From contig OY969564.1 of the NCBI GenBank assembly GCA_963701095.1, positions 864,001 through 928,000 of the forward strand: a DNA stretch of 64,000 bases, read 5' to 3'. The notes beneath the pieces are model-generated. The model searched no databases and was not told the origin of the DNA. It saw nothing but the letters and a program-made list of their open reading frames with translations. Source of the stretch: an uncultured Methanoregulaceae archaeon. Its GTDB lineage: Archaea > Halobacteriota > Methanomicrobia > Methanomicrobiales > Methanospirillaceae. The position numbers and the translations under genes were made by a program. This document shows, piece by piece, positions 1-64,000 of the stretch (the stretch's first letter is position 1; the number at the start of each line of letters is the position of its first letter).

Positions 1-1
1 C

Positions 2-2182
2 ATCGTTCTTGCCGATACAGGATTCAAAATACGGGTAGTAAACGATGCCTATGTCGCGCTCACCGGTATTGAAAAAAGCCGGCTTTTGGCCATGTCGTTA
101 CGCGATTTCAGGATTATCGAACAAACCGGTGAAGGATTAAAGAAAGTCATCGAGACTGGGACCCGTTCTGCGGGCGAAGTCATGGTTGAGTTTCCCCGAG
201 GTATCCGCCAGCTCCGGCAGTACGGTATCCCTATTCCCGGCGCAAAAGGTGCGATCGAAAGTATCCTTATTGTCTATATCGACATCACCGATGAAAGAAA
301 GGAAATGGAGGAAGTGCTTGCGGCACGACGCATGTCCGAAACGATGGTCCAGCAGAACCCGATCCCCATCCTGATGGCCGATCGTTCATTTAAGATCATT
401 ACGGCAAACCCCGCATACGAGAAAATGAGCGGGTACCAGTTGGACCGGATTAATGGGATGAACCTGCGTGATATAAAAATCCGCGAACAGAAAGGCGAAG
501 GTGCTGGCGTTGCGATCAAGGAAAAACGCCGTGCATTCGGCGAAGTCACCGTGGATCTTCCCAGCGGCACAAAGATCCTTGAACAATATGCGATGCCACT
601 TCTGGATAAATCAAACGAGATCGAACATCTCCTTCTGGTTTATAACGACGTGACTGCACAACGTGCAAGCCAGCAGGATCTTGCAAAGAAGATGGAGGAA
701 GTTGCTGGCCTCAAGAAGCGGTCCGATATTATTGTTATGCAGAACCCGATGCCCATCATGCTCATGGATACATCCTTCAAGATCATTATGGCAAACGAGG
801 CGTACACGAGCCTTACCGGCCTCTCCAAGGAAAAACTGCATGGCATGAACGCCCGGGAGTTCAAGATCCTTTCCCAGACAGGAGAAGGACTTAAAAAAGT
901 AATAACCGAAAAAAGACGGAGTTTCGGCGAGATCACCATCGAATTCCCGACCGGCGTGCATATTCTGGAACAGTTCGGTATTCCCATGCTGGATGCCCAG
1001 CAGAACATCTCGACCATCCTCTGCGTCTACGTCGATGTTACGGCAAGGCGTGAACAGGAGAAAAAGATCCAGGAGATGATGGAAGAGGCAAAAGCAAATG
1101 CAGAACTGCTTTCTGCAAGTGCTGTCGAGCTCCAGACGGGTCTTGCAAAGATAGCAGCGGGAGATCTTACATGCCAGCTCAGCATTGACGATGCAGATCC
1201 ACTGTTACCCCTCAAAAAGGATTACAACACTTCTGTTAAGGCAATCCATGCGGTTATTGCTGAACTTACACACTCTATCGCAAAACTGGACGTAACCATC
1301 AAGGATACCATCAGGAGTACCGATGATATCGCAAAAGCGACCGAGCAGGTGGCCATCTCGTCACAGAAAGCAACAGATAACGCTAAAATCCAGATGGTCA
1401 GTGTCGAGAAGATATCCGGCGTAATATCCGATGTCTCGGCCTCGATTGAGGAGATAGCGAGCACGTCTCATGATGTGATGGTCCATGCCGAAAAAGCAGC
1501 CAGTGAAGGCGCCCGGGCCGCTGGTGTCGGCAAGACAGCGACAGACAAAATGCAGGCTGTTGAGAAGATCTCCCTGCAGAGTGTGAATGAGATCACAGCG
1601 TTAAACGAGCAGATGCGCCAGATCTCAAAAATTGTCAATCTGATCACCGATATTGCAAACCAGACCAACCTTCTTGCCCTGAATGCAGCGATCGAGGCAG
1701 CTCGCGCCGGCGAACACGGGCGAGGATTTGCGGTAGTCGCCGGGGAGGTAAAAAACCTTGCCGGTGAATCCAAGAAAGCGAGCAGCCAGATCGAAACCCT
1801 CATAAAATCCATCCAGACAAAAAGCGAAAACACGGCCTCGTCTATCAAGAACTCTTTTGAAGAGATTAAAGGCGGTATCGAAAGCGTCAATATGACTGTC
1901 GAGTCGCTCACAAGGATCGTTTCTGAGGCAAACGTGGTTTCCCAGGGCATCACCGAGATAACAAAAGCAACTGAAAGCCAGGCACAGGCGACCACGAACC
2001 TGATGGCCGATGTCGAATCAGTCAGAACCGCCACCAAGAACAACCAGCAGCGTATGGAAGATATGGCGGCGCTTGCTGAGGAAACCAGTGCATCGACAGA
2101 AGAGATTGCCAGTGCCTCGGCAGAACTCTCGGCCATGGCAGAACGCTGCAGCGGAATGATGAAGGAGTTCCATACCGAATGA
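2..2182 (+). CDS. Soluble methyl-accepting chemotaxis protein with tandem PAS domains (5' end outside window)
   Basis: Frame open from position 2; repeated QNP(I/M)PI..D..FKII.AN.AY PAS units; MCP hairpin signature [30 protein letters not shown]; no TM segment in the visible part. Confidence 0.93.
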
Positions 2183-2255
2183 AAGTGAAGCTTGCCAAAA
2201 GAATACTATTTGTACTTTTTCTATACCAATGCGCCCCTGAGCGCAGGAGTGTTCC

Positions 2256-3065
2256 ATGACTATAACGAAGGATGACGGTTTTTTGGCCCTGAAACGATTT
2301 ATCGAACAGACCCTTAAAATCCAGTGTTCCAACTATAAAGAAGACTATATCAAACGCCGGCTGCTTTCCCGGATGCGTTCAACTGGTACCACGACATATG
2401 AAGAGTATTTAAAATACCTCCGCGAACACACCCCGGAACTCGAGAACCTGAGAAATGCACTCACTATAAACGTAACGGAATTTTTCCGGGATGCAGACGT
2501 GTACGATATGGTCAGAAAAGAAATCCTTCCTGCACTTTTTAAAGGACGAAAAACAATCCGTATCTGGTGTGCAGGCTGTTCAACCGGGGAAGAGCCCTAT
2601 TCCCTTGCTATGATTCTTTCAGATATCATGGCCGCTGACAAGACTGTTTCCGGCCAGATCTTTGCCACCGATATCGATGAAGTCGTCTTAAAAAAAGCAA
2701 AAGAAGGGATCTATTCGGAAAAATCGATGGGAAAACTCGCCGAATCCCAAATCCACCGGCATTTCACCAAGCTGCCTGACGGGACGTTCCAGGCCAAACC
2801 ACAGCTCCAGGCACTTATCCGGTTCCGTCCCCACGACCTCATGAGCGGCCAGCCGATTTCCCGGTTTCTCGACATGATCAGCTGCCGAAACGTGACCATC
2901 TACTTTACCGAGAAGCAAAAAGACGAGCTTGCACGGACGTTCCATAATGCACTGGTTCCCGGAGGGTACTATGTGATGGGTAAAACCGAATACCTCGGGC
3001 GCGAAGTTGAAGGGCTTTATACCCCGGTAAATTCCATCCTGAAGGTCTATAAAAGAAAAGAATAA
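2256..3065 (+). CDS. cheR: Chemotaxis protein-glutamate methyltransferase CheR
   Basis: LTINVTEFFRD, RIWCAGCSTGEEPYSLAM, ATDID, CRNVTIYF motifs; directly downstream of the MCP. Confidence 0.95.
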   Translation: MTITKDDGFLALKRFIEQTLKIQCSNYKEDYIKRRLLSRMRSTGTTTYEEYLKYLREHTPELENLRNALTINVTEFFRDADVYDMVRKEILPALFKGRKTIRIWCAGCSTGEEPYSLAMILSDIMAADKTVSGQIFATDIDEVVLKKAKEGIYSEKSMGKLAESQIHRHFTKLPDGTFQAKPQLQALIRFRPHDLMSGQPISRFLDMISCRNVTIYFTEKQKDELARTFHNALVPGGYYVMGKTEYLGREVEGLYTPVNSILKVYKRKE

Positions 3066-3076
3066 CTCTTTTTTGG

Positions 3077-3337
3077 TTAATGTTGCTGGCGATCGTCCTG
3101 TGCGAGTTTAGATTCCTTCCCGATATTTTTTGTCAGATCTCTCTGCAGGGCCTTTCGTGACGTCTGGAGTTTTATCTGGTTATAGACAGTAACAAAGTTA
3201 ACGCCTATAACAATTATGACAAGCATCAGGCTTACCCAGAGCATGATACCATTCACGGTAAGAAATGCGGACCAGAGAAGGACGACAAAAGAGATCAGGT
3301 AAAAAATGACCCATGTCCTGATGCCCGGAATCTCCAT
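3077..3337 (-). CDS. Small membrane protein (2 TM)
   Basis: Two hydrophobic helices plus charged tail; ATG at 3337 (MEIPGIRTW) preferred over 3358. Confidence 0.6.
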   Translation of the reverse strand: MEIPGIRTWVIFYLISFVVLLWSAFLTVNGIMLWVSLMLVIIVIGVNFVTVYNQIKLQTSRKALQRDLTKNIGKESKLAQDDRQQH

Positions 3338-3483
3338 AACAAGGAATATAGATCCCAAGAATACTAATATATTCCCGCCTGTTTTCCGGAGGAGGTTGCA
3401 AAAGTCGGACTCTCTTCACGGACAATCTTTGCAATGGCATAAAACATGACAATTTTTTATAGAAAACGTAACCAGTAGTACAT

Positions 3484-4104
3484 GTGGATAAAGGGGATAT
3501 TTACACACTCATTGGCGGATTTGTCGTAATCCTGGTCGTTGCCGTTATTGCAAACCATGGTTTGATATCCCCCAGCAGTCCGACGACGAATGTACCCACT
3601 GTTTCCGTCACGCAAGTGCCCGTTCCATCGAGCGTTGTTCAGACGCCGACGGTACCCCCGACCTTACAATTACCGGTACCTTACCAGATTATCCTGACAA
3701 CCAACCCGTTTTCCTATCCGGTGATACATCTACCTGATCATATGGAAACCTACGGGGTCTCTAACACCCCCCGGGGAAATGTGAATATACCTTTTGCGTA
3801 TGTCGAAGATTCACGGGGGGGTCTTACGACGATCTTTAAAGTCCCCTACGCCGTCTGGGCTTTGAATATCAGCGTCACGGCAAACACCCACCCTCAGTAT
3901 GCAACGTTCGACATGGTACTCTGCGATGCGAAGACCGGATCTATCATTACCGGTTCTGAAATCCTCAACGGCGGGACAATGTATAAGATTGTCCGTACCT
4001 CAGGTTCGGTGTATATGATAATCGGTGTCAATTACGTCGATGATTACCGAATCACGCTGGAAACACCAATCTCATACTTTGAAAATGCCAGCTCCCAGAC
4101 ATAA
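3484..4104 (+). CDS. Membrane-anchored/secreted hypothetical protein with Pro/Thr-rich linker
   Basis: N-terminal hydrophobic helix, P/T/V-rich linker, beta-rich C-terminal domain. Confidence 0.7.
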   Translation: MDKGDIYTLIGGFVVILVVAVIANHGLISPSSPTTNVPTVSVTQVPVPSSVVQTPTVPPTLQLPVPYQIILTTNPFSYPVIHLPDHMETYGVSNTPRGNVNIPFAYVEDSRGGLTTIFKVPYAVWALNISVTANTHPQYATFDMVLCDAKTGSIITGSEILNGGTMYKIVRTSGSVYMIIGVNYVDDYRITLETPISYFENASSQT

Positions 4105-4142
4105 CCAGTTAAAGAGTGATAACGACGGGCAGACTTCCTTAA

Positions 4143-4331
4143 TTACCCGATCTTTTCCACGATCACCCTGACGCGGTCGCCGGTTTTGAACGAGTGGCCT
4201 TTGGGGACATCGATATTGAACCAGAGGACACCCGGGTTATCCTGGGTTGGATCCTGGGACATCAGGCAATCCTTCTCTTCGTTGATATTGGCAACAAAAT
4301 CAATAGACGACTCGAACTCAATTTTTGTCAT
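4143..4331 (-). CDS. Small hypothetical protein (possible small beta-barrel)
   Basis: 62 aa ATG-started ORF ending FKTGDRVRVIVEKIG; AT-rich TATA-like sequence immediately upstream. Confidence 0.6.
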   Translation of the reverse strand: MTKIEFESSIDFVANINEEKDCLMSQDPTQDNPGVLWFNIDVPKGHSFKTGDRVRVIVEKIG

Positions 4332-4388
4332 AATAAATGTATTTTAAGCGCAGTATTTAGTTATAATTGCTGGCCAAATTAGACTCTG

Positions 4389-4586
4389 ATGTATTCCGTT
4401 AAGCCGTACCTTAACACGCTAAAACTGGCAAAAAGAAGCCAGCAGACGATTACCTATTACCATTCTATCCTGAAAACGTATGCCGCATTTCTCGGAATAT
4501 CCCCGGACTACCTGCGTACCCGTCTCGATGCCACAAATCTCATCGACTATCCGGCATCACTTTACGGAGGAGTGAACGGGGAGTAA
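4389..4586 (+). pseudogene. Truncated tyrosine recombinase/integrase N-terminal (core-binding) fragment
   Basis: YLNTLKLAKRSQQTITYYHSILKTYAAFL resembles the YL.......S..T...Y...L..F..FL pattern of integrase N-terminal domains; no catalytic domain follows. Confidence 0.5.
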
Positions 4587-4725
4587 GGACCTATCCCGAT
4601 ATACGAACCCGAAGCTTGGACCTAATTAATATTCAAAAGATGTTTATCTTTGATATAATTATATTGTGAACAAATATTTATATATCTGTAATATATTATA
4701 TTTAGATCTGGGCTAGATGATCTGA

Positions 4726-5346
4726 ATGAGCACCATCCTCGTTGTTGACGATAATATCTATGTCGTTGACGTTCTTTTAAAAATGCTTAAACACGGGGGA
4801 TACCTTGCCTTTGGTACATATAGCGGAGAAGAATGCCAGACCGTCCTAAAAAATATAACGCCGGATCTAATCCTGCTCGATATTATGATGGAACCGATGG
4901 ATGGATGGAAGACGCTGGAAAAGATCAAAGGAGGATCAACTACAGCTCAAATTCCGGTAATTATGCTTACATCAAAAAATGTGACACCAGCCGAAGTGGA
5001 GAATTATGGTAAATACATCGAAGATTATGTTTTAAAACCTGTCACAAACATTGAGCTTTATAATGTGATTGAGCATGTGTTCCAGCGCCGGCAGATTATC
5101 AAGGCCGATGTAGGTCGGGCCGTGCAGCGAGGGATTTATCCTGACGTTATCGATGAATATGCCCATCTTTCAAGAAGCATCGATATCAACAGTCGATTCT
5201 TGAATATTTTCGAAACCGGGTATATTCTCGATGAGTCGAGCATATACAGTGACAAATTAGGCCAAGCGCTGGAAAAATTGGACGCTATCATCAAGGTTCA
5301 GAAAACGCGCCTCCAGCAGATCCAAGAAGAAATTCAAGCAGCGTAA
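4726..5346 (+). CDS. Response regulator (REC plus uncharacterised helical C-terminal domain), copy 1
   Basis: ILVVDD, LLDIMMEPMDG (phospho-Asp), MLTS, VLKP receiver motifs. Confidence 0.9.
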   Translation: MSTILVVDDNIYVVDVLLKMLKHGGYLAFGTYSGEECQTVLKNITPDLILLDIMMEPMDGWKTLEKIKGGSTTAQIPVIMLTSKNVTPAEVENYGKYIEDYVLKPVTNIELYNVIEHVFQRRQIIKADVGRAVQRGIYPDVIDEYAHLSRSIDINSRFLNIFETGYILDESSIYSDKLGQALEKLDAIIKVQKTRLQQIQEEIQAA

Positions 5347-5598
5347 CGGGCTTCTCTTTCATATTATAACAAGACTTAAAAAAATCGTTTATACTACGCT
5401 ATTAGAAGAAATTCTATGAAAGCATCTGTTCTTCAACAAGACGTTATGATCCTGAAAAAGTGCTGGCGGAAATCAATGCGAAACCGAAGGGGAAATCCTG
5501 GTTACATTCAACTGATATTTTTTGACTTTACATTCATTTGATTGGCATATATTTATATATAAATAAAATATTCATTTGGAATTTGATGGATGATCCAA

Positions 5599-6222
5599 AT
5601 GAAAACTATTCTCGTTGTGGACGATAATCTCGATGTCGTTGAAGTCTTTATGGACATGCTCAAAGAAGGAGGTTATCATTCCCTGGTAGCGTTTAGCGGT
5701 GAAGAATGCCTTGATATTTTAAAAAAGGATACGCCGGATCTTATCATCCTCGATATTATGATGGAACCGATGGATGGATGGGAGACACTGGAAAAGATCA
5801 AATCAGATGTGATATCGGTACGTATTCCCGTTCTTATGCTTACATCGAAACAAGTGATGCCGGCCGAGATGAAAAAGTACGGCAACTATATCGAAGATTA
5901 TGTCCTGAAACCTGTTACCAACTACGAGCTTTATGACGTGATTGAGCATGTGTTCCGTCGCCAGCAGCAGATTCGTTCCGAGGTGGATCGGGCTCGACAG
6001 AGCGGGATTGATTTTGGCATCATCACTGAATATGCACAACTTTCAAGAAGTATTGATATCAACAATCGATTCTTGCATATTTTCAAAACAATGAATGATC
6101 TTAATAATTCGTTCAAAGATGCCAGTGAAAACATCGCTGAAACGCTGGAGAAATTGGGTACTACTATCAAGGTTCAGAGGATTCGCCTCCAGCAGATCCA
6201 GGAAGAAATTAAAGTAGCATAA
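5599..6222 (+). CDS. Response regulator, tandem paralog, copy 2
   Basis: Same receiver motifs and C-terminal EYA.LSRSIDIN.RFL.IF...IKVQ..RLQQIQEEI; start 5599 chosen by alignment with copy 1 (gatgatc..aATG). Confidence 0.9.
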   Translation: MKTILVVDDNLDVVEVFMDMLKEGGYHSLVAFSGEECLDILKKDTPDLIILDIMMEPMDGWETLEKIKSDVISVRIPVLMLTSKQVMPAEMKKYGNYIEDYVLKPVTNYELYDVIEHVFRRQQQIRSEVDRARQSGIDFGIITEYAQLSRSIDINNRFLHIFKTMNDLNNSFKDASENIAETLEKLGTTIKVQRIRLQQIQEEIKVA

Positions 6223-6232
6223 CCAGGTTATT

Positions 6233-7045
6233 GTGAGAAATTCCTTGAAAGTTTCTGTGCTCTGCCATAGCATTTGCATTTTCCTTACGATCGTCTCAAT
6301 TACGATTGCAGGATGTGTTTCAAATGAAAACTCACCAACAGCTCTTCTACCCAATACGTCCATTGTTCATGTGACGAACACATCTAAACCAATAACGGAG
6401 GTGACCATGAACCCAGCCTTATCAAACGCACCTCCGTTTATCACGATAGATCCCATCGGGAACCATACGGTTGGGGATGTATTCTTTATTAATGGAACAA
6501 CGAATTTCCCGGCTTTTAATGGGTCTCTTGATCTTGACATCTCAACTGCTAATTTAAATCCGGGTGGTTGGGGTCCAACGTACCGTTCAAAGGTGTCTAT
6601 TCAACCCGGAGAAAATGGGGTTAATACATGGTCATGTAATGCTACCGTGGGTCCAGGGTGGAGTGTGTATCCTCCTTCCAGAACACCGGAATCTATTTCT
6701 GAAAGTGTTTCAGAGAGTGTAGGGATAGGTCAGAATGAAGTCCTGGTAGACGTGGTATCATCAGACACAATAGCCTCACAAACTTTTTTCCTCTTTCCTG
6801 AAGAACCGAATTCTACCCCGTTTATCACAATAGAAACTATCTGAAATAAGACATTTTTTGAGCCATTTATAATCAGCGGAACAACGAATTTGCCAGTTTC
6901 TGATAATCAAAGTCTCCTATTAAGACCAGGTCACCCATGGTCCCGGCCGGGGCCTGAACCGATTTGGGATGGGTATAACAAGTATGAAGGGCCTCTCGTC
7001 AGTATTCGCAGCGATTTTTGTTACAAGATACTGGTACAAGAATAA
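6233..7045 (+). pseudogene. Secreted/lipoprotein-like surface protein with two 'ITIDPI...GTTN' repeats, interrupted by an in-frame TGA at 6842-6844
   Basis: IAGC lipobox-like signal; repeat 1 PFITIDPIGNHTVGDVFFINGTTNFP; repeat 2 PFITIETI*NKTFFEPFIISGTTNLP continues in frame to TAA 7043-7045. Confidence 0.6.
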
Positions 7046-7069
7046 AAGAAGGCGGGGATACCAAAAAAA

Positions 7070-7321
7070 CTACATGGCACGGGTCGTGACCATCCACGTC
7101 GTGCTGTTCGAATAACTCCATCTGATGATGGATAGTTCTTTGCACATATCGGCAAGAATTGCCATATTGGTTCCTACTTCCTTTGGGGACAAGCCCAGAT
7201 CTTTTGCTATGTATTTGGACTTGAAGTAATGTTTACCTTTGTCCATGCCTGTTTGAAGATAGGAAACAATTTTGTGCTGGGTTTCGTTGTATTTTTCACG
7301 TATGTTTTTACCTGGGGACAT
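7070..7321 (-). CDS. Small archaeal winged-HTH protein
   Basis: YFKSKYIAKDLGLSPKEVGTNM HTH-like segment and WS.S.STTW wing. Confidence 0.8.
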   Translation of the reverse strand: MSPGKNIREKYNETQHKIVSYLQTGMDKGKHYFKSKYIAKDLGLSPKEVGTNMAILADMCKELSIIRWSYSNSTTWMVTTRAM

Positions 7322-7521
7322 GTCTCGCCTCAGTATTAGAAAATCATATGGATCAAGATGTATTTATAAATATCTAATAGTACCAGTAAGATTAATCCGT
7401 TTTTTGGGCAATAGTGACGCAAATAAGACACCGAAAATATTTTAGTCAGTTAAATTTCATGCTGACCTGTTTCCGGCTGTTATTTCCAGTATTTTCATGC
7501 CAATAAAGGAATGAGGGAATA

Positions 7522-9372
7522 TCACTGCTGTACTGAAGCCTCGCCAATCTTCTGGATTAACGCCTCAAGAACGACGCTTCGCATCCCTTCCACAAACTTG
7601 ATACTGCCCACAACAAGATGTCCGCCGCCGGAGATGCCACCACCGGGGATCTCGTTGTGCAACTCACGGACCATGCGGGGGATATTCATATGCACGCCCC
7701 GGGAACGAAGTACTGCAAAGTCCGGACCAAAACCTATGGTAACAACCGGTTTTCCTGCATTCTGCTTGCAGAGACGGTCATGGACCTCCCCTGATGTTTT
7801 CCCGGGAGGCGGGAACGTAAACTTGTGGGCGTGGATCTCCACATCGATCAGGAAGAGTTTTGCCTCGTTTGGAAGGACACGGGGAACGACATGGGGCATA
7901 CAGGCATTCATCTGGTCTTCGATCATTGCATTTGCACCATCTACCAGGAGGCCCACCAGTTTCTGATGGCGTTCATGGTTCCCGACAAGGTCAAGGATAT
8001 CTTTGACAATCTCACGGCCATCGTTGAAACGGAGCCAGAACTGTTCATAGTCAAGGGCAAGGGCTATGTCCTTGCATGCCTGCTCGGAATAGTGGTCACT
8101 GGCAAGTGCGAGATAAGAGCCCCGTTCAGGTGCTTCGCTCCGGTCACCAACACCGGCAACCGCCGGCAGATGCCGGATGAGGGATTCGACCCGGGGATTG
8201 ATCAGCCGAGCAACTTCGGTGCCGAGCATCCCGGCAGTAACCCCGAAATCGCCGCCTACGTGGTAGGGGTTTACATGCCCTACCAGGTATTTGTCGATGG
8301 TGGCGTCCGGGTGGTGGTGATCGATGACGACAAAGGGAATATCGTAGACGCTTGCAATCTTATACGAGGCCTCGTCCTCTTCGGTCGAACCGTTGTCGGT
8401 CAGAATCACCAGAGGCATCTTCTGGCCGAACCGGGCATGGTCCTTGAGTGCGAAATCCAGGTCCCGGGTGATATCTTCAATCTCGTAAAACGGTGCTTTC
8501 GACGGAGCACGCTTAAAGAGATAATAATCTGCGTCAAAATCACCTCCCGATTCGCGGATAAGCGAGACAACTGCCTGTTCAATAGCAACCGCCGAGCAGA
8601 TTCCGTCAGCGTCGGCATGGTGACGGAGAATGATGGGTTGTGCAGTAAAAACCGCTTTCCTGATGATCTTTGCGACCTTGCGCATCTCGGGCATCAGGTT
8701 GTCGAGGACATCGCTTTTCACCATCGGCCTGATGTTCTCGGGTTCAGCACGTGCATCGAGCGCTTTTTCTATCCGTGCCCTGACAATCTCCTCCTCAGCT
8801 CCAGCAAGGGCCGTGACTGCATCGGCTTCGATCTGGAGCTGGTTGTTGCGCATCATGACTTCGCCAATGACTTTGACGATCATGTTGAGTTCAACTTCAG
8901 GAAATGCCCGGACACCGGCTTCCACGAACGCAGCGACATTCTGGGTCCCTGATTCGTCGACAATAGTAAAGATGGTCGGACCGCTGGTCTGCTTGATCTG
9001 GGCGACTTCTCCTTCAATAGCTACCGTTTTTCCCTGTTTCGCCGCGAGATCAGCAATCCTGACCGTGGTGGATGTACGCTCGACCTGCTGAACCTGGTAG
9101 ACTTGGATGAGCTGCTCTTCGAGATCGATGTTCCCGTTAGGCCGTATCTGCCTGACCCGCACAAGGACATTGTCTTTTTCTTTATGATCGGCCTTGACAC
9201 TTGTTTTGTGCACAAGTCCTTTTATCCGGTCGTTTAACTGGACAAACATCCCGAATGTAGCAAACCCCTGGACTTTTCCAAGGTAGGTTTTTCCTTCCTC
9301 TATATCGGACAGGTCGCATCCTGCAGACAGCCGGTAAATCATAGTATCTTCTTGCATCTTCTCACTCCACAC
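7522..9372 (-). CDS. Archaeal RecJ-like DHH phosphoesterase with S1 and OB-fold domains (HAN-like nuclease)
   Basis: S1 (GKVQGFATFGMFV), OB (QIKQTSGPTIF), HHADADG, DNGS, IDHHH, DHHA1 GGGH motifs. Confidence 0.9.
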   Translation of the reverse strand: MWSEKMQEDTMIYRLSAGCDLSDIEEGKTYLGKVQGFATFGMFVQLNDRIKGLVHKTSVKADHKEKDNVLVRVRQIRPNGNIDLEEQLIQVYQVQQVERTSTTVRIADLAAKQGKTVAIEGEVAQIKQTSGPTIFTIVDESGTQNVAAFVEAGVRAFPEVELNMIVKVIGEVMMRNNQLQIEADAVTALAGAEEEIVRARIEKALDARAEPENIRPMVKSDVLDNLMPEMRKVAKIIRKAVFTAQPIILRHHADADGICSAVAIEQAVVSLIRESGGDFDADYYLFKRAPSKAPFYEIEDITRDLDFALKDHARFGQKMPLVILTDNGSTEEDEASYKIASVYDIPFVVIDHHHPDATIDKYLVGHVNPYHVGGDFGVTAGMLGTEVARLINPRVESLIRHLPAVAGVGDRSEAPERGSYLALASDHYSEQACKDIALALDYEQFWLRFNDGREIVKDILDLVGNHERHQKLVGLLVDGANAMIEDQMNACMPHVVPRVLPNEAKLFLIDVEIHAHKFTFPPPGKTSGEVHDRLCKQNAGKPVVTIGFGPDFAVLRSRGVHMNIPRMVRELHNEIPGGGISGGGHLVVGSIKFVEGMRSVVLEALIQKIGEASVQQ

Positions 9373-9570
9373 GCGATTGCGAAACGAAACGATATTGTAT
9401 GCGGCTTATGATCGTATTTTCTATCGTTCAACGTTATCCGGCACGAAACATACATGCCAGCGTGTACAAAGAATAGTCACCGGAGGATTATGTTAGTTGT
9501 CATGCCCGCAAAAAAGATGTCGAGATGATCTAAGAAAAACAATTCTGAACTTATTGTGCTGTTGGCCGGA

Positions 9571-10507
9571 TCATTCCCGGTAGGTAATCTCCAGCATGAA
9601 CAGGTCATCCGGAATGACTATGGTTCCGGAAAATGCGGTTTTTGCGTCCTGTAAATGACTGGCGGTATCGGTATACCGGGAGCTGATATGAGTCAGGGCT
9701 AGTGTCCGGGCATGAGCCGCTTCTGCTGCCTGGCCGGCCTGCAAAGCGGTCGCATGGTAAAATTCTGTTGCCCGTTTTTTCTCGCTCTCATCATAGGTTG
9801 CATCATGGATGAGCAGATCGGCATCTTTAGCATAGCTGAGGAGCGCCGGGATTACCGGCCGTGTGTCACCGGTATACACAATCTTCCGGCCTGGACGAGG
9901 TGCCCCCATCACATCTGTCGGTTGCACTTCCACGTCCTGCCCGTCTTTTTTTACCCGGATCGTTTCGCCCCTCTGGAGCCGGCCAAAGAGAGGGCCGGGA
10001 GGGATACCCAGGTCTATTGCATGTTCCCGGTCAAACCGTCCCGGCCGGGTCTTCTTCCAGAACGTACCCGAGTGCCGGCAGACCATGGCTTACCGCAAAT
10101 GCGGTTATGGTATACCCGTCAAAACGGACCCACGACCCTTCAGTAAGCTCCACCGAATCAAGGGTAAACTTGAGATTGAACCGGGCGATCTTTTTTACGA
10201 TCTCAACAAAATCGTGGACCCATGTGGGGCCATAGATAACGAGAGGTTCCGTGCGGCCGTTAAAAGACATGGTCTGGACCAGACCGAAAATCCCCAGAAA
10301 ATGATCCGCATGCCAGTGAGAAACAAAAATGGCATCGACGGTAAAACCGCACCGTGACCGCATCATCTGCTGTTGTGCGCCTTCCCCGCAGTCTAACAGG
10401 ATGGTATCAGTTCCCCGCCGGATCATGATACAGGGAGGGTTTCGCACCGGAGTCGGAAGCGCTCCTGCAGTCCCGAGGAAATAGACCTGAAGTGTTTCGC
10501 CGCTCAT
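9571..10507 (-). CDS. rnz: Ribonuclease Z (1-base frameshift at about 10048, probably sequencing error)
   Basis: FLGT, DCGEG, HWHADH, exosite GIPPGP, YTGDTRP, HDATY, THISSRY; adding one base to the G-run at 10047-10049 restores EEDPRPGRFD. Confidence 0.92.
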
Positions 10508-11277
10508 AGGAAAAACTCCGTAAAGACAGAAAGGCTTTTCTTTGCTTCTTCGATGGAACGGCCTTCGATTACGATCACGCCATTGTACCTGGCAGCGATC
10601 CCCCTTCCTACACTCTTCCAGTCAATCGTCCCGGCCCCAAGAGGGAGATGCTCATCGGAAACCCCGTGGTTGTCATGGATATGGATATGGTTTGCCAACC
10701 CGACATTTTCAAGGAATTCAGGCACCTTGCCAACAGTGTTGGCATGCCCGAAATCGAACGTAAGCCCGATCCCTTCAATTCCCCCGGCCATACCCATGAG
10801 TTCTCCGGCATCCCGGCACAGGAATTCTTTCTGGCTGATCATGTTTTCCAGGCAGGCAAGAACCCCATACTCCACAGCGCATTTTCCGATCCGGCGCAGC
10901 GCTTCTTTCTGGAGTTCCCAGACTTTCTGAGGCAGGAGTTTACTGGCCGGGGCCATATACCCCGGGTGTATCGTAACACGATCCGTAAGGTCGCCTGCAT
11001 GCTCAATGCACACTTCAATCTGCCGGATAGATTCCCGCCAGATAGGATCGTTCAGGGTTGCGAGGTTAAGATCCCCGTACGGAGCGTGTACGGTTATCCC
11101 AAGCCCGGTGCTTGCGATTACTTCACGTATTTTTTCGAGGTTTCCCGGCTGTTCGAGCCGATAATTGCCATCCGCGACAATTTCCCATCCCGCATACCCG
11201 GCCTCCTCGATACCGTATACCCACTGGATATTATCCCAGACTTTTGCCGACGAAGAAAAATAGGGGCTAAGGTTCAT
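10504..11277 (-). CDS. Sugar phosphate isomerase/epimerase / AP endonuclease 2 family TIM-barrel protein
   Basis: HAP..DLNLA, IHPG, LENM, FDFGHA, HIHDNHG..DEHLPLG.G.IDW. Confidence 0.88.
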   Translation of the reverse strand: MNLSPYFSSSAKVWDNIQWVYGIEEAGYAGWEIVADGNYRLEQPGNLEKIREVIASTGLGITVHAPYGDLNLATLNDPIWRESIRQIEVCIEHAGDLTDRVTIHPGYMAPASKLLPQKVWELQKEALRRIGKCAVEYGVLACLENMISQKEFLCRDAGELMGMAGGIEGIGLTFDFGHANTVGKVPEFLENVGLANHIHIHDNHGVSDEHLPLGAGTIDWKSVGRGIAARYNGVIVIEGRSIEEAKKSLSVFTEFFL

Positions 11278-11822
11278 GCACCGCGCTCCATGCCCCGTAT
11301 CAGTTCAGTAACCCGGGCGGTGAACTCTTCAAGAGTACCGTTGTTGTTGATCCTGATATCAGCCATTTTCAGCGCATGTCCAAGACCCCATCCGAGCTCT
11401 CGCTTGTCCCGGGTCAAAAGCCCTTCTGCAGATCCCACATCATCGCTGCGCTTTCTCTCGCGCAGGCGTTCCAGCCGTTTGGGAAATGAGGTTTCAATAG
11501 CAACAAGGTGAAAACCCGGGAACTGTTTCCGGAAAACCCTGACTTCCGCATCGCCCCGGATACCGTCTACCAGAACCAGCGGGGCATTTCGTTCCTTAAT
11601 TGCATCAACACACAGGTATGCTATAGCGTCCATACCGCGTTCGGCACGCAGCCGGTTTGCCATGGCGCCAAGGTTTTCGTCAGTCGGGGGAAGGCCTGCT
11701 TTTTTTACGGCATTTCGTATTACGTCACCCATGACAACGACCGGGATCCCAATCCCTTCTGCTATTTTTGAGAACTCTCCTTTACCGCTTGCGGGAAGCC
11801 CGACAACGCCGATCGCTTTCAT
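11274..11822 (-). CDS. Archaeal dephospho-CoA-kinase-like P-loop kinase
   Basis: GLPASGKG Walker A, MGDVIR, VDGIR, R.R.DD, RD.REL.WG. Confidence 0.8.
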   Translation of the reverse strand: MKAIGVVGLPASGKGEFSKIAEGIGIPVVVMGDVIRNAVKKAGLPPTDENLGAMANRLRAERGMDAIAYLCVDAIKERNAPLVLVDGIRGDAEVRVFRKQFPGFHLVAIETSFPKRLERLRERKRSDDVGSAEGLLTRDKRELGWGLGHALKMADIRINNNGTLEEFTARVTELIRGMERGA

Positions 11823-12637
11823 AGAAGATACTTCCGGGTATAGGTCATCTCGCCAATATCGCGGGTCCGGATCCGGACATCCCGTTTCAGCCCGTCTGCA
11901 ATTTTCTGGATTTCTGCTAACGTCATAGGTGTGTACTGCTTAATGGTATTCCATTTTTGAGTTTGTGTGATATAAGAAGAGGTATTGGTGACCCCTCCCT
12001 TGAGCATCGGCATTTTGTGCTCACCCTGCTGGAGGACGAGCGGGATATCCCCGATTGTTTTTGAAATCTCCTGTAAGTATTTCACATTCTCATAAAATAC
12101 GGTTACTACAACTTCGAGTTCAGGAAGGATCTTTTCCCGGTACGCTTTTCCTGCGATTTCTATCGATCGTAAAACATTCATCCGGTAATTCGAAAGGGAC
12201 GGTTCACTGCCGTTCACCACGCAGGAATACCCCTCCCATTGCGTCTTATAATCGATCGCGATCTTGTCTATTACTCGTTCATTTACGAGCGTTTCGATCG
12301 TATCAGGAAAAATACCATTTGTCTGGATACCAGTGGCAAGACCGAGACTTTTTGCCGCACGGGCGAGCGCAAGGAGCGGATCCTTCTGCATCGTGGGCTC
12401 TCCTCCGGAAAATATAACGCCGCTCACCGCCAGTTTCGAACTTTTGATAAGCGAGATAATTTCGTCAATCCTTCGAAAATCCTCCCCATCAAAAATCGAC
12501 GAGTTCTGGCAGTACGAACACCGAAGAGGGCAGCCCCGGAAAAAAACCGTGCATACAGATCTCCCCCGCCAGTCTACGGTAGAAAGCGGGATAAACCCAC
12601 CAAAATTCACCCTGATACCATCACCGTTAGGGATCAT
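11819..12637 (-). CDS. Radical SAM protein, anaerobic ribonucleotide reductase activating-protein family
   Basis: STVDWRG, GCPLRCSYCQN (CxxxCxxC), SGGEPT, TNG. Confidence 0.85.
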   Translation of the reverse strand: MIPNGDGIRVNFGGFIPLSTVDWRGRSVCTVFFRGCPLRCSYCQNSSIFDGEDFRRIDEIISLIKSSKLAVSGVIFSGGEPTMQKDPLLALARAAKSLGLATGIQTNGIFPDTIETLVNERVIDKIAIDYKTQWEGYSCVVNGSEPSLSNYRMNVLRSIEIAGKAYREKILPELEVVVTVFYENVKYLQEISKTIGDIPLVLQQGEHKMPMLKGGVTNTSSYITQTQKWNTIKQYTPMTLAEIQKIADGLKRDVRIRTRDIGEMTYTRKYLL

Positions 12638-13236
12638 TTTGAGACGGGATTATATAGTATTCGTGGTCTTTGTTCCTGCACGTGAATAATACCGGACTCT
12701 GTCAGGATCCTGTCCATCCTGATGTCGGTAGCTTCCCCGGGAACTTCCGGCATTTCCTGACAGGCAAACGCTACGCCAATTGTTTTTACATGGGGATGGG
12801 AGGCAAGGAACCGGTCATAATACCCTGCACCGTACCCAAGCCGGTTGCCCTGACGATCAAAAGCAAGAAGCGGGATAATCGCAATCCCGATTTCATCCGG
12901 TCGTGCCGGGATTTCGCAGCCGACCGGTTCCGGGACGCAGAATGTACTCTCTACAAGCACGGAAGGGTCCTCAAGGTACAAAAGCCGGAGGCTTGTAGTC
13001 TCGCGCTCTATGACAGGAACAATAACCCGGGTCCCGCGGACAAGAAGACGCGAAACTAGCAGTTCCGTGTCGACTTCAGGTGGCTTTGCGATATATACCA
13101 TGACAGGTCCGGTACCGTCAAGGAGGGAAAGTAACGCAGCACAGATGCAGCTGCTTTTTTCTGCCCGTTCCTGCGGGGTCAGTGCCAGGCGCCGCTGTTT
13201 TACTTCGGCACGTATTTCCTGCTTGGTCTTTGCCAT
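12634..13236 (-). CDS. 5-formyltetrahydrofolate cyclo-ligase
   Basis: K..IR N-terminus, EVDT, P.LAFDRQGNRLGYGAGYYDRFL, D.RMD.I.TE. Confidence 0.92.
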   Translation of the reverse strand: MAKTKQEIRAEVKQRRLALTPQERAEKSSCICAALLSLLDGTGPVMVYIAKPPEVDTELLVSRLLVRGTRVIVPVIERETTSLRLLYLEDPSVLVESTFCVPEPVGCEIPARPDEIGIAIIPLLAFDRQGNRLGYGAGYYDRFLASHPHVKTIGVAFACQEMPEVPGEATDIRMDRILTESGIIHVQEQRPRILYNPVSK

Positions 13237-13343
13237 TTCTTTAGTCCCGTACCTCGTACCGTTTGTATAGAACCCCGGATCGCATAATCCTGCCTGCGTA
13301 TCGGTTTAAAATGTACCGGGATAAAAAGAGGGGAGAAGATAGG

Positions 13344-14622
13344 TCAGAACTTAAAATACCGGTTGACGATCTTAATGGCACAGAAGTCACCGCACATCGT
13401 GCACCCGTCAGTGTCGGCCGGCATGCGTTCTGACCGGATCTGCTGTGCCCGTGCCGGGTTCATGGCAACAGCAAACTGGCGATTCCAGTCAAGATCGCGC
13501 CTGGCATGGCCCATTTCAAGGTCTGCTGCCCGGGTCTTCTTGAGCTTGACCATATCGCCGACATGCGCAGCGATCCGCGAACTCATGACACCCTCGTATA
13601 CCTCTGCTGGTGTGGGAAGGGCAAGGTGTTCGGCAGGTGTGACGTAGCAAATGAAATCGGCGCCCAAGGAGGAAGAAATTGCGGCACCGATAGCGGCGAC
13701 CCGGTCATCATACCCCGGTGCAATGTCAGTCACGATCGGCCCAAGCATATAGAATGGCTTGTTATTGGTGACCCGTTTCATGAGCTGGACGTTGGTTGCG
13801 ATCTCGTCAATCGGCACATGGCCGGGACCTTCGACGATGACCTGCACGTCTTTTGCATGTGCCTTATCTGCGAGTTCAGCGTTGATGAGCAGTTCCTGGA
13901 TCCCGGCCCGGTCGGTCGCATCGTGGATTGCTCCAGCACGCATGCCGTTACCCATAGAGAGCGTGACTTCATGCTCCTTCATGATTTCCAGGAGATAATC
14001 GAATTCTGAATAAAGGGGGTTCTCTTTCTCGTTATGGAGCATCCACGCCGTCATGAATGCCCCGCCCCGGGAAACAAGCCCCGCATGCCGGCCCTGGTTC
14101 CTCAGTCGCTTGACAGTCTCCCAGTTGATACCGGTATGGATCGCCATGAAATTCAGTACCAAGTTTTGCCTGTTCTGCCGTGATGCGGAAGAGGTCGTCC
14201 TCTTTCATATGAATGACAGCGCCGTCCTTTTTGACAGCTTCGATAAATGCCTGGTAAAGAGGAACGCTCCCGACAGAAAGAGTGGTATTGGCAATAATCT
14301 GTTTTCGTATCTCGGCAAAGTCCCCACCGGTCGAAAGTTCCATCAGGGTATCGGCACCGGCCAATTCGGCCTGCCGCGCTTTCTCGATTTCTTCAGGAAT
14401 ATTGACAATATCGGTAGAAGTCCCGATCGAGGCATTCACCTTGGTGCGCAGACCTTCCCCGATACCGCATATTTTGACTTTCCGGTACGGTGAGACCGGG
14501 ATCACAATGTGGCCTTCAGCAACGCTGCGCCGGACAAAATCTTCGGTGACTCCTTCTTGTGCTGCGACCATCTTCATTTCATCTGTTACGATGCCGCGTT
14601 TGGCATCAGCAATAATACTCAT
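13344..14622 (-). CDS. thiC: Phosphomethylpyrimidine synthase ThiC (1-base frameshift at about 14155)
   Basis: [46 protein letters not shown]; the two ORFs join as AKLGT-NFMAIH. Confidence 0.95.
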
Positions 14623-14837
14623 ACCTTAGCAGTACCGCAAAGGAACAAAATAAAGGCTCGTTTTTACATTTCTGGACTAAATCTGGCTTGTTATGGAAAC
14701 AAGTAAACTTGCGTTTAGAAAAATAAGGCGTTGTTACTGTCAGGAAACACACCGGGATCTCTCACGGACTGCCACGACGGGTATTTTTATAGGCAGCCAC
14801 GCTAAACCAAAGGAATGAAAAGCGTTTTGGGGCTTTC

Positions 14838-17254
14838 ATGGCAGAGACAGATTTTTTTGAGGTAACCGTCAAAGAGGCAGCACATAACGATGCCGGTCGC
14901 GGTATCGCACGGCTCAGCGTCGATGTGATGAAGAAACTGGGGCTTGTATCCGGGGACGTCATAGAGATTGTGGGTAAACGAAATGCTGCAGCAATTGTCT
15001 GGCCGGGAACTGCTGAGGACATCGGTTTTGGCATCCTTCGGATCGACGGGAGCATCAGGACAAACGCAAGTGCCGGAATCGACGAGAAAGTGAAGATCCG
15101 GAAATCAGAGGCCGTGTATGCCACAAAGGTGGTCATCCAGCCGGCCCAGCAGACCCGGCTTGTCGGAGGGGAGCAGTACCTTTCCCGAGTCCTTCGGGAC
15201 GCTCAGTCGTCGAAGGCCAGACGCTGCGTGTCGATATCATCGGTAACTCGGTCACGTTCGTTATTGTCCGCGTATCTCCGCGTGCCATCGCCATTGTCTC
15301 TGACGATACGCAGATCGAACTCAAGGAAGAACCATTCAACCCCGATGAGGGGAAACGGGAGATCTCCACGATCCAGTACGAGGATATCGGCGGCCTCGAG
15401 CGTAAGCTCCAGCTTGTCCGGGAAATGATCGAACTTCCGTTGCGCCACCCGGAGATCTTCGAGAAGCTGGGGATCAAACCGCCCAAAGGAGTCCTGTTCT
15501 ACGGTCCTCCGGGGACCGGAAAGACCCTTATCGCAAAAGCGGTCGCAAATGAGGTCGATGCTCATTTCATCACGCTTTCAGGTCCCGAGATCATGAGCAA
15601 ATTTTACGGGGACAGCGAAAAGGCCCTGCGTGACAAATTCCATAATGCCGAGGAGAATGCACCATCTATCATATTTATCGACGAGATCGACGCTATCGCT
15701 CCGAAACGTGAGGATGTACAAGGCGAGGTGGAACGCCGGATCGTGGCACAGCTGCTCGCGCTCATGGACGGTCTAGCCGGACGGGGTCAGGTAATTGTCA
15801 TTGCGGCAACGAATCTCCCCAATTCCATTGACCCGGCACTGCGCCGGGGAGGACGCTTCGACCGCGAGATCGAGATTGGCATTCCTGACAAGAGGGGAAG
15901 GCTTGAGATCTTCCAGGTGCATACCCGGGGAGTGCCGCTTGCAAAAGACGTGGATATCGCGGCCCTTGCAGAGACGACCTTTGGATTTGTCGGTGCCGAT
16001 ATCGCACTTCTGGTAAAAGAGGCGGCGATGAACGCTATCCGAAAGATCATTCCTCTTATCGATATCAACAAAGAGATCCCAAACGAGGTAATCGATCAGC
16101 TCAGGCTTACCAAGGTCGACTTCGATGCAGCCAGAAAAGTGGTCCAGCCAAGTGCACTCCGCGAGGTCCTAATCGAAGTGCCGGACGTTTCGTGGGACGA
16201 TATCGCGGGACTCGATGAGACAAAAGACACCCTTATCAAGATCATCGAAGGAAGGCTGCATTATCCCCGCATCTTTGAAAAACTGGATTACAAACCCCCA
16301 AAAGGGATCCTCCTTTTTGGCCCCCCGGGGACGGGAAAGACCTTACTTGCGAAAGGCATCGCGAGCAAACGCCAGCTCAACTTTATCTCCATAAAAGGGC
16401 CCGAGCTGCTCTCAAAAGGGGTTGGCGACTCCGAAAAGCATGTGAGGGAAGCGTTCCGGAAAGCACGGCAGTCGGCACCCTGCATCATCTTCTTTGACGA
16501 GATCGACGCCCTCTTCCCCAAGAGGGGGACAGTCAATGATTCCACACATGTCACCGAGAGCGTCTTAAGCCAGTTTCTGACCGAACTGGACGGCGTAGAA
16601 GAACTTAAAGAAGTCTTTGTCATCGGAGCGACAAACCGCCCTGACCTGCTTGACCCGGCCCTTTTACGCCCGGGCAGGCTTGAAAAACACCTGTACATTT
16701 CCCCGCCGGACGAAGAAGCCAGGAAAGCAATTCTTGCGACATACCTCAAGGGTCTTGATGGCATCCTCAGTCCGGATGTGAGTATAGACGAACTCGCAGC
16801 AACCACCCGGTTCTTTGTCGGCGCTGATCTCGAAGCGGTAGTTCGGGAGACAAAGGCTGCAGTCATCGACGAGTTGACCGGGAAGCATAGTGCCGGGGAG
16901 GCAGATGCTATGTCACTTGATAATGTCAGGATCACCCGCCGGCATTTTCAGACTGCACTGGAAAAAGTCAAAGGAACGCTCGACGGCGCAGAATTCGAAC
17001 GGTCCGAGCAGAAGTCCTGGGACCTTTTGTATGCGAAAGGAAAGCGTGAGATACTGTACCAGGCAGTGAACATGGTAAACCAGGTCGAGTACCTGAACGG
17101 GAAAAATGCAGTGGAAGTAGGAATTGTGCAACGTGCTGAAGAGTTAAGAAACCTCATTTACTGGCAGCGGCGATCGTTCGATACGATTCGTGACCGTACT
17201 GCAGAACTCCGGCAGGCACTTGAGGCATTGGTCAGGAAGAACACAGCAGCCTGA
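14838..17254 (+). CDS. cdc48: CDC48/VAT AAA+ ATPase (frameshift in G-run 15196-15198)
   Basis: N-domain DAGRGIARL; two AAA modules with GPPGTGKT and DEID; restored junction [18 protein letters not shown]...YEDIGGL. Confidence 0.92.
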
Positions 17255-17334
17255 TCGGTATTTTTTTAATGAACTTATTTTTTTAAATCCGCCCTGAAAG
17301 ATTGATATATATCCTTTTTGAGCAGGACGGTTAC

Positions 17335-17811
17335 CTACGATGGAAGGTGGGAAAGATCGACACTCCACGTCGTTTCAAACGGAATCGGGGAAGTACCCTG
17401 GTATTTGACGTCGAGTGTTGATCCCTGGGTAAGATGTTCAAGCTCTCCGGGAGGGATATAGATGGTTCCTTTCTGGGTTGATTTGTAATTAGGGGAGATC
17501 TGGCTAAAAAAGATAGCCGCGCCGGGAAAAGATTGCCCCACGGGATCATTGAATGTAGGGTAAACTGACAGGGTCATCCCCTTTGTCCCCGTATTTACCA
17601 CCGTTATCGTCACGATTATGGTCTGGTTATTCTGTATCTGTATATCATTAATTCCTGAAGTAAATGCATAATCATTACTCGCAAATTGTGCCTGCTGGTT
17701 AAGAGTGAGCGGCGGTTGTGTCGATGCAGAAGAAGGTACCCCGGCACATCCTGCTACGATTACGAGCGCAATGAGGATGGGGAGAAGGCACAGTGGTTTC
17801 ATAGTGAACAA
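17335..17811 (-). CDS. Putative lipoprotein with Ig-like domain
   Basis: Hydrophobic signal ending IVAGC; beta-rich body (VTITVVNTG). Confidence 0.7.
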   Translation of the reverse strand: MFTMKPLCLLPILIALVIVAGCAGVPSSASTQPPLTLNQQAQFASNDYAFTSGINDIQIQNNQTIIVTITVVNTGTKGMTLSVYPTFNDPVGQSFPGAAIFFSQISPNYKSTQKGTIYIPPGELEHLTQGSTLDVKYQGTSPIPFETTWSVDLSHLPS

Positions 17812-17881
17812 CTGGTTCGTTTTATTATATAGACCATAGTACGGAGGTTGTTTTCAGATGTAAATAATCCACATAATGGTT

Positions 17882-18025
17882 TTAGGCATGGGGTTTACGT
17901 CTTCTGAACCAAACGCACATGAGGGCTATAATGACGACAACGATGATAACAAATATGATGTACTGCATCACGACCGGATCCGTTTCCGTAGCAGTCCCGG
18001 CGGCGTTCGTATATATCTCAACCAT
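17882..18025 (-). CDS. 47-aa single-TM small protein (not in ORF track)
   Basis: MVEIYTNAAGTATETDPVVMQYIIFVIIVVVIIALMCVWFRRRKPHA: TM helix followed by basic stop-transfer. Confidence 0.5.
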   Translation of the reverse strand: MVEIYTNAAGTATETDPVVMQYIIFVIIVVVIIALMCVWFRRRKPHA

Positions 18026-18169
18026 TTTTATCAGGATATAATATTGTTAAATATAACTTTAACTTTTTTATTTTGATTAATTATTTACTCAACAAAAACT
18101 TCCGAAAACAGATAAATGCATTACAATAAGAGCGAAAGGGATACAAGTCCGTCTCTCAAAGAGTAGTGG

Positions 18170-18340
18170 ATGAAAAACCCACGCCAGATGATTTTTCTTA
18201 CGATAATATCCTGGGTTGGATTGATATGGGCGGCATTTCTTCTTATCGATAACACCGACTGGTTCTTTCCCGGCATCTCATTGATCGGTCTTATTCTTGC
18301 CTGTAATCTTCTCGGGATTTTTCTCTGGTTGAAAAGCTAG
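18170..18340 (+). CDS. 56-aa two-TM small protein (not in ORF track)
   Basis: MKNPRQMIFLTIISWVGLIWAAFLLIDNTDWFFPGISLIGLILACNLLGIFLWLKS. Confidence 0.5.
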   Translation: MKNPRQMIFLTIISWVGLIWAAFLLIDNTDWFFPGISLIGLILACNLLGIFLWLKS

Positions 18341-18531
18341 GATTCATTCCTGATGCAATATTAACAATTGGCACAGTTAAACCAATAATTATTTATCATA
18401 AATGGGGGAAGGATTATTCTTGGGGGATACTCTCCCGTCTGCTGACACGTTCGGGGAGCCCCCCAATGAAATTATTTCGTTGAATTATCTATAACCATTC
18501 CGAAATTTTCTTTGAATACTCCTCTTTTCAG

Positions 18532-18960
18532 TCAGAACCGTTTTTTTCTGTTCTGAGCCCCCATTTTTTCTACATTGAACCAGCCGTCGAGGCTGTAACT
18601 GAGTTCGAGCAGATGTACGATGCGCCTGTTTACATCATCTCGTTCCTTTTGGTTTTTCATCGTTTTTGCTTTTACATAAATCCCATAAAGCGCTATTATA
18701 ACGTCATCTGGTAATGTTTTAAGCCGTTCTTCAAAATGATCGATAAACATATGTTTAGACCAGGAATCTTCAAAATCCAGAGAATCGGGCTTTATATGTT
18801 CTATAAACGGCAGTTTATACTCGTTGATTAAATGATTACGCATATAGGTAATCTCAGACCGGCTGGTAAACAGTCGCCGGATGGATTTGTTAAGTTTTTC
18901 AAAGAGAGAAGGCTCACCGAATAGTTCGGAGAGAAATTGAGCCTCTTCATGCCCTTCCAT
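18532..18960 (-). CDS. Hypothetical protein
   Basis: 142 aa ATG-started ORF, TATA-like sequence upstream; no motif recognised. Confidence 0.55.
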   Translation of the reverse strand: MEGHEEAQFLSELFGEPSLFEKLNKSIRRLFTSRSEITYMRNHLINEYKLPFIEHIKPDSLDFEDSWSKHMFIDHFEERLKTLPDDVIIALYGIYVKAKTMKNQKERDDVNRRIVHLLELSYSLDGWFNVEKMGAQNRKKRF

Positions 18961-19034
18961 GTATTGTTGTTGGATTTTTATCCATAACAGTTTTCAGGAA
19001 GGGGACTTTTTATCCCGGGGAAAAGGTAACAGGG

Positions 19035-19412
19035 TTACCTAACTTGACTTTCTGCAATTCCTCCAACGATCGGAACAAGGAATTTCTCACCTGAATATGC
19101 TTTGTACATCAGGACCACCCAGAGAATAAACATAACAATCACAATCAACCATCCGATAAGGCCAAGGATCCCCCAAATACCTACTGCTGCATACGAATCG
19201 CCCCCTACAAACAGCCACCAGACAACAGACGTTAGAAGATAATAAAGGATCGTCAGGGGGAGGAAGGTTAACACCGACTGCATGGCATGGAATCTAACCG
19301 TTTTGTTATCTTTCTCAACCAGCAGGAAAATGATCCCGGTTACCCATGTAAGTACATAACACGCGGCAGACGCCACGTTCTCGTCAAGCCCAAATGTTGC
19401 CTTAACTGCCAT
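19035..19412 (-). CDS. DUF4870-like membrane protein
   Basis: GLDENVASAACY...GIIFLLVEKDN..VRFHAMQS...MYKAYSGE.F.VPIVG.IAE; start moved to ATG 19412 (GGAGTGA RBS). Confidence 0.85.
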   Translation of the reverse strand: MAVKATFGLDENVASAACYVLTWVTGIIFLLVEKDNKTVRFHAMQSVLTFLPLTILYYLLTSVVWWLFVGGDSYAAVGIWGILGLIGWLIVIVMFILWVVLMYKAYSGEKFLVPIVGGIAESQVR

Positions 19413-19648
19413 ATCTTCACTCCAATCGATGAATGAGGAACAATGGTAATTAAAAAGGTTTGGGGACATTATAAAATTTGAAAATAATGAACCGGGATAT
19501 TGCATGCAGTGGGAGCGGGATCTCTTTTACCCAAACAGTATGAGAAACTTATGTTAGTATACACTAAGAATATAATTTCGTCAGAACCAAAAAACCATTA
19601 AATATATGAGTATACCAACAAAAGACCGTCAATGAGGGTGAAACAGAC

Positions 19649-19855
19649 ATGGTCAAAATAAGGACATTATTCGCCTATATTGCGGCAATTGGTTTCTTAA
19701 TCGCGATCGGTTCACTCTTCATTTTATTGTATAATGCCCTCACAGATCAGTTTGCACCATTGGCGTATGAATTGAGTTTGCTTATCGGTGTATTCTCTTT
19801 CCTTATCTGTACGGGGTTAACCATAATAATCAGCAATATCGAGGGAGCATTTTAA
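19649..19855 (+). CDS. Small two-TM protein
   Basis: Two hydrophobic helices; GAGGGTGA RBS-like sequence. Confidence 0.6.
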   Translation: MVKIRTLFAYIAAIGFLIAIGSLFILLYNALTDQFAPLAYELSLLIGVFSFLICTGLTIIISNIEGAF

Positions 19856-19978
19856 ACAAAATATTTTTTAATTCTCTTAAAAACAGCTGCTCTTGCCCGG
19901 CATCCCCAACCACTGACATAAAACTATGATTAAATAGTATCAGGGAAATTAAGGTTTTTTATCGGTGATTTTATAACG

Positions 19979-20368
19979 ATGAATCCGGTAATTCATTTTG
20001 AAATGCCCGCGATGGATAGAAAACGGATGGCCGATTTTTATACAAATGTATTTGGCTGGCAAACACAGCAACTGGGCCCGGAGATGGGGAATTTTATTCT
20101 TGTTACGACTACCGAATCTGATGAAAACGGACCAAAGAAACCCGGCGAAATCAATGGCGGATTCTACAAGAAAACAGATGATACTTCATCGCAAACTACG
20201 ACTATAACAATTCAGGTGGATAACATTAAGGAGCATATCAGGAAAGTTGAAGCGGCTGGTGGGAAAATTTCCGGTGAGATCATGGAAATCCCGCAAATCG
20301 GCTTGTTTGCATCTTTTTTTGATACCGAGGGAAACAGAGTGAACCTGCTCCAACCCATTCATAAATGA
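19979..20368 (+). CDS. VOC (glyoxalase/bleomycin resistance) family protein
   Basis: VIHFEMPA.D..R...FY..VFGW, INGG, F.DTEGN. Confidence 0.92.
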   Translation: MNPVIHFEMPAMDRKRMADFYTNVFGWQTQQLGPEMGNFILVTTTESDENGPKKPGEINGGFYKKTDDTSSQTTTITIQVDNIKEHIRKVEAAGGKISGEIMEIPQIGLFASFFDTEGNRVNLLQPIHK

Positions 20369-20581
20369 AAAATTTTACTTTAGAGCATGGGAAAATACGG
20401 CCCTCTGAATTCTCGAAAAATTGAGTTCTTTCACCAGAACTTCCCGTGAAATGCGGCTATATGAATTGACGGTAAGGAGAAAAAAGAGGACGTTGATAAT
20501 GTATTAGGGCTTTGCATAATCCTCACCTTGCCAGAACCCGATTTCTTTTTTATTAAAGGTCACACCTCTTCAAAATTACTC

Positions 20582-20614
20582 TGCAAGGCAACACTGCCTT
20601 GCATGTGCTTATTA
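20582..20614 (+). promoter_or_regulatory. Perfect inverted repeat TGCAAGGCA-N4-TGCCTTGCA immediately upstream of a TATA-like TTATTA
   Basis: Directly visible; degenerate copy with identical spacing at 21341-21373. Confidence 0.6.
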
Positions 20615-20656
20615 TCATGAATCAATCAGGAGTATCCATTCACGGAAGGTGAGTTT

Positions 20657-21304
20657 ATGAAAAGTATATTAATGGCAGGATTTGTTTTGGTGGTACTCCT
20701 CGCGTCTGTCGGGGTGGTTTCCGCAAACCTTGTAACGAATGGTGGATTTGAAACACCGGTAGCTGCACATCCATGGACTACGCTCTTTACCGGAAACGGA
20801 TTGACCGGCTGGACTATTACTTCCGGTAGTATCGATCTCATCAATGGATACTGGCAGCCTCATTTGGGGAGCCAGTCAATTGATCTTTCTGGAAATTCAC
20901 CGGGAATGATCAGCCAGAACATCAGTACCGTGGCCGGTGGAAAATACGACCTCACGTTCTGGATGGCGGGGAACCCGGATATTCAGGAAGTCAAGACACT
21001 CGGCGTATTCTGGGATGGAGTGGAACTCAGCCCAACGTATACGTTTGACTCAACAGGTCATTCCTATACGAATATGGGATGGAAAGAAGTTACCATACCC
21101 GGTCTTCAGGCAACCGGTACTTCAACAGAAATCGGATTCCTTGATATTCAAGCCCAGAATGATCCCTGCGGTGTAACTCTCGATGATATCTCTGTTGTAC
21201 CTTCTCAAACAAACCCGGCCCCGGAGTTTCCCGGAATCGCAGCACCGGTAATCTCGCTCGTCGGGTTATTGGGAGCGATTTTCTATGTCAGGAGAATGAA
21301 ATAA
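20657..21304 (+). CDS. Choice-of-anchor C / DUF642-like secreted protein with PEF-CTERM sorting signal
   Basis: Signal peptide; NLVTNGGFE, GW.I.SGSID, SIDLSG, MAGNPD, LDDISV; C-terminal PEFP + TM + RRMK. Confidence 0.85.
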   Translation: MKSILMAGFVLVVLLASVGVVSANLVTNGGFETPVAAHPWTTLFTGNGLTGWTITSGSIDLINGYWQPHLGSQSIDLSGNSPGMISQNISTVAGGKYDLTFWMAGNPDIQEVKTLGVFWDGVELSPTYTFDSTGHSYTNMGWKEVTIPGLQATGTSTEIGFLDIQAQNDPCGVTLDDISVVPSQTNPAPEFPGIAAPVISLVGLLGAIFYVRRMK

Positions 21305-21485
21305 CTTATCCTTTTTTTGGCTTCCGGTAAGCTTATCCACCGTCATGCATCAATGCTTTGCATACAATTATTAGAGCTCTCTAAATAATATCCCCCGACC
21401 GTAAACCAGCTGGCCCCTGGAATTTGTTCCATCTTTTTATTCCGGTTTTCAGGAGGTGCCAGACGGGTTCCGGGGGTAATGGATA

Positions 21486-24459
21486 ATGAGACAGATAACC
21501 GTAGTTATGATAGTTTACCTCGCCGTGGTTATCCTCCTCCTTATTCCGGGAGTTCAGGCAACCAAACCACTTCCAGATTTCTCTGCTAATGTCACATCTG
21601 GTAATGCACCACTGACCGTTTCGTTTACCGATTTATCTTCGAATAATCCCACCGGATGGGCCTGGTATTTCGGTGATGAGAATTATTCAGTCCCCTGGAC
21701 TGAAGTGACACCGGATTCCGGGTATCCTGCAAGGACCACCCAGAACACAGTTGTGATGCCGGACGGGAGTATTATCCTGATGGGTGGCTATAACGGTACC
21801 AATTGGTTGAACGATGTATGGCGATCGACTGATTATGGTAAAACATGGACACTCATGAACGCGAGTGCCGGGTGGTTGCCGAGAAACGGGTTTACCAGCG
21901 TGGCAATGCCGGATAACAGCATCGTGCTTATGGGGGGAACATCCGGCAACTATCCAAACATGAGTTTGTACAATGATGTGTGGCGGTCAACCGATGAGGG
22001 AGCGACCTGGACAGAGATGACTCCCCATGCAGCATGGACTGGCAGAAATTCACCGAGTAGTGTCGTTATGCCGGATGGCAGCATTATCCTGACCGGCGGC
22101 AGCGACGGCTGGTTTGTGTTTGAGAATGACGTATGGCGGTCAACCGACGAGGGAGCGACCTGGACGAGGGTAACCGCTGATGGCGGTTGGGTCCCCCGAT
22201 GCGGTCATACCACCGTGGTGACGCCGGATGGCAGTATCGTCCTCATGGGCGGGTACGAAGATATGCGGTTTACCAATGATGTCTGGCGATCGGCCGATTC
22301 CGGTAAAACGTGGCAACAAATGAACGCAAATCCGGGATGGTCAGCACGAAATGGTCAGACCACTGCTGTAATGCCGGATGGCAGTATCCTCCTGATGGGA
22401 GGTAATGACGACGTAGACTTTGTTCCGAGTCTTTCGAATGACGTATGGCGATCAACCGATGACGGTGCCACATGGACAGAGATAACACCGCATGCCCAAT
22501 GGTCAGCGCGGTCAGGTCAGAGCGGTGTTCTGATGCCCGACGGAAGTCTCGTCCTGATGGGCGGTAATAACGATGGCTACGGAGCAAGTGATCTCAAAGA
22601 TGTGTGGCAGTTCCAGCCTGCTGGATCGACCGAACAGAACCCGGTTCACACGTATATAAAACCGGGATCTTATCCTGTCTCATTGCAGGTATACAATAAT
22701 GACGGATTTATCAGCGTCCAGAAAGCGGGATACATCACTGTTCTCGCTCCGAATGCGGAATCAGGAAATATCACGGTGTCTTCAACGCCGTCAGGAGCGG
22801 AGATCTTCCTTGATAATACCGACACCGGCAATGTAACACCATATACGATTTCGAATGTTCCGGTAGGATCTCATTCGGTATATGTGACGCTTTCGGGATA
22901 CAAGATACCATTACCGGTCAGTGTAACAGTTTCCGCAGGGTCAACGACCCCGGCAGACTTTACCCTTGTCCAGATTCCCCCGAAACCGGTTCCTGATTTC
23001 TCTACTGATATTACTTCAGGTAAGGCACCGCTGACCGTTTCGTTCACCGATTTATCTTCGAATAACCCGACGGGCTGGGCCTGGTATTTTGGTGACGAAA
23101 ACTTTTCAGGACAATGGACACAGATGACCCCGCATGCGGCGTGGGCGGGACGATCCGGGCAGAGCGTTGTTGCGATGCCGGATGGAAATATCGTTTTGAC
23201 TGGTGGCAGCAAAGGTTTTCCCCAGAGTTTCAACGATGCCTGGCAATCTGGCGATAACGGTGCCACATGGTCGCTCGTGAATGCTTCTCCCTGGTCGCTG
23301 GGTAAAATCGGTCATTCAAGCGTCGTACTCCCTGATGCTAGCATCGTCACCATGAGCGGGGACAGCGGGAATGGCTGGTTCTCCGACGTATGGCGATCTG
23401 TCGATAAAGGAGTGACCTGGACGCAATTGACGCATGATGCCCCATGGGGAGCACGCATTGCGTTCCCAAGTGTTGCTATGCCCGATGGAAGTATCGGTAC
23501 TGATGGGAGGATTTGGCGGTTCCTTTACGTATCCTGATGATGTCTGGAAATCGACCGATGAAGGGTCAACGTGGACGCAGCTGACAGCCCATGCAGGATG
23601 GTCTCCCCGGGCCGGTCATACTGCCGTAGTAATGCCTGACGGAAATATTGTCGTGATGGGAGGTAACAATATCAACAGCCACGTCGTGTTTAACGATGTC
23701 TGGCGTTCATCGGATGGCGGGAAAACGTGGACACAGGTGAATGCAAGTGCCGGCTGGGCGCCGCGGGGATCTCTTTCAAGTGTGGTCATGCCGGACGGGA
23801 GTATTCTTCTGACGGGAGGAGATGACCTTAATGGTCATTACTACAACGACGTCTGGAGATCAACCGACGAAGGCTCGACGTGGGCACGGGTGAATCCGCA
23901 TGCCGGGTGGTCGGCACGAAGTTCTCTGTCAGCGGTTGCGATGCCGGATGGGAGCTTTATCATCATGGCAGGAAGTGGCCCGACCGTTGAAAACGATGTC
24001 TGGGGCCTTGAGACTGCCGGCTCATCAGCACAGAATCCAGTTCATACCTACACGAAACCGGGAACCTACCAGGTATCACTCCAGGCATACAATTCCGGCG
24101 GATTCGGCAGTATACGGAAGACAGAATATATCACCGTTCTTGCCCCTGATACCGGAACCCTTTTCGTGAACTCGACTCCGTCCGGTGCTGAGGTATATAT
24201 TGACGGTGTTGATACGGGAAATGTCACGCCGTGGACTTCCAGTCAGATGCTACCGGGTTCATACTCAGTCACGGTAAAACTCAAGGGATATCTTAACGGG
24301 ATTGCAAACGACGTCCAGGTTATCAGCGATACGGTGACCACACAGGACTTTACCATGGTCCCAAATATTCCAGAATTTCCCTCATTAGTGATACCATTGA
24401 CGGTAATCATCGGATTACTCGGGATGGTTCTGTTTATCCGGAGAATAAAAGAAAATTAA
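21486..24459 (+). CDS. Cell-surface protein: 2 x [PKD with inserted 6-bladed kelch/Asp-box propeller + PEGA], PEF-CTERM (frameshift at about 23497)
   Basis: Repeats of PDGSI.LMGG..NDVWRSTD.G.TW; PKD WAWYFGD/NPVHTY; PEGA V.STPSGAE.; IPEFPS + TM + RRIKEN. Confidence 0.88.
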
Positions 24460-24739
24460 TTTTTTCACAATAGACAGGTACGGAAAGGAATCACTTTAAC
24501 AGAGATTGAACCTTACCTTGATTATCTGAAAAATTCCCATTAGTTAACGTTCAATTTTATCCGCCATTACGGTAACAGAACCCATTTTTGAGTATGAATC
24601 CGACAAAATCAAGAGGAACAAGAGAGATTGGGGAAAAGGGACAGATTAAATACTCGAATAAAAACGAAAGTATGAAAACCCGGTTTACCAATCTTTAATG
24701 TGAGAAGATAGGCATAGTATTGATCAAGGAAGACGGTAT

Positions 24740-27700
24740 TTGTTCAATATCCTTTATGTCGATGATGAAGCCGCTTTGCTCGAAATAGGAAAACTCTTTT
24801 TAGAGGGCAGCGGGGAGATTTCCGTCGACACTATAACCTCTGCACCAGCAGCACTTACGTTGATGGAAAAAAAGTCCTACGATGCCATCATTGCAGACTA
24901 CCAGATGCCGGAAATGGATGGCATCGCATTCTTAAAGGAAGTAAGAACTGCGGGAAATACCATCCCGTTTATCCTTTTTACCGGACGCGGACGTGAAGAA
25001 ATAGTTATCCAGGCTTTAAATGAAGGGGCCGATTTTTACCTCCAGAAAGGAGGAGAGCCAAGAAGCCAGTTTGTCGAGCTCATGCATAAGATCCGGATTG
25101 CAATCGAACATCACCAGGCCGCAGAAAAAATACAATCTCTCACCAGGTTATACGCGGTTCTTTATGCAACCAATAAGGCTATCGTTCATTTCCGGACGAA
25201 GGGTGAATTTTTTTCTGAGATCTGCCGGATTCTCGTGGAAACCGGTGGATTACGTATGGCCTGGATCGGACTTGCTGACCAGGCAGCCATCCGTCCAGTC
25301 ACCTCTGCCGGACACGTCGACGGATACCTGGACAACTTCACCATCCCTATTGAGGATATTCCCCAGGGCCGTGGACCGACCGGGAGAGCGTACCGGGAAG
25401 GAAAATACTATTTCTCGAACGATATTTCCGGAGATCCCTGCATGGAACCGTGGCGGGAAAATGCCCTGAAACGCGGTTACCGGGCAAATGCTGCATTCCC
25501 GTTTGCCCTTGGAACAGAAAATGCCGGTGTTTTATGCATCTATGCCCCGGTGACCGGATTTTTTGATGAGCAGACCATCAGTCTCCTGGAGGAGCTGGCC
25601 ATCGAAATATCTTTTGCTCTCAGAACAATAGATGAGGAGACCAATCGAAAATCTGCGGAAGAGCTTTTACGCGAGAGCGAGAAGCGGTACCGCGCTCTCG
25701 TGGAAAACGTCATTGATATCGTGTACCAGACAGATCTCAACAGTACAATTACTTTCGTGACTCCCTCGGCCCTTCATTTGCTGGGGTATGACACCCTTGA
25801 CGACTTAATCGGCCGCCCCATTACCTCATTCTGGGCAGATCCGGAAAAGCGTAATGAACTGCTTGCAAGAATGAAAGAAAAGGGTTATGTGAACGATTAC
25901 GAAGTCATTGTCCTGAACCGGGATGGTTCTGAGATTCCAGTTTCAATAAGCAGCCATTTCTATCATGACAATACCGGACGTATCGCAGGAGTTGAGGGGA
26001 TCATCCGCGATATTCGTGAGCGTAAACGCTCGGAGAAGGCGCTGCGCGAGAGTGAGGCACATTTAAAACGTGCAGAAGAGATTGGCAGGTCTGGGAGTGG
26101 GAGTTCCGACTGAGTGAAAATGCGGTTACCGCTTCTGAGGGGGCTCGTAGTATTTATGGTCTGGGAAAAACGCAGTCGACCATTGATAATGTCCAAAAAC
26201 TTCCTCTTCCCGAATACCGATCTCTTCTCGACACTGCCGTAAAGGACCTTATCGCCGGGAAATCCCCTTACAATGTTGAGTTTAAGATCCGGAGGCAATC
26301 CGATGGAGCCGTTCTGGATATTCATTCCATCGCAGAGTACGATCCCGGGCGGAACGTAGTATTCGGTGTTATTCACGATATTACCGAGCGCAGGCGTGCT
26401 GATAAAGCCTTAATTGAGAGCGAGGCTCTTTTTCAGGGGGTCTTTTCCCAGTCGACCCAGCTGACGGGTGTACTTGACCTGCAGGGAAGACTTACCCGGG
26501 CAAATGCCGCAGCCATGGCCCTCATCGGCACAGATTTGGACCAGGTTATAGGCAAACCCTTTTGGGAAACACCCTGGTGGTCTAATGATCCCGACACCCA
26601 GGCCGCCATGAAGGATGCAATAACCCGGGCCGTCCATGGGGAAACCGTTCACTTCGACGCAATCCACAAAGATACTGCAGGAAATGTCCATTATATCGAT
26701 TTCTTCTTAAAACCGGTGGTGGATTCTAGGGGTAATATAATCGCACTCTTACCGGAAGGCCGGGACATCACCGAACGCAAACAGTCTAAGGAAGCCCTTA
26801 CGGAAAAGGAAATGATGTTTCAGACTGTTTTCGAGAACAGCCCCTATCCTATATCGATTAACAGTACCTGCTGACGGGAAATTTATTGCAGTCAATTCAG
26901 CATTCCTGCGGAGCAGCGAATATACTGAACAAGAAATCCTGGGAAAGAATCCTGTTGAATTGGGCCTGCTCTCTCTTGGAGATTTTGTTAAATTGACAGC
27001 TCAGATGGTACTCCATGGCAAGCTTGACAACATTCCTATGACGACAAAAAGCAAATCGGGTAAACGAGTGAATGTGCAATATTCCACAATCCCGATTAAG
27101 ATCAATGGCAAGCCGGCGATGATGACCATAACGGCGGAAATAACCAAGCTGAAACGGGTTGAAGAAGAACTTCTGGAGAAAAATCTGGATCTTCAGGAAA
27201 GCGAGGAGAAATTCCGGGTTACTTTTGATACAGCCCAGTCTGCCTTGATCATTCTGGAAAATGCCGCTGACGGAATGCCGGGAAAAATAATTGATGTAAA
27301 TACTACGGCCTATGAACAGCTCGGTTACACGAAAGATGAGCTGTGTTCGAAGAATTTCTTCGATCTCGATGCGGAAGAATATCGTGATGAGATCGTTCGT
27401 CAGATGACCCGGTTATCCACACAGAAATCCGGAACCTATGAATCTGTCAGGATAAGGAAAGACGGGACAAGGTTTCCCGTTGACATTAATATTCACCGGG
27501 CTGTAATGAATGGAAAAGAGGTTATCATGACCTCCGCTCGTGACATCACCAAGCGCAAACAGACCGAAGCGGCGCTGCATCAAGAAGAGGCACAATACCG
27601 CAGGATTTACGAGACTGCAACCGAAGGAATATGGGGACTTGACGAAGGGTTCCATATACAATTTGTCAATCCGATGATGGCAAAGATGCTTGGATATTCA

Positions 27701-28978
27701 ATCGAGGAGATCATCGGCCACCATGTAACGGACTTCGTCGTCCAAGATGAAATGAGCGATGCCGAACAACACTTTGAGCAACGGAGAAAAGGGATAAATG
27801 AACAGTTCGAACGCCGGTACAAACGTAAGGACGGTTCGATTATTACCCTTCTCGTTTCAGCTTCGCCGGTCTTTGGAGATGACGGGAAATTCAAAGGCTC
27901 GTTTGCCATGTTTACGGATATTACTGATCGCAAACGGGCGGAAAAGGCACTCCTTGAAAGCGAGCAGCGTTACCGGGAACTTGTTGAGAACCTGAACGAT
28001 GTGATATTCACCGTTGATCCAAATGGTATTATCACGTATTTTAGCCCGATAGGGGAACGTCATTACGGATATTCTCCCTCTGATTTGTTGGGAAAACCAT
28101 TTACAAGCATTGTGTTTAAGGAAGATTTGAACGCGCTTGTGAAAAGATTCAAGGAGATTAAACACGGGATCATTGAACCATTTGAATGGCGCCTGACAGC
28201 GAAGAACGGTGAGCATATCTGGGTAAGAACCTCGACTAAGCCAGTCTCGGATGGCACCGGTACCAACAGCTATTTAGGTATTATCTCAGATATTTCCCAA
28301 CAGAAACTGGCTGAAGATGCAATAAAACTGGCAAACCACAAACTCAATCTCCTCTCGTCAATCACCCGCCATGATATCACGAACCAGCTTATGGCTCTGG
28401 TTGCTTACTTTGAAATTTCCAGAAAATATCTTAATAATCCGGATAAGATCGGAGAGTTTATCGACAAAGAAAAGGTTATTACGGGAATTATCAACAACCA
28501 GATCACTTTCACCAAGGATTATGAGAATCTCGGCGTAAAGGCTCCTGTATGGCAGAACGTATCGGTAGTGATCAAGCAAACAATCACCGGGCTTCCGGCG
28601 AGGAATATCCGGATCGAAGTTGTCGATCCCTTACCGGAAGTTTTTGCAGATCATCTCTTTGGGAAGGTATTCTATAACCTCATTGACAATGCGTTCCGGT
28701 ACGGCGGCGAAAAGATGACAACGATCCGGATTTACACCCGAAAATCAGAAGCCGGGGCGGTCATTTTTGTTGAGGATGATGGGGCGGGAATAATGCCAGG
28801 AGATAAAGAACGACTGTTCGAACGGGGGTTCGGGAAAAATACCGGGCTTGGTCTTTTCCTCTCCCGCGAGATCCTTTCCATAACCGGCATAACTATCACT
28901 GAAACCGGTGAGCCGGGGAAAGGTGCCCGGTTTGAGATCCTGGTTCCGGAAGGGAAATTTCGGTTCCACAGTCATTAA
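24740..28978 (+). CDS. Hybrid sensor histidine kinase REC-GAF-multiPAS-HisKA-HATPase (frameshifts at about 26098 and 26869)
   Basis: REC (LYVDD, IADYQMP, LQKG), GAF, several PAS/PAC (DIT.RK), H-box ITRHDI, NLIDNA, DDGAG, GLGLF; fragments join as GSWEFRLSEN and INSTADGKF. Confidence 0.88.
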
Positions 28979-29082
28979 AGATTTTAAACCCGGGTCCTGT
29001 AAACCTGTTGAGGAAACAGCACCTTACAGATAATGGGATATAAGAAAACATATTTAATGATCGCCGGTTAAAGTGGGCGGGT

Positions 29083-29670
29083 ATGTTGGCAGAGCATATT
29101 ATTTACAATGCTGCCATTGCGATAATCGTCGGGATGCTCTTTGTCCGGTATTTCGGACGTGACACTACATGGATAATCATTCTCGTTTCCTGGGCTCCGG
29201 ACCTTGATCTTTTCGCCAAAGGGATCCTGAATAAAATCGGGATAACCCTGCTTTTTTACGGCCAGCCCATCCAGCACGGAACATTCCACAATATCGCGGC
29301 CATGGTTATCTTTGGCATAATCGTAGCGTTCCTTCTTGCTCCGTTCGGTCTCAGGTTCTTTGATTCAATGTTCTTTGCCATGATCGGTTTTGGGGGTCAC
29401 CTTTTCGAAGATGCATTGGTATACCTCACAGATTACCGGTATTTTTGGCCTTTTTCCAACAAATTAATGGGACTTTCCTGGCTTCCGGTGGGTACGCCGT
29501 ATAAAGCAACTTTTTTCCATATTGCTAATACGGAAGTCCTTGTTATCGGACTCGTTCTCCTTTCCGTTGCCATTATGATCCGGACCAGGGTCGAGGGCCA
29601 TGGATGGATCCGGTGGTACATGCCGGATAAAGTATATCAGCGTTTTTTTGCAAAAACCTCCCCCTCGTAA
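29083..29670 (+). CDS. Membrane-bound metal-dependent hydrolase (YdjM-like)
   Basis: H near N-terminus, PDLD, HGTFHN, HLFED, FWPF. Confidence 0.8.
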   Translation: MLAEHIIYNAAIAIIVGMLFVRYFGRDTTWIIILVSWAPDLDLFAKGILNKIGITLLFYGQPIQHGTFHNIAAMVIFGIIVAFLLAPFGLRFFDSMFFAMIGFGGHLFEDALVYLTDYRYFWPFSNKLMGLSWLPVGTPYKATFFHIANTEVLVIGLVLLSVAIMIRTRVEGHGWIRWYMPDKVYQRFFAKTSPS

Positions 29671-30344
29671 GAAATTTTTGACGATGTTCCAGGAGGAGGA
29701 CTTTTCAGTTCCCTTTTGAATTGTGGGACTTTTTAGACGTATGGCAATTATGAGTTACGTTGTGTAAATGCCATTTTTATCAGTCGTAAGTATATCCCAC
29801 TTCATTCGTTTTTTGGATGAATGATCTAATGTTAATCCGCATAGATATTCCAATGCCAATTATAATTTCCTGATAAATCTTGCCGGGAATCGCTGGGAGA
29901 TGATGATTGGATTGGGGTAACAAAATAATCTCTTATCAAGAGGTTTGTTTTAATTAATCCATCGTAGATGCAGCAGAACAAAAACAAAAAAAATTACACC
30001 AAAGACCTGATAAACCCGAATTTATACAGCAGGTATATGAAAAGGATGAACAGCAGAATAAAAAAACTTATGACAATTTTTCTATTGCGTTGTGATGTAG
30101 CGTCCATCCACTCGAAAAATCCGACCATGCCTTTCCTCAAATGATACATTCAAATTTCAATTAAATATATTTGCCTCAGATTCGGCGGAGATTGTGGGGC
30201 ATCTAATCGACGTGTTCTCATTCGTGATTATTGTTAGTACATTCCTCCAAATCTTTATGGCATTGTTCGGGGCATCACCGTTCCCCCACTAATCCAATCT
30301 CTCTTTTTTAGGATAAGAACCCCAGTAAGACGCTCTAAAAAATG

Positions 30345-30842
30345 TTACAATGTAGTCTCAGCAATTACCTGGGTCGCTCCACTCGTAAAATGCCCGACAC
30401 AAATGACATTATCATTTCCGGGGTTATTGGCAGGGAAAGTTCCTTTGGTTCCAACTGGCAAAATGGTTTGCCCGTATGGATCGCGTATGTCTCCCTGGTA
30501 TACACCATTGACAGATACGGTGATATATTCTAAACTTGCAGCGTCCTGACCCCCCTGGTAAGAAATGGATACGCCGGAACCGATGCGGAATAAGGTAACT
30601 GCAACAACGTAGGTATTTTGGGGTTGCCCGGCATTTTCCGTAGTCATTGCGCCGGGCGATCCTGTTTGTACTCCATTTGTTGGAAGAGGGCACGTTTGAG
30701 ATCCACAGTTAGTTTGTTCTGTTGGAGGGATTGTTTGCTGCGCATTACTTCCAGTAGATGGAATCTGAGCACATCCGGCAATAATCACGGTCAATACAAG
30801 AACCAATGAAATGGAAATTACAACAAAATGAGATTTTTTCAT
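30345..30842 (-). CDS. Putative lipoprotein with C-terminal archaeal pilin-like domain
   Basis: IIAGC lipobox; T/P/Q linker; VAVT...ISYQGGQDAASL..ITVSVNG...VGHF.SG..QVI. Confidence 0.6.
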   Translation of the reverse strand: MKKSHFVVISISLVLVLTVIIAGCAQIPSTGSNAQQTIPPTEQTNCGSQTCPLPTNGVQTGSPGAMTTENAGQPQNTYVVAVTLFRIGSGVSISYQGGQDAASLEYITVSVNGVYQGDIRDPYGQTILPVGTKGTFPANNPGNDNVICVGHFTSGATQVIAETTL

Positions 30843-31053
30843 GTTAATGAGTCCTCAGCCAATACTCATAATAAATATTATATAAAGTACAACCGTTTGG
30901 CGCGTTTAAGCGCGTTGGAAACAATTATCTTGCTTTTCGGCTTGACTAACCTCCTTTCTGTGCGGATTGGTGGATTGATTTCCGAAATGACTTTTTTGAA
31001 TGGCGCAAGAACCACTTCAACAGAAATTGAGGGTTCTGTTAACTTTGTAAGGG

Positions 31054-31641
31054 ATGATTTTGACTGTTAACCAGAGTGGGATACAACCTAACAACTTTAA
31101 AGAACTTTCATTGGTAATTCTGGTTTACATGGTTTTGGAGTCCCTAAAGGGAAATGAGCAATATGTGAACACCCTGATACCATTGGTATATTGGGCGGGA
31201 GCTCTTGCAAGTCTTATTCCAACTTATACTTCTAATCATGTCATCACTCCAACCATCATAATTTCTATTATGTTTTTTATTAGCGGGATAACCCTTACCG
31301 CATTACAATTTATGTATCACGACATAATCGGGAACATATTTGAAAAAGATAAAGTAAAAATCGAAGATTTAACTTTGGATAAAATTGAGTTAATATCTCA
31401 TAAAAAAGATATGATAATTGTCACTATTGTTATAATCGGATATGGTTTTACCTCGTTCATCCTCATGTGTCTCAATGTAATAAATAATCAATCCGAAGTG
31501 CCATTATCTGTAACTCTCTTATTAATCGCTCTCTATCTGGTTGCAATTGTTTTCCTCGTGCTTTTATTATTATTTGGCAGGGGTCATTTGAAGGAAGTCA
31601 TTTCAGAGATATACGAGAAACGCAAAGATGGAGAGGATTAA
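31054..31641 (+). CDS. AT-rich hypothetical membrane protein
   Basis: About 4 hydrophobic helices; start uncertain (ATG 31129 alternative). Confidence 0.55.
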   Translation: MILTVNQSGIQPNNFKELSLVILVYMVLESLKGNEQYVNTLIPLVYWAGALASLIPTYTSNHVITPTIIISIMFFISGITLTALQFMYHDIIGNIFEKDKVKIEDLTLDKIELISHKKDMIIVTIVIIGYGFTSFILMCLNVINNQSEVPLSVTLLLIALYLVAIVFLVLLLLFGRGHLKEVISEIYEKRKDGED

Positions 31642-31848
31642 CGGTGAAATCCGCGACAGGGAAAAGACCATGAGGGGATTAAAGAAGAAGAGTACCCCGA
31701 TCCTGAAAGGAATGCAGGTCTATCACAACTATATTAAGCCGCACGAAGGGCTCGACGGAAAAACACGGCTGAGGCTTGCGGGATACAAGTAAACGGAGAA
31801 AATAAATGGATAACTTTAATCCAGAACGCTGCAACGGCAGCAAAATAA
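31625..31848 (+). mobile_element. C-terminal remnant of an archaeal IS6-like DDE transposase (not in ORF track)
   Basis: KMERINGEIRDREKTMRGLKKKSTPILKGMQVYHNYIKPHEGLDGKT(fs)AEACGIQVNGENKWITLIQNAA; ER.N and YHN..RPH..L.G.TP motifs of integrase-core/DDE enzymes. Confidence 0.8.
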
Positions 31849-31850
31849 TT

Positions 31851-32366
31851 TTAATAAAACATCCCGTCTGGAGATGTTTTTGGGAAATCTTCACCGCTTT
31901 TTTGTATAACTTGTTGGTGACCTAATACGGAATTAATAAATGCTAATCCTCTTCCCCCAACAGCTGACAAAGCTCTTACTGCGTTATCGAAATCCCTTAC
32001 GGAAAATGTTGATTCGTGTGGGAACAGCCTTCTTGATAAGTGATATCCTCTAAGATGCCCATTCTCAGGAATGAAAACCATCGTTACTTCAGGATCAAAA
32101 ATTGCGGATTTTATCCCATAAATAAATTGAGGGTCAAGATCGACCTTTTCAATTTGTTCGATTAATTTAGGGTCAGTGTACTTTACTGTATAAAACAGCA
32201 AACAATGATCAAGTTCGCGTTTTTTCTCCAACAAAAGGATAGTTCCATCCCCAGTTTTTAGGGTAAGATACCAGTAATCATCTTCTTTATGCTCGTTAAT
32301 AATTTCTATTTGAAGTCTTTTGCAATAATGCTTAAAAACTGACATTTCTTTTTCGGAATTATTCAT
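31851..32366 (-). CDS. Hypothetical protein (AT-rich, possible transposon passenger)
   Basis: 171 aa ORF converging on the transposase remnant, stop codons 2 bp apart. Confidence 0.6.
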   Translation of the reverse strand: MNNSEKEMSVFKHYCKRLQIEIINEHKEDDYWYLTLKTGDGTILLLEKKRELDHCLLFYTVKYTDPKLIEQIEKVDLDPQFIYGIKSAIFDPEVTMVFIPENGHLRGYHLSRRLFPHESTFSVRDFDNAVRALSAVGGRGLAFINSVLGHQQVIQKSGEDFPKTSPDGMFY

Positions 32367-32544
32367 GCTGAGCTCTTTTTATTGCGGAGATCGAATTCAC
32401 TCCTAATAATCTTGCATCTTTTGGGATGATATTACCAATATTTTGAGCATATGGTTCAAACTTCTCTCCTTCCGCTAACCAAAGCGTATTGATCACAAAC
32501 CCACCCGCATTTGGAGACGCACGATCCCGGCATGGTGTTGACAT
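32359..32544 (-). CDS. Small hypothetical protein
   Basis: 61 aa ORF overlapping the start of the downstream gene; TATA-like sequence at about 32568-32575. Confidence 0.4.
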   Translation of the reverse strand: MSTPCRDRASPNAGGFVINTLWLAEGEKFEPYAQNIGNIIPKDARLLGVNSISAIKRAQHE

Positions 32545-32670
32545 AATACAACATCATGTCACTCTGATTATAAAAAAGTCTCGATATGAGATAGAGCCAC
32601 CCCCCGACTTTTGACAGCGTTTTTCAGCATACTCCACCCCCCGCAGACTTTACAGAACCTACCACACAAC

Positions 32671-32720
32671 ATTTTATATACTATATCACCCTAACTTATG
32701 GTTAACCATCCGAAAGGAGG
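32671..32720 (+). promoter_or_regulatory. Chaperone operon promoter: TATA (TTTTATATA), HSR1-like palindrome CTAAC-N5-GTTAA (32691-32705), RBS AGGAGG
   Basis: Directly visible; one mismatch from the Archaeoglobus HSR1 site CTAAC-N5-GTTAG. Confidence 0.6.
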
Positions 32721-32729
32721 TTTACACTT

Positions 32730-32873
32730 ATGACTGAAACCAACGGCGTAAAACTTACAATCAAGAAAACAAGAGGTGAAGACATCGGCCGTCGTATGGC
32801 GACCTTACCCTGGCAAGTGAGAGGCCGGCTGAACATATCCAGTGGCGACATCGTAAACACTGGTATGGGATGA
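32730..32873 (+). pseudogene. 47-aa N-terminal stub of a CDC48-like gene (not in ORF track)
   Basis: MTETNGVKLTIKKTRGEDIGRRMATLPWQVRGRLNISSGDIV aligns with [42 protein letters not shown] at 14838. Confidence 0.65.
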
Positions 32874-32890
32874 GCACGAGGAGGACTTTA

Positions 32891-33421
32891 ATGGATACCG
32901 ACGATATCCAGCTCCAGAATGAACAGCTGAAACAAGAGAATGAACGGCTGAAAACGGAACTCGAGGAAAAGACAAAACTATCCGAGGACCGACTGGAACG
33001 GTTGAGATACCTCCAGGCAGAGTTTGATAATTATCGCAAATGGCAGGAAAAGGAGAAAGGAGCGATCATCGCACTTGCAAACGAGAACCTGATCAAAGAC
33101 CTCCTCGTCGTTTTCGATGATCTCGAACGGGCACTGCCATCTCTTGGACAGGAAAAGAACAAAGCAGGCATCGAAATGATCTACAAGAATTTCAACAAAA
33201 TCCTTTGTGCCTATGGCTTGCAACCGATAGCCTGTCTGGGGAAAAAATTCGACCCGCATCTCCATGAGGTACTGTGCACCGAGAAGTGCGGGAAAGAGCA
33301 GAATACCGTTCTTGAGGAACTGGAAAAAGGGTATCAGCTGAAGTCCAAAGTGATCCGGCCTTCGAAAGTAAAGATAGCAGAACAGGTAAAAATGGAAGAA
33401 ACAGGTGAGAACAATGGCTAA
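32891..33421 (+). CDS. grpE: Nucleotide exchange factor GrpE
   Basis: [37 protein letters not shown]; start 32891 after GAGGAGGA. Confidence 0.95.
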
Positions 33422-35297
33422 AGAGAAAATAATCGGCATTGACCTGGGAACATCGAACAGCGAAGCTGCAGTCATGGTCGGCGGGAAACCGACGATCGTT
33501 CCGTCAGCAGAAGGAGCGACCGTCGCCGGCAAGATGTTTCCCTCGTATGTAGCGTTTACGGCAGACGGCCAGCTGCTCGTCGGTGAGCCGGCACGGAGGC
33601 AGGCCGTGAGCAACCCTGAAGGAACAATCTCGGCGGCAAAACGCAAAATTGGTACAAACCATGTGTACAAAATTTACGGGAAAGAGTATACACCCCAGCA
33701 GATCTCGGCATTCATCCTGCAGAAGATAAAAAGAGATGCAGAAGCGTTCCTCGGAGAGAAGGTAACAAAGGCAGTCATTACCGTGCCTGCGTACTTCAAC
33801 GACAACCAGCGTACTGCAACAAAGGATGCAGGAAAAATTGCCGGTCTTGAAGTCGTCCGGCTTGTCAATGAGCCAACAGCGGCATCGATGGCCTACGGGC
33901 TTGACAAAGGCGGCGAATACAAGATCCTTGTCTTTGATCTCGGCGGCGGGACCCTGGATGTCACCATCATGGAGTTCGGTGGCGGTACGTTTACGGTCCT
34001 TTCAACGTCCGGGGATACCCAGCTGGGCGGGACGGACATGGACAATGCCATTTACGAATGGATTGCCGCCGAGTTCAAGAAACAGGAAGGGATCGATTTA
34101 CGCAACGACAAGATGGCGATCAACCGGGTAAAAGAAGCCGCTGAGAAAGCAAAGATCGAACTTTCGACAGTACTTGAAACCGAGATCAACCTTCCGTATG
34201 TCTCGGCAACCCAGTCGGGTCCCAAACACCTGTCGATGAAACTGTCCCGGGCAAAACTCGAACAGCTGGTTGAACCGATCATCCAGCGGTGTTCCAAACC
34301 GTTCGACCAGGCATTAAAAGATGCGAAACTCACCAAAGACGATATCCAGAAAGTGATCCTCGTCGGTGGACCCACCCGGATGCCGATTGTCCAGAAATTC
34401 ATCGAGAACCACGTGGGCGACAAGATGGTCCGGGGTATTGACCCGATGGAATGTGTCGCCATGGGTGCGGCCATCCAGGGCGGTATTCTCGGCGGCGAGA
34501 TCACGGACATGGTACTCCTTGACGTGACCCCGCTTACGTTAGGCCTCGAGACTCTCGGCGGCGTCAGGACTGCCCTGATCGACCGGAACACCACGATCCC
34601 GACGAAGAAGAGCCAGATCTTCTCAACTGCCGCGGATATGCAGCCGTCGGTGACCATCCATGTGCTCCAGGGAGAACGGGCGATGGCTGCCGACAACGTC
34701 AGCCTCGGCCAGTTTAACCTCGTCGGTATCCCGCCGGCGCCGCGGGGAATTCCGCAGATCGAGGTTACCTTCGATATCGACGCATCCGGTATCATCAACG
34801 TGTCGGCAAAAGACCTGGGTACCGGGAAAGAGCAGAAGATGACCATCACGGCGTCGACAAAACTCTCGGATGCCGACGTGAAAAAGATGGTGTCCGATGC
34901 CAAGGAATTCGAGGAGCAGGATAAAGCGCGAAAAGAAGAGATTGAGTCCCGCAATATCGCCGATTCTCTCGTCTACACCGCAGAGAAAACAAAAACCGAC
35001 CTTGCCGACAAACTGGATGCAGGTATGGTGGAGCGGTTAAACAGCGCAATAACTGCCGTGAAAGCCGCACTTGATGGAAAAGATATTGCTCAAATAAAGG
35101 CCGAGACGGAAAAACTCCAGAAGGCTTTAGGAGAAGCCGGAACGGCTGCATACCAGCATGTCAGCCAGCAGGCACAGCAGCAGGCAGGAGGACCGCAGGA
35201 AGCACCTCCGGGTGCAGGATCGGCCGGCACCACCACCGGTCCAAACGGTGAGCATGTTGTCGACGCCGATTTCAAAGTCAAGGATGACAATTCATAA
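33414..35297 (+). CDS. dnaK: Hsp70 chaperone DnaK
   Basis: [42 protein letters not shown]; lacks the ~23-aa insert, as in archaeal/Gram-positive DnaK. Confidence 0.98.
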
Positions 35298-35314
35298 AAA
35301 TTTTTCAGACGACC

Positions 35315-36370
35315 ATGGCGAATCAGGATTATTATGAGGTACTTGGCGTAAAACGGGATGCTACAGCGGACGATCTCAAGAAAGCGTTCCGGCACCTTGC
35401 ACGGAAATACCATCCCGATCTCAACAAGGGGAGCAAGGAAGCGGAAGAAAAGTTCAAGGAAGTCAATGAAGCGTACCAGGTCCTCGGAGACCCCCAGAAA
35501 AAAGCTCAGTACGACCAGGTAGGTCACGTTGATTTCAAACCCGGGGATGCGGCAGGTTACCAACCCCCCAGTTACGACGACCTGTTCCGGGACTTCGGAC
35601 TTGGCGATATATTCGACGCGTACTCGATGGGGTCCCGGGGATCCAGAAGGCGGGCCGGTGCGGATCTCCGGTATGATCTTGATATTTCCCTCACCGATGC
35701 ATTCTACGGCTCGAAAAATACGGTTGCCGTCCCGCACCAGTCAGAATGTGGCACCTGTCACGGGACCGGCGCACAACCCGGGTTTCTCAAAGAATGTCCG
35801 ACCTGTCACGGAACGGGCGAAGTTCGGACACCGCAGAAAATCCGGAACCGTCAGGTAATAAGCCTCTCAACCTGTCCGGAATGCGTGGGAAGTGGCAGGA
35901 TTATTGAAAAACCCTGCCCTACCTGTCACGGCAGTGGCGTCCTCCAGAAAACCCGGAAGATTGAGGTAACGATCCCCCGGGGCGTTGAAGACGGCCAGCT
36001 CCTGAGAATTGCCGGGGAAGGTGAACCCGGGGAAAACCAGGGGCCGCCGGGTGACCTCTACGCGGTCGTCCACGTGAAAAAAGATGCGGTATTCGAACGA
36101 CTGGGCGCGGATCTCCGCACAACTGCGGTTGTCGGGTTACCGGTCGCTCTCCTGGGGGGAGAGATCAACGTGCCTACCATAACCGGAAGTGCCCTCCTGA
36201 AAATCCCCCGGGGGACACAAAGCAATACCCTCTTCCGGCTCCGCCAGCAGGGTATGCCTCTCCTCAATTCAGATAACCGGGGCGATCTCCTGGTAAAGGT
36301 CATAGTCCAGATACCTACAAACCTGACAAAAAAACAGGAGGACCTGATGAAAGAGGCGTTTGCGGGGTGA
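35315..36370 (+). CDS. dnaJ: Chaperone DnaJ
   Basis: J-domain with HPD, four CxxCxGxG repeats, GDLY/GDLL C-terminal domain. Confidence 0.95.
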
Positions 36371-36476
36371 ACCGGATAAGACACCACCGGAATAGAAAAA
36401 CCGGTTAATTATTTATTATAGGAAAATGTGTTGTTACGCACAGGAAATGTGAACATCAGAAACGGACACCACGATC

Positions 36477-39068
36477 ATGAATTTCAATAATTTTACGATT
36501 AAATCACAGGAAGCCGTTGATAAGGCAACGGGAATTGCAACAGCGAAGCAGAACCAGGTAATAGAAACGGGACATCTGCTGAAGGGGATGCTCCTGGAAG
36601 ACGAGAATGTCGTGCCGTACCTCCTTAAAAAACTGAATGTAAACCTGGATAGTTTCACCCAGGAGCTCGACAAGATCATCGATGCGTATCCCAAAGTTAC
36701 CGGCGGGGATCATTATCTCTCCAATGATGCCACAAAAGCGCTGCAGAAAGCTATAGCACTTTCCCAGGAATTCAAGGATGAGTTTGTCTCTCTGGAACAC
36801 CTCCTCATGGGGATACTATCGGTAAACGATCGCACGTCACGGCTGCTGAAAGAAAACGGTGTATCGGAAAAAGATCTTAAAACAGCAATTACCCAGTTAC
36901 GGAAAGGTGCTACGGTGACAAGCCAGGATGCCGAAGAGACCTATAACGCCCTTGAAAAATATTCCCGGAACCTCAATGAACTTGCCCGCAGCGGCAAACT
37001 CGATCCGGTTATCGGCCGTGATGACGAGATCCGCCGGGTGCTGCAGATCCTTTCACGGAGAACGAAAAACAACCCCATCCTCATCGGGGAACCGGGTGTA
37101 GGAAAAACCGCAATAGCTGAAGGTCTCGCTCACCGGATCATTGACGGGGATGTCCCGGAAAACCTCAAGGACAAGCTGATTTTTGCCCTCGATATGGGTG
37201 CCCTGATTGCCGGGGCTAAATTCAAGGGGGAGTTCGAGGAACGGTTAAAAAGCGTTATCAAAGAAGTGGTATCCGCTGAAGGCGGGATCATCATGTTCAT
37301 CGATGAGATCCACACTCTTGTCGGTGCGGGTGCAAGCGAAGGCGCCATGGATGCCGCAAATATCCTAAAGCCGGCACTTTCCCGGGGAGAACTGCACGTC
37401 ATAGGCGCCACCACCCTCAAAGAATACCAGAAATACTTTGAAAAGGACAAAGCGCTCGAGCGACGGTTCCAGCCGGTAATGGTCAATGAACCGGACACCC
37501 TGGATGCCATTTCCATCCTTCGTGGGATCAAGGAAAAATACGAGACACATCACCATGTGCGGATCAAGGACGAGGCAATCATTGCTGCCGTTGAACTTTC
37601 GCAACGCTATATCAGCGACCGGTTCCTTCCCGACAAGGCTATCGACCTGATTGATGAAGCAGCATCAAAACTCCGTCTTGAGATCAACTCAAAGCCGGAA
37701 GAACTCGAAACGATTGAACGCAAACTCCGGCAGCTGGAAATCGAACGGGAAGCCATCAAACGGGAAAAAGACCAGGGGAAACTCAAGGGTCTCAATGAAG
37801 AGATCGGAAACCTGACCGAGGAACGAAACCGGGTACATGCGAAGTGGCAGTCGGAAAAAGAGCTCGTTGATCAGATAGACGCAAAGAAAAATGAGATTGA
37901 GAACCTGAAATTTGAGGCTGAAACTGCCGAACGCAACGGTGATCTCGGGAAGGTAGCAGAGATCCGGTATGGCCGTATTCCGGATACAGAAAAGATCATG
38001 GAGGGGCTCAAGAAAAAACTGACCGAACAGCAGAAGGACTCTGCCATGGTAAATGAAGAGGTGGATGCAGAAGAAATCGCCGAAGTGGTTTCCCGCTGGA
38101 CCGGTATTCCTGTGAGCCGGATGCTGCAGAGCGAGAAACAGAAACTGCTCAACCTCGAGACAGAACTCCATATGCGGGTGGTCGGCCAGGACGAAGCCAT
38201 TGAAGCAGTCTCTGACGCGATCCGACGGAGCCGTGCCGGGTTGCAGGATACAAAACGTCCCATCGGTTCCTTTATCTTCCTCGGGACAACCGGCGTAGGA
38301 AAGACGGAACTTGCAAAAGCGCTCGCAGAGTTCCTGTTCAACAACGAGAACAGCATGGTACGGATAGATATGTCGGAATACCAGGAACGGCATACCGTCT
38401 CAAGGCTCGTCGGAGCGCCTCCGGGGTATGTGGGATACGAGGAAAGCGGGCAGTTGACTGAAGCTGTCCGGAGAAAACCCTATTCCGTAGTTCTTCTCGA
38501 TGAGATCGAAAAAGCACATCCGGACGTGTTCAACATCCTCCTGCAGGTCCTCGACGATGGCCGGCTGACGGATAACAAGGGTCGGACCGTTGATTTCAAG
38601 AATACGATTATCATCATGACCTCAAACATCGGGTCGCACATCATCCAGGAGAACCTCGAAAAGGTCACTGACAAAAACCGGGATGAAGTGTATAACCGTA
38701 CGCGGGATGAGGTGTTCGATCTGCTCAAAAAGACCATGCGTCCTGAGTTCCTTAACCGGATCGATGAGATCATCATGTTCAAACCGCTGACAAAAGATGA
38801 GATCCACAAGGTTGTCGAACTACAAGTGGGTATTATCCAGAAGATGCTCGAAAAGAACGATATCCGGCTCAAGGCAACCAAAAAAGCCATCCAGTTCATC
38901 GCCACCCAGGGGTTTGACCCCCAGTTTGGCGCACGGCCGATAAAACGTATTATACAGAAGAACCTGTTAAACGAATTGTCAAAAATGATCCTCGAAGGAA
39001 AAGTAAACAAGGATAAGGAAATTGTCGTCGACGAAAAGGCGGGAAAACTCCTGTTTTCAAATGCCTGA
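36477..39068 (+). CDS. clpB: ATP-dependent disaggregase ClpB
   Basis: Clp N-domain, NBD1 GEPGVGKT, coiled-coil M-domain (AEIRYG), NBD2 [12 protein letters not shown] pore loop, GARP. Confidence 0.96.
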
Positions 39069-39110
39069 TCCGTAAAGAAATCAATTATCAGATTTTTCCC
39101 GTCAGTTCAG

Positions 39111-39140
39111 AAAAACGGGGAGAGAGATTTCCCCGGTTTT
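39111..39140. terminator. Hairpin between converging genes, possibly a bidirectional terminator
   Basis: AAAACGGGGA...TCCCCGGTTTT inverted repeat. Confidence 0.4.
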
Positions 39141-39196
39141 CCGTGTTCACGGGAATCGTCGTATGGATTCCGTTTCCGTGTTCTTGTTGAGCTTAC

Positions 39197-42100
39197 CTAG
39201 GGTAGTACGGCAACCGTCTGTGGTGCAGATGTATTGGTGGCCAGCCCGTTGGTAACCGACAGGACGACGTTGTAGTTCCCCGGTGTTGTGAAGGTGTGTG
39301 AGGGGTTCTCAAGATTGGATGACGCCGTCGGCATCCGCCAAACGTTAGCAAAACCTTCATTTGTATCCTTCTGTCCGGATAATATCACGACACTTCCATC
39401 CGGTAAAGAAACCATATCGTCACCATATCGTGCCTCCCACGGAGCAGCCGCTGTCATTTCCTTCCATGTTACACCTTCATTTGTCGACCGCCAGACATCA
39501 TTGAGGGCTGCGGCGGCAGGATAGCCACTAGCGAACACTATACTCCCGTCAGGTAACGGAACTGCGGGGAACCGGTCCCGAACCTGCCAACCGCCACTTC
39601 CATTAACTACTGTCCATGTTTTACCTTCATCCGTTGACCGGTATGTTCTGTTAGTTCTACCATGATTGGCTGAGTATCCACCCATTACGACAATATTGCC
39701 ATCTTGGAGAGCAACAGCAGCAGGAGCACTCAGACCCGTACCACCAAAAGCGGAAGCATTTATTTTCGTCCATGTGGCACCTTTATCCGTCGACTGCCAC
39801 ACATCGCCAAAATACACGCTCGAAGATGACCCCCCGAGGATAGTGATATTGCCGTCAGGTAACGCTACTGCAGCGGCATATTGCCGAGGTGCCCAGCCGG
39901 AACTCGCGTTCATCTCCGTCCACGTAGCGCCTTCATTTGTTGACCGCCACGTGTCGTTCAGAAAAGTCCCGGCGGTATAGTTAACATCGCCGCCCATTAT
40001 CACGATACTACCATCAGGTAGTGTAACGGTGGGGAATGCATATCGGGGAAGCCAGCCGGAACTCGGGTTTACAAGAGTCCACGTAGCGCCTTCATCCGTT
40101 GAATGCCATGTATCGTTTAGAGTCTCGTCCAGTACATTATCAAACCCACCCAGCATCACAATGCTCCCATCAGGTAATGCTGTCGCCGCGCTATAGTAAC
40201 TATCATTCCATCCAGGGCTAGCGGTCATTTCAGTCCAGTTTGAACCGACGGTCTGCCAGTTTCCATCACCGAAATACCACGCCCAACCAGTTGGTTGGCC
40301 GGTGGACGTGTCGGTGAACTGGACCGGTAACGGGGTTACACCGGACATCGGGGATCCAACGAAACTGGCTGCCAGCTTCGCTCGGACTACCGTGATTGTC
40401 TGGGATGCTGAAGTACTGTTGCCACCGGCATTAGTCGCCGTCAGGTTGACTGAATACGATCCCGCCGATGTGAAGGTATGCACCGGGCTCTCCTGAGTTG
40501 AAGTGGTACCATCTCCGAAGTTCCAAAGCCAAGAAGTTGGAGTGTTCGTTGAGGTATCCGTGAACTGGACGGTTAACGGGGTTGTACCAGAGGTGGGATT
40601 GGCCGTGAAACTCGCTACCGTTATTGGTGGGATGACCGTGATTGTCTGGGGGGTTGAGGAATATGTTCCACCGGGATTTCCTGCTGTTAATGTGACAGTA
40701 TAGGTGCCCACATGAGAATATGTATGAGATACGTTTTGGCTTGTTGAATAAGTGCCATCTCCAAAACTCCAGTTCCATGTTGTCGAAGAATCGCTCGAAG
40801 TACCTTCGGGATTTATTGCAAGACTACCCGTACCGGAGTTGGCATTCAATATGCCATTGGACTTTACTGCAAGCGTGGACATGCTGGAATCAGTATTCAA
40901 TGTGCCATTAAACTGAACTGTAAGCGGTGCGGTACCGGAATTCGTATTCGAAATGATGCTTGGATTTAGGATCTCCCAGATGTAAATCGTTTTAGGGATT
41001 GAATTCGCTCCCCCTGCATTCCAAACTGTTAAGTTGATGGTATATGTTCCGGAATTTGTATAGTCATGAAAATATGGGTTTTGTGATATAGATGTTGTAC
41101 CATCACCGAAATTCCACAGCCATAGGAATGGAGACCCACTCGATGCATCAGTAAATTCAATATTGGCGGGTTCTGCGTAATTTGTTGTCGGTAAATTAAA
41201 ATTAGCCACGGGAGGATTGACACGATTTGGATTGTTCATCAATGTGATATCCGTTGGCCATCGGTTAATTACGGAAAGGTTCTTGTAATCAGTAAAATTT
41301 TTAGAATTCTGCCAAATAGGGTTTACAAAACTCGACATCGGGGTTATCGAAAGAAGATTGTTTCCATCAGAATCTTCTAATATGAAATTTGAAACTGTCA
41401 CCGGGCCGGGCAAAAAATTTGAATTGGATTGGGCGAGAGGATTTTTGCCTTCCAATACAATTTGTGCATAAGCAGGCTGGTTCATCCATTCGGGGTCATA
41501 CTCCGGTTTTGTCAGAGATAATTCAGATATCATTCCTGTATTGGTATCATCCGCAAATCCGGTAACTACATTTCCTCGTACCTGAATATTCCCATAGATT
41601 AGATCATTCTTCGATATTTGGGATCCAATTGCTGTAGCAAAAATTTGATCCGGATTTGCTGTTCCAGTTGTTGAATTTGACCAAACATACCATGTTTGCA
41701 GATACCATTGAGGAGGATTAGTCACCACGGGCTTGTCATTTTCCGTTTCCCATTGGAGAACCGGTTGGATTAACGCGGTATTTACATCTCCACTGCAATA
41801 AAAGATGCCGTTCCAAATAGTAACCGGTACATCAAAACTTGGTTGTTGTGGTACATGCCAATCGGCTTGAAACGTATATCCGTCTGGTGATGACCCTATA
41901 AGACCTTCAGCTCCCTCAATCCATTGAGAGTTATAGGGAGTACCTTTACATACGACGCTGGATGTAGGGATATATCGCTCATTAGAATTTGCGTTAATAA
42001 TAGTAAGGATTCGTGTATTATTATTTACAATGGTAAGAGTGTCTCCTCCGTCGACGATAACAGATCCATTGGGGACTTCGTGAACAAACGTTGCCGGTGA

Positions 42101-42470
42101 ATCTCCATGAATTGTATGAACGATTTCAGCGCGTGTATCATCTGCCGCGAGTACCCTGATTCCCGTTCTGATCAAATACTGTGGTTACATTATTCGCATG
42201 ACGAATAATGGCGCCCAGAGGAATAGTTATTTCTTGGATATTTTGTGAAACGCCATTTGAAGCCTGGGCACTTTTTCCCGGGCTTAATTCATTGGTAACC
42301 ACTAAACTTTCCTTGGAATAGTTACCGTGAAGTTGTGGTAATGGAACTTCACTTATCGCTCTTGCTGAATCGACATTCGTTATCAATTCCCCATTTGCAA
42401 CTGGGACCAAAAATCCCAATATTATTGCAATACTGAGGATCATCACTACATTGAGTCTTCTAAAAACCAT
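39197..42470 (-). CDS. Large secreted protein: pro-like N-region, glutamic-peptidase(G1)-like domain, 3 PKD, and a PKD with inserted 6-bladed propeller (frameshift at about 42156)
   Basis: Signal peptide at 42470; junction DQNGNQ-VLAADD; W.W.FGDG PKD repeats; LPDGSIV..GG / STDEGATW repeats. Confidence 0.8.
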
Positions 42471-42476
42471 GAATAA

Positions 42477-43151
42477 TCACTCTTTTTTCCTGTAAAGGGG
42501 TCTAATAATCACGCTAGCTGCAATTACTGCGATTGGCATTGCCGTTGGTAAAGGTGATGACTGAGTCGTCGTCTGGGTCGTTTGAGCCGGGGAAGGATTT
42601 ATTGGAAGTGATGTCATGCTAGCATTCGTTCCAACCGATGTTAGTGTCGGGTTTGGTGCAGGGAGAACAGTTATAATCGCACCTGCAGCAAGACCTGGAA
42701 TCTCAACCGTTACTAAGTAGGGCGACCATTCGACAGGTAGCCCACTGATACCGATATCGGTAGCATTAACCGACCACAAGTTTATCCCGGATGGTGTCGA
42801 TACTATGGAAATATTAGTCAGGAAAAATGCAGGCTGTTCAGGACCTCTATATCCTGGACTATAAGAGTCCGGAAAAATTGTTGCAAAGAGGGAAGTATTC
42901 ACCGGCAGGTTCGTTGTCCCGTTAATGTTGAGCACATTTCCAATAGTATAGTTCCCGATGGGATCTATGGTAATGTAGGGTGCCGAAGATATGGCCGTCG
43001 TTGTTGAAGTCGGATTGGTAAGAGTATCGCCACCAGTTGAAGTTTGATCAGCTGAGACCGGTAAACAGACCAGTAAAATGATTGTTAAAACCATCAGCCA
43101 AAACGGGCTCCAATGTATACTGCGTTGTTTCCAAATCATGTGTTCGATCAC
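42477..43151 (-). CDS. Surface protein with 'ITIDPI...GTTNLP' domain, Thr-rich linker and C-terminal SPLP-TM-basic anchor
   Basis: Signal peptide (PVSA); APYITIDPIGNYTIGNVLNINGTTNLP; SSPLP + hydrophobic segment + RKKE. Confidence 0.8.
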   Translation of the reverse strand: MIEHMIWKQRSIHWSPFWLMVLTIILLVCLPVSADQTSTGGDTLTNPTSTTTAISSAPYITIDPIGNYTIGNVLNINGTTNLPVNTSLFATIFPDSYSPGYRGPEQPAFFLTNISIVSTPSGINLWSVNATDIGISGLPVEWSPYLVTVEIPGLAAGAIITVLPAPNPTLTSVGTNASMTSLPINPSPAQTTQTTTQSSPLPTAMPIAVIAASVIIRPLYRKKE

Positions 43152-43315
43152 ACCTTCTTCTTTAGGCAGGCATGATCAAAAAATCTTCATATAACAAGAA
43201 GCAAATGATTACATGCCTTCGGGCGGGACCGGTCTGTCATCCCTTCTGAAGTTGGCAGACCTTTCCTTAACATTTTAAAATTCCTTCTTTCTAATTAAAT
43301 CTTCTCAATTGTATA

Positions 43316-43332
43316 GTTTCAAAAAATGAAAC
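43316..43332. promoter_or_regulatory. Palindrome GTTTCA-N5-TGAAAC, copy 1
   Basis: Identical 17-mer at 44221-44237. Confidence 0.65.
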
Positions 43333-43560
43333 TTTCATGAAGTTATTTATACAAATAAGGAAAAATGTCTCTATAGAAAACCTCATTAATAAATTAAGCT
43401 AATAATCGCGAACATAATTTTAGAGATTTTTGTAAAGAAACAATTTTATTTTGAATTCTTTGATCTACGCTTGGAATTTCCTAGATTTCGGGGATTCTCG
43501 AAACTTTTTTTCAGGATGGGAAAACCCAAATATCAAAATAAGTCGAAAATCGAGAGATCT

Positions 43561-44028
43561 CTACTTTACAACAATTTTTAGATCAAACGGTAGCACGGAG
43601 GTTTTTCTTCCCGGAAATTGGAGATCAGCATGAATTGTCTGTAAACCACTTTCATTTATGGTGAAATTCCATCTATCTACACCTCTTCCCATTCCGGGCC
43701 TCGCTGTTGGACTCCCATTATCATCATACCAGATTGAGCTCTCATCAAGAATTTGAAGTCCGGGACTTGCTTTAATGGCCCAAACTCCACCAAGTCTTGA
43801 AAAGCCTGCAGTCAACTCGATTATGAACGAGCTATTCATTTCGGCACAGATCACGGCATTGTTCTGCGTTTCGTTAATTATCATAGTTTGTCCTGATACT
43901 AACGATTCTGAACATTTCACAGGGAACAGATCTATATTCGGAGTTCCATACCAAAGGCAGATGGCTAAGAGTATAAATATGAATACAACGCCCCCAATTA
44001 TTAGAAATTCTGATTTTTTTTCACTCAC
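43561..44028 (-). CDS. Membrane-anchored chagasin-like (I42) protease-inhibitor-fold protein
   Basis: F.IEL......G.VW....SPGLQIL.E, PGMG.GV..W.F.....G.Q.I.A, FDLKIVVK; the canonical NPTTGY loop is divergent. Confidence 0.6.
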   Translation of the reverse strand: MSEKKSEFLIIGGVVFIFILLAICLWYGTPNIDLFPVKCSESLVSGQTMIINETQNNAVICAEMNSSFIIELTAGFSRLGGVWAIKASPGLQILDESSIWYDDNGSPTARPGMGRGVDRWNFTINESGLQTIHADLQFPGRKTSVLPFDLKIVVK

Positions 44029-44220
44029 GATTACAAATCACCTATTTTTGTTTTTCGTTTTTATCGCTAGAACGTTGCAAATAGTACCCCAACACTAATT
44101 TTTCCATCCCGAAAACCCTATCCCACTCATATTTCACTAATTCCGGGGAGAGACAAAACTTATGCAAGACATATTTGTTTTTGATATATGAGTATTTTGA
44201 AATATATAGTTACGGTGAAT

Positions 44221-44237
44221 GTTTCAAAAAATGAAAC
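44221..44237. promoter_or_regulatory. Palindrome GTTTCA-N5-TGAAAC, copy 2
   Basis: Identical to 43316-43332; just upstream of a minus-strand TATA-like element. Confidence 0.65.
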
Positions 44238-44539
44238 TAGTATGGACCTATAGAAAATCAAGGAAAAAATTATAGTAACTCCTAAAAATATTATTGAATA
44301 AAATGGAGGTGTAACCAAATATTGTAATATCCCGAATTCATTTCACTCGGATGTTGCTCAGAACCACTCCTTTAAATGGGATTTAGGATTTGTGAAAATA
44401 ATTGATTTTCATTAAAAGGAAAACGTAAAATCACAATTTTGGAAAATCTCCGGTGTCACTATAAAAATTTATACAGAAATCGGCTCAACTCAAACTCAAA
44501 TCGTTGCCATTGATATAAAACTTAAATTTTTTATTATTT

Positions 44540-47122
44540 TTAATTTATTGCAGTCCCATTCGTTACTGCTGATTCCGGTACCTCAAATGTTGTGCTGGTA
44601 CCCTCGATCTGATAGGGACCGGTGGCTTTTACCGGGTACGGGTTGTCGCTCCCGGTAGCATACGGAACGATAAATGCACCGTTCACGCTTGCCTGCCGGT
44701 AGGTGAAATTTCTTCCCTGGTTGGTAACGAGCGGGATCTCGATGATACCGTTCCCGTTGATCCGGGCACCATTGACGTATTCAAATATTTTCACGTACTT
44801 CACATCGCTGGTATTGGTGGAAAGTGAGGTGGTCGGCGATTCGTAGATGAGCCGGTAATGCTGGAGAGCAGGAACATCGGTGATCGGAGAGACGGGGGAG
44901 GTGCTGAGCACGACTGCATGGTAACCGGCTGCCTGGGGGTTCTGGTTATACTGGTCGGCCTTTGTGACAGCCTCACTCGCGTTCATCGCTTCCGCATCAG
45001 TCATAACCGGGTAGTTTTCCTGGGTAATGGACGGATCAGCATATGTTACATAATATGCGGTTGTGGCCGGGGCCATGGAGCCATCGAAGTTGTGGAGCCT
45101 TGAGATCATCGTATCATAGTATGCATTTTGGTTCAGGAGATCGGTGCTATAACCGCTCCCTGACTGCGAAGGCACGAGGATCGGCATCTGGTAGGGTGCA
45201 GTCGCTGCTGTTTCATTGAACCACGTAGCCATCGCCCAGAATTTGCCGGTATCCATCTCGACATCGGTAATCACATACCGGGTGCGGTCATGATCGAGGA
45301 TCGTGTTTGCTGTCGACTCATTGGTTGTCATGAAGTACGCGGCAGCGCCATCAGAACCGGTGACTCCTGCCTGGAAGGGATTGGCATTGGGCATCCGGTG
45401 GGCGATATACAAAATCATATGCCCGTAATCCCACCAGGACATGATCCCGTACGCGGTGGGCGGGTAGTGGAACGTCGTGGGGTTATAGATGGTATAATAA
45501 TCCACGCCGGTATCCGGGGTACTGTTACCGAGCCATTCGAGTGCCAGCTGCCAGTCGCCATTCACCTGGTTTACGCCGGCGGATCCTATCTCGTAATTAT
45601 AGGTTAACGATGTGTACACAAAGAGGAGACCCAGAACAAGAACTATGGCCATAGCTGCTACGAGAAGAGGATCTACCCCGTGAGAACTGGTCGCAGCCTT
45701 TTTCTGTTTCTTACCTTTGTGGTGTTCATCTGTTTCTTTTGGACCTTCGGTGTGTGCAAAGCCCGAAAACAGCATGCGGAGATTCGGCCACCCTTTCTCG
45801 AAAACGAAATGGATGCACACGGCGGAAAGAAGCGCTATGACGACGGCGAGATAATACTCGTACCGGACATGCTGGCAGGTCGCAAAGAGAATGATAAGTG
45901 CCCAGACCATAGCAAAAATTTCCTGGGGACGTTCTTCACGGTAATTGTTATAGAGCGTGACACAAATCCCCCCGGCCATAAGGAGAAGCCCGTAGTTAAA
46001 CGATGCCCACGCTTCTGTAAGAGTCCAGGCCCGGGCATCCATCACGGTCTGGGTCACGGCGGCCTGCCCGAAAAACGCGTAGAGCGAAGTGACAAACAGA
46101 TTAAAAAGCTGCGGGGCTGCAACAAAGAGTATCCCCACAAAAACGAGCCCGCAGCCGATAATGGATAACGGGTACCAGGAGCATTTCTTGTCTTTAAGGT
46201 ACCGGGCGAGAATATACAGAAATGCCGTACCAGCTATCAGGGATACAAAGCAATACACAAGACCGACGGAATAGGTCGAGAGGTCCATACCCGGGCTTTT
46301 GAACCCGAACACGAGGAGGCCGACGGTTGCTATGGCAAAAATGATACTGTTTGCAATCAGCAGGTACTCGCTTGACCTTCCACGGCAGAAATCGAACACG
46401 AACTGGACAAGGGTGAATACACCGACGATCAGGGCAAACAGGATCATCGTTGGCATCATGAAGAGGCCAAGAAGGTACACGATACCGGCAAGCACGGATA
46501 AAAAGGCAATTTTTCGCCAGGTACTAAAATCCAAAAGATTAATTCTGGTCCCTTTTTCGGCGAGCAGGATATACAGATACGCAAGACAGAACAGGGTGGA
46601 AAAAACCACCTCACCGTCGCGATGGTTGAAATACCCGTACAGGGAATAGAGGAAAAATGTTCCCGATACGACTGCTGTAAAACCGGATGCAAGAAGACCG
46701 GTCTTCCAGTCACCGAACGCTTTACCGACATAATACATCAGGGCAACAGTCACCGCTGCAAACAGGGGGGTGATCAGAAGACAGGTTCCGATAATCTCGG
46801 GCCGGGTAACTGCCCCGGTGAGTGTACAGGCAATATCTGCAATAATAATAGTTAACGGACCCCAATAGAGGGAGGTACCCACCGGGAAATAGGTCATCGG
46901 GTCAAACCAGGTATACTGGAAATGGTTTGCCAGCGAGAGTTCGACAAGCCGTAAATCATACTGGGGGTCGTCGCTTGCCACCATGGAAAGGATATCGGTA
47001 TGGCCCATGGTAAGCATGGGGATAAGGCGGAGCCAGAGGGCAACAATAATAAAAAAGCCAACCAGGCCGATAACCAACCATTTTTTACGATCGTTAAAGA
47101 ATGTTAACTTCACTACCATCAC
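44540..47122 (-). CDS. aglB: STT3/AglB oligosaccharyltransferase homolog with atypical catalytic motifs
   Basis: Multi-TM N-terminal domain, DDP.Y, FDP.T.FP.G, WWDYGH, ANPFQAG, D.EM..GKF.AM. Confidence 0.9.
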   Translation of the reverse strand: MMVVKLTFFNDRKKWLVIGLVGFFIIVALWLRLIPMLTMGHTDILSMVASDDPQYDLRLVELSLANHFQYTWFDPMTYFPVGTSLYWGPLTIIIADIACTLTGAVTRPEIIGTCLLITPLFAAVTVALMYYVGKAFGDWKTGLLASGFTAVVSGTFFLYSLYGYFNHRDGEVVFSTLFCLAYLYILLAEKGTRINLLDFSTWRKIAFLSVLAGIVYLLGLFMMPTMILFALIVGVFTLVQFVFDFCRGRSSEYLLIANSIIFAIATVGLLVFGFKSPGMDLSTYSVGLVYCFVSLIAGTAFLYILARYLKDKKCSWYPLSIIGCGLVFVGILFVAAPQLFNLFVTSLYAFFGQAAVTQTVMDARAWTLTEAWASFNYGLLLMAGGICVTLYNNYREERPQEIFAMVWALIILFATCQHVRYEYYLAVVIALLSAVCIHFVFEKGWPNLRMLFSGFAHTEGPKETDEHHKGKKQKKAATSSHGVDPLLVAAMAIVLVLGLLFVYTSLTYNYEIGSAGVNQVNGDWQLALEWLGNSTPDTGVDYYTIYNPTTFHYPPTAYGIMSWWDYGHMILYIAHRMPNANPFQAGVTGSDGAAAYFMTTNESTANTILDHDRTRYVITDVEMDTGKFWAMATWFNETAATAPYQMPILVPSQSGSGYSTDLLNQNAYYDTMISRLHNFDGSMAPATTAYYVTYADPSITQENYPVMTDAEAMNASEAVTKADQYNQNPQAAGYHAVVLSTSPVSPITDVPALQHYRLIYESPTTSLSTNTSDVKYVKIFEYVNGARINGNGIIEIPLVTNQGRNFTYRQASVNGAFIVPYATGSDNPYPVKATGPYQIEGTSTTFEVPESAVTNGTAIN

Positions 47123-47178
47123 GTTCGCTACAGTTGATAGTACTATTCCCTTTCAAGAATCATGAACGCATCGGCAGT

Positions 47179-47463
47179 TCAGGTGCGGGGCATCTTACGC
47201 CGGGCAAGTAGTTCCCCTTTTCTGGTGAGACGGTACTGCACCGGAAGCATGGAACGGTTCTTGTCGGTGCACGAAGGACACAATGCGCAGGACCCGCATG
47301 CTCCCCCTTCCGGCATACAATCCTCTCCCCGGGTAATGTATCCCTGGCGCTCCAGGAAGAAAAGACGATTTTTCAGCTGTTCCGGCGAAAGACCGACACT
47401 CGCGGCAAGCTCAGGAGTCGAATAACTACCTTCACTGATCTTCTGCAGGATAGATGCGATCAT
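47179..47463 (-). CDS. FeoC-like wHTH protein with Cys cluster
   Basis: ELAASVGLS.EQL...L..LERQGYI then C......CGSCALCPSC; last gene of the feo operon. Confidence 0.75.
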   Translation of the reverse strand: MIASILQKISEGSYSTPELAASVGLSPEQLKNRLFFLERQGYITRGEDCMPEGGACGSCALCPSCTDKNRSMLPVQYRLTRKGELLARRKMPRT

Positions 47464-47475
47464 GAGCCACCGTAG

Positions 47476-47916
47476 TTACGTAGGTATAATATCCGCGATA
47501 AAGCCACGTCCCCATGCGGCAAACCCGACAAGGGAGAAGACAGCGAGATAGAGCATCGGGACAATCATCTGTGACACGGACCAGGTGGTCTTTCCCTCCC
47601 TAAAGACAATCGTGTCAATACCCACTGCCCCGAGATCGAGGAGAATAATCAGGCCAAACGCCACGGAAAGAAGCATTCCCACGTACAGGAAGGCTTCCCC
47701 CCCGGCAATGCGGGCACGTATCTCTTGTGCACCGACGATAAACACCGCACCTATGACCCAGAGGACAAAACCGGAAACGATATCTGACGGGATCAGGTAA
47801 GCTGCGAGGATACGGGCAAATTCCGGTTCGAGTGCCGAGAGGATCTGGAGCGTGCCACACAGGCAATACAAAAAGCCCACTATCCAGGAGAAGATTTCTT
47901 TGTGCACCATGGACAT
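47476..47916 (-). CDS. Membrane protein in feo operon
   Basis: Four hydrophobic helices; abuts the feoB stop. Confidence 0.75.
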   Translation of the reverse strand: MSMVHKEIFSWIVGFLYCLCGTLQILSALEPEFARILAAYLIPSDIVSGFVLWVIGAVFIVGAQEIRARIAGGEAFLYVGMLLSVAFGLIILLDLGAVGIDTIVFREGKTTWSVSQMIVPMLYLAVFSLVGFAAWGRGFIADIIPT

Positions 47917-47917
47917 A

Positions 47918-49918
47918 TCAGGAACCTCCTACGATGAACGCACCCACATGAGCCACGATGAAGGCAACGATATAGGCGACCGTAAGCCCGTAGACAACAG
48001 AAAACCCGGTCCACCGCCACGAACCCGTCTCTTTTTTAATGACTGCGAGTGAGGACATGCACGGCAGGTACAGGAGCACAAAGACCATGATGGTCAGTGC
48101 CGTTACCGGGCCAAGCGACGGATCCTGGAGCAGGGCATGACTGAGTGCGCCGCCACTGGTGCCGACCCCGTACAGGACACCGAGCGATCCGATCACGACT
48201 TCTTTTGCAACGAGGCCAAAGAGAAGAGCGACCGAGATCTGCCAGCCAAACCCGAGTGGTTGCACGAGCGGCTGGAGCAGGTGGCCGATCACGCCGGCAT
48301 AGCTCGCCGGGCCCCCAAACTGAACGCCCCAGGGAAACGAGGCAAGGCCCCAAACAACGATGGCGACCCCAAAAATAACCCCGCTTGCTTTCCGGAGGTA
48401 CATCGATCCGCGATCCCACATATGGATTAATGACGTTTTAACGGTCGGGAGACGGTATGGGGGCATCTCCATCAAAAACGGCGCCGGTTTACCCGGGAGG
48501 ATCGTCATCCGGAACAGCTTTGCCGACAGGATCGCTATCACGATACCAAGGATATACAAGCCGAATATAACAGTCCCGGCGTTGTTGGGGAAAAAGGCGC
48601 CGGCAAAGAGGATATACACCGGAAGCCTGGCCCCACAGGAGATAAAAGGGTTGACCAGGATCGTGATCAACCGGTCTTTTTTGTCGTCAATGGTTCGGGT
48701 TGCCATGATTGCCGGGACGTTGCAGCCAAACCCGATCAGCATGGGAATAAACGATTTGCCGGGAAGACCGATGGAATACATCAGCCGGTCCATAATAAAC
48801 GCTGCACGGGCTAGATACCCGCTGTCTTCAAGGATCGCAAGGATCAGGATCAGGATGAAAATGTTGGGCACAAACGAGAGAACGGTTCCCACGCCGCCAA
48901 TGATACCGTCCCGGATAAACGAGGCAAACCAAGCCTGTCCTATCCCCGCGGTAACGGCTGAACCAAGAATACTCATGCCCGCAAGAATCGCCGCGGTAAA
49001 AGGTGCGGCAACAGCAAACGTGAGTTCAAACGCACCCCACATCAACGCAAGGAAAATGGGAATACCAAGGTACCGGTTGGTGACAACCCGGTCGATGAGA
49101 TCAGATGCCGTCAGGTCCTTGACACAGGTAACACAGATCTGGGGAAGAATTGCGGAAATCACTTCATACCGGCGGTCGGCCATGGTGGCTTCATAGTCCA
49201 GGGAATCGAGGGTTAAAAGAACGGTTTCCACATCTTTCTGGATTGGACTTCCCCTGATCTTCTCCCTGGCATTCTCATCCCCTTCCAGGAGCCGGATGGC
49301 AAGCCACCGGGCAGGGTACCGGGCAGTGAGTGCTGTATCCCGGTCGATGACCTCGCAGAGCTGTGCAATTACCTTTTCCGTTTCCGTGCCGTACCCGATG
49401 GAATGTTCATGGTGCGGGGACGTTTCTGCCTCTTGTATGGCTGCATCGAGCAGTTCAGAAATGCCCTCTCCACGGCTTCCCGCAGTCCTGACAATGGGGA
49501 TCTCCAGGTATTCCTCCATTTTACGGGTATTGATCCGGTCCCCCCGCGTGTCAGACATATCAGACATGTTGAGGGCGATCACCACCGGTGTTCCTATTTC
49601 CAGGAGCTGGGTGGTGAGGTAGAGGTTGCGTTCGAGATTGGTTGAGTCCACGACATGGATGACAACATCTGGTTTTTCGTCAATAAGAAAATCCCGGGCG
49701 ATAACCTCATCGGCAGAATACGCTGTCAGGCTGTAGGTTCCCGGGAGATCAATTATTTCGATCGTATAGCCGCCATGCTCGACAGACCCGCTCTTCTTTT
49801 CGACGGTTACACCCGGCCAGTTCCCGACATGCTGGTGAGACCCGGTGATGGCATTAAAGAGCGTGCTTTTGCCGACGTTCGGATTGCCGGCAAGCGCTAT
49901 ACGGAGTGATTTTTTCAT
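47918..49918 (-). CDS. feoB: Ferrous iron transporter FeoB
   Basis: GNPNVGKS, GNWPGVTVE, DLPG.YSL, NM.D, GFGCNVPA, LY.PC. Confidence 0.97.
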   Translation of the reverse strand: MKKSLRIALAGNPNVGKSTLFNAITGSHQHVGNWPGVTVEKKSGSVEHGGYTIEIIDLPGTYSLTAYSADEVIARDFLIDEKPDVVIHVVDSTNLERNLYLTTQLLEIGTPVVIALNMSDMSDTRGDRINTRKMEEYLEIPIVRTAGSRGEGISELLDAAIQEAETSPHHEHSIGYGTETEKVIAQLCEVIDRDTALTARYPARWLAIRLLEGDENAREKIRGSPIQKDVETVLLTLDSLDYEATMADRRYEVISAILPQICVTCVKDLTASDLIDRVVTNRYLGIPIFLALMWGAFELTFAVAAPFTAAILAGMSILGSAVTAGIGQAWFASFIRDGIIGGVGTVLSFVPNIFILILILAILEDSGYLARAAFIMDRLMYSIGLPGKSFIPMLIGFGCNVPAIMATRTIDDKKDRLITILVNPFISCGARLPVYILFAGAFFPNNAGTVIFGLYILGIVIAILSAKLFRMTILPGKPAPFLMEMPPYRLPTVKTSLIHMWDRGSMYLRKASGVIFGVAIVVWGLASFPWGVQFGGPASYAGVIGHLLQPLVQPLGFGWQISVALLFGLVAKEVVIGSLGVLYGVGTSGGALSHALLQDPSLGPVTALTIMVFVLLYLPCMSSLAVIKKETGSWRWTGFSVVYGLTVAYIVAFIVAHVGAFIVGGS

Positions 49919-49937
49919 TATGTATCTGCCTGTCTTG

Positions 49938-50662
49938 TCACGCCTGATCAGATTTTACGGTTATAAACCGGGCTTCATCTTTCCTGAGGGAAAGGTGGTA
50001 CCCCCGGACCATGTATTCGACCGGATCGCCCATAGGAGCGGTCCGTATTACGTGAATTTCTGTACCGGGGTGATCCCCATGGCAAGGAGCCGCTGCCGGA
50101 ACGGTCCCCGCGGGGGAACCGCTACGATCCGGCACCGGGCCGGCGGTTTGATCGTGTCAAGGGTCGTTGTGTTTGCCGTCGGCGATACTGCATCCCGTAC
50201 AACAGGAGCCGTGGCAGTTTCCGCTTCAGTCCTGCATGCTGCACAGTGCGTGATACCTTTGTCACACGGACTTATCGGGCTCCCGTGCGGGCAGTGCGAC
50301 GGCGCCTCGAGCATCTTACAAAGGGCACATTCGGTTTCTGCGGATATCGCATGCTCCATCCGGCATGCCTCATCATGCACGTTTTCACGCCGGATCTTGA
50401 GGACGTCGGTTAAGAACACCTCGAGGAGCCGGTGCCGGCGCTTGATCTTTTCAGCAATTACCCTGCCGGTTTCCGTAAGGCTTGCTCCCCGGTACGGTTC
50501 ATAATGTATGAGGTTTTTCTCTGAAAGGCTCTGGAGTTCTTCAGTCACACTTGCCGGAGCGACCTTGAGGCACTTTGCAATAGCATTGGTTTTTGCGGTG
50601 CCACTACTCCCGGCGATATCATAGATCGCTTCGAGATATTCCTCAACATGTTCCTGCGCCAT
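49938..50662 (-). CDS. DtxR/IdeR metal-dependent repressor with Cys-rich linker and C-terminal FeoA domain (frameshift in G-run 50067-50070)
   Basis: EEYLEAIY, ASVTE, RRHRLLE.FL, ACRMEH, CPHG; FeoA RLLAMGITPGTEI.VIR.APMGDP....RG..LSLRKDEA. Confidence 0.9.
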
Positions 50663-50673
50663 CCTGATCAATA

Positions 50674-50713
50674 TTAGGGTGCCCTAAATTATTAAATATT
50701 TAGGTTGACCAAA
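50674..50713. promoter_or_regulatory. Two DtxR-type operators, TTAGGGTGCCCTAA (50674-50687) and TTAGGTTGACCAAA (50700-50713), flanking the TATA box
   Basis: TTAGG-N4-CCTAA palindromes directly upstream of the DtxR gene. Confidence 0.75.
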
Positions 50714-50764
50714 AAATGCAGTAATACCACGTTTCAGGTTTTATCTACAAAAAATGAGAAAAAT

Positions 50765-51412
50765 TCAGGGTACACCCTGGAGCTTCATGAAAAAAGACCC
50801 CTGTGCATTCACGTAGTTTTCATCAGTCTCGTTTCCATACGCAACGGAGACCGCTATCCCATTATTATCGTCGACTTTATCATTCAGGTAAGAAATGGTG
50901 ATTGTGTCAGGTGAGGTGTTTACCAAAAAAGACCATGTGTTCATCCCGGTATAATTTTTCTGAACTACTGTGTACCCGGTATAACGGTCAAACCCACAAC
51001 ATCCGATTTTTTTAGGAGGGGATGGATCATAAGGACAGGGCCAGGCACATGTCGATCCTAAATTAAGGGAGAGAACTTCCATGGGAGGAAGGTTGGTAGA
51101 CCCGTTGATAAAGAACGGTCCGGTGTAATTGTCTTCTTCTCCGGGAAGAAGAGTAATATTCTTGAGGGGATCAATATGGATCCATAACGATTGGGCTGCA
51201 GATGTTGGTTCTGAAGACTGTTGGGTTATACCTGCAACCGGCGTTTGCTGAGGTGAGGTTACTGCTACTGACACGGTGGCATTTATTGCTGGTGCAGATT
51301 CGTTGGCTCCTTTAGGATTTATGCACGCGGAACTCATGATCAGAATTATTGTGACAACAAAAATTGCCACTGGCACGAACATTTTGATACGTTTTCCATG
51401 AAGCGACGTCAT
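50765..51412 (-). CDS. Secreted/lipoprotein-like protein with 'IHIDPL...GSTNLP' domain
   Basis: SSAC signal; LWIHIDPLKN...FFINGSTNLPP; G.NTWSF.V motif shared with 6233 and 42477. Confidence 0.75.
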   Translation of the reverse strand: MTSLHGKRIKMFVPVAIFVVTIILIMSSACINPKGANESAPAINATVSVAVTSPQQTPVAGITQQSSEPTSAAQSLWIHIDPLKNITLLPGEEDNYTGPFFINGSTNLPPMEVLSLNLGSTCAWPCPYDPSPPKKIGCCGFDRYTGYTVVQKNYTGMNTWSFLVNTSPDTITISYLNDKVDDNNGIAVSVAYGNETDENYVNAQGSFFMKLQGVP

Positions 51413-51725
51413 TAATGATTCACCGTTGGAGAAATTATTAGATTACCACTATTTTTCATGAAGGGGAAATACTTTGGGAAATCAGCTGAATAATCATTTC
51501 GTGAGATAAAAACAGCAGATAAAAAAAATTAAAGTGATTAGTGGGTTTATGAAAAAACAACGATTTCTGGAAAGGTCATTATTTCCTAATCCCGGTCAAA
51601 ATGCCGTTTCGATCAATAATCCTGATAAACATCGCAATCAAAGGACTACCAACAAATCCCGAAAAAGGCTGCATATTCCCATGCACCTGGCGGGCCTTTT
51701 GCGGCAGTACCAGGAGACACACACC

Positions 51726-52628
51726 ATGATCCTTGAGGAGTTTCTTGAAGAAGCAGGAACGGAAAAGAATCTTTTGAGGCTTATCCTCTTCCTGAGTGAA
51801 CAGGCAGCCGAAGTAAAAAAGGGTTTTCTCTCGACCTGCATGAACAAGGCAGAATGCAGTACCAAAAACATCTTCGGGGAAGACCAGAAACCTCTTGACA
51901 AGTACGCCGATGAAGTGTTCATCAACGCGCTTAAAGAATCACGGTTGGTCAAATATATCGCGACCGAAGAACAGGACCATGTGATCGAAGTTCCCGGCGC
52001 CAAAAACCATTTCGGCGTAGTTATTGACCCGCTTGATGGTTCCTCGCTTCTGGACGTTAATCTCTGTGTCGGTTCTATCATCGGCATCTATCCCGGCCAC
52101 GTCCTTGAAAAAGGATCGAAGATGATTGCCGCCCTCTATATGTTGTACGGACCGCTTACCCTGCTGACTTTTACCACAAAACACGGTGTCCACGAATTCA
52201 TCCAGCGCGAAGACGGTAAATTTGTCCTCCTTCACCGCGACCTGAAGATACCGGAGGGGAAGATCCACTCTCCGGGCGCACTCCGCAAGGACTACCTCGC
52301 ACCGCACGCCCAATGGATCAACCACCTGGAAAGTGAGGGGTACAAACTCCGGTTCAGCGGCTGTTTTGTTGCTGACGTTCATCAGATCCTCCATAAAGGT
52401 GGCGTGTTCACTTATCCCGGGACCAAAGGAAAAGAATTGGGAAAACTACGCCTCCTGTATGAGGCAAACCCGGTGGGTATGATCATTTGCGAGGCCGGAG
52501 GTGCAGTCAGTAACGGTCACACCGATTACCGGGAGATCATGCCTGCATCGATAGGACAGGTCACACCACTTTATATTGGCGGCAAAAAAGAGATCGCAAA
52601 GATTGAAAAATATATGAAGGAAGGATAA
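51726..52628 (+). CDS. fbp: Fructose-1,6-bisphosphatase class I
   Basis: [44 protein letters not shown]; start 51726 after GGAG. Confidence 0.93.
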
Positions 52629-52645
52629 GTACAGGGTGTACCATC

Positions 52646-53784
52646 ATGGACACGAAAACTTTTGGTCCTCTCCCCGGTTCAACTATTCTCACCGGGGTTT
52701 CCGGCAAAAAAGCCATTGTCATGGCCGCAAACGTCCGTATCGCCACGGTTGCGGAAGGTATTTTCAAGGCCGCAAAAGATTCCGATTCGGCGGTATTCAT
52801 GGAACTTGCCCGGTCTGAATCCGATCTTTCCGGCGGGTATACCGGGATGACGCCGCAGGTCTTTTCGGAAAAGATGCGGGCAGCTGCAAAAGCGACCGCA
52901 TGCGATATCTGGGCACTCCATGCCGATCATATCTCGATTAAAAAAGGGGATCCCGCCGAAATCGCCGGGACAAAGCAATTGATCGATGCACAGGTCAACG
53001 CCGGGTACACATCCTTTGCCATCGATGCCTCGCACCTTTTCAACTTCCAGGGAAAAAATGTCCGTGAGGAACTCGAGCTGAACATCAAGGCCACATCCGA
53101 GATTGCCCGGTATATCCGGCAGAAAATGAACGGCAGGGAATTTGGCCTTGAAGTTGAAGTAGGTGAGATCGGGAGAAAAGACACCGAAGGCCTGATCCTG
53201 ACAAAACCGGAGGAAGCCGTCGGATTTATCAAAGCTCTCAATGAAAACGATGTCTATCCTCATGTGATTGCCATAGCAAACGGCAGTTCGCACGGCCATT
53301 CCTACGACGCGAACGGGAATGTGGTCGAACAACTCTCGATCGATATCCCCCGGACACAGGAGATTGCAAAAGCACTCCGGGATAACCATCTCAACGTCGG
53401 GATAGCCCAGCATGGTATCACCGGAACCCCGCGGGATCTTATCAACCTGCATTTCCCCAAAGGAGATATCATCAAGGGAAATGTCGGTACATTCTGGCAG
53501 GATGTGGCGTTTGGCACCCTCAAAATCTACGAGCCTGCCCTGTACAAGGACATTATGGACTGGACCCTCGAGAATACCTGCCGGAAAATCCCAATAAAAA
53601 AGACAAGCAGATTATTGACGGTAACTGCAAAAACGCAATCAAAGTATTCTACAAAGAGATTTACGGCGTCGATGAAAAGACCAATAAAGCCATGCAGGCG
53701 ATGGCGTATGCCGAGAGTCTTGTCTTTTTCAGGGCATTTGGCGCATACGGTACCGCTTCAGCCATCCGGAAATCCCTGCACTGA
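52646..53784 (+). CDS. fba: Class II fructose-bisphosphate aldolase (frameshift at about 53574)
   Basis: HADH, IDASH, EVEVGEIG, GSSHG, QHGITG, KGNVGT; restored C-terminus ...FFRAFGAYGTASAIRKSLH*. Confidence 0.88.
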
Positions 53785-53844
53785 TCCGGTCGGCTCCCCA
53801 ACCCTTTTTAGCATCCGGAAACGATTTCCTATTATTGAACGCGT

Positions 53845-54942
53845 ATGCCAAAAACCACGATCTCCGTTATTAAAGCAGATGTGGGCAGTTTCCCGGGCCA
53901 TTCCCGCACTCATCCTAAGCTGCTTGAAAAAGCGGCGCAGATGCTTAAAGCCGAACGAGGCAAACTGCTCACCGATTCCTTTGTGACCCACTGTGGCGAT
54001 GATATCGAACTTATCATGACCCATAAACGAGGCGTCGATGATAAAGAGATCCACAAGCTTGCCTGGAACGTCTTTGTGGAATGCACAAAAATTGCCAAAA
54101 CCCTTAAGCTGTATGGAGCCGGCCAGGACTTACTTACCGATGCGTTCTCGGGGAATGTCCGGGGCATGGGCCCGGGGGTTGCCGAGATGGAGTTTGATGA
54201 ACGCAGTTCGGATCCTGTCCTTATCTTCATGGCAGACAAAACCGAACCCGGCGCGTGGAACTTTTATCTCTACAAGATCTTTGCCGACCCGTTTAATACG
54301 CCGGGTCTGGTTATCGATCCGGCCCTGCACGACGGTTTTGTGTTCGAAGTCCATGATCTGGTAAAAAAACGAAAGGTGCGGTTCTCCTGTCCCAAAGAGA
54401 GTTACAGTGTGCTTGCCTATATCGGGTCGCCGTCCCGGTACGTTATCAAGCACGTCTACAAAAAGGACGGGATCATTGCTGCCTCGACCAGCTCCCAGAG
54501 TCTCAACATGATAGCCGGCCGGTACGTGGGAAAAGATGACCCGGTCATGATTGTGAGAGCGCAAAGCGGTTTTCCTTCCATGGGTGAAGTGATCGAGCCC
54601 TTTACCACACCGGTACTGGTAGCAGGCTGGATGCGAGGATCCCATTACGGTCCGTTCATGCCGGTCGGTCTGTGCGATGCTAACTGCACCCGGTTTGACG
54701 GTCCGCCCCGGGTCATCTGTTTTGGGTTCCAGATCGCAAATGGTGCCCTTATCGGACCTGCCGATATGTTCGACGATCCCGGTTTTGACCGGGTCAGGGC
54801 GCGCTGCAACGAACTTGCCGACACGATCCGGGCCCAGGGCCCCTTCGAACCCCACCGGCTTTCTCCGGAAAACATGGAATACACGACTCTTCCCCAGATA
54901 GAAAAGGCGCTGGAAAAACGATGGGAAGACATTGCAGAGTAA
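53845..54942 (+). CDS. Bifunctional fructose-1,6-bisphosphate aldolase/phosphatase (class V FBPase)
   Basis: SVIKADVG..PGH, GDD, LYGAGQDLL, DKTEPGA, YVGKDDP (Schiff-base Lys), GWMRGSH.GP, GPFEPHRL, EYTTLP. Confidence 0.95.
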   Translation: MPKTTISVIKADVGSFPGHSRTHPKLLEKAAQMLKAERGKLLTDSFVTHCGDDIELIMTHKRGVDDKEIHKLAWNVFVECTKIAKTLKLYGAGQDLLTDAFSGNVRGMGPGVAEMEFDERSSDPVLIFMADKTEPGAWNFYLYKIFADPFNTPGLVIDPALHDGFVFEVHDLVKKRKVRFSCPKESYSVLAYIGSPSRYVIKHVYKKDGIIAASTSSQSLNMIAGRYVGKDDPVMIVRAQSGFPSMGEVIEPFTTPVLVAGWMRGSHYGPFMPVGLCDANCTRFDGPPRVICFGFQIANGALIGPADMFDDPGFDRVRARCNELADTIRAQGPFEPHRLSPENMEYTTLPQIEKALEKRWEDIAE

Positions 54943-54985
54943 AAGGTCCGGAAAGGGTATTCTTCCCTTCCGGGAACCTTCTTTC
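54943..54985 (+). terminator. Hairpin plus pyrimidine tract after the FBP aldolase/phosphatase gene
   Basis: AAGGTCCGGAAAGGG...CCCTTCCGGGAACCTT followed by CTTTCT. Confidence 0.4.
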
Positions 54986-55030
54986 TCCTCCTAGCAAACT
55001 TTAATTATCTTCCGACCCAAATCAGGACAG

Positions 55031-55267
55031 ATGGTTAACGGAATTGTTTTGCCCATAAAGAAAGTGTTTGCCCTCGTTGATTCCAAAATAATCGTTGAGA
55101 TCAAAGATGAGGGGCGTAAACTCCAGGGCCGGCTTGTAGCAGTGGATGAGTATCTCAATATTCACATGGACGAGACCATAGAATTTGTCAACAACGAGCG
55201 CGGCCGCAGCCTTGGGACTGTTGTTATCCGGGGCAATAATATCCTTACTATAGCCCCGGTCCTGTGA
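55031..55267 (+). CDS. Sm-like (Lsm) RNA-binding protein
   Basis: G.LVAVDEYLNIHM (Sm1), VVIRGNNI (Sm2). Confidence 0.92.
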   Translation: MVNGIVLPIKKVFALVDSKIIVEIKDEGRKLQGRLVAVDEYLNIHMDETIEFVNNERGRSLGTVVIRGNNILTIAPVL

Positions 55268-55290
55268 GAGGAAAACGAGGTATACCTACC

Positions 55291-55635
55291 ATGGCTGAAA
55301 TTGAAGACGAAGCATTTGTCCTGATCCAGTCCCACCCGGAAGGGATGCTCCAGAGTGAGCTTTGGAAGGAACTCGGTGTCGACAGCCGGAAATGTTCAAG
55401 GATCGTAAAGAAACTCGAAGAGAGCGGCCTTATTGACCGCGTCGAATTTAAAAAAGAGGGGATCAAGACCTATCTTTTAAAGGCAAAAATGCAGCCTGTC
55501 CACCCTGAGGACCTGCTTGCCGGCGATGAACTGATTCCCTGTATCGCGTGCGACCTTGAATGCGTCGTTCAGGAATGTCATCCCCTCATGGACTGGATGT
55601 ACCAGCTTGCAATTGTCGGGAGCGGCAACCAGTAA
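55291..55635 (+). CDS. wHTH plus Cys-cluster protein, probable TFE-beta / RPC34-like factor
   Basis: G.LQSELWK.LG.DSR..SRIVKKLE..GLI.R; PCIACDLECVVQECHPLMDW; adjacent to Lsm. Confidence 0.7.
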   Translation: MAEIEDEAFVLIQSHPEGMLQSELWKELGVDSRKCSRIVKKLEESGLIDRVEFKKEGIKTYLLKAKMQPVHPEDLLAGDELIPCIACDLECVVQECHPLMDWMYQLAIVGSGNQ

Positions 55636-55684
55636 CCGGGGCAAAACCCGGTTTCGATAGTATTTACCCGTTTTTTTTACTTCC

Positions 55685-56185
55685 ATGACCCGCCTGACAC
55701 TGCCGCTTATCCTGGAATGCCTTCTTTTTTTTGTGCCACTCAATATCTATGTGATCGGCGATCATATGGCAAACGGTGTCCAGTGGGCCTTTTTCCGGTA
55801 CCAGCAGAGTTACCTGGGGAACAGCCTGATCCTTGTGAACAAGGATATCCATTATGTTGCAGCCGGTATTCTGAGAGGTTCAAGTGCGACAGGAACCATA
55901 ATCTGGGTATCAGGTGCTTTTCTTCTTTTTATCGCGGTCATTATCCTTGCGATTGCGTTTGCTTTGCATAAATCCGAGCTTACAAAACCTGCGGGCGGAC
56001 TCACCATTCTTGCAGGAGCTCTCTTTATTATTGCGATGATCGTCGAATACGGGGCCCTTTTTACAAACGATCATGGTTCTTCCGTCCCCGTGGGTGCTCC
56101 CCTCATTATCGTTTCCGGAATTTGGTTATTCGTAGGAACATTCGATGAGGAAGATGAAGACCCGACCGGGCCAGCATCTTCCTGA
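55685..56185 (+). CDS. Hypothetical membrane protein
   Basis: Four hydrophobic helices, acidic tail. Confidence 0.7.
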   Translation: MTRLTLPLILECLLFFVPLNIYVIGDHMANGVQWAFFRYQQSYLGNSLILVNKDIHYVAAGILRGSSATGTIIWVSGAFLLFIAVIILAIAFALHKSELTKPAGGLTILAGALFIIAMIVEYGALFTNDHGSSVPVGAPLIIVSGIWLFVGTFDEEDEDPTGPASS

Positions 56186-56320
56186 AAGAATTGCATTCCG
56201 GCCATAAATTACGGGAAATCGGCAATTTCCCCATCATAGAAGTCAACTATTTATTGCAAAAATATCAGATTATAGGTAGAGAGGCAGGCATAACACCCGC
56301 CCCTTTGGAAGTTCCTGCTG

Positions 56321-58000
56321 ATGATATCCGTCCTCTTCGTCGATGATAACACTGATTTTCTTGCCCCGTTCCGGCCTGTTCTTGAAAAGACCGGCGAGGT
56401 CAGATTGGAGATGGTGAACTCTGCGAAGCAGGCAATCGAGAAACTTAAAGGCCGGAGCTTTGATGTCATTGTCTGTTACGAGGAGAACGCGCCGGTTAAC
56501 GGGATTGAGTTTGTCTCCGATATGGATGGTATCGGCTTTTTACGATATATACGCTCCATGGGAAATCCTACACCGGTCATAATCTTCCACCGGAAAGGCG
56601 AGAACCGGGTCACTTTTGAAGAGATCAGTAACGGTGCTGATATTACCGTCCAGCGGACGGGAGACCTTCGTGCACCTGCTGCTGACCTGGTAACGCTTAT
56701 CAAACAGGCAGCACTCCGCAAGAAATCCGAACGTGACGTCAAACTGGAAAAAGATCAGCTCACGGCGATTCTCTCGGCAACGCCTCTTGGGATATTCCAG
56801 ATGCGTAACGCCGTTATCGAGTGGATCAACCATCCGCTTACGGCGCTCCTTGGGGCACAGGAGTCTTCGATCGTGGGAAAACCGGTCCGGTCGCTTTTTA
56901 AGAGTGACGAAGAGTTTATGCAGGTTTTCCGGGATCTCCAGATTCACCGTGATGTACTCGGGAACGGTTGTGCGGAATGCGAGCTGGTGCGGCCGGGCGG
57001 CAGTATAATTGCCTGTACGCTGCAGGCCCGGCTTCTCGATCCGCTTGATGCAAAAAAAGGCGGTACCGTAGTCGTTACCGATATCTCTGACAAAAAGAAG
57101 ATGCGGGATGCCCTCAAGGAAAGCGAAGCAAAGTACCGGGAAATGATGCAGAACACCCAGAGTATTATTGTGCGGATGGATATCCAGGGGATCATCACAT
57201 TCATTAATACCTATGCATCTGCATTCTTTGATTATCCCGAGGCCGACCTTGTGGGGAAAAATATTGTCGGCACCATTGCACCCGAGAAAAACCGGGGCGG
57301 CCACGACCTTTCGATGATGGCAAACGACCTGGGCTTTAATGCCGAAGGATATGCCATCAATGTCAGCGAAAATATCCGCAGGAACGGTGATATTGTCTGG
57401 ATTGCCTGGATCAACAAAGCTATCCGCGATACCCAGGGTCACATCGTCGAAGTCCTTTGTATCGGCCACGATATTACGGATCGGAAACAGACCGGTGAGG
57501 TGCGGATCAGCACCGACACCTGGAAAGACCAGGTCGTTGCCGATACCGATGTGCGCCAGGACGTTTTCGATGCCGTGTTCCACATCTGCACCGAGATATC
57601 TATTGAGGGAAGGGAAGGAAAAGCGGTTGGCACGACATTCCTTATTGGTGACACAAAAAACATTCTGGCCAAATCCCGGCAGATCATGCTCAACGCCTTT
57701 GAGGGTCACCAACCCGATATGCGCATGGTGACTAATCCCGATTTAAATGAGAACATCAAGGAATTTGCCCAGCTTGACGGTGCATTTGTCATCTCCGGAG
57801 ATGGATTTATAGAAGCGTCGGGACGCTACATTACGGTTGACTCAAGCAAAGTTACGCTCCCCAAAGGCATGGGTACACGCCATAATTCGGTTGCAGCTAT
57901 CACAAGTGTAACCCGGGCCGTTGGTATCGTCGTCTCCCAGAGCGGCGGCGGGATCACGATTTTCAAGAACGGACAGATCTTAAAGAAAATCAGCCTGTGA
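56321..58000 (+). CDS. Diadenylate cyclase (DisA_N/DAC domain) fused to a pseudo-receiver and two PAS domains
   Basis: EGREGK.VGT.F.IGD, IKEFAQLDGAFVIS, GMGTRHN, IVVSQSGG.IT.F..G (DAC); N-terminal VLFVDD; PAS/PAC DISDKK and DITDRK. Confidence 0.88.
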   Translation: MISVLFVDDNTDFLAPFRPVLEKTGEVRLEMVNSAKQAIEKLKGRSFDVIVCYEENAPVNGIEFVSDMDGIGFLRYIRSMGNPTPVIIFHRKGENRVTFEEISNGADITVQRTGDLRAPAADLVTLIKQAALRKKSERDVKLEKDQLTAILSATPLGIFQMRNAVIEWINHPLTALLGAQESSIVGKPVRSLFKSDEEFMQVFRDLQIHRDVLGNGCAECELVRPGGSIIACTLQARLLDPLDAKKGGTVVVTDISDKKKMRDALKESEAKYREMMQNTQSIIVRMDIQGIITFINTYASAFFDYPEADLVGKNIVGTIAPEKNRGGHDLSMMANDLGFNAEGYAINVSENIRRNGDIVWIAWINKAIRDTQGHIVEVLCIGHDITDRKQTGEVRISTDTWKDQVVADTDVRQDVFDAVFHICTEISIEGREGKAVGTTFLIGDTKNILAKSRQIMLNAFEGHQPDMRMVTNPDLNENIKEFAQLDGAFVISGDGFIEASGRYITVDSSKVTLPKGMGTRHNSVAAITSVTRAVGIVVSQSGGGITIFKNGQILKKISL

Positions 58001-58053
58001 TAACCTTCTTTTTATCGGGATTATACAATAGTCCGAAAGAGGAGTTGTATTTC

Positions 58054-58260
58054 CTATTTCTCAATACTTTCAACCTTCACGATTGCTTTGCTAACACCAG
58101 CAAGAGGAGGAAGCAGATGTGACAGAGTTTGTTCGGCAGTACATCGCCTGATAATTCCTTTAGAACTCGTTTGAAACCAGCCTTCTTTATCTCTTTGAAA
58201 AGATTGCAGCACTTTTCCATTTTTATTAAGAAATTTAATTATGCATTCATCGTTTCTCAT
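58054..58260 (-). CDS. Small hypothetical protein (AT-rich)
   Basis: 68 aa ATG ORF with GGGGGAG RBS. Confidence 0.5.
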   Translation of the reverse strand: MRNDECIIKFLNKNGKVLQSFQRDKEGWFQTSSKGIIRRCTAEQTLSHLLPPLAGVSKAIVKVESIEK

Positions 58261-58384
58261 GAACTCCCCCTAGATCGCTTGTTTATATTTCTATCCTATT
58301 TAAAACTTAAACACCATAAGAAGAGGTTATTTTCGGATCTACTTTTCTAACGAGATCATCCCGAATATTTCGCTACGTTGTCCA

Positions 58385-59753
58385 TCAATGTTCGACCGGG
58401 TACCCTGCACGCACCCAGGCCTGCATACCGCCGAGAACATTGGTCACCTCAGTATACCCATACATCGCAAGTACGCTCACCCCAAGACTTCCCTTGTACC
58501 CGGAATCACAGTACACAAAAACCGGACGATTTTTGGGGATCTCCGGAATATGCTGTACAAGCTCGCCGATATATACCGGTAAAGAATCTGGAATATATCC
58601 GACCTTTTCACGGTTTTTCTTGTCCCGGACGTCAAGCACGAATGGCTTTTCACGGAACAGGAGATCGTTGAGATCCTGGACTGAACAGGTCCCGATCATC
58701 TCGACCGGCCGGGCAGCCCGGCACCATGAAGGAAAACCACCGGCAAGCCAGCCTGTTGTATTGTCATAACCAAGCCGCAAGAAGTGCCGGAACACAGGTG
58801 CGAGATTACCGTTGAAATCATCGATAAGCACAATCTGGCGGTTATAATCAAGGAACCAGCCGGCAAACGAAGGAATGCCGTCGCCCCAGATTGAAAAACT
58901 ACCCGGGATGTGCCCTGCTGCAAAGGCTGTCGGGGAACGTACGTCTACAATCTGGAATCCGGAAGCGATGAGAGATGTCAGGTCAGCTACAGGGACAGGG
59001 TATGGTCGCTTAAAGTCCAGAAGAAGTGCCGGCCCTTCCCGGTTGACTTTTTCCATCTGCCGGAAATAGGGAGGCAGGTACGGGGATTCGGCGGAACGCC
59101 GGGCGATAAACGCATCGTGTCCGAGTGCCAGGACCGGATTGGTACGTTTTTCGTACCCGATTGTGGAAAAAGGATGATCGGCAATTTCTTCACCGCACAC
59201 GGAACCGGCCCCGTGTGCCGGGCAGAGGATGACACCGTCCCCGAGCGGCAGGATCTTTCGCGTAATACTGGCATACATTTTTTCTGCCATCGCTGTTTTT
59301 TGGCCTGGCCCGGCTGAAATCTGTCCGTGCAATATCACCGGCAAAAAGCGTGTCGCCGGAAAAGACCATGTACGGTTCACGGGAGACTTCGGTGTCCACA
59401 AGGACAAAAGTCAGGCTTTCTTCCGTATGCCCCGGGGTTTCGAGGATGGAAATTTCCAATGTTCCGATCACAAACCGGGCGCCTTCATGGGCGATGTTCC
59501 CGTACGCAAAGTCCAAACGGGGACCGTGAAAGATCGGTGCCTCACTCCGGTGTGCAAGCTCCTGTGCCCCGGATACATAATCTTCGTTCCGGTGTGTTTC
59601 GAAGATATGGGTTATGATAGCGTCATGCCGGTTTGCGAGGTCGACATAGATATCGCAATCCCGCCGGGGGTCTATAACTGCCGCCTTTCCCCCCGATCCG
59701 ATTATGTACGAATTATGGGACAGACCCTCAGCAACGATGCGTTCAAGCCACAT
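58385..59753 (-). CDS. MBL-fold hydrolase fused to two rhodanese domains (frameshift at about 59315)
   Basis: IDPRRD, ETHRNEDY, TPGHT, FSGDTLF.GD, PAHGAGSVCG, DVR...F..GHIPG, CDSGYK. Confidence 0.88.
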
Positions 59754-59793
59754 ACCGTAACGAGCCTCGCGTTAATCGGAAGAAAATATAGGG

Positions 59794-60684
59794 TTACCGG
59801 GGGTTTTTACCGGTAATAGTCTTATTGTCGGGATACGACGACCATTCAGTAAATCCACCCTCGTAGAGGACAACATTTTTGTATCCCAGGTAATATTTGA
59901 AGAGCAGGAACTCATTTGTTGCCTCCCGACCTGTACCGCATGAACAGATAATGGACTTCTCCGGCGTTGCGCCGGCAGCTTGCACTAATGCCTGGATCTG
60001 GTCGTCAGGTTTCATGAGTTTTTTATTTTTGTCGTCCATGAGACTTTTCCAGGGAAGACTGACTGCACCGGGAATATGGCCGGGCCTGATCCAGGGGCCC
60101 TGGCCTTCATAGACCGGAGACGGGCGTGCATCAAGAAGTACCACATCAGACTGGTCTTTCATCCTGAGGAATTCGTAATAATCTATAAAGAAATCTTTTT
60201 GGAGATTTACCGTAAAAGACGACGGTTTCGCAAGGTCGAACTGGCGGGTAACAGGACGTTTTTCTTCCTTCCATTTTTCAAGCCCTCCGTCCAGGAGGCA
60301 TACTCGCTTGTGCCCGTACCGTGCAAGCGTGTAGGCAACCATAGTCTGCTCAAGTCCGTCGCCAATGAAGTTACCACACGTAGTCAGGGGACCACTGCTC
60401 GAGTATACAACGACCGGTTTGTTCGATTCCAGTCCTAAAGTCCGGAATAAGATCTCGGCTGCGTCGGGCGGAATCCAACGTGTAGGAATCGCACCCTCGT
60501 GAATGCGGAACAGGTTCTCATGTGCAAAGAGTGCTCCGGGAATATGATCCTGAATGTACTCGTGGACGTTCGGCTGGCAGTCAATAATTACGAGCCCCTT
60601 ATGATGGAGATGGGTTTCGAGCCATTCCACGGATACCCATTCCACCGTCCCATCGCCTTTTCCGTATGGATAATTTTTTTCCAT
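59794..60684 (-). CDS. Tandem-domain sulfurtransferase (rhodanese/SseA family)
   Basis: VS.EWL, HIPGA, LDGG..KW, DAR...YEG, GHIPGA, active loop CGTGRE, YEGGFTEW. Confidence 0.92.
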   Translation of the reverse strand: MEKNYPYGKGDGTVEWVSVEWLETHLHHKGLVIIDCQPNVHEYIQDHIPGALFAHENLFRIHEGAIPTRWIPPDAAEILFRTLGLESNKPVVVYSSSGPLTTCGNFIGDGLEQTMVAYTLARYGHKRVCLLDGGLEKWKEEKRPVTRQFDLAKPSSFTVNLQKDFFIDYYEFLRMKDQSDVVLLDARPSPVYEGQGPWIRPGHIPGAVSLPWKSLMDDKNKKLMKPDDQIQALVQAAGATPEKSIICSCGTGREATNEFLLFKYYLGYKNVVLYEGGFTEWSSYPDNKTITGKNPR

Positions 60685-60828
60685 CTTTGTACCTCCTCTC
60701 TGTCGTGAGATAAGACAAACCCGTATCGTTACAGGAGTAAATAACAGTTGGGGTTGGGATCATTTTTTGAAACGTATTGATCCGCCAACCGGTTTGTTTA
60801 TAACTATGCCAAACCTGTTTTTTTGGAA

Positions 60829-61815
60829 TTAAACGAGGAGCGAAAGGAAAAGCAGGATATAGAGCGAGATCGAAACCGCCGGGATGATACGGATCGACCA
60901 GTAGTTAACCTGTTCAACACGGTGTGGATTTTTATCTTCCGTGAATTTCAGGATGAGAATGCCGGATACCAGCACCATGACGAGGGTCGCATAGGTGATG
61001 ATCATAAAGAAATCCAAAAATGTAGCGTAGGCAACAAGGGGAATATCATCCGCGATACGCCAGTGGATAAGCACCGCAGCAAGGAACATAGATCCGTTCA
61101 GGCCAAGCCGTGACGAGACTTTCATCAGAAGTGATGCTAAGGACACAATAACGATAAGCGAGATAGGCAGGAAGAATTTCAGGATAGTCGACTCTACATC
61201 CCGTTCGATGCCATAGTTGAACACAGCCCGGGAATAAGGAGTTTCACCTGCTACGTAGGTCTTGTTGGTTACCAGGGCATTCATCCCGGTGATAGTCCAG
61301 CCCGGGAGGTTAGCTTCCGAATCAAGACCGGTATTGTTCTCGTCAATGACGAAGATCATGTCTTTTTCTGTATAGATTTTCGGTTCAATAAGAATAGGAA
61401 GCGTGTGTTTGTCGAAAGGGAACAGGCGGAGATCGGGATTTGCTGTCATAACCGCAAAGATCCGGTAATTTTTTTCCTGAGGGGTATTGGTAATGGTATC
61501 GATAGAAGTTGTGTGCCCGTTCATGAGCTCGAAGTCGTCGATAGAGACGTTGGCATCCGAGTCCAGATTCAAGTAAAAATTCGTTGAATACGTCCCCTGC
61601 TGAACGCTGAAGTCACTGAAGTCCACAACATAAACCCCAATGTGCACGATAGCTGGCCCGGTTGCGGCCGACTGGGCTGTCGAGTTAAGGCTGTCACTTG
61701 CGGAGACCGGAATTATTATGACGGCAAAAGCGATGAAAATAAAAAGAAAATACAGGATTGCCACATAGTCCCCTCTTCCACGGAGCATATCCTGATCCTG
61801 TAACGGTATTATCAT
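60829..61815 (-). CDS. Prokaryotic pentameric ligand-gated ion channel (GLIC/ELIC-like)
   Basis: Signal peptide; V.IGVY; Pro-loop DLRLFPFD; pre-M1 R; M1 LP; M2 R0'/L9'; P.VAY.T..D M2-M3 loop; four TM helices. Start could be 61788 or 61764. Confidence 0.85.
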   Translation of the reverse strand: MIIPLQDQDMLRGRGDYVAILYFLFIFIAFAVIIIPVSASDSLNSTAQSAATGPAIVHIGVYVVDFSDFSVQQGTYSTNFYLNLDSDANVSIDDFELMNGHTTSIDTITNTPQEKNYRIFAVMTANPDLRLFPFDKHTLPILIEPKIYTEKDMIFVIDENNTGLDSEANLPGWTITGMNALVTNKTYVAGETPYSRAVFNYGIERDVESTILKFFLPISLIVIVSLASLLMKVSSRLGLNGSMFLAAVLIHWRIADDIPLVAYATFLDFFMIITYATLVMVLVSGILILKFTEDKNPHRVEQVNYWSIRIIPAVSISLYILLFLSLLV

Positions 61816-61878
61816 CAGGGAAGTATCGCCATCCTCTTAAAATCAGGTGGGGTTGATGAACAATAATAGTTATCGGAG

Positions 61879-62286
61879 TTATTCCGGTATATTCAGGAGG
61901 ACCTGCTGTGACCGGAAGTGGCTGATCGCTTTTCTGATAAGATCGAGAAGTTCGTTATCAACAAATGGTTTGACGACGACACCGTTCTGGGTAACTCCTA
62001 TCATTCGAGCAAGAACGCTCTCTGATGAGAAAGCGGTTATAAAAATTACGGGAACCAGAAATCGCTGCTGGATCTTGCGTGCCGTTTCAATGCCATCAAG
62101 GGATCCTGCAAGGCCGATATCCATAAGAATAATATCGGGTTTTGGGCATTTTTCAAGTGATTCAAGTGCCATCTCACCGGAATTAGCAGGTTCTATGACC
62201 TGGTACCCCGATTGTTCCAGCATTTCGGTCAGGTGAAGGGTGAGCAAACCTTCATCTTCAACTATCAGGACAGCTTCCCCGGTCAT
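61879..62286 (-). CDS. Stand-alone response regulator
   Basis: VLIVEDE, LMDIGL, FITA, VKPF; start moved to ATG 62286. Confidence 0.9.
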   Translation of the reverse strand: MTGEAVLIVEDEGLLTLHLTEMLEQSGYQVIEPANSGEMALESLEKCPKPDIILMDIGLAGSLDGIETARKIQQRFLVPVIFITAFSSESVLARMIGVTQNGVVVKPFVDNELLDLIRKAISHFRSQQVLLNIPE

Positions 62287-62389
62287 AGATTTTCCCCGGC
62301 ATTTGACCGCATCATGAGTTCGTTCCTTTTTAGGGGCGTCGCCATTTCTCCAAAACCCATGATTCATTTCACCAGCCGAGGTGCCGTTT

Positions 62390-64000
62390 TTACTTCTTGC
62401 GACCGGTCTTCACAAACCGCCAGGAGTTATTAGGGATGAGTAATTCGAATCGTGCTCCCTTTCGATAGGTTCCAATCTCCTGGATTGTTATGCCGGTAAT
62501 CATCAGAATCTCCCGGGATAAGAAAAGACCCATCCCTGTATTTTTACCGACCCCGCGTTCGAAAATCCTGTCTTTTGCTTCATCCGGTATACCTACCCCA
62601 TCATCCTCGCAGATGAGCGTCATTCCCTTTTCCGAGATTTCGTAAGAGAACCTGATGGTGGTTATTGTCTCTCCATACCGGAGTGCATTGTCGATGAGGT
62701 TGTAGAATACTTTCTCGAGGAGGGGATCGGCATAGATTTCCGTATCTTCGAGATCCAGAACAAACGTGATCTCTGACTGGGAAAAGTTGACCATGTCACG
62801 TTGCATTACTTCCCTGAGATTCTGCCAGACCGGGGAATTAACGCCAACTTCCTGATACTCCCGGGTAAAGGTGATCTGGCGCTGGATAACCCGCACCAGA
62901 TCCTTGATTTGCCCAAGGAGTATATCGTGTTCTTCCTTGTTGTTCGTCGACACCGCCATATCAACGCAGCCCAGGACCCCGGTGACTGTGTTGAGAATAT
63001 CGTGCCGCGTGATGCTGTTAAGCAGGTTCAGTTTCTTGTTGGCCAGCTGAATGGCATTTTCGGCTTGCCGGTGATCGGTAATGTCTCTCAGAACCCCATA
63101 CATGCCCATAGCTTTGCCATAGATATCTACCCGGATAGTGCATTTTTCTTCCACCCAATGGGTATTCCCCCACATATCCACAATCCGGAATACGGAGGTT
63201 TCCTCAGGTTCACCATTCGTTACTTTCTTTAAACCTGCGAGCACGCTTTTACGATCATCCGGATAAATGAAATCGATGAGAGGGTGCGAGATTACATCCT
63301 CTACGAGAAAACCGTAACGGTTTACCTGGGGTGAAACGTAGGTGAATATGCCGTTTACGTCGAGCGAGAAGAGGAGATCGGCAGAATTCTCTGCAAGGGC
63401 ACGGTACTTTTCTTCGCTCTCCCGGAGTTCGGCTTCAATATTCCTGCGTTCGGTGCTGTCCCGGATCAATTCGACAGCACCAACCAGTCTGCCTTCCCTG
63501 TTGTATAAGGGCGAAGATACGCACCAGAACGAGGCACTTTTAGCGTTATCGAAAAAGGGGATAGTAACCTCTGAAAGAAGTTTTTTACCTTCCCTTATAA
63601 GGAAAGGGAAATAATTTGCACTGATTTTTGGATCATTACAGATGATCATGTCGATAAGCATGGGTCGGCGTTCATGGTAAAAGGGGAGAGCATATGCATA
63701 GTCACCTTTTCCAAGGATCTCCTCTGCCCTGATGCCGGTCACCATCTCCATTGCACGGTTCCAGGCAGTAACTACGCCATTGATGTCAATGGCAAAAGTT
63801 GCATCCGGCAAAAAATTGATAATGTCTGTTTCTCTCCGTTCAAGATCCCCTATGAGCATTTCCAACTGCTTCTGCCGGACAGATTGATGGATAATATTGC
63901 CAAGATCGGCAAACAGTAACGTGGGGCTGCTGCATTTCTGGAGACAGAAATTAGCACCTTCGCTGAGAGCCTGAATAACAAAATCCTGCCTGTCGTTTCC
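62390..64000 (-). CDS. Hybrid sensor histidine kinase REC-PAS-PAS-HisKA-HATPase (5' end outside window)
   Basis: Frame open to the window edge (receiver tail IQALSEGANFCLQK); ITRHDI, NLIDNA, DDGVG, GMGLF. Confidence 0.92.
   Translation of the reverse strand, partial: GNDRQDFVIQALSEGANFCLQKCSSPTLLFADLGNIIHQSVRQKQLEMLIGDLERRETDIINFLPDATFAIDINGVVTAWNRAMEMVTGIRAEEILGKGDYAYALPFYHERRPMLIDMIICNDPKISANYFPFLIREGKKLLSEVTIPFFDNAKSASFWCVSSPLYNREGRLVGAVELIRDSTERRNIEAELRESEEKYRALAENSADLLFSLDVNGIFTYVSPQVNRYGFLVEDVISHPLIDFIYPDDRKSVLAGLKKVTNGEPEETSVFRIVDMWGNTHWVEEKCTIRVDIYGKAMGMYGVLRDITDHRQAENAIQLANKKLNLLNSITRHDILNTVTGVLGCVDMAVSTNNKEEHDILLGQIKDLVRVIQRQITFTREYQEVGVNSPVWQNLREVMQRDMVNFSQSEITFVLDLEDTEIYADPLLEKVFYNLIDNALRYGETITTIRFSYEISEKGMTLICEDDGVGIPDEAKDRIFERGVGKNTGMGLFLSREILMITGITIQEIGTYRKGARFELLIPNNSWRFVKTGRKK

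Follow-up and report, generated by a model that had tools for sequence, protein, structure and literature searches.

A putative PAS-regulated diadenylate cyclase as the only DAC-domain protein encoded in a methanogen genome

One gene of the window (the whole stretch of 64,000 nucleotides analysed here, from an uncultured Methanoregulaceae archaeon) encodes a cytoplasmic protein of four modules, i.e., a domain of receiver fold that lacks the phospho-acceptor, a pair of PAS domains with long connecting helices, and a diadenylate cyclase (DAC) domain (Table 1). We favor the reading, with a probability of roughly 0.6, that this protein synthesizes c-di-AMP as a dimer under PAS control, works independently of phosphorylation and provides the cell's own cyclase in a sensor-coupled form. 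Both the enzyme activity and its gating by the PAS domains are predicted from sequence.

Results

Domain architecture

Pfam recognizes the DAC domain (PF02457; 68.1 bits with a cut-off of 27; residues 427–552, profile positions 3–118 of 119), PAS in two stretches (58.8 bits) and a Response_reg domain (PF00072; 34.0 bits with a cut-off of 30.2; residues 4–111), and the PAS S-box model TIGR00229 likewise matches in two stretches (95.2 bits). The best NCBIfam match is DacZ (NF041371), which covers the DAC half only (profile positions 115–263 of 270; 111.1 bits, cut-off 430). These domain matches are far above chance, and orthologs are conserved over the full length, including a common start MISVLFVDD. 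An earlier note on this DNA, made from the letters alone, had proposed a pseudo-receiver–PAS–PAS–DAC architecture, and this was borne out as a single open reading frame by Pfam and NCBIfam, with the motifs VIVCY (residue 49), VQR (110), DITDRK (384), DGA (486; nucleotide 57776) and RHN (520; nucleotide 57878) all confirmed, the last two at the nucleotide positions given in the note.

An AlphaFold2 (AF2) model of the full-length protein (pLDDT 83.3) has helices at residues 117–153 and 256–278 between the modules; its pTM is low (0.48), so the relative placement of the domains is not predicted by this model. Among 44 close orthologs, conservation climbs toward the output end of the protein, with mean identities of 0.60 for the receiver-like domain (REC), 0.60 for PAS1, 0.77 for PAS2, 0.82 for the PAS2 pocket segment, 0.82 for the linker and 0.86 for the DAC domain.

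Table 1. Features of the gene and its surroundings (positions are those of the window)
Feature	Residues	Position	Strand	Basis and remarks
Upstream neighbors: LSM protein, small winged-helix regulator, DUF7549-like membrane protein		55031..56185	+	Pfam
AT-rich TATA-like stretch, possible own promoter		56250..56275	+	45–71 nt upstream of ATG; sequence inspection
Whole gene, pseudo-receiver–PAS–PAS–DAC	559 aa	56321..58000	+	ATG start, stop codon 57998–58000; ORF list, Pfam, NCBIfam
Pseudo-REC domain	1–116	56321..56668	+	Pfam Response_reg; AF2 domain model; Foldseek
C52-Y53, site of the missing phospho-acceptor Asp	52–53	56474..56479	+	Opposite "SD" of two local REC-PAS-PAS kinases
β3-α3 loop insertion with nearly invariant NGIEF	about 55–69	56483..56527	+	Alignment with local receivers
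Long helix from receiver to PAS1	117–153	56669..56779	+	AF2: helix 117–153 in full-length model, 117–139 in domain model
PAS1	154–255	56780..57085	+	Second PAS stretch, Pfam and TIGR00229; AF2 PAS-like strand/helix pattern 157–254
PAS2, ends in DITDRK	281–386	57161..57478	+	Pfam PAS 271–385; Foldseek; PDB profile match
His328, within the most conserved PAS2 segment (319–346)	328	57302..57304	+	HMMER alignment with FixL His
PAS-DAC linker, W401 invariant	387–412	57479..57556	+	82% mean identity, close orthologs
DAC domain	413–559	57557..57997	+	Pfam DAC; DacZ model 115–263; 86% mean identity, close orthologs
DGA motif	D486, G487, A488	57776..57784	+	Aligns with DGA of CdaA
"RHN" for RHR	T519-R520-H521-N522	57875..57886	+	T, R and H in 55/56 sequences each
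Ser539, catalytic-serine position	539	57935..57937	+	Invariant in 56/56; aligns with Ser of CdaA "VVSEE"
T5 run, possible terminator signal		58009..58013	+	9 nt past stop codon; sequence inspection

The catalytic domain

The DAC domain aligns with the Listeria monocytogenes CdaA structures 6hvl and 4rv7, and by this comparison, in which its DGA, T-R-H and Ser539 fall on the DGA, TRH and "VVSEE" Ser of CdaA, its catalytic residues are intact. The DAC motifs, including the catalytic serine, are defined in a figure legend of PMC10086821. Across 56 aligned sequences the Asp and Gly of the DGA motif are invariant and its Ala is present in 51. The RHR context GTRHRxA reads GTRHNSVA in the studied protein, i.e., T-R-H is kept and the third residue, an Arg, is replaced by Asn, which is also the commonest residue of this column (N45 S6 A2 T1 R1 V1). 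In 68 DAC domains of the clade the same position is held by N, A, S, G, T, V, R, L, Y, Q, E or F, and genomes of sister families with a short DacZ as sole DAC carry RHL. The strict RHR motif is thus absent, while the pattern of the clade itself is kept. The earlier note was right about a DacZ-like DAC domain, and both its motif coordinates are exact, but what it set against the canonical RHR is ordinary among these DAC domains, with no fixed residue at the third position. We have therefore dropped RHN as a mark of inactivity, and the Asn weighs little against activity because the position varies throughout the clade.

Profile searches with PF02457 and NF041371 each match one place only in the 2,625,686-base single contig, so a separate housekeeping dacZ, which the earlier note had suggested looking for, was not found in this genome. 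The DAC domain could in principle be catalytically dead, so that the protein would bind ATP or c-di-AMP in a receptor or regulatory role and make no c-di-AMP itself, and both the RHN and the residues Q540/S541, which stand opposite the E-E of L. monocytogenes CdaA, could be read in this way. We regard this as very unlikely: DGA, T-R-H and the serine are conserved, the variable positions vary clade-wide even in genomes that rely on a short DacZ alone, no other DAC is encoded in the genome to supply the ligand, and no part of the protein is better conserved than the DAC domain.

The receiver-like domain

The AF2 model of the receiver domain (pLDDT 84.3, pTM 0.81) finds only receiver domains among its top Foldseek matches (RssB, PmrA, NarL, PhoP; TMq 0.5–0.63). 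The phospho-Asp of local receivers ("SDYQMPGMDG") aligns with Y53 and the Ser before it with C52. Neither column holds an Asp in any of 56 sequences (C22 S22 T8 I2 W1 A1 at C52; Y40 F4 P4 N3 G2 H1 V1 C1 at Y53), nor does either in the 36 orthologs of a second alignment. The claim of the earlier note that the receiver lacks its phospho-Asp is thereby confirmed, with the exact site refined to Y53/C52, and judged from these alignments, phosphorylation of the receiver at the canonical site is impossible. The same note had also listed the conserved Lys as missing; this is true of the studied protein, which has Arg112 at the β5 position, but not in general, as Lys is present in 21 of 56 relatives (K21 R20 G5 S4 and others). 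The Thr/Ser position of β4 is His90 and varies in these relatives (S13 G10 H9 A8 C5 T4 and others). The N-terminal acidic pair D8-D9 is present, with Asp in 47 and 51 of the 56 sequences, respectively, and D8 is replaced by His in the Methanolinea lineage. Both AF2 models place a strand at residues 96–101 where helix α4 would be expected. The β3-α3 loop is 9 residues longer than that of local receivers, and within this insertion conservation among 36 orthologs reaches 90% or more at G61, I62, E63 and F64; pLDDT falls below 50 at residues 60–65.

These features bear on the idea that the protein is a true response regulator, with a cyclase that is turned on when the receiver takes up phosphate from a histidine kinase. 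A Response_reg match above the Pfam cut-off, an acidic pair kept in most Methanoregula orthologs and a kinase-rich genome would fit it. However, the lack of any Asp at the acceptor site or beside it in 56/56 and 36/36 sequences, a variable His90 and an Arg at the Thr/Ser and Lys positions, the change of D8 to His in the Methanolinea lineage, and the strand that both models have instead of helix α4 make this explanation hardly credible.

An input module shared with local kinases

Two local hybrid kinases of the type REC-PAS-PAS-HisKA-HATPase_c (L025, 654 aa; L026, 615 aa) have the same order of input modules, with 27% identity over residues 2–394 and 3–362, and in them, as in the DAC protein, the last PAS domain closes with a DI[TS][DE]RK-type sequence ahead of the output, which is a kinase core in the one case and a DAC domain in the other. 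Unlike the pseudo-receiver, their receivers score 70–78 bits and keep Asp, Thr and Lys. The proposal that the DAC domain sits where local kinases carry HisKA/HATPase_c is upheld by the shared REC-PAS-PAS module and the DI[TS]ERK-type PAS end. Any swap of a kinase output must be ancient rather than recent, with 27–31% identity to the local kinases and full-length orthologs at 34–50% in Methanospirillum and Methanolinea.

PAS domains, linker and possible signals

In Foldseek searches the tandem PAS resembles FixL PAS-A/B (8js5/8js6, TMt 0.68–0.71), DosP and PpsR. PAS1 has a weak sequence match in the PDB (3mqo, residues 152–258, E 1e-4), and the best whole-domain profile match of PAS2 is the PAS domain of RpfR (6dgg, E 1.9e-6). 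The PAS2 segment of residues 319–346 shows 82% identity among close orthologs, with pLDDT below 50 at residues 324–329. Within it, "PEKNRGGHD" aligns with "PEPDRSRHD" of FixL, and HMMER places His328 on the His of FixL "RSRHD"/"RHEHD", which we take to be the heme-ligand His. Of 45 close orthologs, 44 have His at this position, whereas none of 11 distant PAS-DAC relatives does, and the pocket segment is likewise not kept in the latter. Since His328 and the pocket segment are lost in distant relatives and the receiver and PAS1 reach only 60% identity, the signal may differ by lineage, or sensing may be weak. A heme-PAS assignment could not be established, because the similarity to FixL extends no further than the His and leaves the remaining heme pocket without a recognizable counterpart. 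A CxxC site in PAS1 (C216, C219) was also set aside, as its first Cys, judged by eye, is not kept in aligned orthologs.

It is doubtful that in Methanoregula, a strict anaerobe, canonical DacZ has been replaced outright and a cofactor-binding PAS sensor controls all of the c-di-AMP made. The heme version of this idea draws on the alignment of His328 with the FixL ligand and on an alternative heme pathway beside a catalase-peroxidase; a supply of heme is plausible, with an Ahb gene cluster and KatG encoded in the genome. If true, a heme-PAS enzyme would link c-di-AMP, and through it potassium and osmolyte homeostasis, directly to oxygen or redox stress, and a diadenylate cyclase of such kind would for the first time have a defined input signal.

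The linker between PAS2 and the DAC domain has invariant or near-invariant columns at I396, T398, W401, T409 and D410. AF2 predicts no long signaling helix for it, which counts against the proposed PAS gating in that it suggests no definite geometry for the coupling.

Distribution and genomic context

Orthologs are numerous (of 8000 candidates that were scored, 567 proteins reach E≤1e-5), with 65–100% identity among 120 matches listed and full-length orthologs at 45–50% in Methanolinea and 34% in Methanospirillum. A DAC was found in 22 of 24 other Methanoregula genomes, and 17 of these 22 have exactly one. The best DAC match lies in a frame of at least 567 aa in 19 of the 22; in the remaining three the best DAC frame carries a frameshift, runs into the end of a contig, or is shorter. 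Family-wide, 118 of 121 genomes have a DAC, with frames of at least 500 aa for 114 of 150 matches listed, and sister families of the order have short DacZ-type genes instead of the long form. The long sensor-coupled form is thus the standard and mostly sole DAC of Methanoregula and usual in the family.

The methanogen family carries DAC domains behind many different input modules, with up to four such genes per genome, and related DAC domains bear N-termini with PKD and membrane segments, TPR, AAA, TrkH or EIIA. A quick tree built from 68 DAC domains leaves 33 of its 65 inner branches unresolved, and the PAS-bearing rows stand at three places in the polytomy, which is too coarse a picture to tell one origin of PAS-DAC from several or to point to the parent form.

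Being the only DAC in the genome would also fit a constitutive housekeeping cyclase in which the receiver and PAS domains serve only as a dimer scaffold in place of the DacZ N-terminal domain, with c-di-AMP set by expression, degradation and partners. The single dacZ of Haloferax is described as essential (PMC10249747), and this implies that a basal supply of c-di-AMP is needed. The degenerate receiver, the position of the receiver and PAS1 as the least conserved parts, and the failure to establish a cofactor motif in the comparisons with FixL and RpfR point the same way. A mere scaffold is less easily squared with a PAS2 pocket segment that is better conserved than PAS2 as a whole (0.82 vs 0.77) and a linker that equals the pocket (0.82), nor with the use of the same REC-PAS-PAS module by sensor kinases of the genome. 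The many other sensor-type N-termini on related DAC domains argue, moreover, that this domain as a rule serves as an output that some input governs. On balance we find the scaffold explanation rather unlikely and keep to a PAS-regulated synthase.

Upstream of the ortholog, 4-kb flanks of 80 related loci share the LSM protein in 42, the winged-helix regulator in 43 and the DUF7549-like protein in 24 cases, while flanks of 1.5 kb had shown no shared neighbors; the downstream genes are shared with only one of the 80 loci. Candidate downstream parts of c-di-AMP signaling in the genome are RCK_C domains at three loci and DHH-DHHA1 proteins at four, which prove no c-di-AMP network because they are widespread (13/14 and 14/14 control genomes, respectively). 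A PstA/DarA-type c-di-AMP receptor (PF06153) was not found in the genome, and this profile matches only 3 of 14 control genomes.

Discussion

Proposed mechanism

The reading as a PAS-regulated synthase draws on the intact catalytic residues, the status as sole DAC, the conservation gradient, the FixL/DosP-like tandem PAS and the module shared with kinases. We propose that the protein would form a parallel homodimer via its receiver and PAS helices, as in PAS kinases and in PAS/REC-GGDEF cyclases. A homodimer prediction with two copies of residues 120–559 scored 0.20 (mark 0.42) and was counted neither way. The DAC reaction is described as requiring two domains and two ATP (PMC12699388), and c-di-AMP would accordingly form only when two DAC domains come face to face with one ATP each. 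A signal read by the PAS domains may then act through the conserved 26-residue linker on how often the two DAC domains pair. PAS2, which has the best-conserved pocket segment, would be the likelier sensor, with a small ligand or the state of a cofactor as the probable signal, e.g., redox or oxygen via a bound cofactor, or a hydrophobic metabolite. The receiver would not be a phosphorylation switch but would serve dimerization or allostery, or offer a docking surface, with the NGIEF insertion as its candidate contact site. The c-di-AMP output may feed into potassium and osmolyte systems, as in Haloferax and bacteria. If the only cyclase of the cell is indeed wired to PAS domains, it would offer a natural system for biochemistry on the signals that control c-di-AMP.

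Relation to published work

The gene type as such is already known and appears to be listed in surveys. Galperin's "All DACs in a row" of 2023 is reportedly a census of DACs. The earlier note had left open whether the architecture was undescribed; it is not new, as the classes DacV to DacX are already cited in the literature (PMC6741144) and hundreds of orthologs are public, some of them named diadenylate cyclase. Braun et al. 2019 (PMC6741144) give five archaeal DAC classes, DacV to DacZ, after Corrigan and Gründling 2013, and name A7I8S2 of Methanoregula boonei as the representative of DacX. A literature search for REC/PAS-DAC architectures gave nothing relevant, and one for diadenylate cyclase together with Methanoregula gave Braun 2019 only; laboratory work on any member of the gene type was not found in these searches. 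The article on archaeal two-component systems by Galperin et al. 2018 does not mention DAC, DisA or c-di-AMP. Possible additions to the published catalogues are the sensor-coupled form as the sole rather than an accessory DAC of the genus, the conserved pseudo-receiver with an invariant insertion of its own, and the many input modules in front of the family's DAC domains, though earlier surveys may state some of these.

Comparison with known systems

Among the closest known systems is the DacX class, like the studied protein a DAC-domain protein of Methanoregula; going by the long form being usual and mostly the sole DAC in Methanoregula genomes, the M. boonei DacX is very probably its ortholog. 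DacZ/CdaZ of Haloferax volcanii and Methanocaldococcus jannaschii has a DAC domain of the same type and is likewise the sole DAC. Short DacZ proteins of sister families have the EGREG, QLDG, RH and S-x-SGG blocks in common with the studied domain, but these genes read DGV and S-E-S where the studied protein has DGA and S-Q-S. DacZ also begins with a PK_C-like/DacZ_P domain, whereas the studied protein has REC-PAS-PAS there: neither PK_C nor DacZ_P was detected in it at E≤1 with the same library that finds the domain in three relatives (P0170, P0187 and P0195), and its score of 111.1 bits stays far below the full-length cut-off of the DacZ equivalog NF041371 (430 bits).

To our knowledge, the characterized cyclases (DisA, CdaA, CdaS, CdaM and CdaZ/DacZ) are without a classical ligand-sensing input. 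Known sensors resemble the input side only in part. The tandem PAS fold is like that of FixL and DosP, yet the alignment with FixL ends at the His that 11 of 11 distant PAS-DAC relatives lack, and over the entire PAS2 the nearest profile match in the PDB is the fatty-acid-binding PAS of RpfR. In the REC/PAS-GGDEF diguanylate cyclases such as PleD and WspR, two catalytic domains meet across a dimer and the N-terminal modules set their geometry. The working mode proposed here would be alike, i.e., a cyclic-dinucleotide synthase under receiver and PAS modules, but with an unrelated catalytic fold, c-di-AMP rather than c-di-GMP as product, and a receiver that is non-phosphorylatable.

The predicted cyclase and its catalytic motifs

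The gene under study is a single open reading frame that, judging from its sequence, probably codes for an active, sensor-coupled diadenylate cyclase (DAC). The pseudo-receiver-PAS-PAS-DAC arrangement described in the earlier note is confirmed by the open frame, the Pfam domains, and the coordinates of the motifs, all of which lie where they had been placed (see table). Its top NCBIfam model is the haloarchaeal DacZ equivalog, with 111 bits against a cut-off of 430 and over model positions 115-263 of 270 only, i.e., the DAC half.

Features of the cyclase protein and of neighboring genes (nt, window coordinates; aa, cyclase protein)
Feature	Position	Basis or remark
Cyclase ORF	nt 56321..58000 (+)	ATG start, 559 aa
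Response_reg	aa 4-111	Pfam, 34.0 bits (cut-off 30.2)
VIVCY	aa 49	motif
VQR	aa 110	motif
Helix after receiver	aa 117-153	AF2
PAS1	aa 157-254	AF2
Helix after PAS1	aa 256-278	AF2
PAS (best of two stretches)	aa 271-385	Pfam, 58.8 bits
PAS2	aa 282-384	AF2
DITDRK	aa 384	motif
PAS2-to-DAC linker		AF2, 26 residues, no long helix
DAC	aa 413-558	AF2
DAC	aa 427-552	Pfam, 68.1 bits (cut-off 27)
DGA	nt 57776	motif
RHN	nt 57878	motif
Class-II-aldolase-like ORF	nt 52646-53986 (+)	446 aa, Pfam match to aa 15-306 only
FBP aldolase/phosphatase	nt 53845-54942 (+)	archaeal type
LSM (Sm-like) and winged-helix (MarR/TrmB-like, 123 aa) genes	nt 55031-55635 (+)	4-nt overlap
Metallo-beta-lactamase/rhodanese region	nt 58385-59753 (-)	two ORFs in different frames
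Double-rhodanese ORF	nt 58385-59407 (-)	
Metallo-beta-lactamase-fold ORF	nt 59190-59753 (-)	

The catalytic features of DACs listed in a figure legend of Roemling 2022 (PMC10086821) are the DGA motif, the RHR of GTRHRxA, and a catalytic serine. When aa 484-558 are aligned with the Listeria CdaA structures 6hvl and 4rv7 (HMMER), the cyclase shows DGA opposite DGA, GTRHN opposite GTRHR, and VVSQSGG opposite VVSEETG. Among 56 homologs, D486, G487, and S539 are invariant and T519, R520, and H521 are each found in 55; the third position of the RHR motif is N in 45, S in six, A in two, and T, R, or V in one each. Since this residue varies among N, A, S, G, T, V, R, L, Y, Q, E, and F across the 68 DAC domains of the surrounding clade, RHN appears ordinary for this group. 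The short DacZ genes of sister families differ in carrying RHR or RHL together with DGV, where the cyclase has RHN and DGA.

A pseudo-receiver on an input module shared with local kinases

The N-terminal domain is predicted to adopt a receiver fold (model pLDDT 84.3, pTM 0.81), and its top Foldseek matches are all receiver domains (RssB, PmrA, NarL, PrrA, and PhoP; TMq 0.5-0.63, E 2e-5 to 1e-3), with a strand at aa 96-101 in place of the expected helix alpha4 in the predicted models. Aligned with two REC-PAS-PAS kinases of the same genome, the cyclase has 'FDVIVCYEENAPVNGIEFVSDMDG' opposite their 'FDAI[IV]SDYQMPGMDG', so that the acceptor Asp corresponds to Y53 and the preceding Ser to C52, with a 9-residue insertion following; the receiver Thr and Lys positions are occupied by His90 and Arg112. 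Asp is absent from both candidate acceptor columns in all 56 homologs, which instead have C (22), S (22), T (8), I (2), W (1), or A (1) at C52 and Y (40), F (4), P (4), N (3), G (2), H (1), V (1), or C (1) at Y53. It is again absent from both in 36 orthologs from named genomes, where Y53 is at least 90% conserved. NGIEF within the insertion is nearly invariant among orthologs, and the first acidic residue of the receiver is replaced by His in the Methanolinea lineage. The domain is thus a conserved pseudo-receiver.

At E<=1e-5, residues 1-400 have 66 matching places in the genome, one of them the cyclase gene itself. The best matches over the whole module (27% identity) are the ORFs of these two kinases (L025, 654 aa; L026, 615 aa) with Response_reg, two PAS, (HisKA), and HATPase_c domains; in one such kinase the last PAS ends in DISERK, followed by an H-box-like 'VTRHDI'. 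The proposal of the same input with a different output is therefore right, as the REC-PAS-PAS module is common to local proteins with kinase output. If outputs were swapped, the event is old, because identity to the local kinases is low while full-length orthologs exist in other genera.

PAS2 and a possible heme cofactor

The full-length AF2 model (pLDDT 83.3) has a low pTM of 0.48, and the packing of the domains therefore lies outside its prediction. Among the Foldseek matches of the tandem PAS are DosP, PpsR, MmoS, and FixL, whose dimeric PAS pair gives TMt 0.68-0.71. Within PAS2, conservation peaks at aa 319-346 (mean identity 0.82, vs 0.77 over the full domain), and it is here that the model is least confident, pLDDT dropping below 50 at aa 324-329. 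There, 'tiapeknrgghd' aligns with 'ilmpepdrsrhd' and 'lmpepyrhehd' of FixL (HMMER), whose His opposite His328 we take to be the proximal heme ligand.

A cofactor role is favored by the presence of His328 in 44 of 45 close orthologs. However, this residue is missing in all 11 distant PAS-DAC relatives, the FixL alignment stops at the His, and the PAS2 profile has its best whole-domain PDB match in the fatty-acid-binding PAS of RpfR (E 1.9e-6), for which reasons heme is only one, rather unlikely candidate for PAS2. Also in favor of a cofactor role, heme synthesis is probably encoded in the genome, going by profile matches at 625-630 kb of its single contig: an AhbD-like radical-SAM gene (314.6 bits to the heme b synthase model), AhbA (134.6 against a cut-off of 140), AhbB (148.1 against 125), and an AhbC-like gene divided among two or more frames. 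A catalase-peroxidase gene (1169.6 bits) adjoins them. This locus outside the window (L034, G000:C1:620001-634000) places an alternative heme biosynthesis cluster directly beside KatG in a methanogen of the cytochrome-less type. The split AhbC-like gene and a completeness estimate of 86% for a closed contig hint at indel errors in the assembly.

The sole DAC of the genome and the norm of its lineage

The sensor-coupled gene is the only DAC of the genome. The earlier note had suggested looking for a separate housekeeping dacZ, and a profile search of the 2,625,686-base contig found none, with PF02457 (Pfam DAC) and NF041371 (NCBIfam DacZ) each matching the cyclase gene alone. In a word-index search (8000 candidates scored), 567 proteins matched the cyclase at E<=1e-5. 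The best 120 of these are 65-100% identical, nearly all 552-562 aa long, and almost all match the cyclase in Pfam set; those with a name are called 'PAS domain S-box protein [Methanoregula sp.]' (NCBI) or 'diadenylate cyclase' (JGI). Scanning species-representative genomes gave full-length matches in Methanoregula (62-94% identity), Methanolinea (45-50%), Methanospirillum (34%), and other Methanoregulaceae and Methanomicrobiales MAGs. A full-length homolog (34% identity, aa 1-557) also lies on a 3298-base contig titled Spirochaetota MAG (L112), reflecting either mis-binning or transfer.

A DAC match was present in 22 of 24 other Methanoregula genomes (completeness of the other two: 73% and 56%), exactly one in 17 of these 22. 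For 19 of them, the open frame around the best match spans 567-621 aa; G005 (395 aa), G007 (244 aa, with a frameshift), and G011 (truncated at the end of a contig) are the exceptions. The G007 ortholog (L019) matches in two frames (aa 1-315 and 318-559) and a second DAC copy in G009 (G009:C18:297051-297425) contains two stop codons; each is either a broken copy or an assembly error. Across 16 genomes from five sister families of the order, the frame around DAC is mostly 267-300 aa long and translates into canonical short DacZ-like proteins. In the family to which the window belongs, DAC is present in 118 of 121 genomes, with one to four matches each; among the 150 matches listed (78 further ones lie outside this count), frames are at least 500 aa in 114, 330-499 aa in 23, and shorter in 13. 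From these lengths and counts, the sensor-coupled form is the norm in this lineage, and in Methanoregula it has taken the place of DacZ instead of being added to it.

Genomic context

Upstream on the same strand lie genes for an aldolase-like protein, an archaeal FBP aldolase/phosphatase, an LSM protein, a small winged-helix regulator, and a DUF7549-like membrane protein, which precede the ortholog in 32, 31, 42, 43, and 24 of 80 loci, respectively. Gene content downstream is shared with a single one of these loci. The overlapping LSM and winged-helix genes are kept as a pair in 42-43 loci. A 135-nt gap with an AT-rich, TATA-like stretch before the cyclase gene and a T5 run 3' of it suggest a transcription unit of its own. 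Elsewhere in the genome, possible c-di-AMP targets (RCK_C domains at three loci) and hydrolases (four DHH-DHHA1 proteins) are encoded, though both domains are too widespread to serve as proof.

The class-II-aldolase-like ORF runs 142 nt into the start of the FBP aldolase/phosphatase gene in a different frame, and its long tail may stem from a shifted frame that is read through. The metallo-beta-lactamase/rhodanese gene also looks frameshifted, as a pseudogene or by an assembly indel, because the two matches abut in one frame in its closest relative (L035, tblastn).

DAC as a general output module

Searched alone, the DAC domain (aa 400-559) retrieved 1216 cluster representatives at E<=1e-3 and 206 at E<=1e-30. 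We scanned 67 of 150 listed relatives against Pfam (E<=1e-5), namely 58 of the first 69 (omitting P0192, 332 aa, which matches part of the domain only, and ten shorter than 240 aa) and nine long ones (>=400 aa) from the rest. N-terminal partners were PAS in 15 (with a detectable receiver in two), PKD in 11, combinations of PK_C, DacZ_P, and PTS-EIIA in 10, TPR in seven, AAA ATPase in four, and the TrkH potassium transporter, DUF7345, and an EF_TS-like piece in one each; 17 had no recognised partner. DAC is thus a general output module in this clade. The quick tree of DAC domains is poorly resolved (33 of 65 inner branches open), also as to the number of PAS acquisitions; it groups the cyclase with all PAS, PKD, TPR, AAA, and TrkH forms in a 53-row clade (SH-aLRT 95), with the EIIA/DacZ_P group outside.

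Several genomes of the family have three to four DAC genes. AAA-ATPase-DAC, TPR-DAC, and PKD-type proteins of the same clade include P0135, P0144, P0155, P0158, the P0147-P0179 group, and L009/L010. The latter two (445-460 aa) apparently combine an extracellular PKD domain, a Pro/Thr-rich linker, a membrane segment, and DAC. In P0131 (681 aa), a TrkH domain (158 bits) is fused to a C-terminal DAC 61% identical to that studied here, directly and physically linking potassium transport with c-di-AMP synthesis.

Comparison with known diadenylate cyclases

The interpretation in the earlier note is supported in part, namely for the shared input module and the pseudo-receiver. The REC-PAS-PAS-DAC architecture has probably been catalogued already, and the protein is an ordinary ortholog in a large public family. 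Galperin 2023 reportedly defined 22 DAC families, and a figure of Corrigan & Gruendling 2013 is said to place PAS and receiver domains in classes V-X. In the literature searched, experimental work on a DAC linked to PAS or REC was not found. Braun et al. 2019 (PMC6741144) credit five archaeal classes, DacV-DacZ, to Corrigan & Gruendling 2013, with Methanosphaerula palustris B8GHP5, Methanospirillum hungatei Q2FM57, and Methanoregula boonei A7I8S2 representing DacV, DacW, and DacX, and a review (van der Does et al. 2023, PMC10249747) credits a revised classification of N-terminal domains to Galperin 2023. Alongside the characterised groups named by Roemling 2022 (PMC10086821), i.e., DisA, CdaA, CdaM, CdaS, and CdaZ/DacZ, the sensor-coupled cyclase stands as an uncharacterised and experimentally attractive answer to what controls c-di-AMP synthesis.
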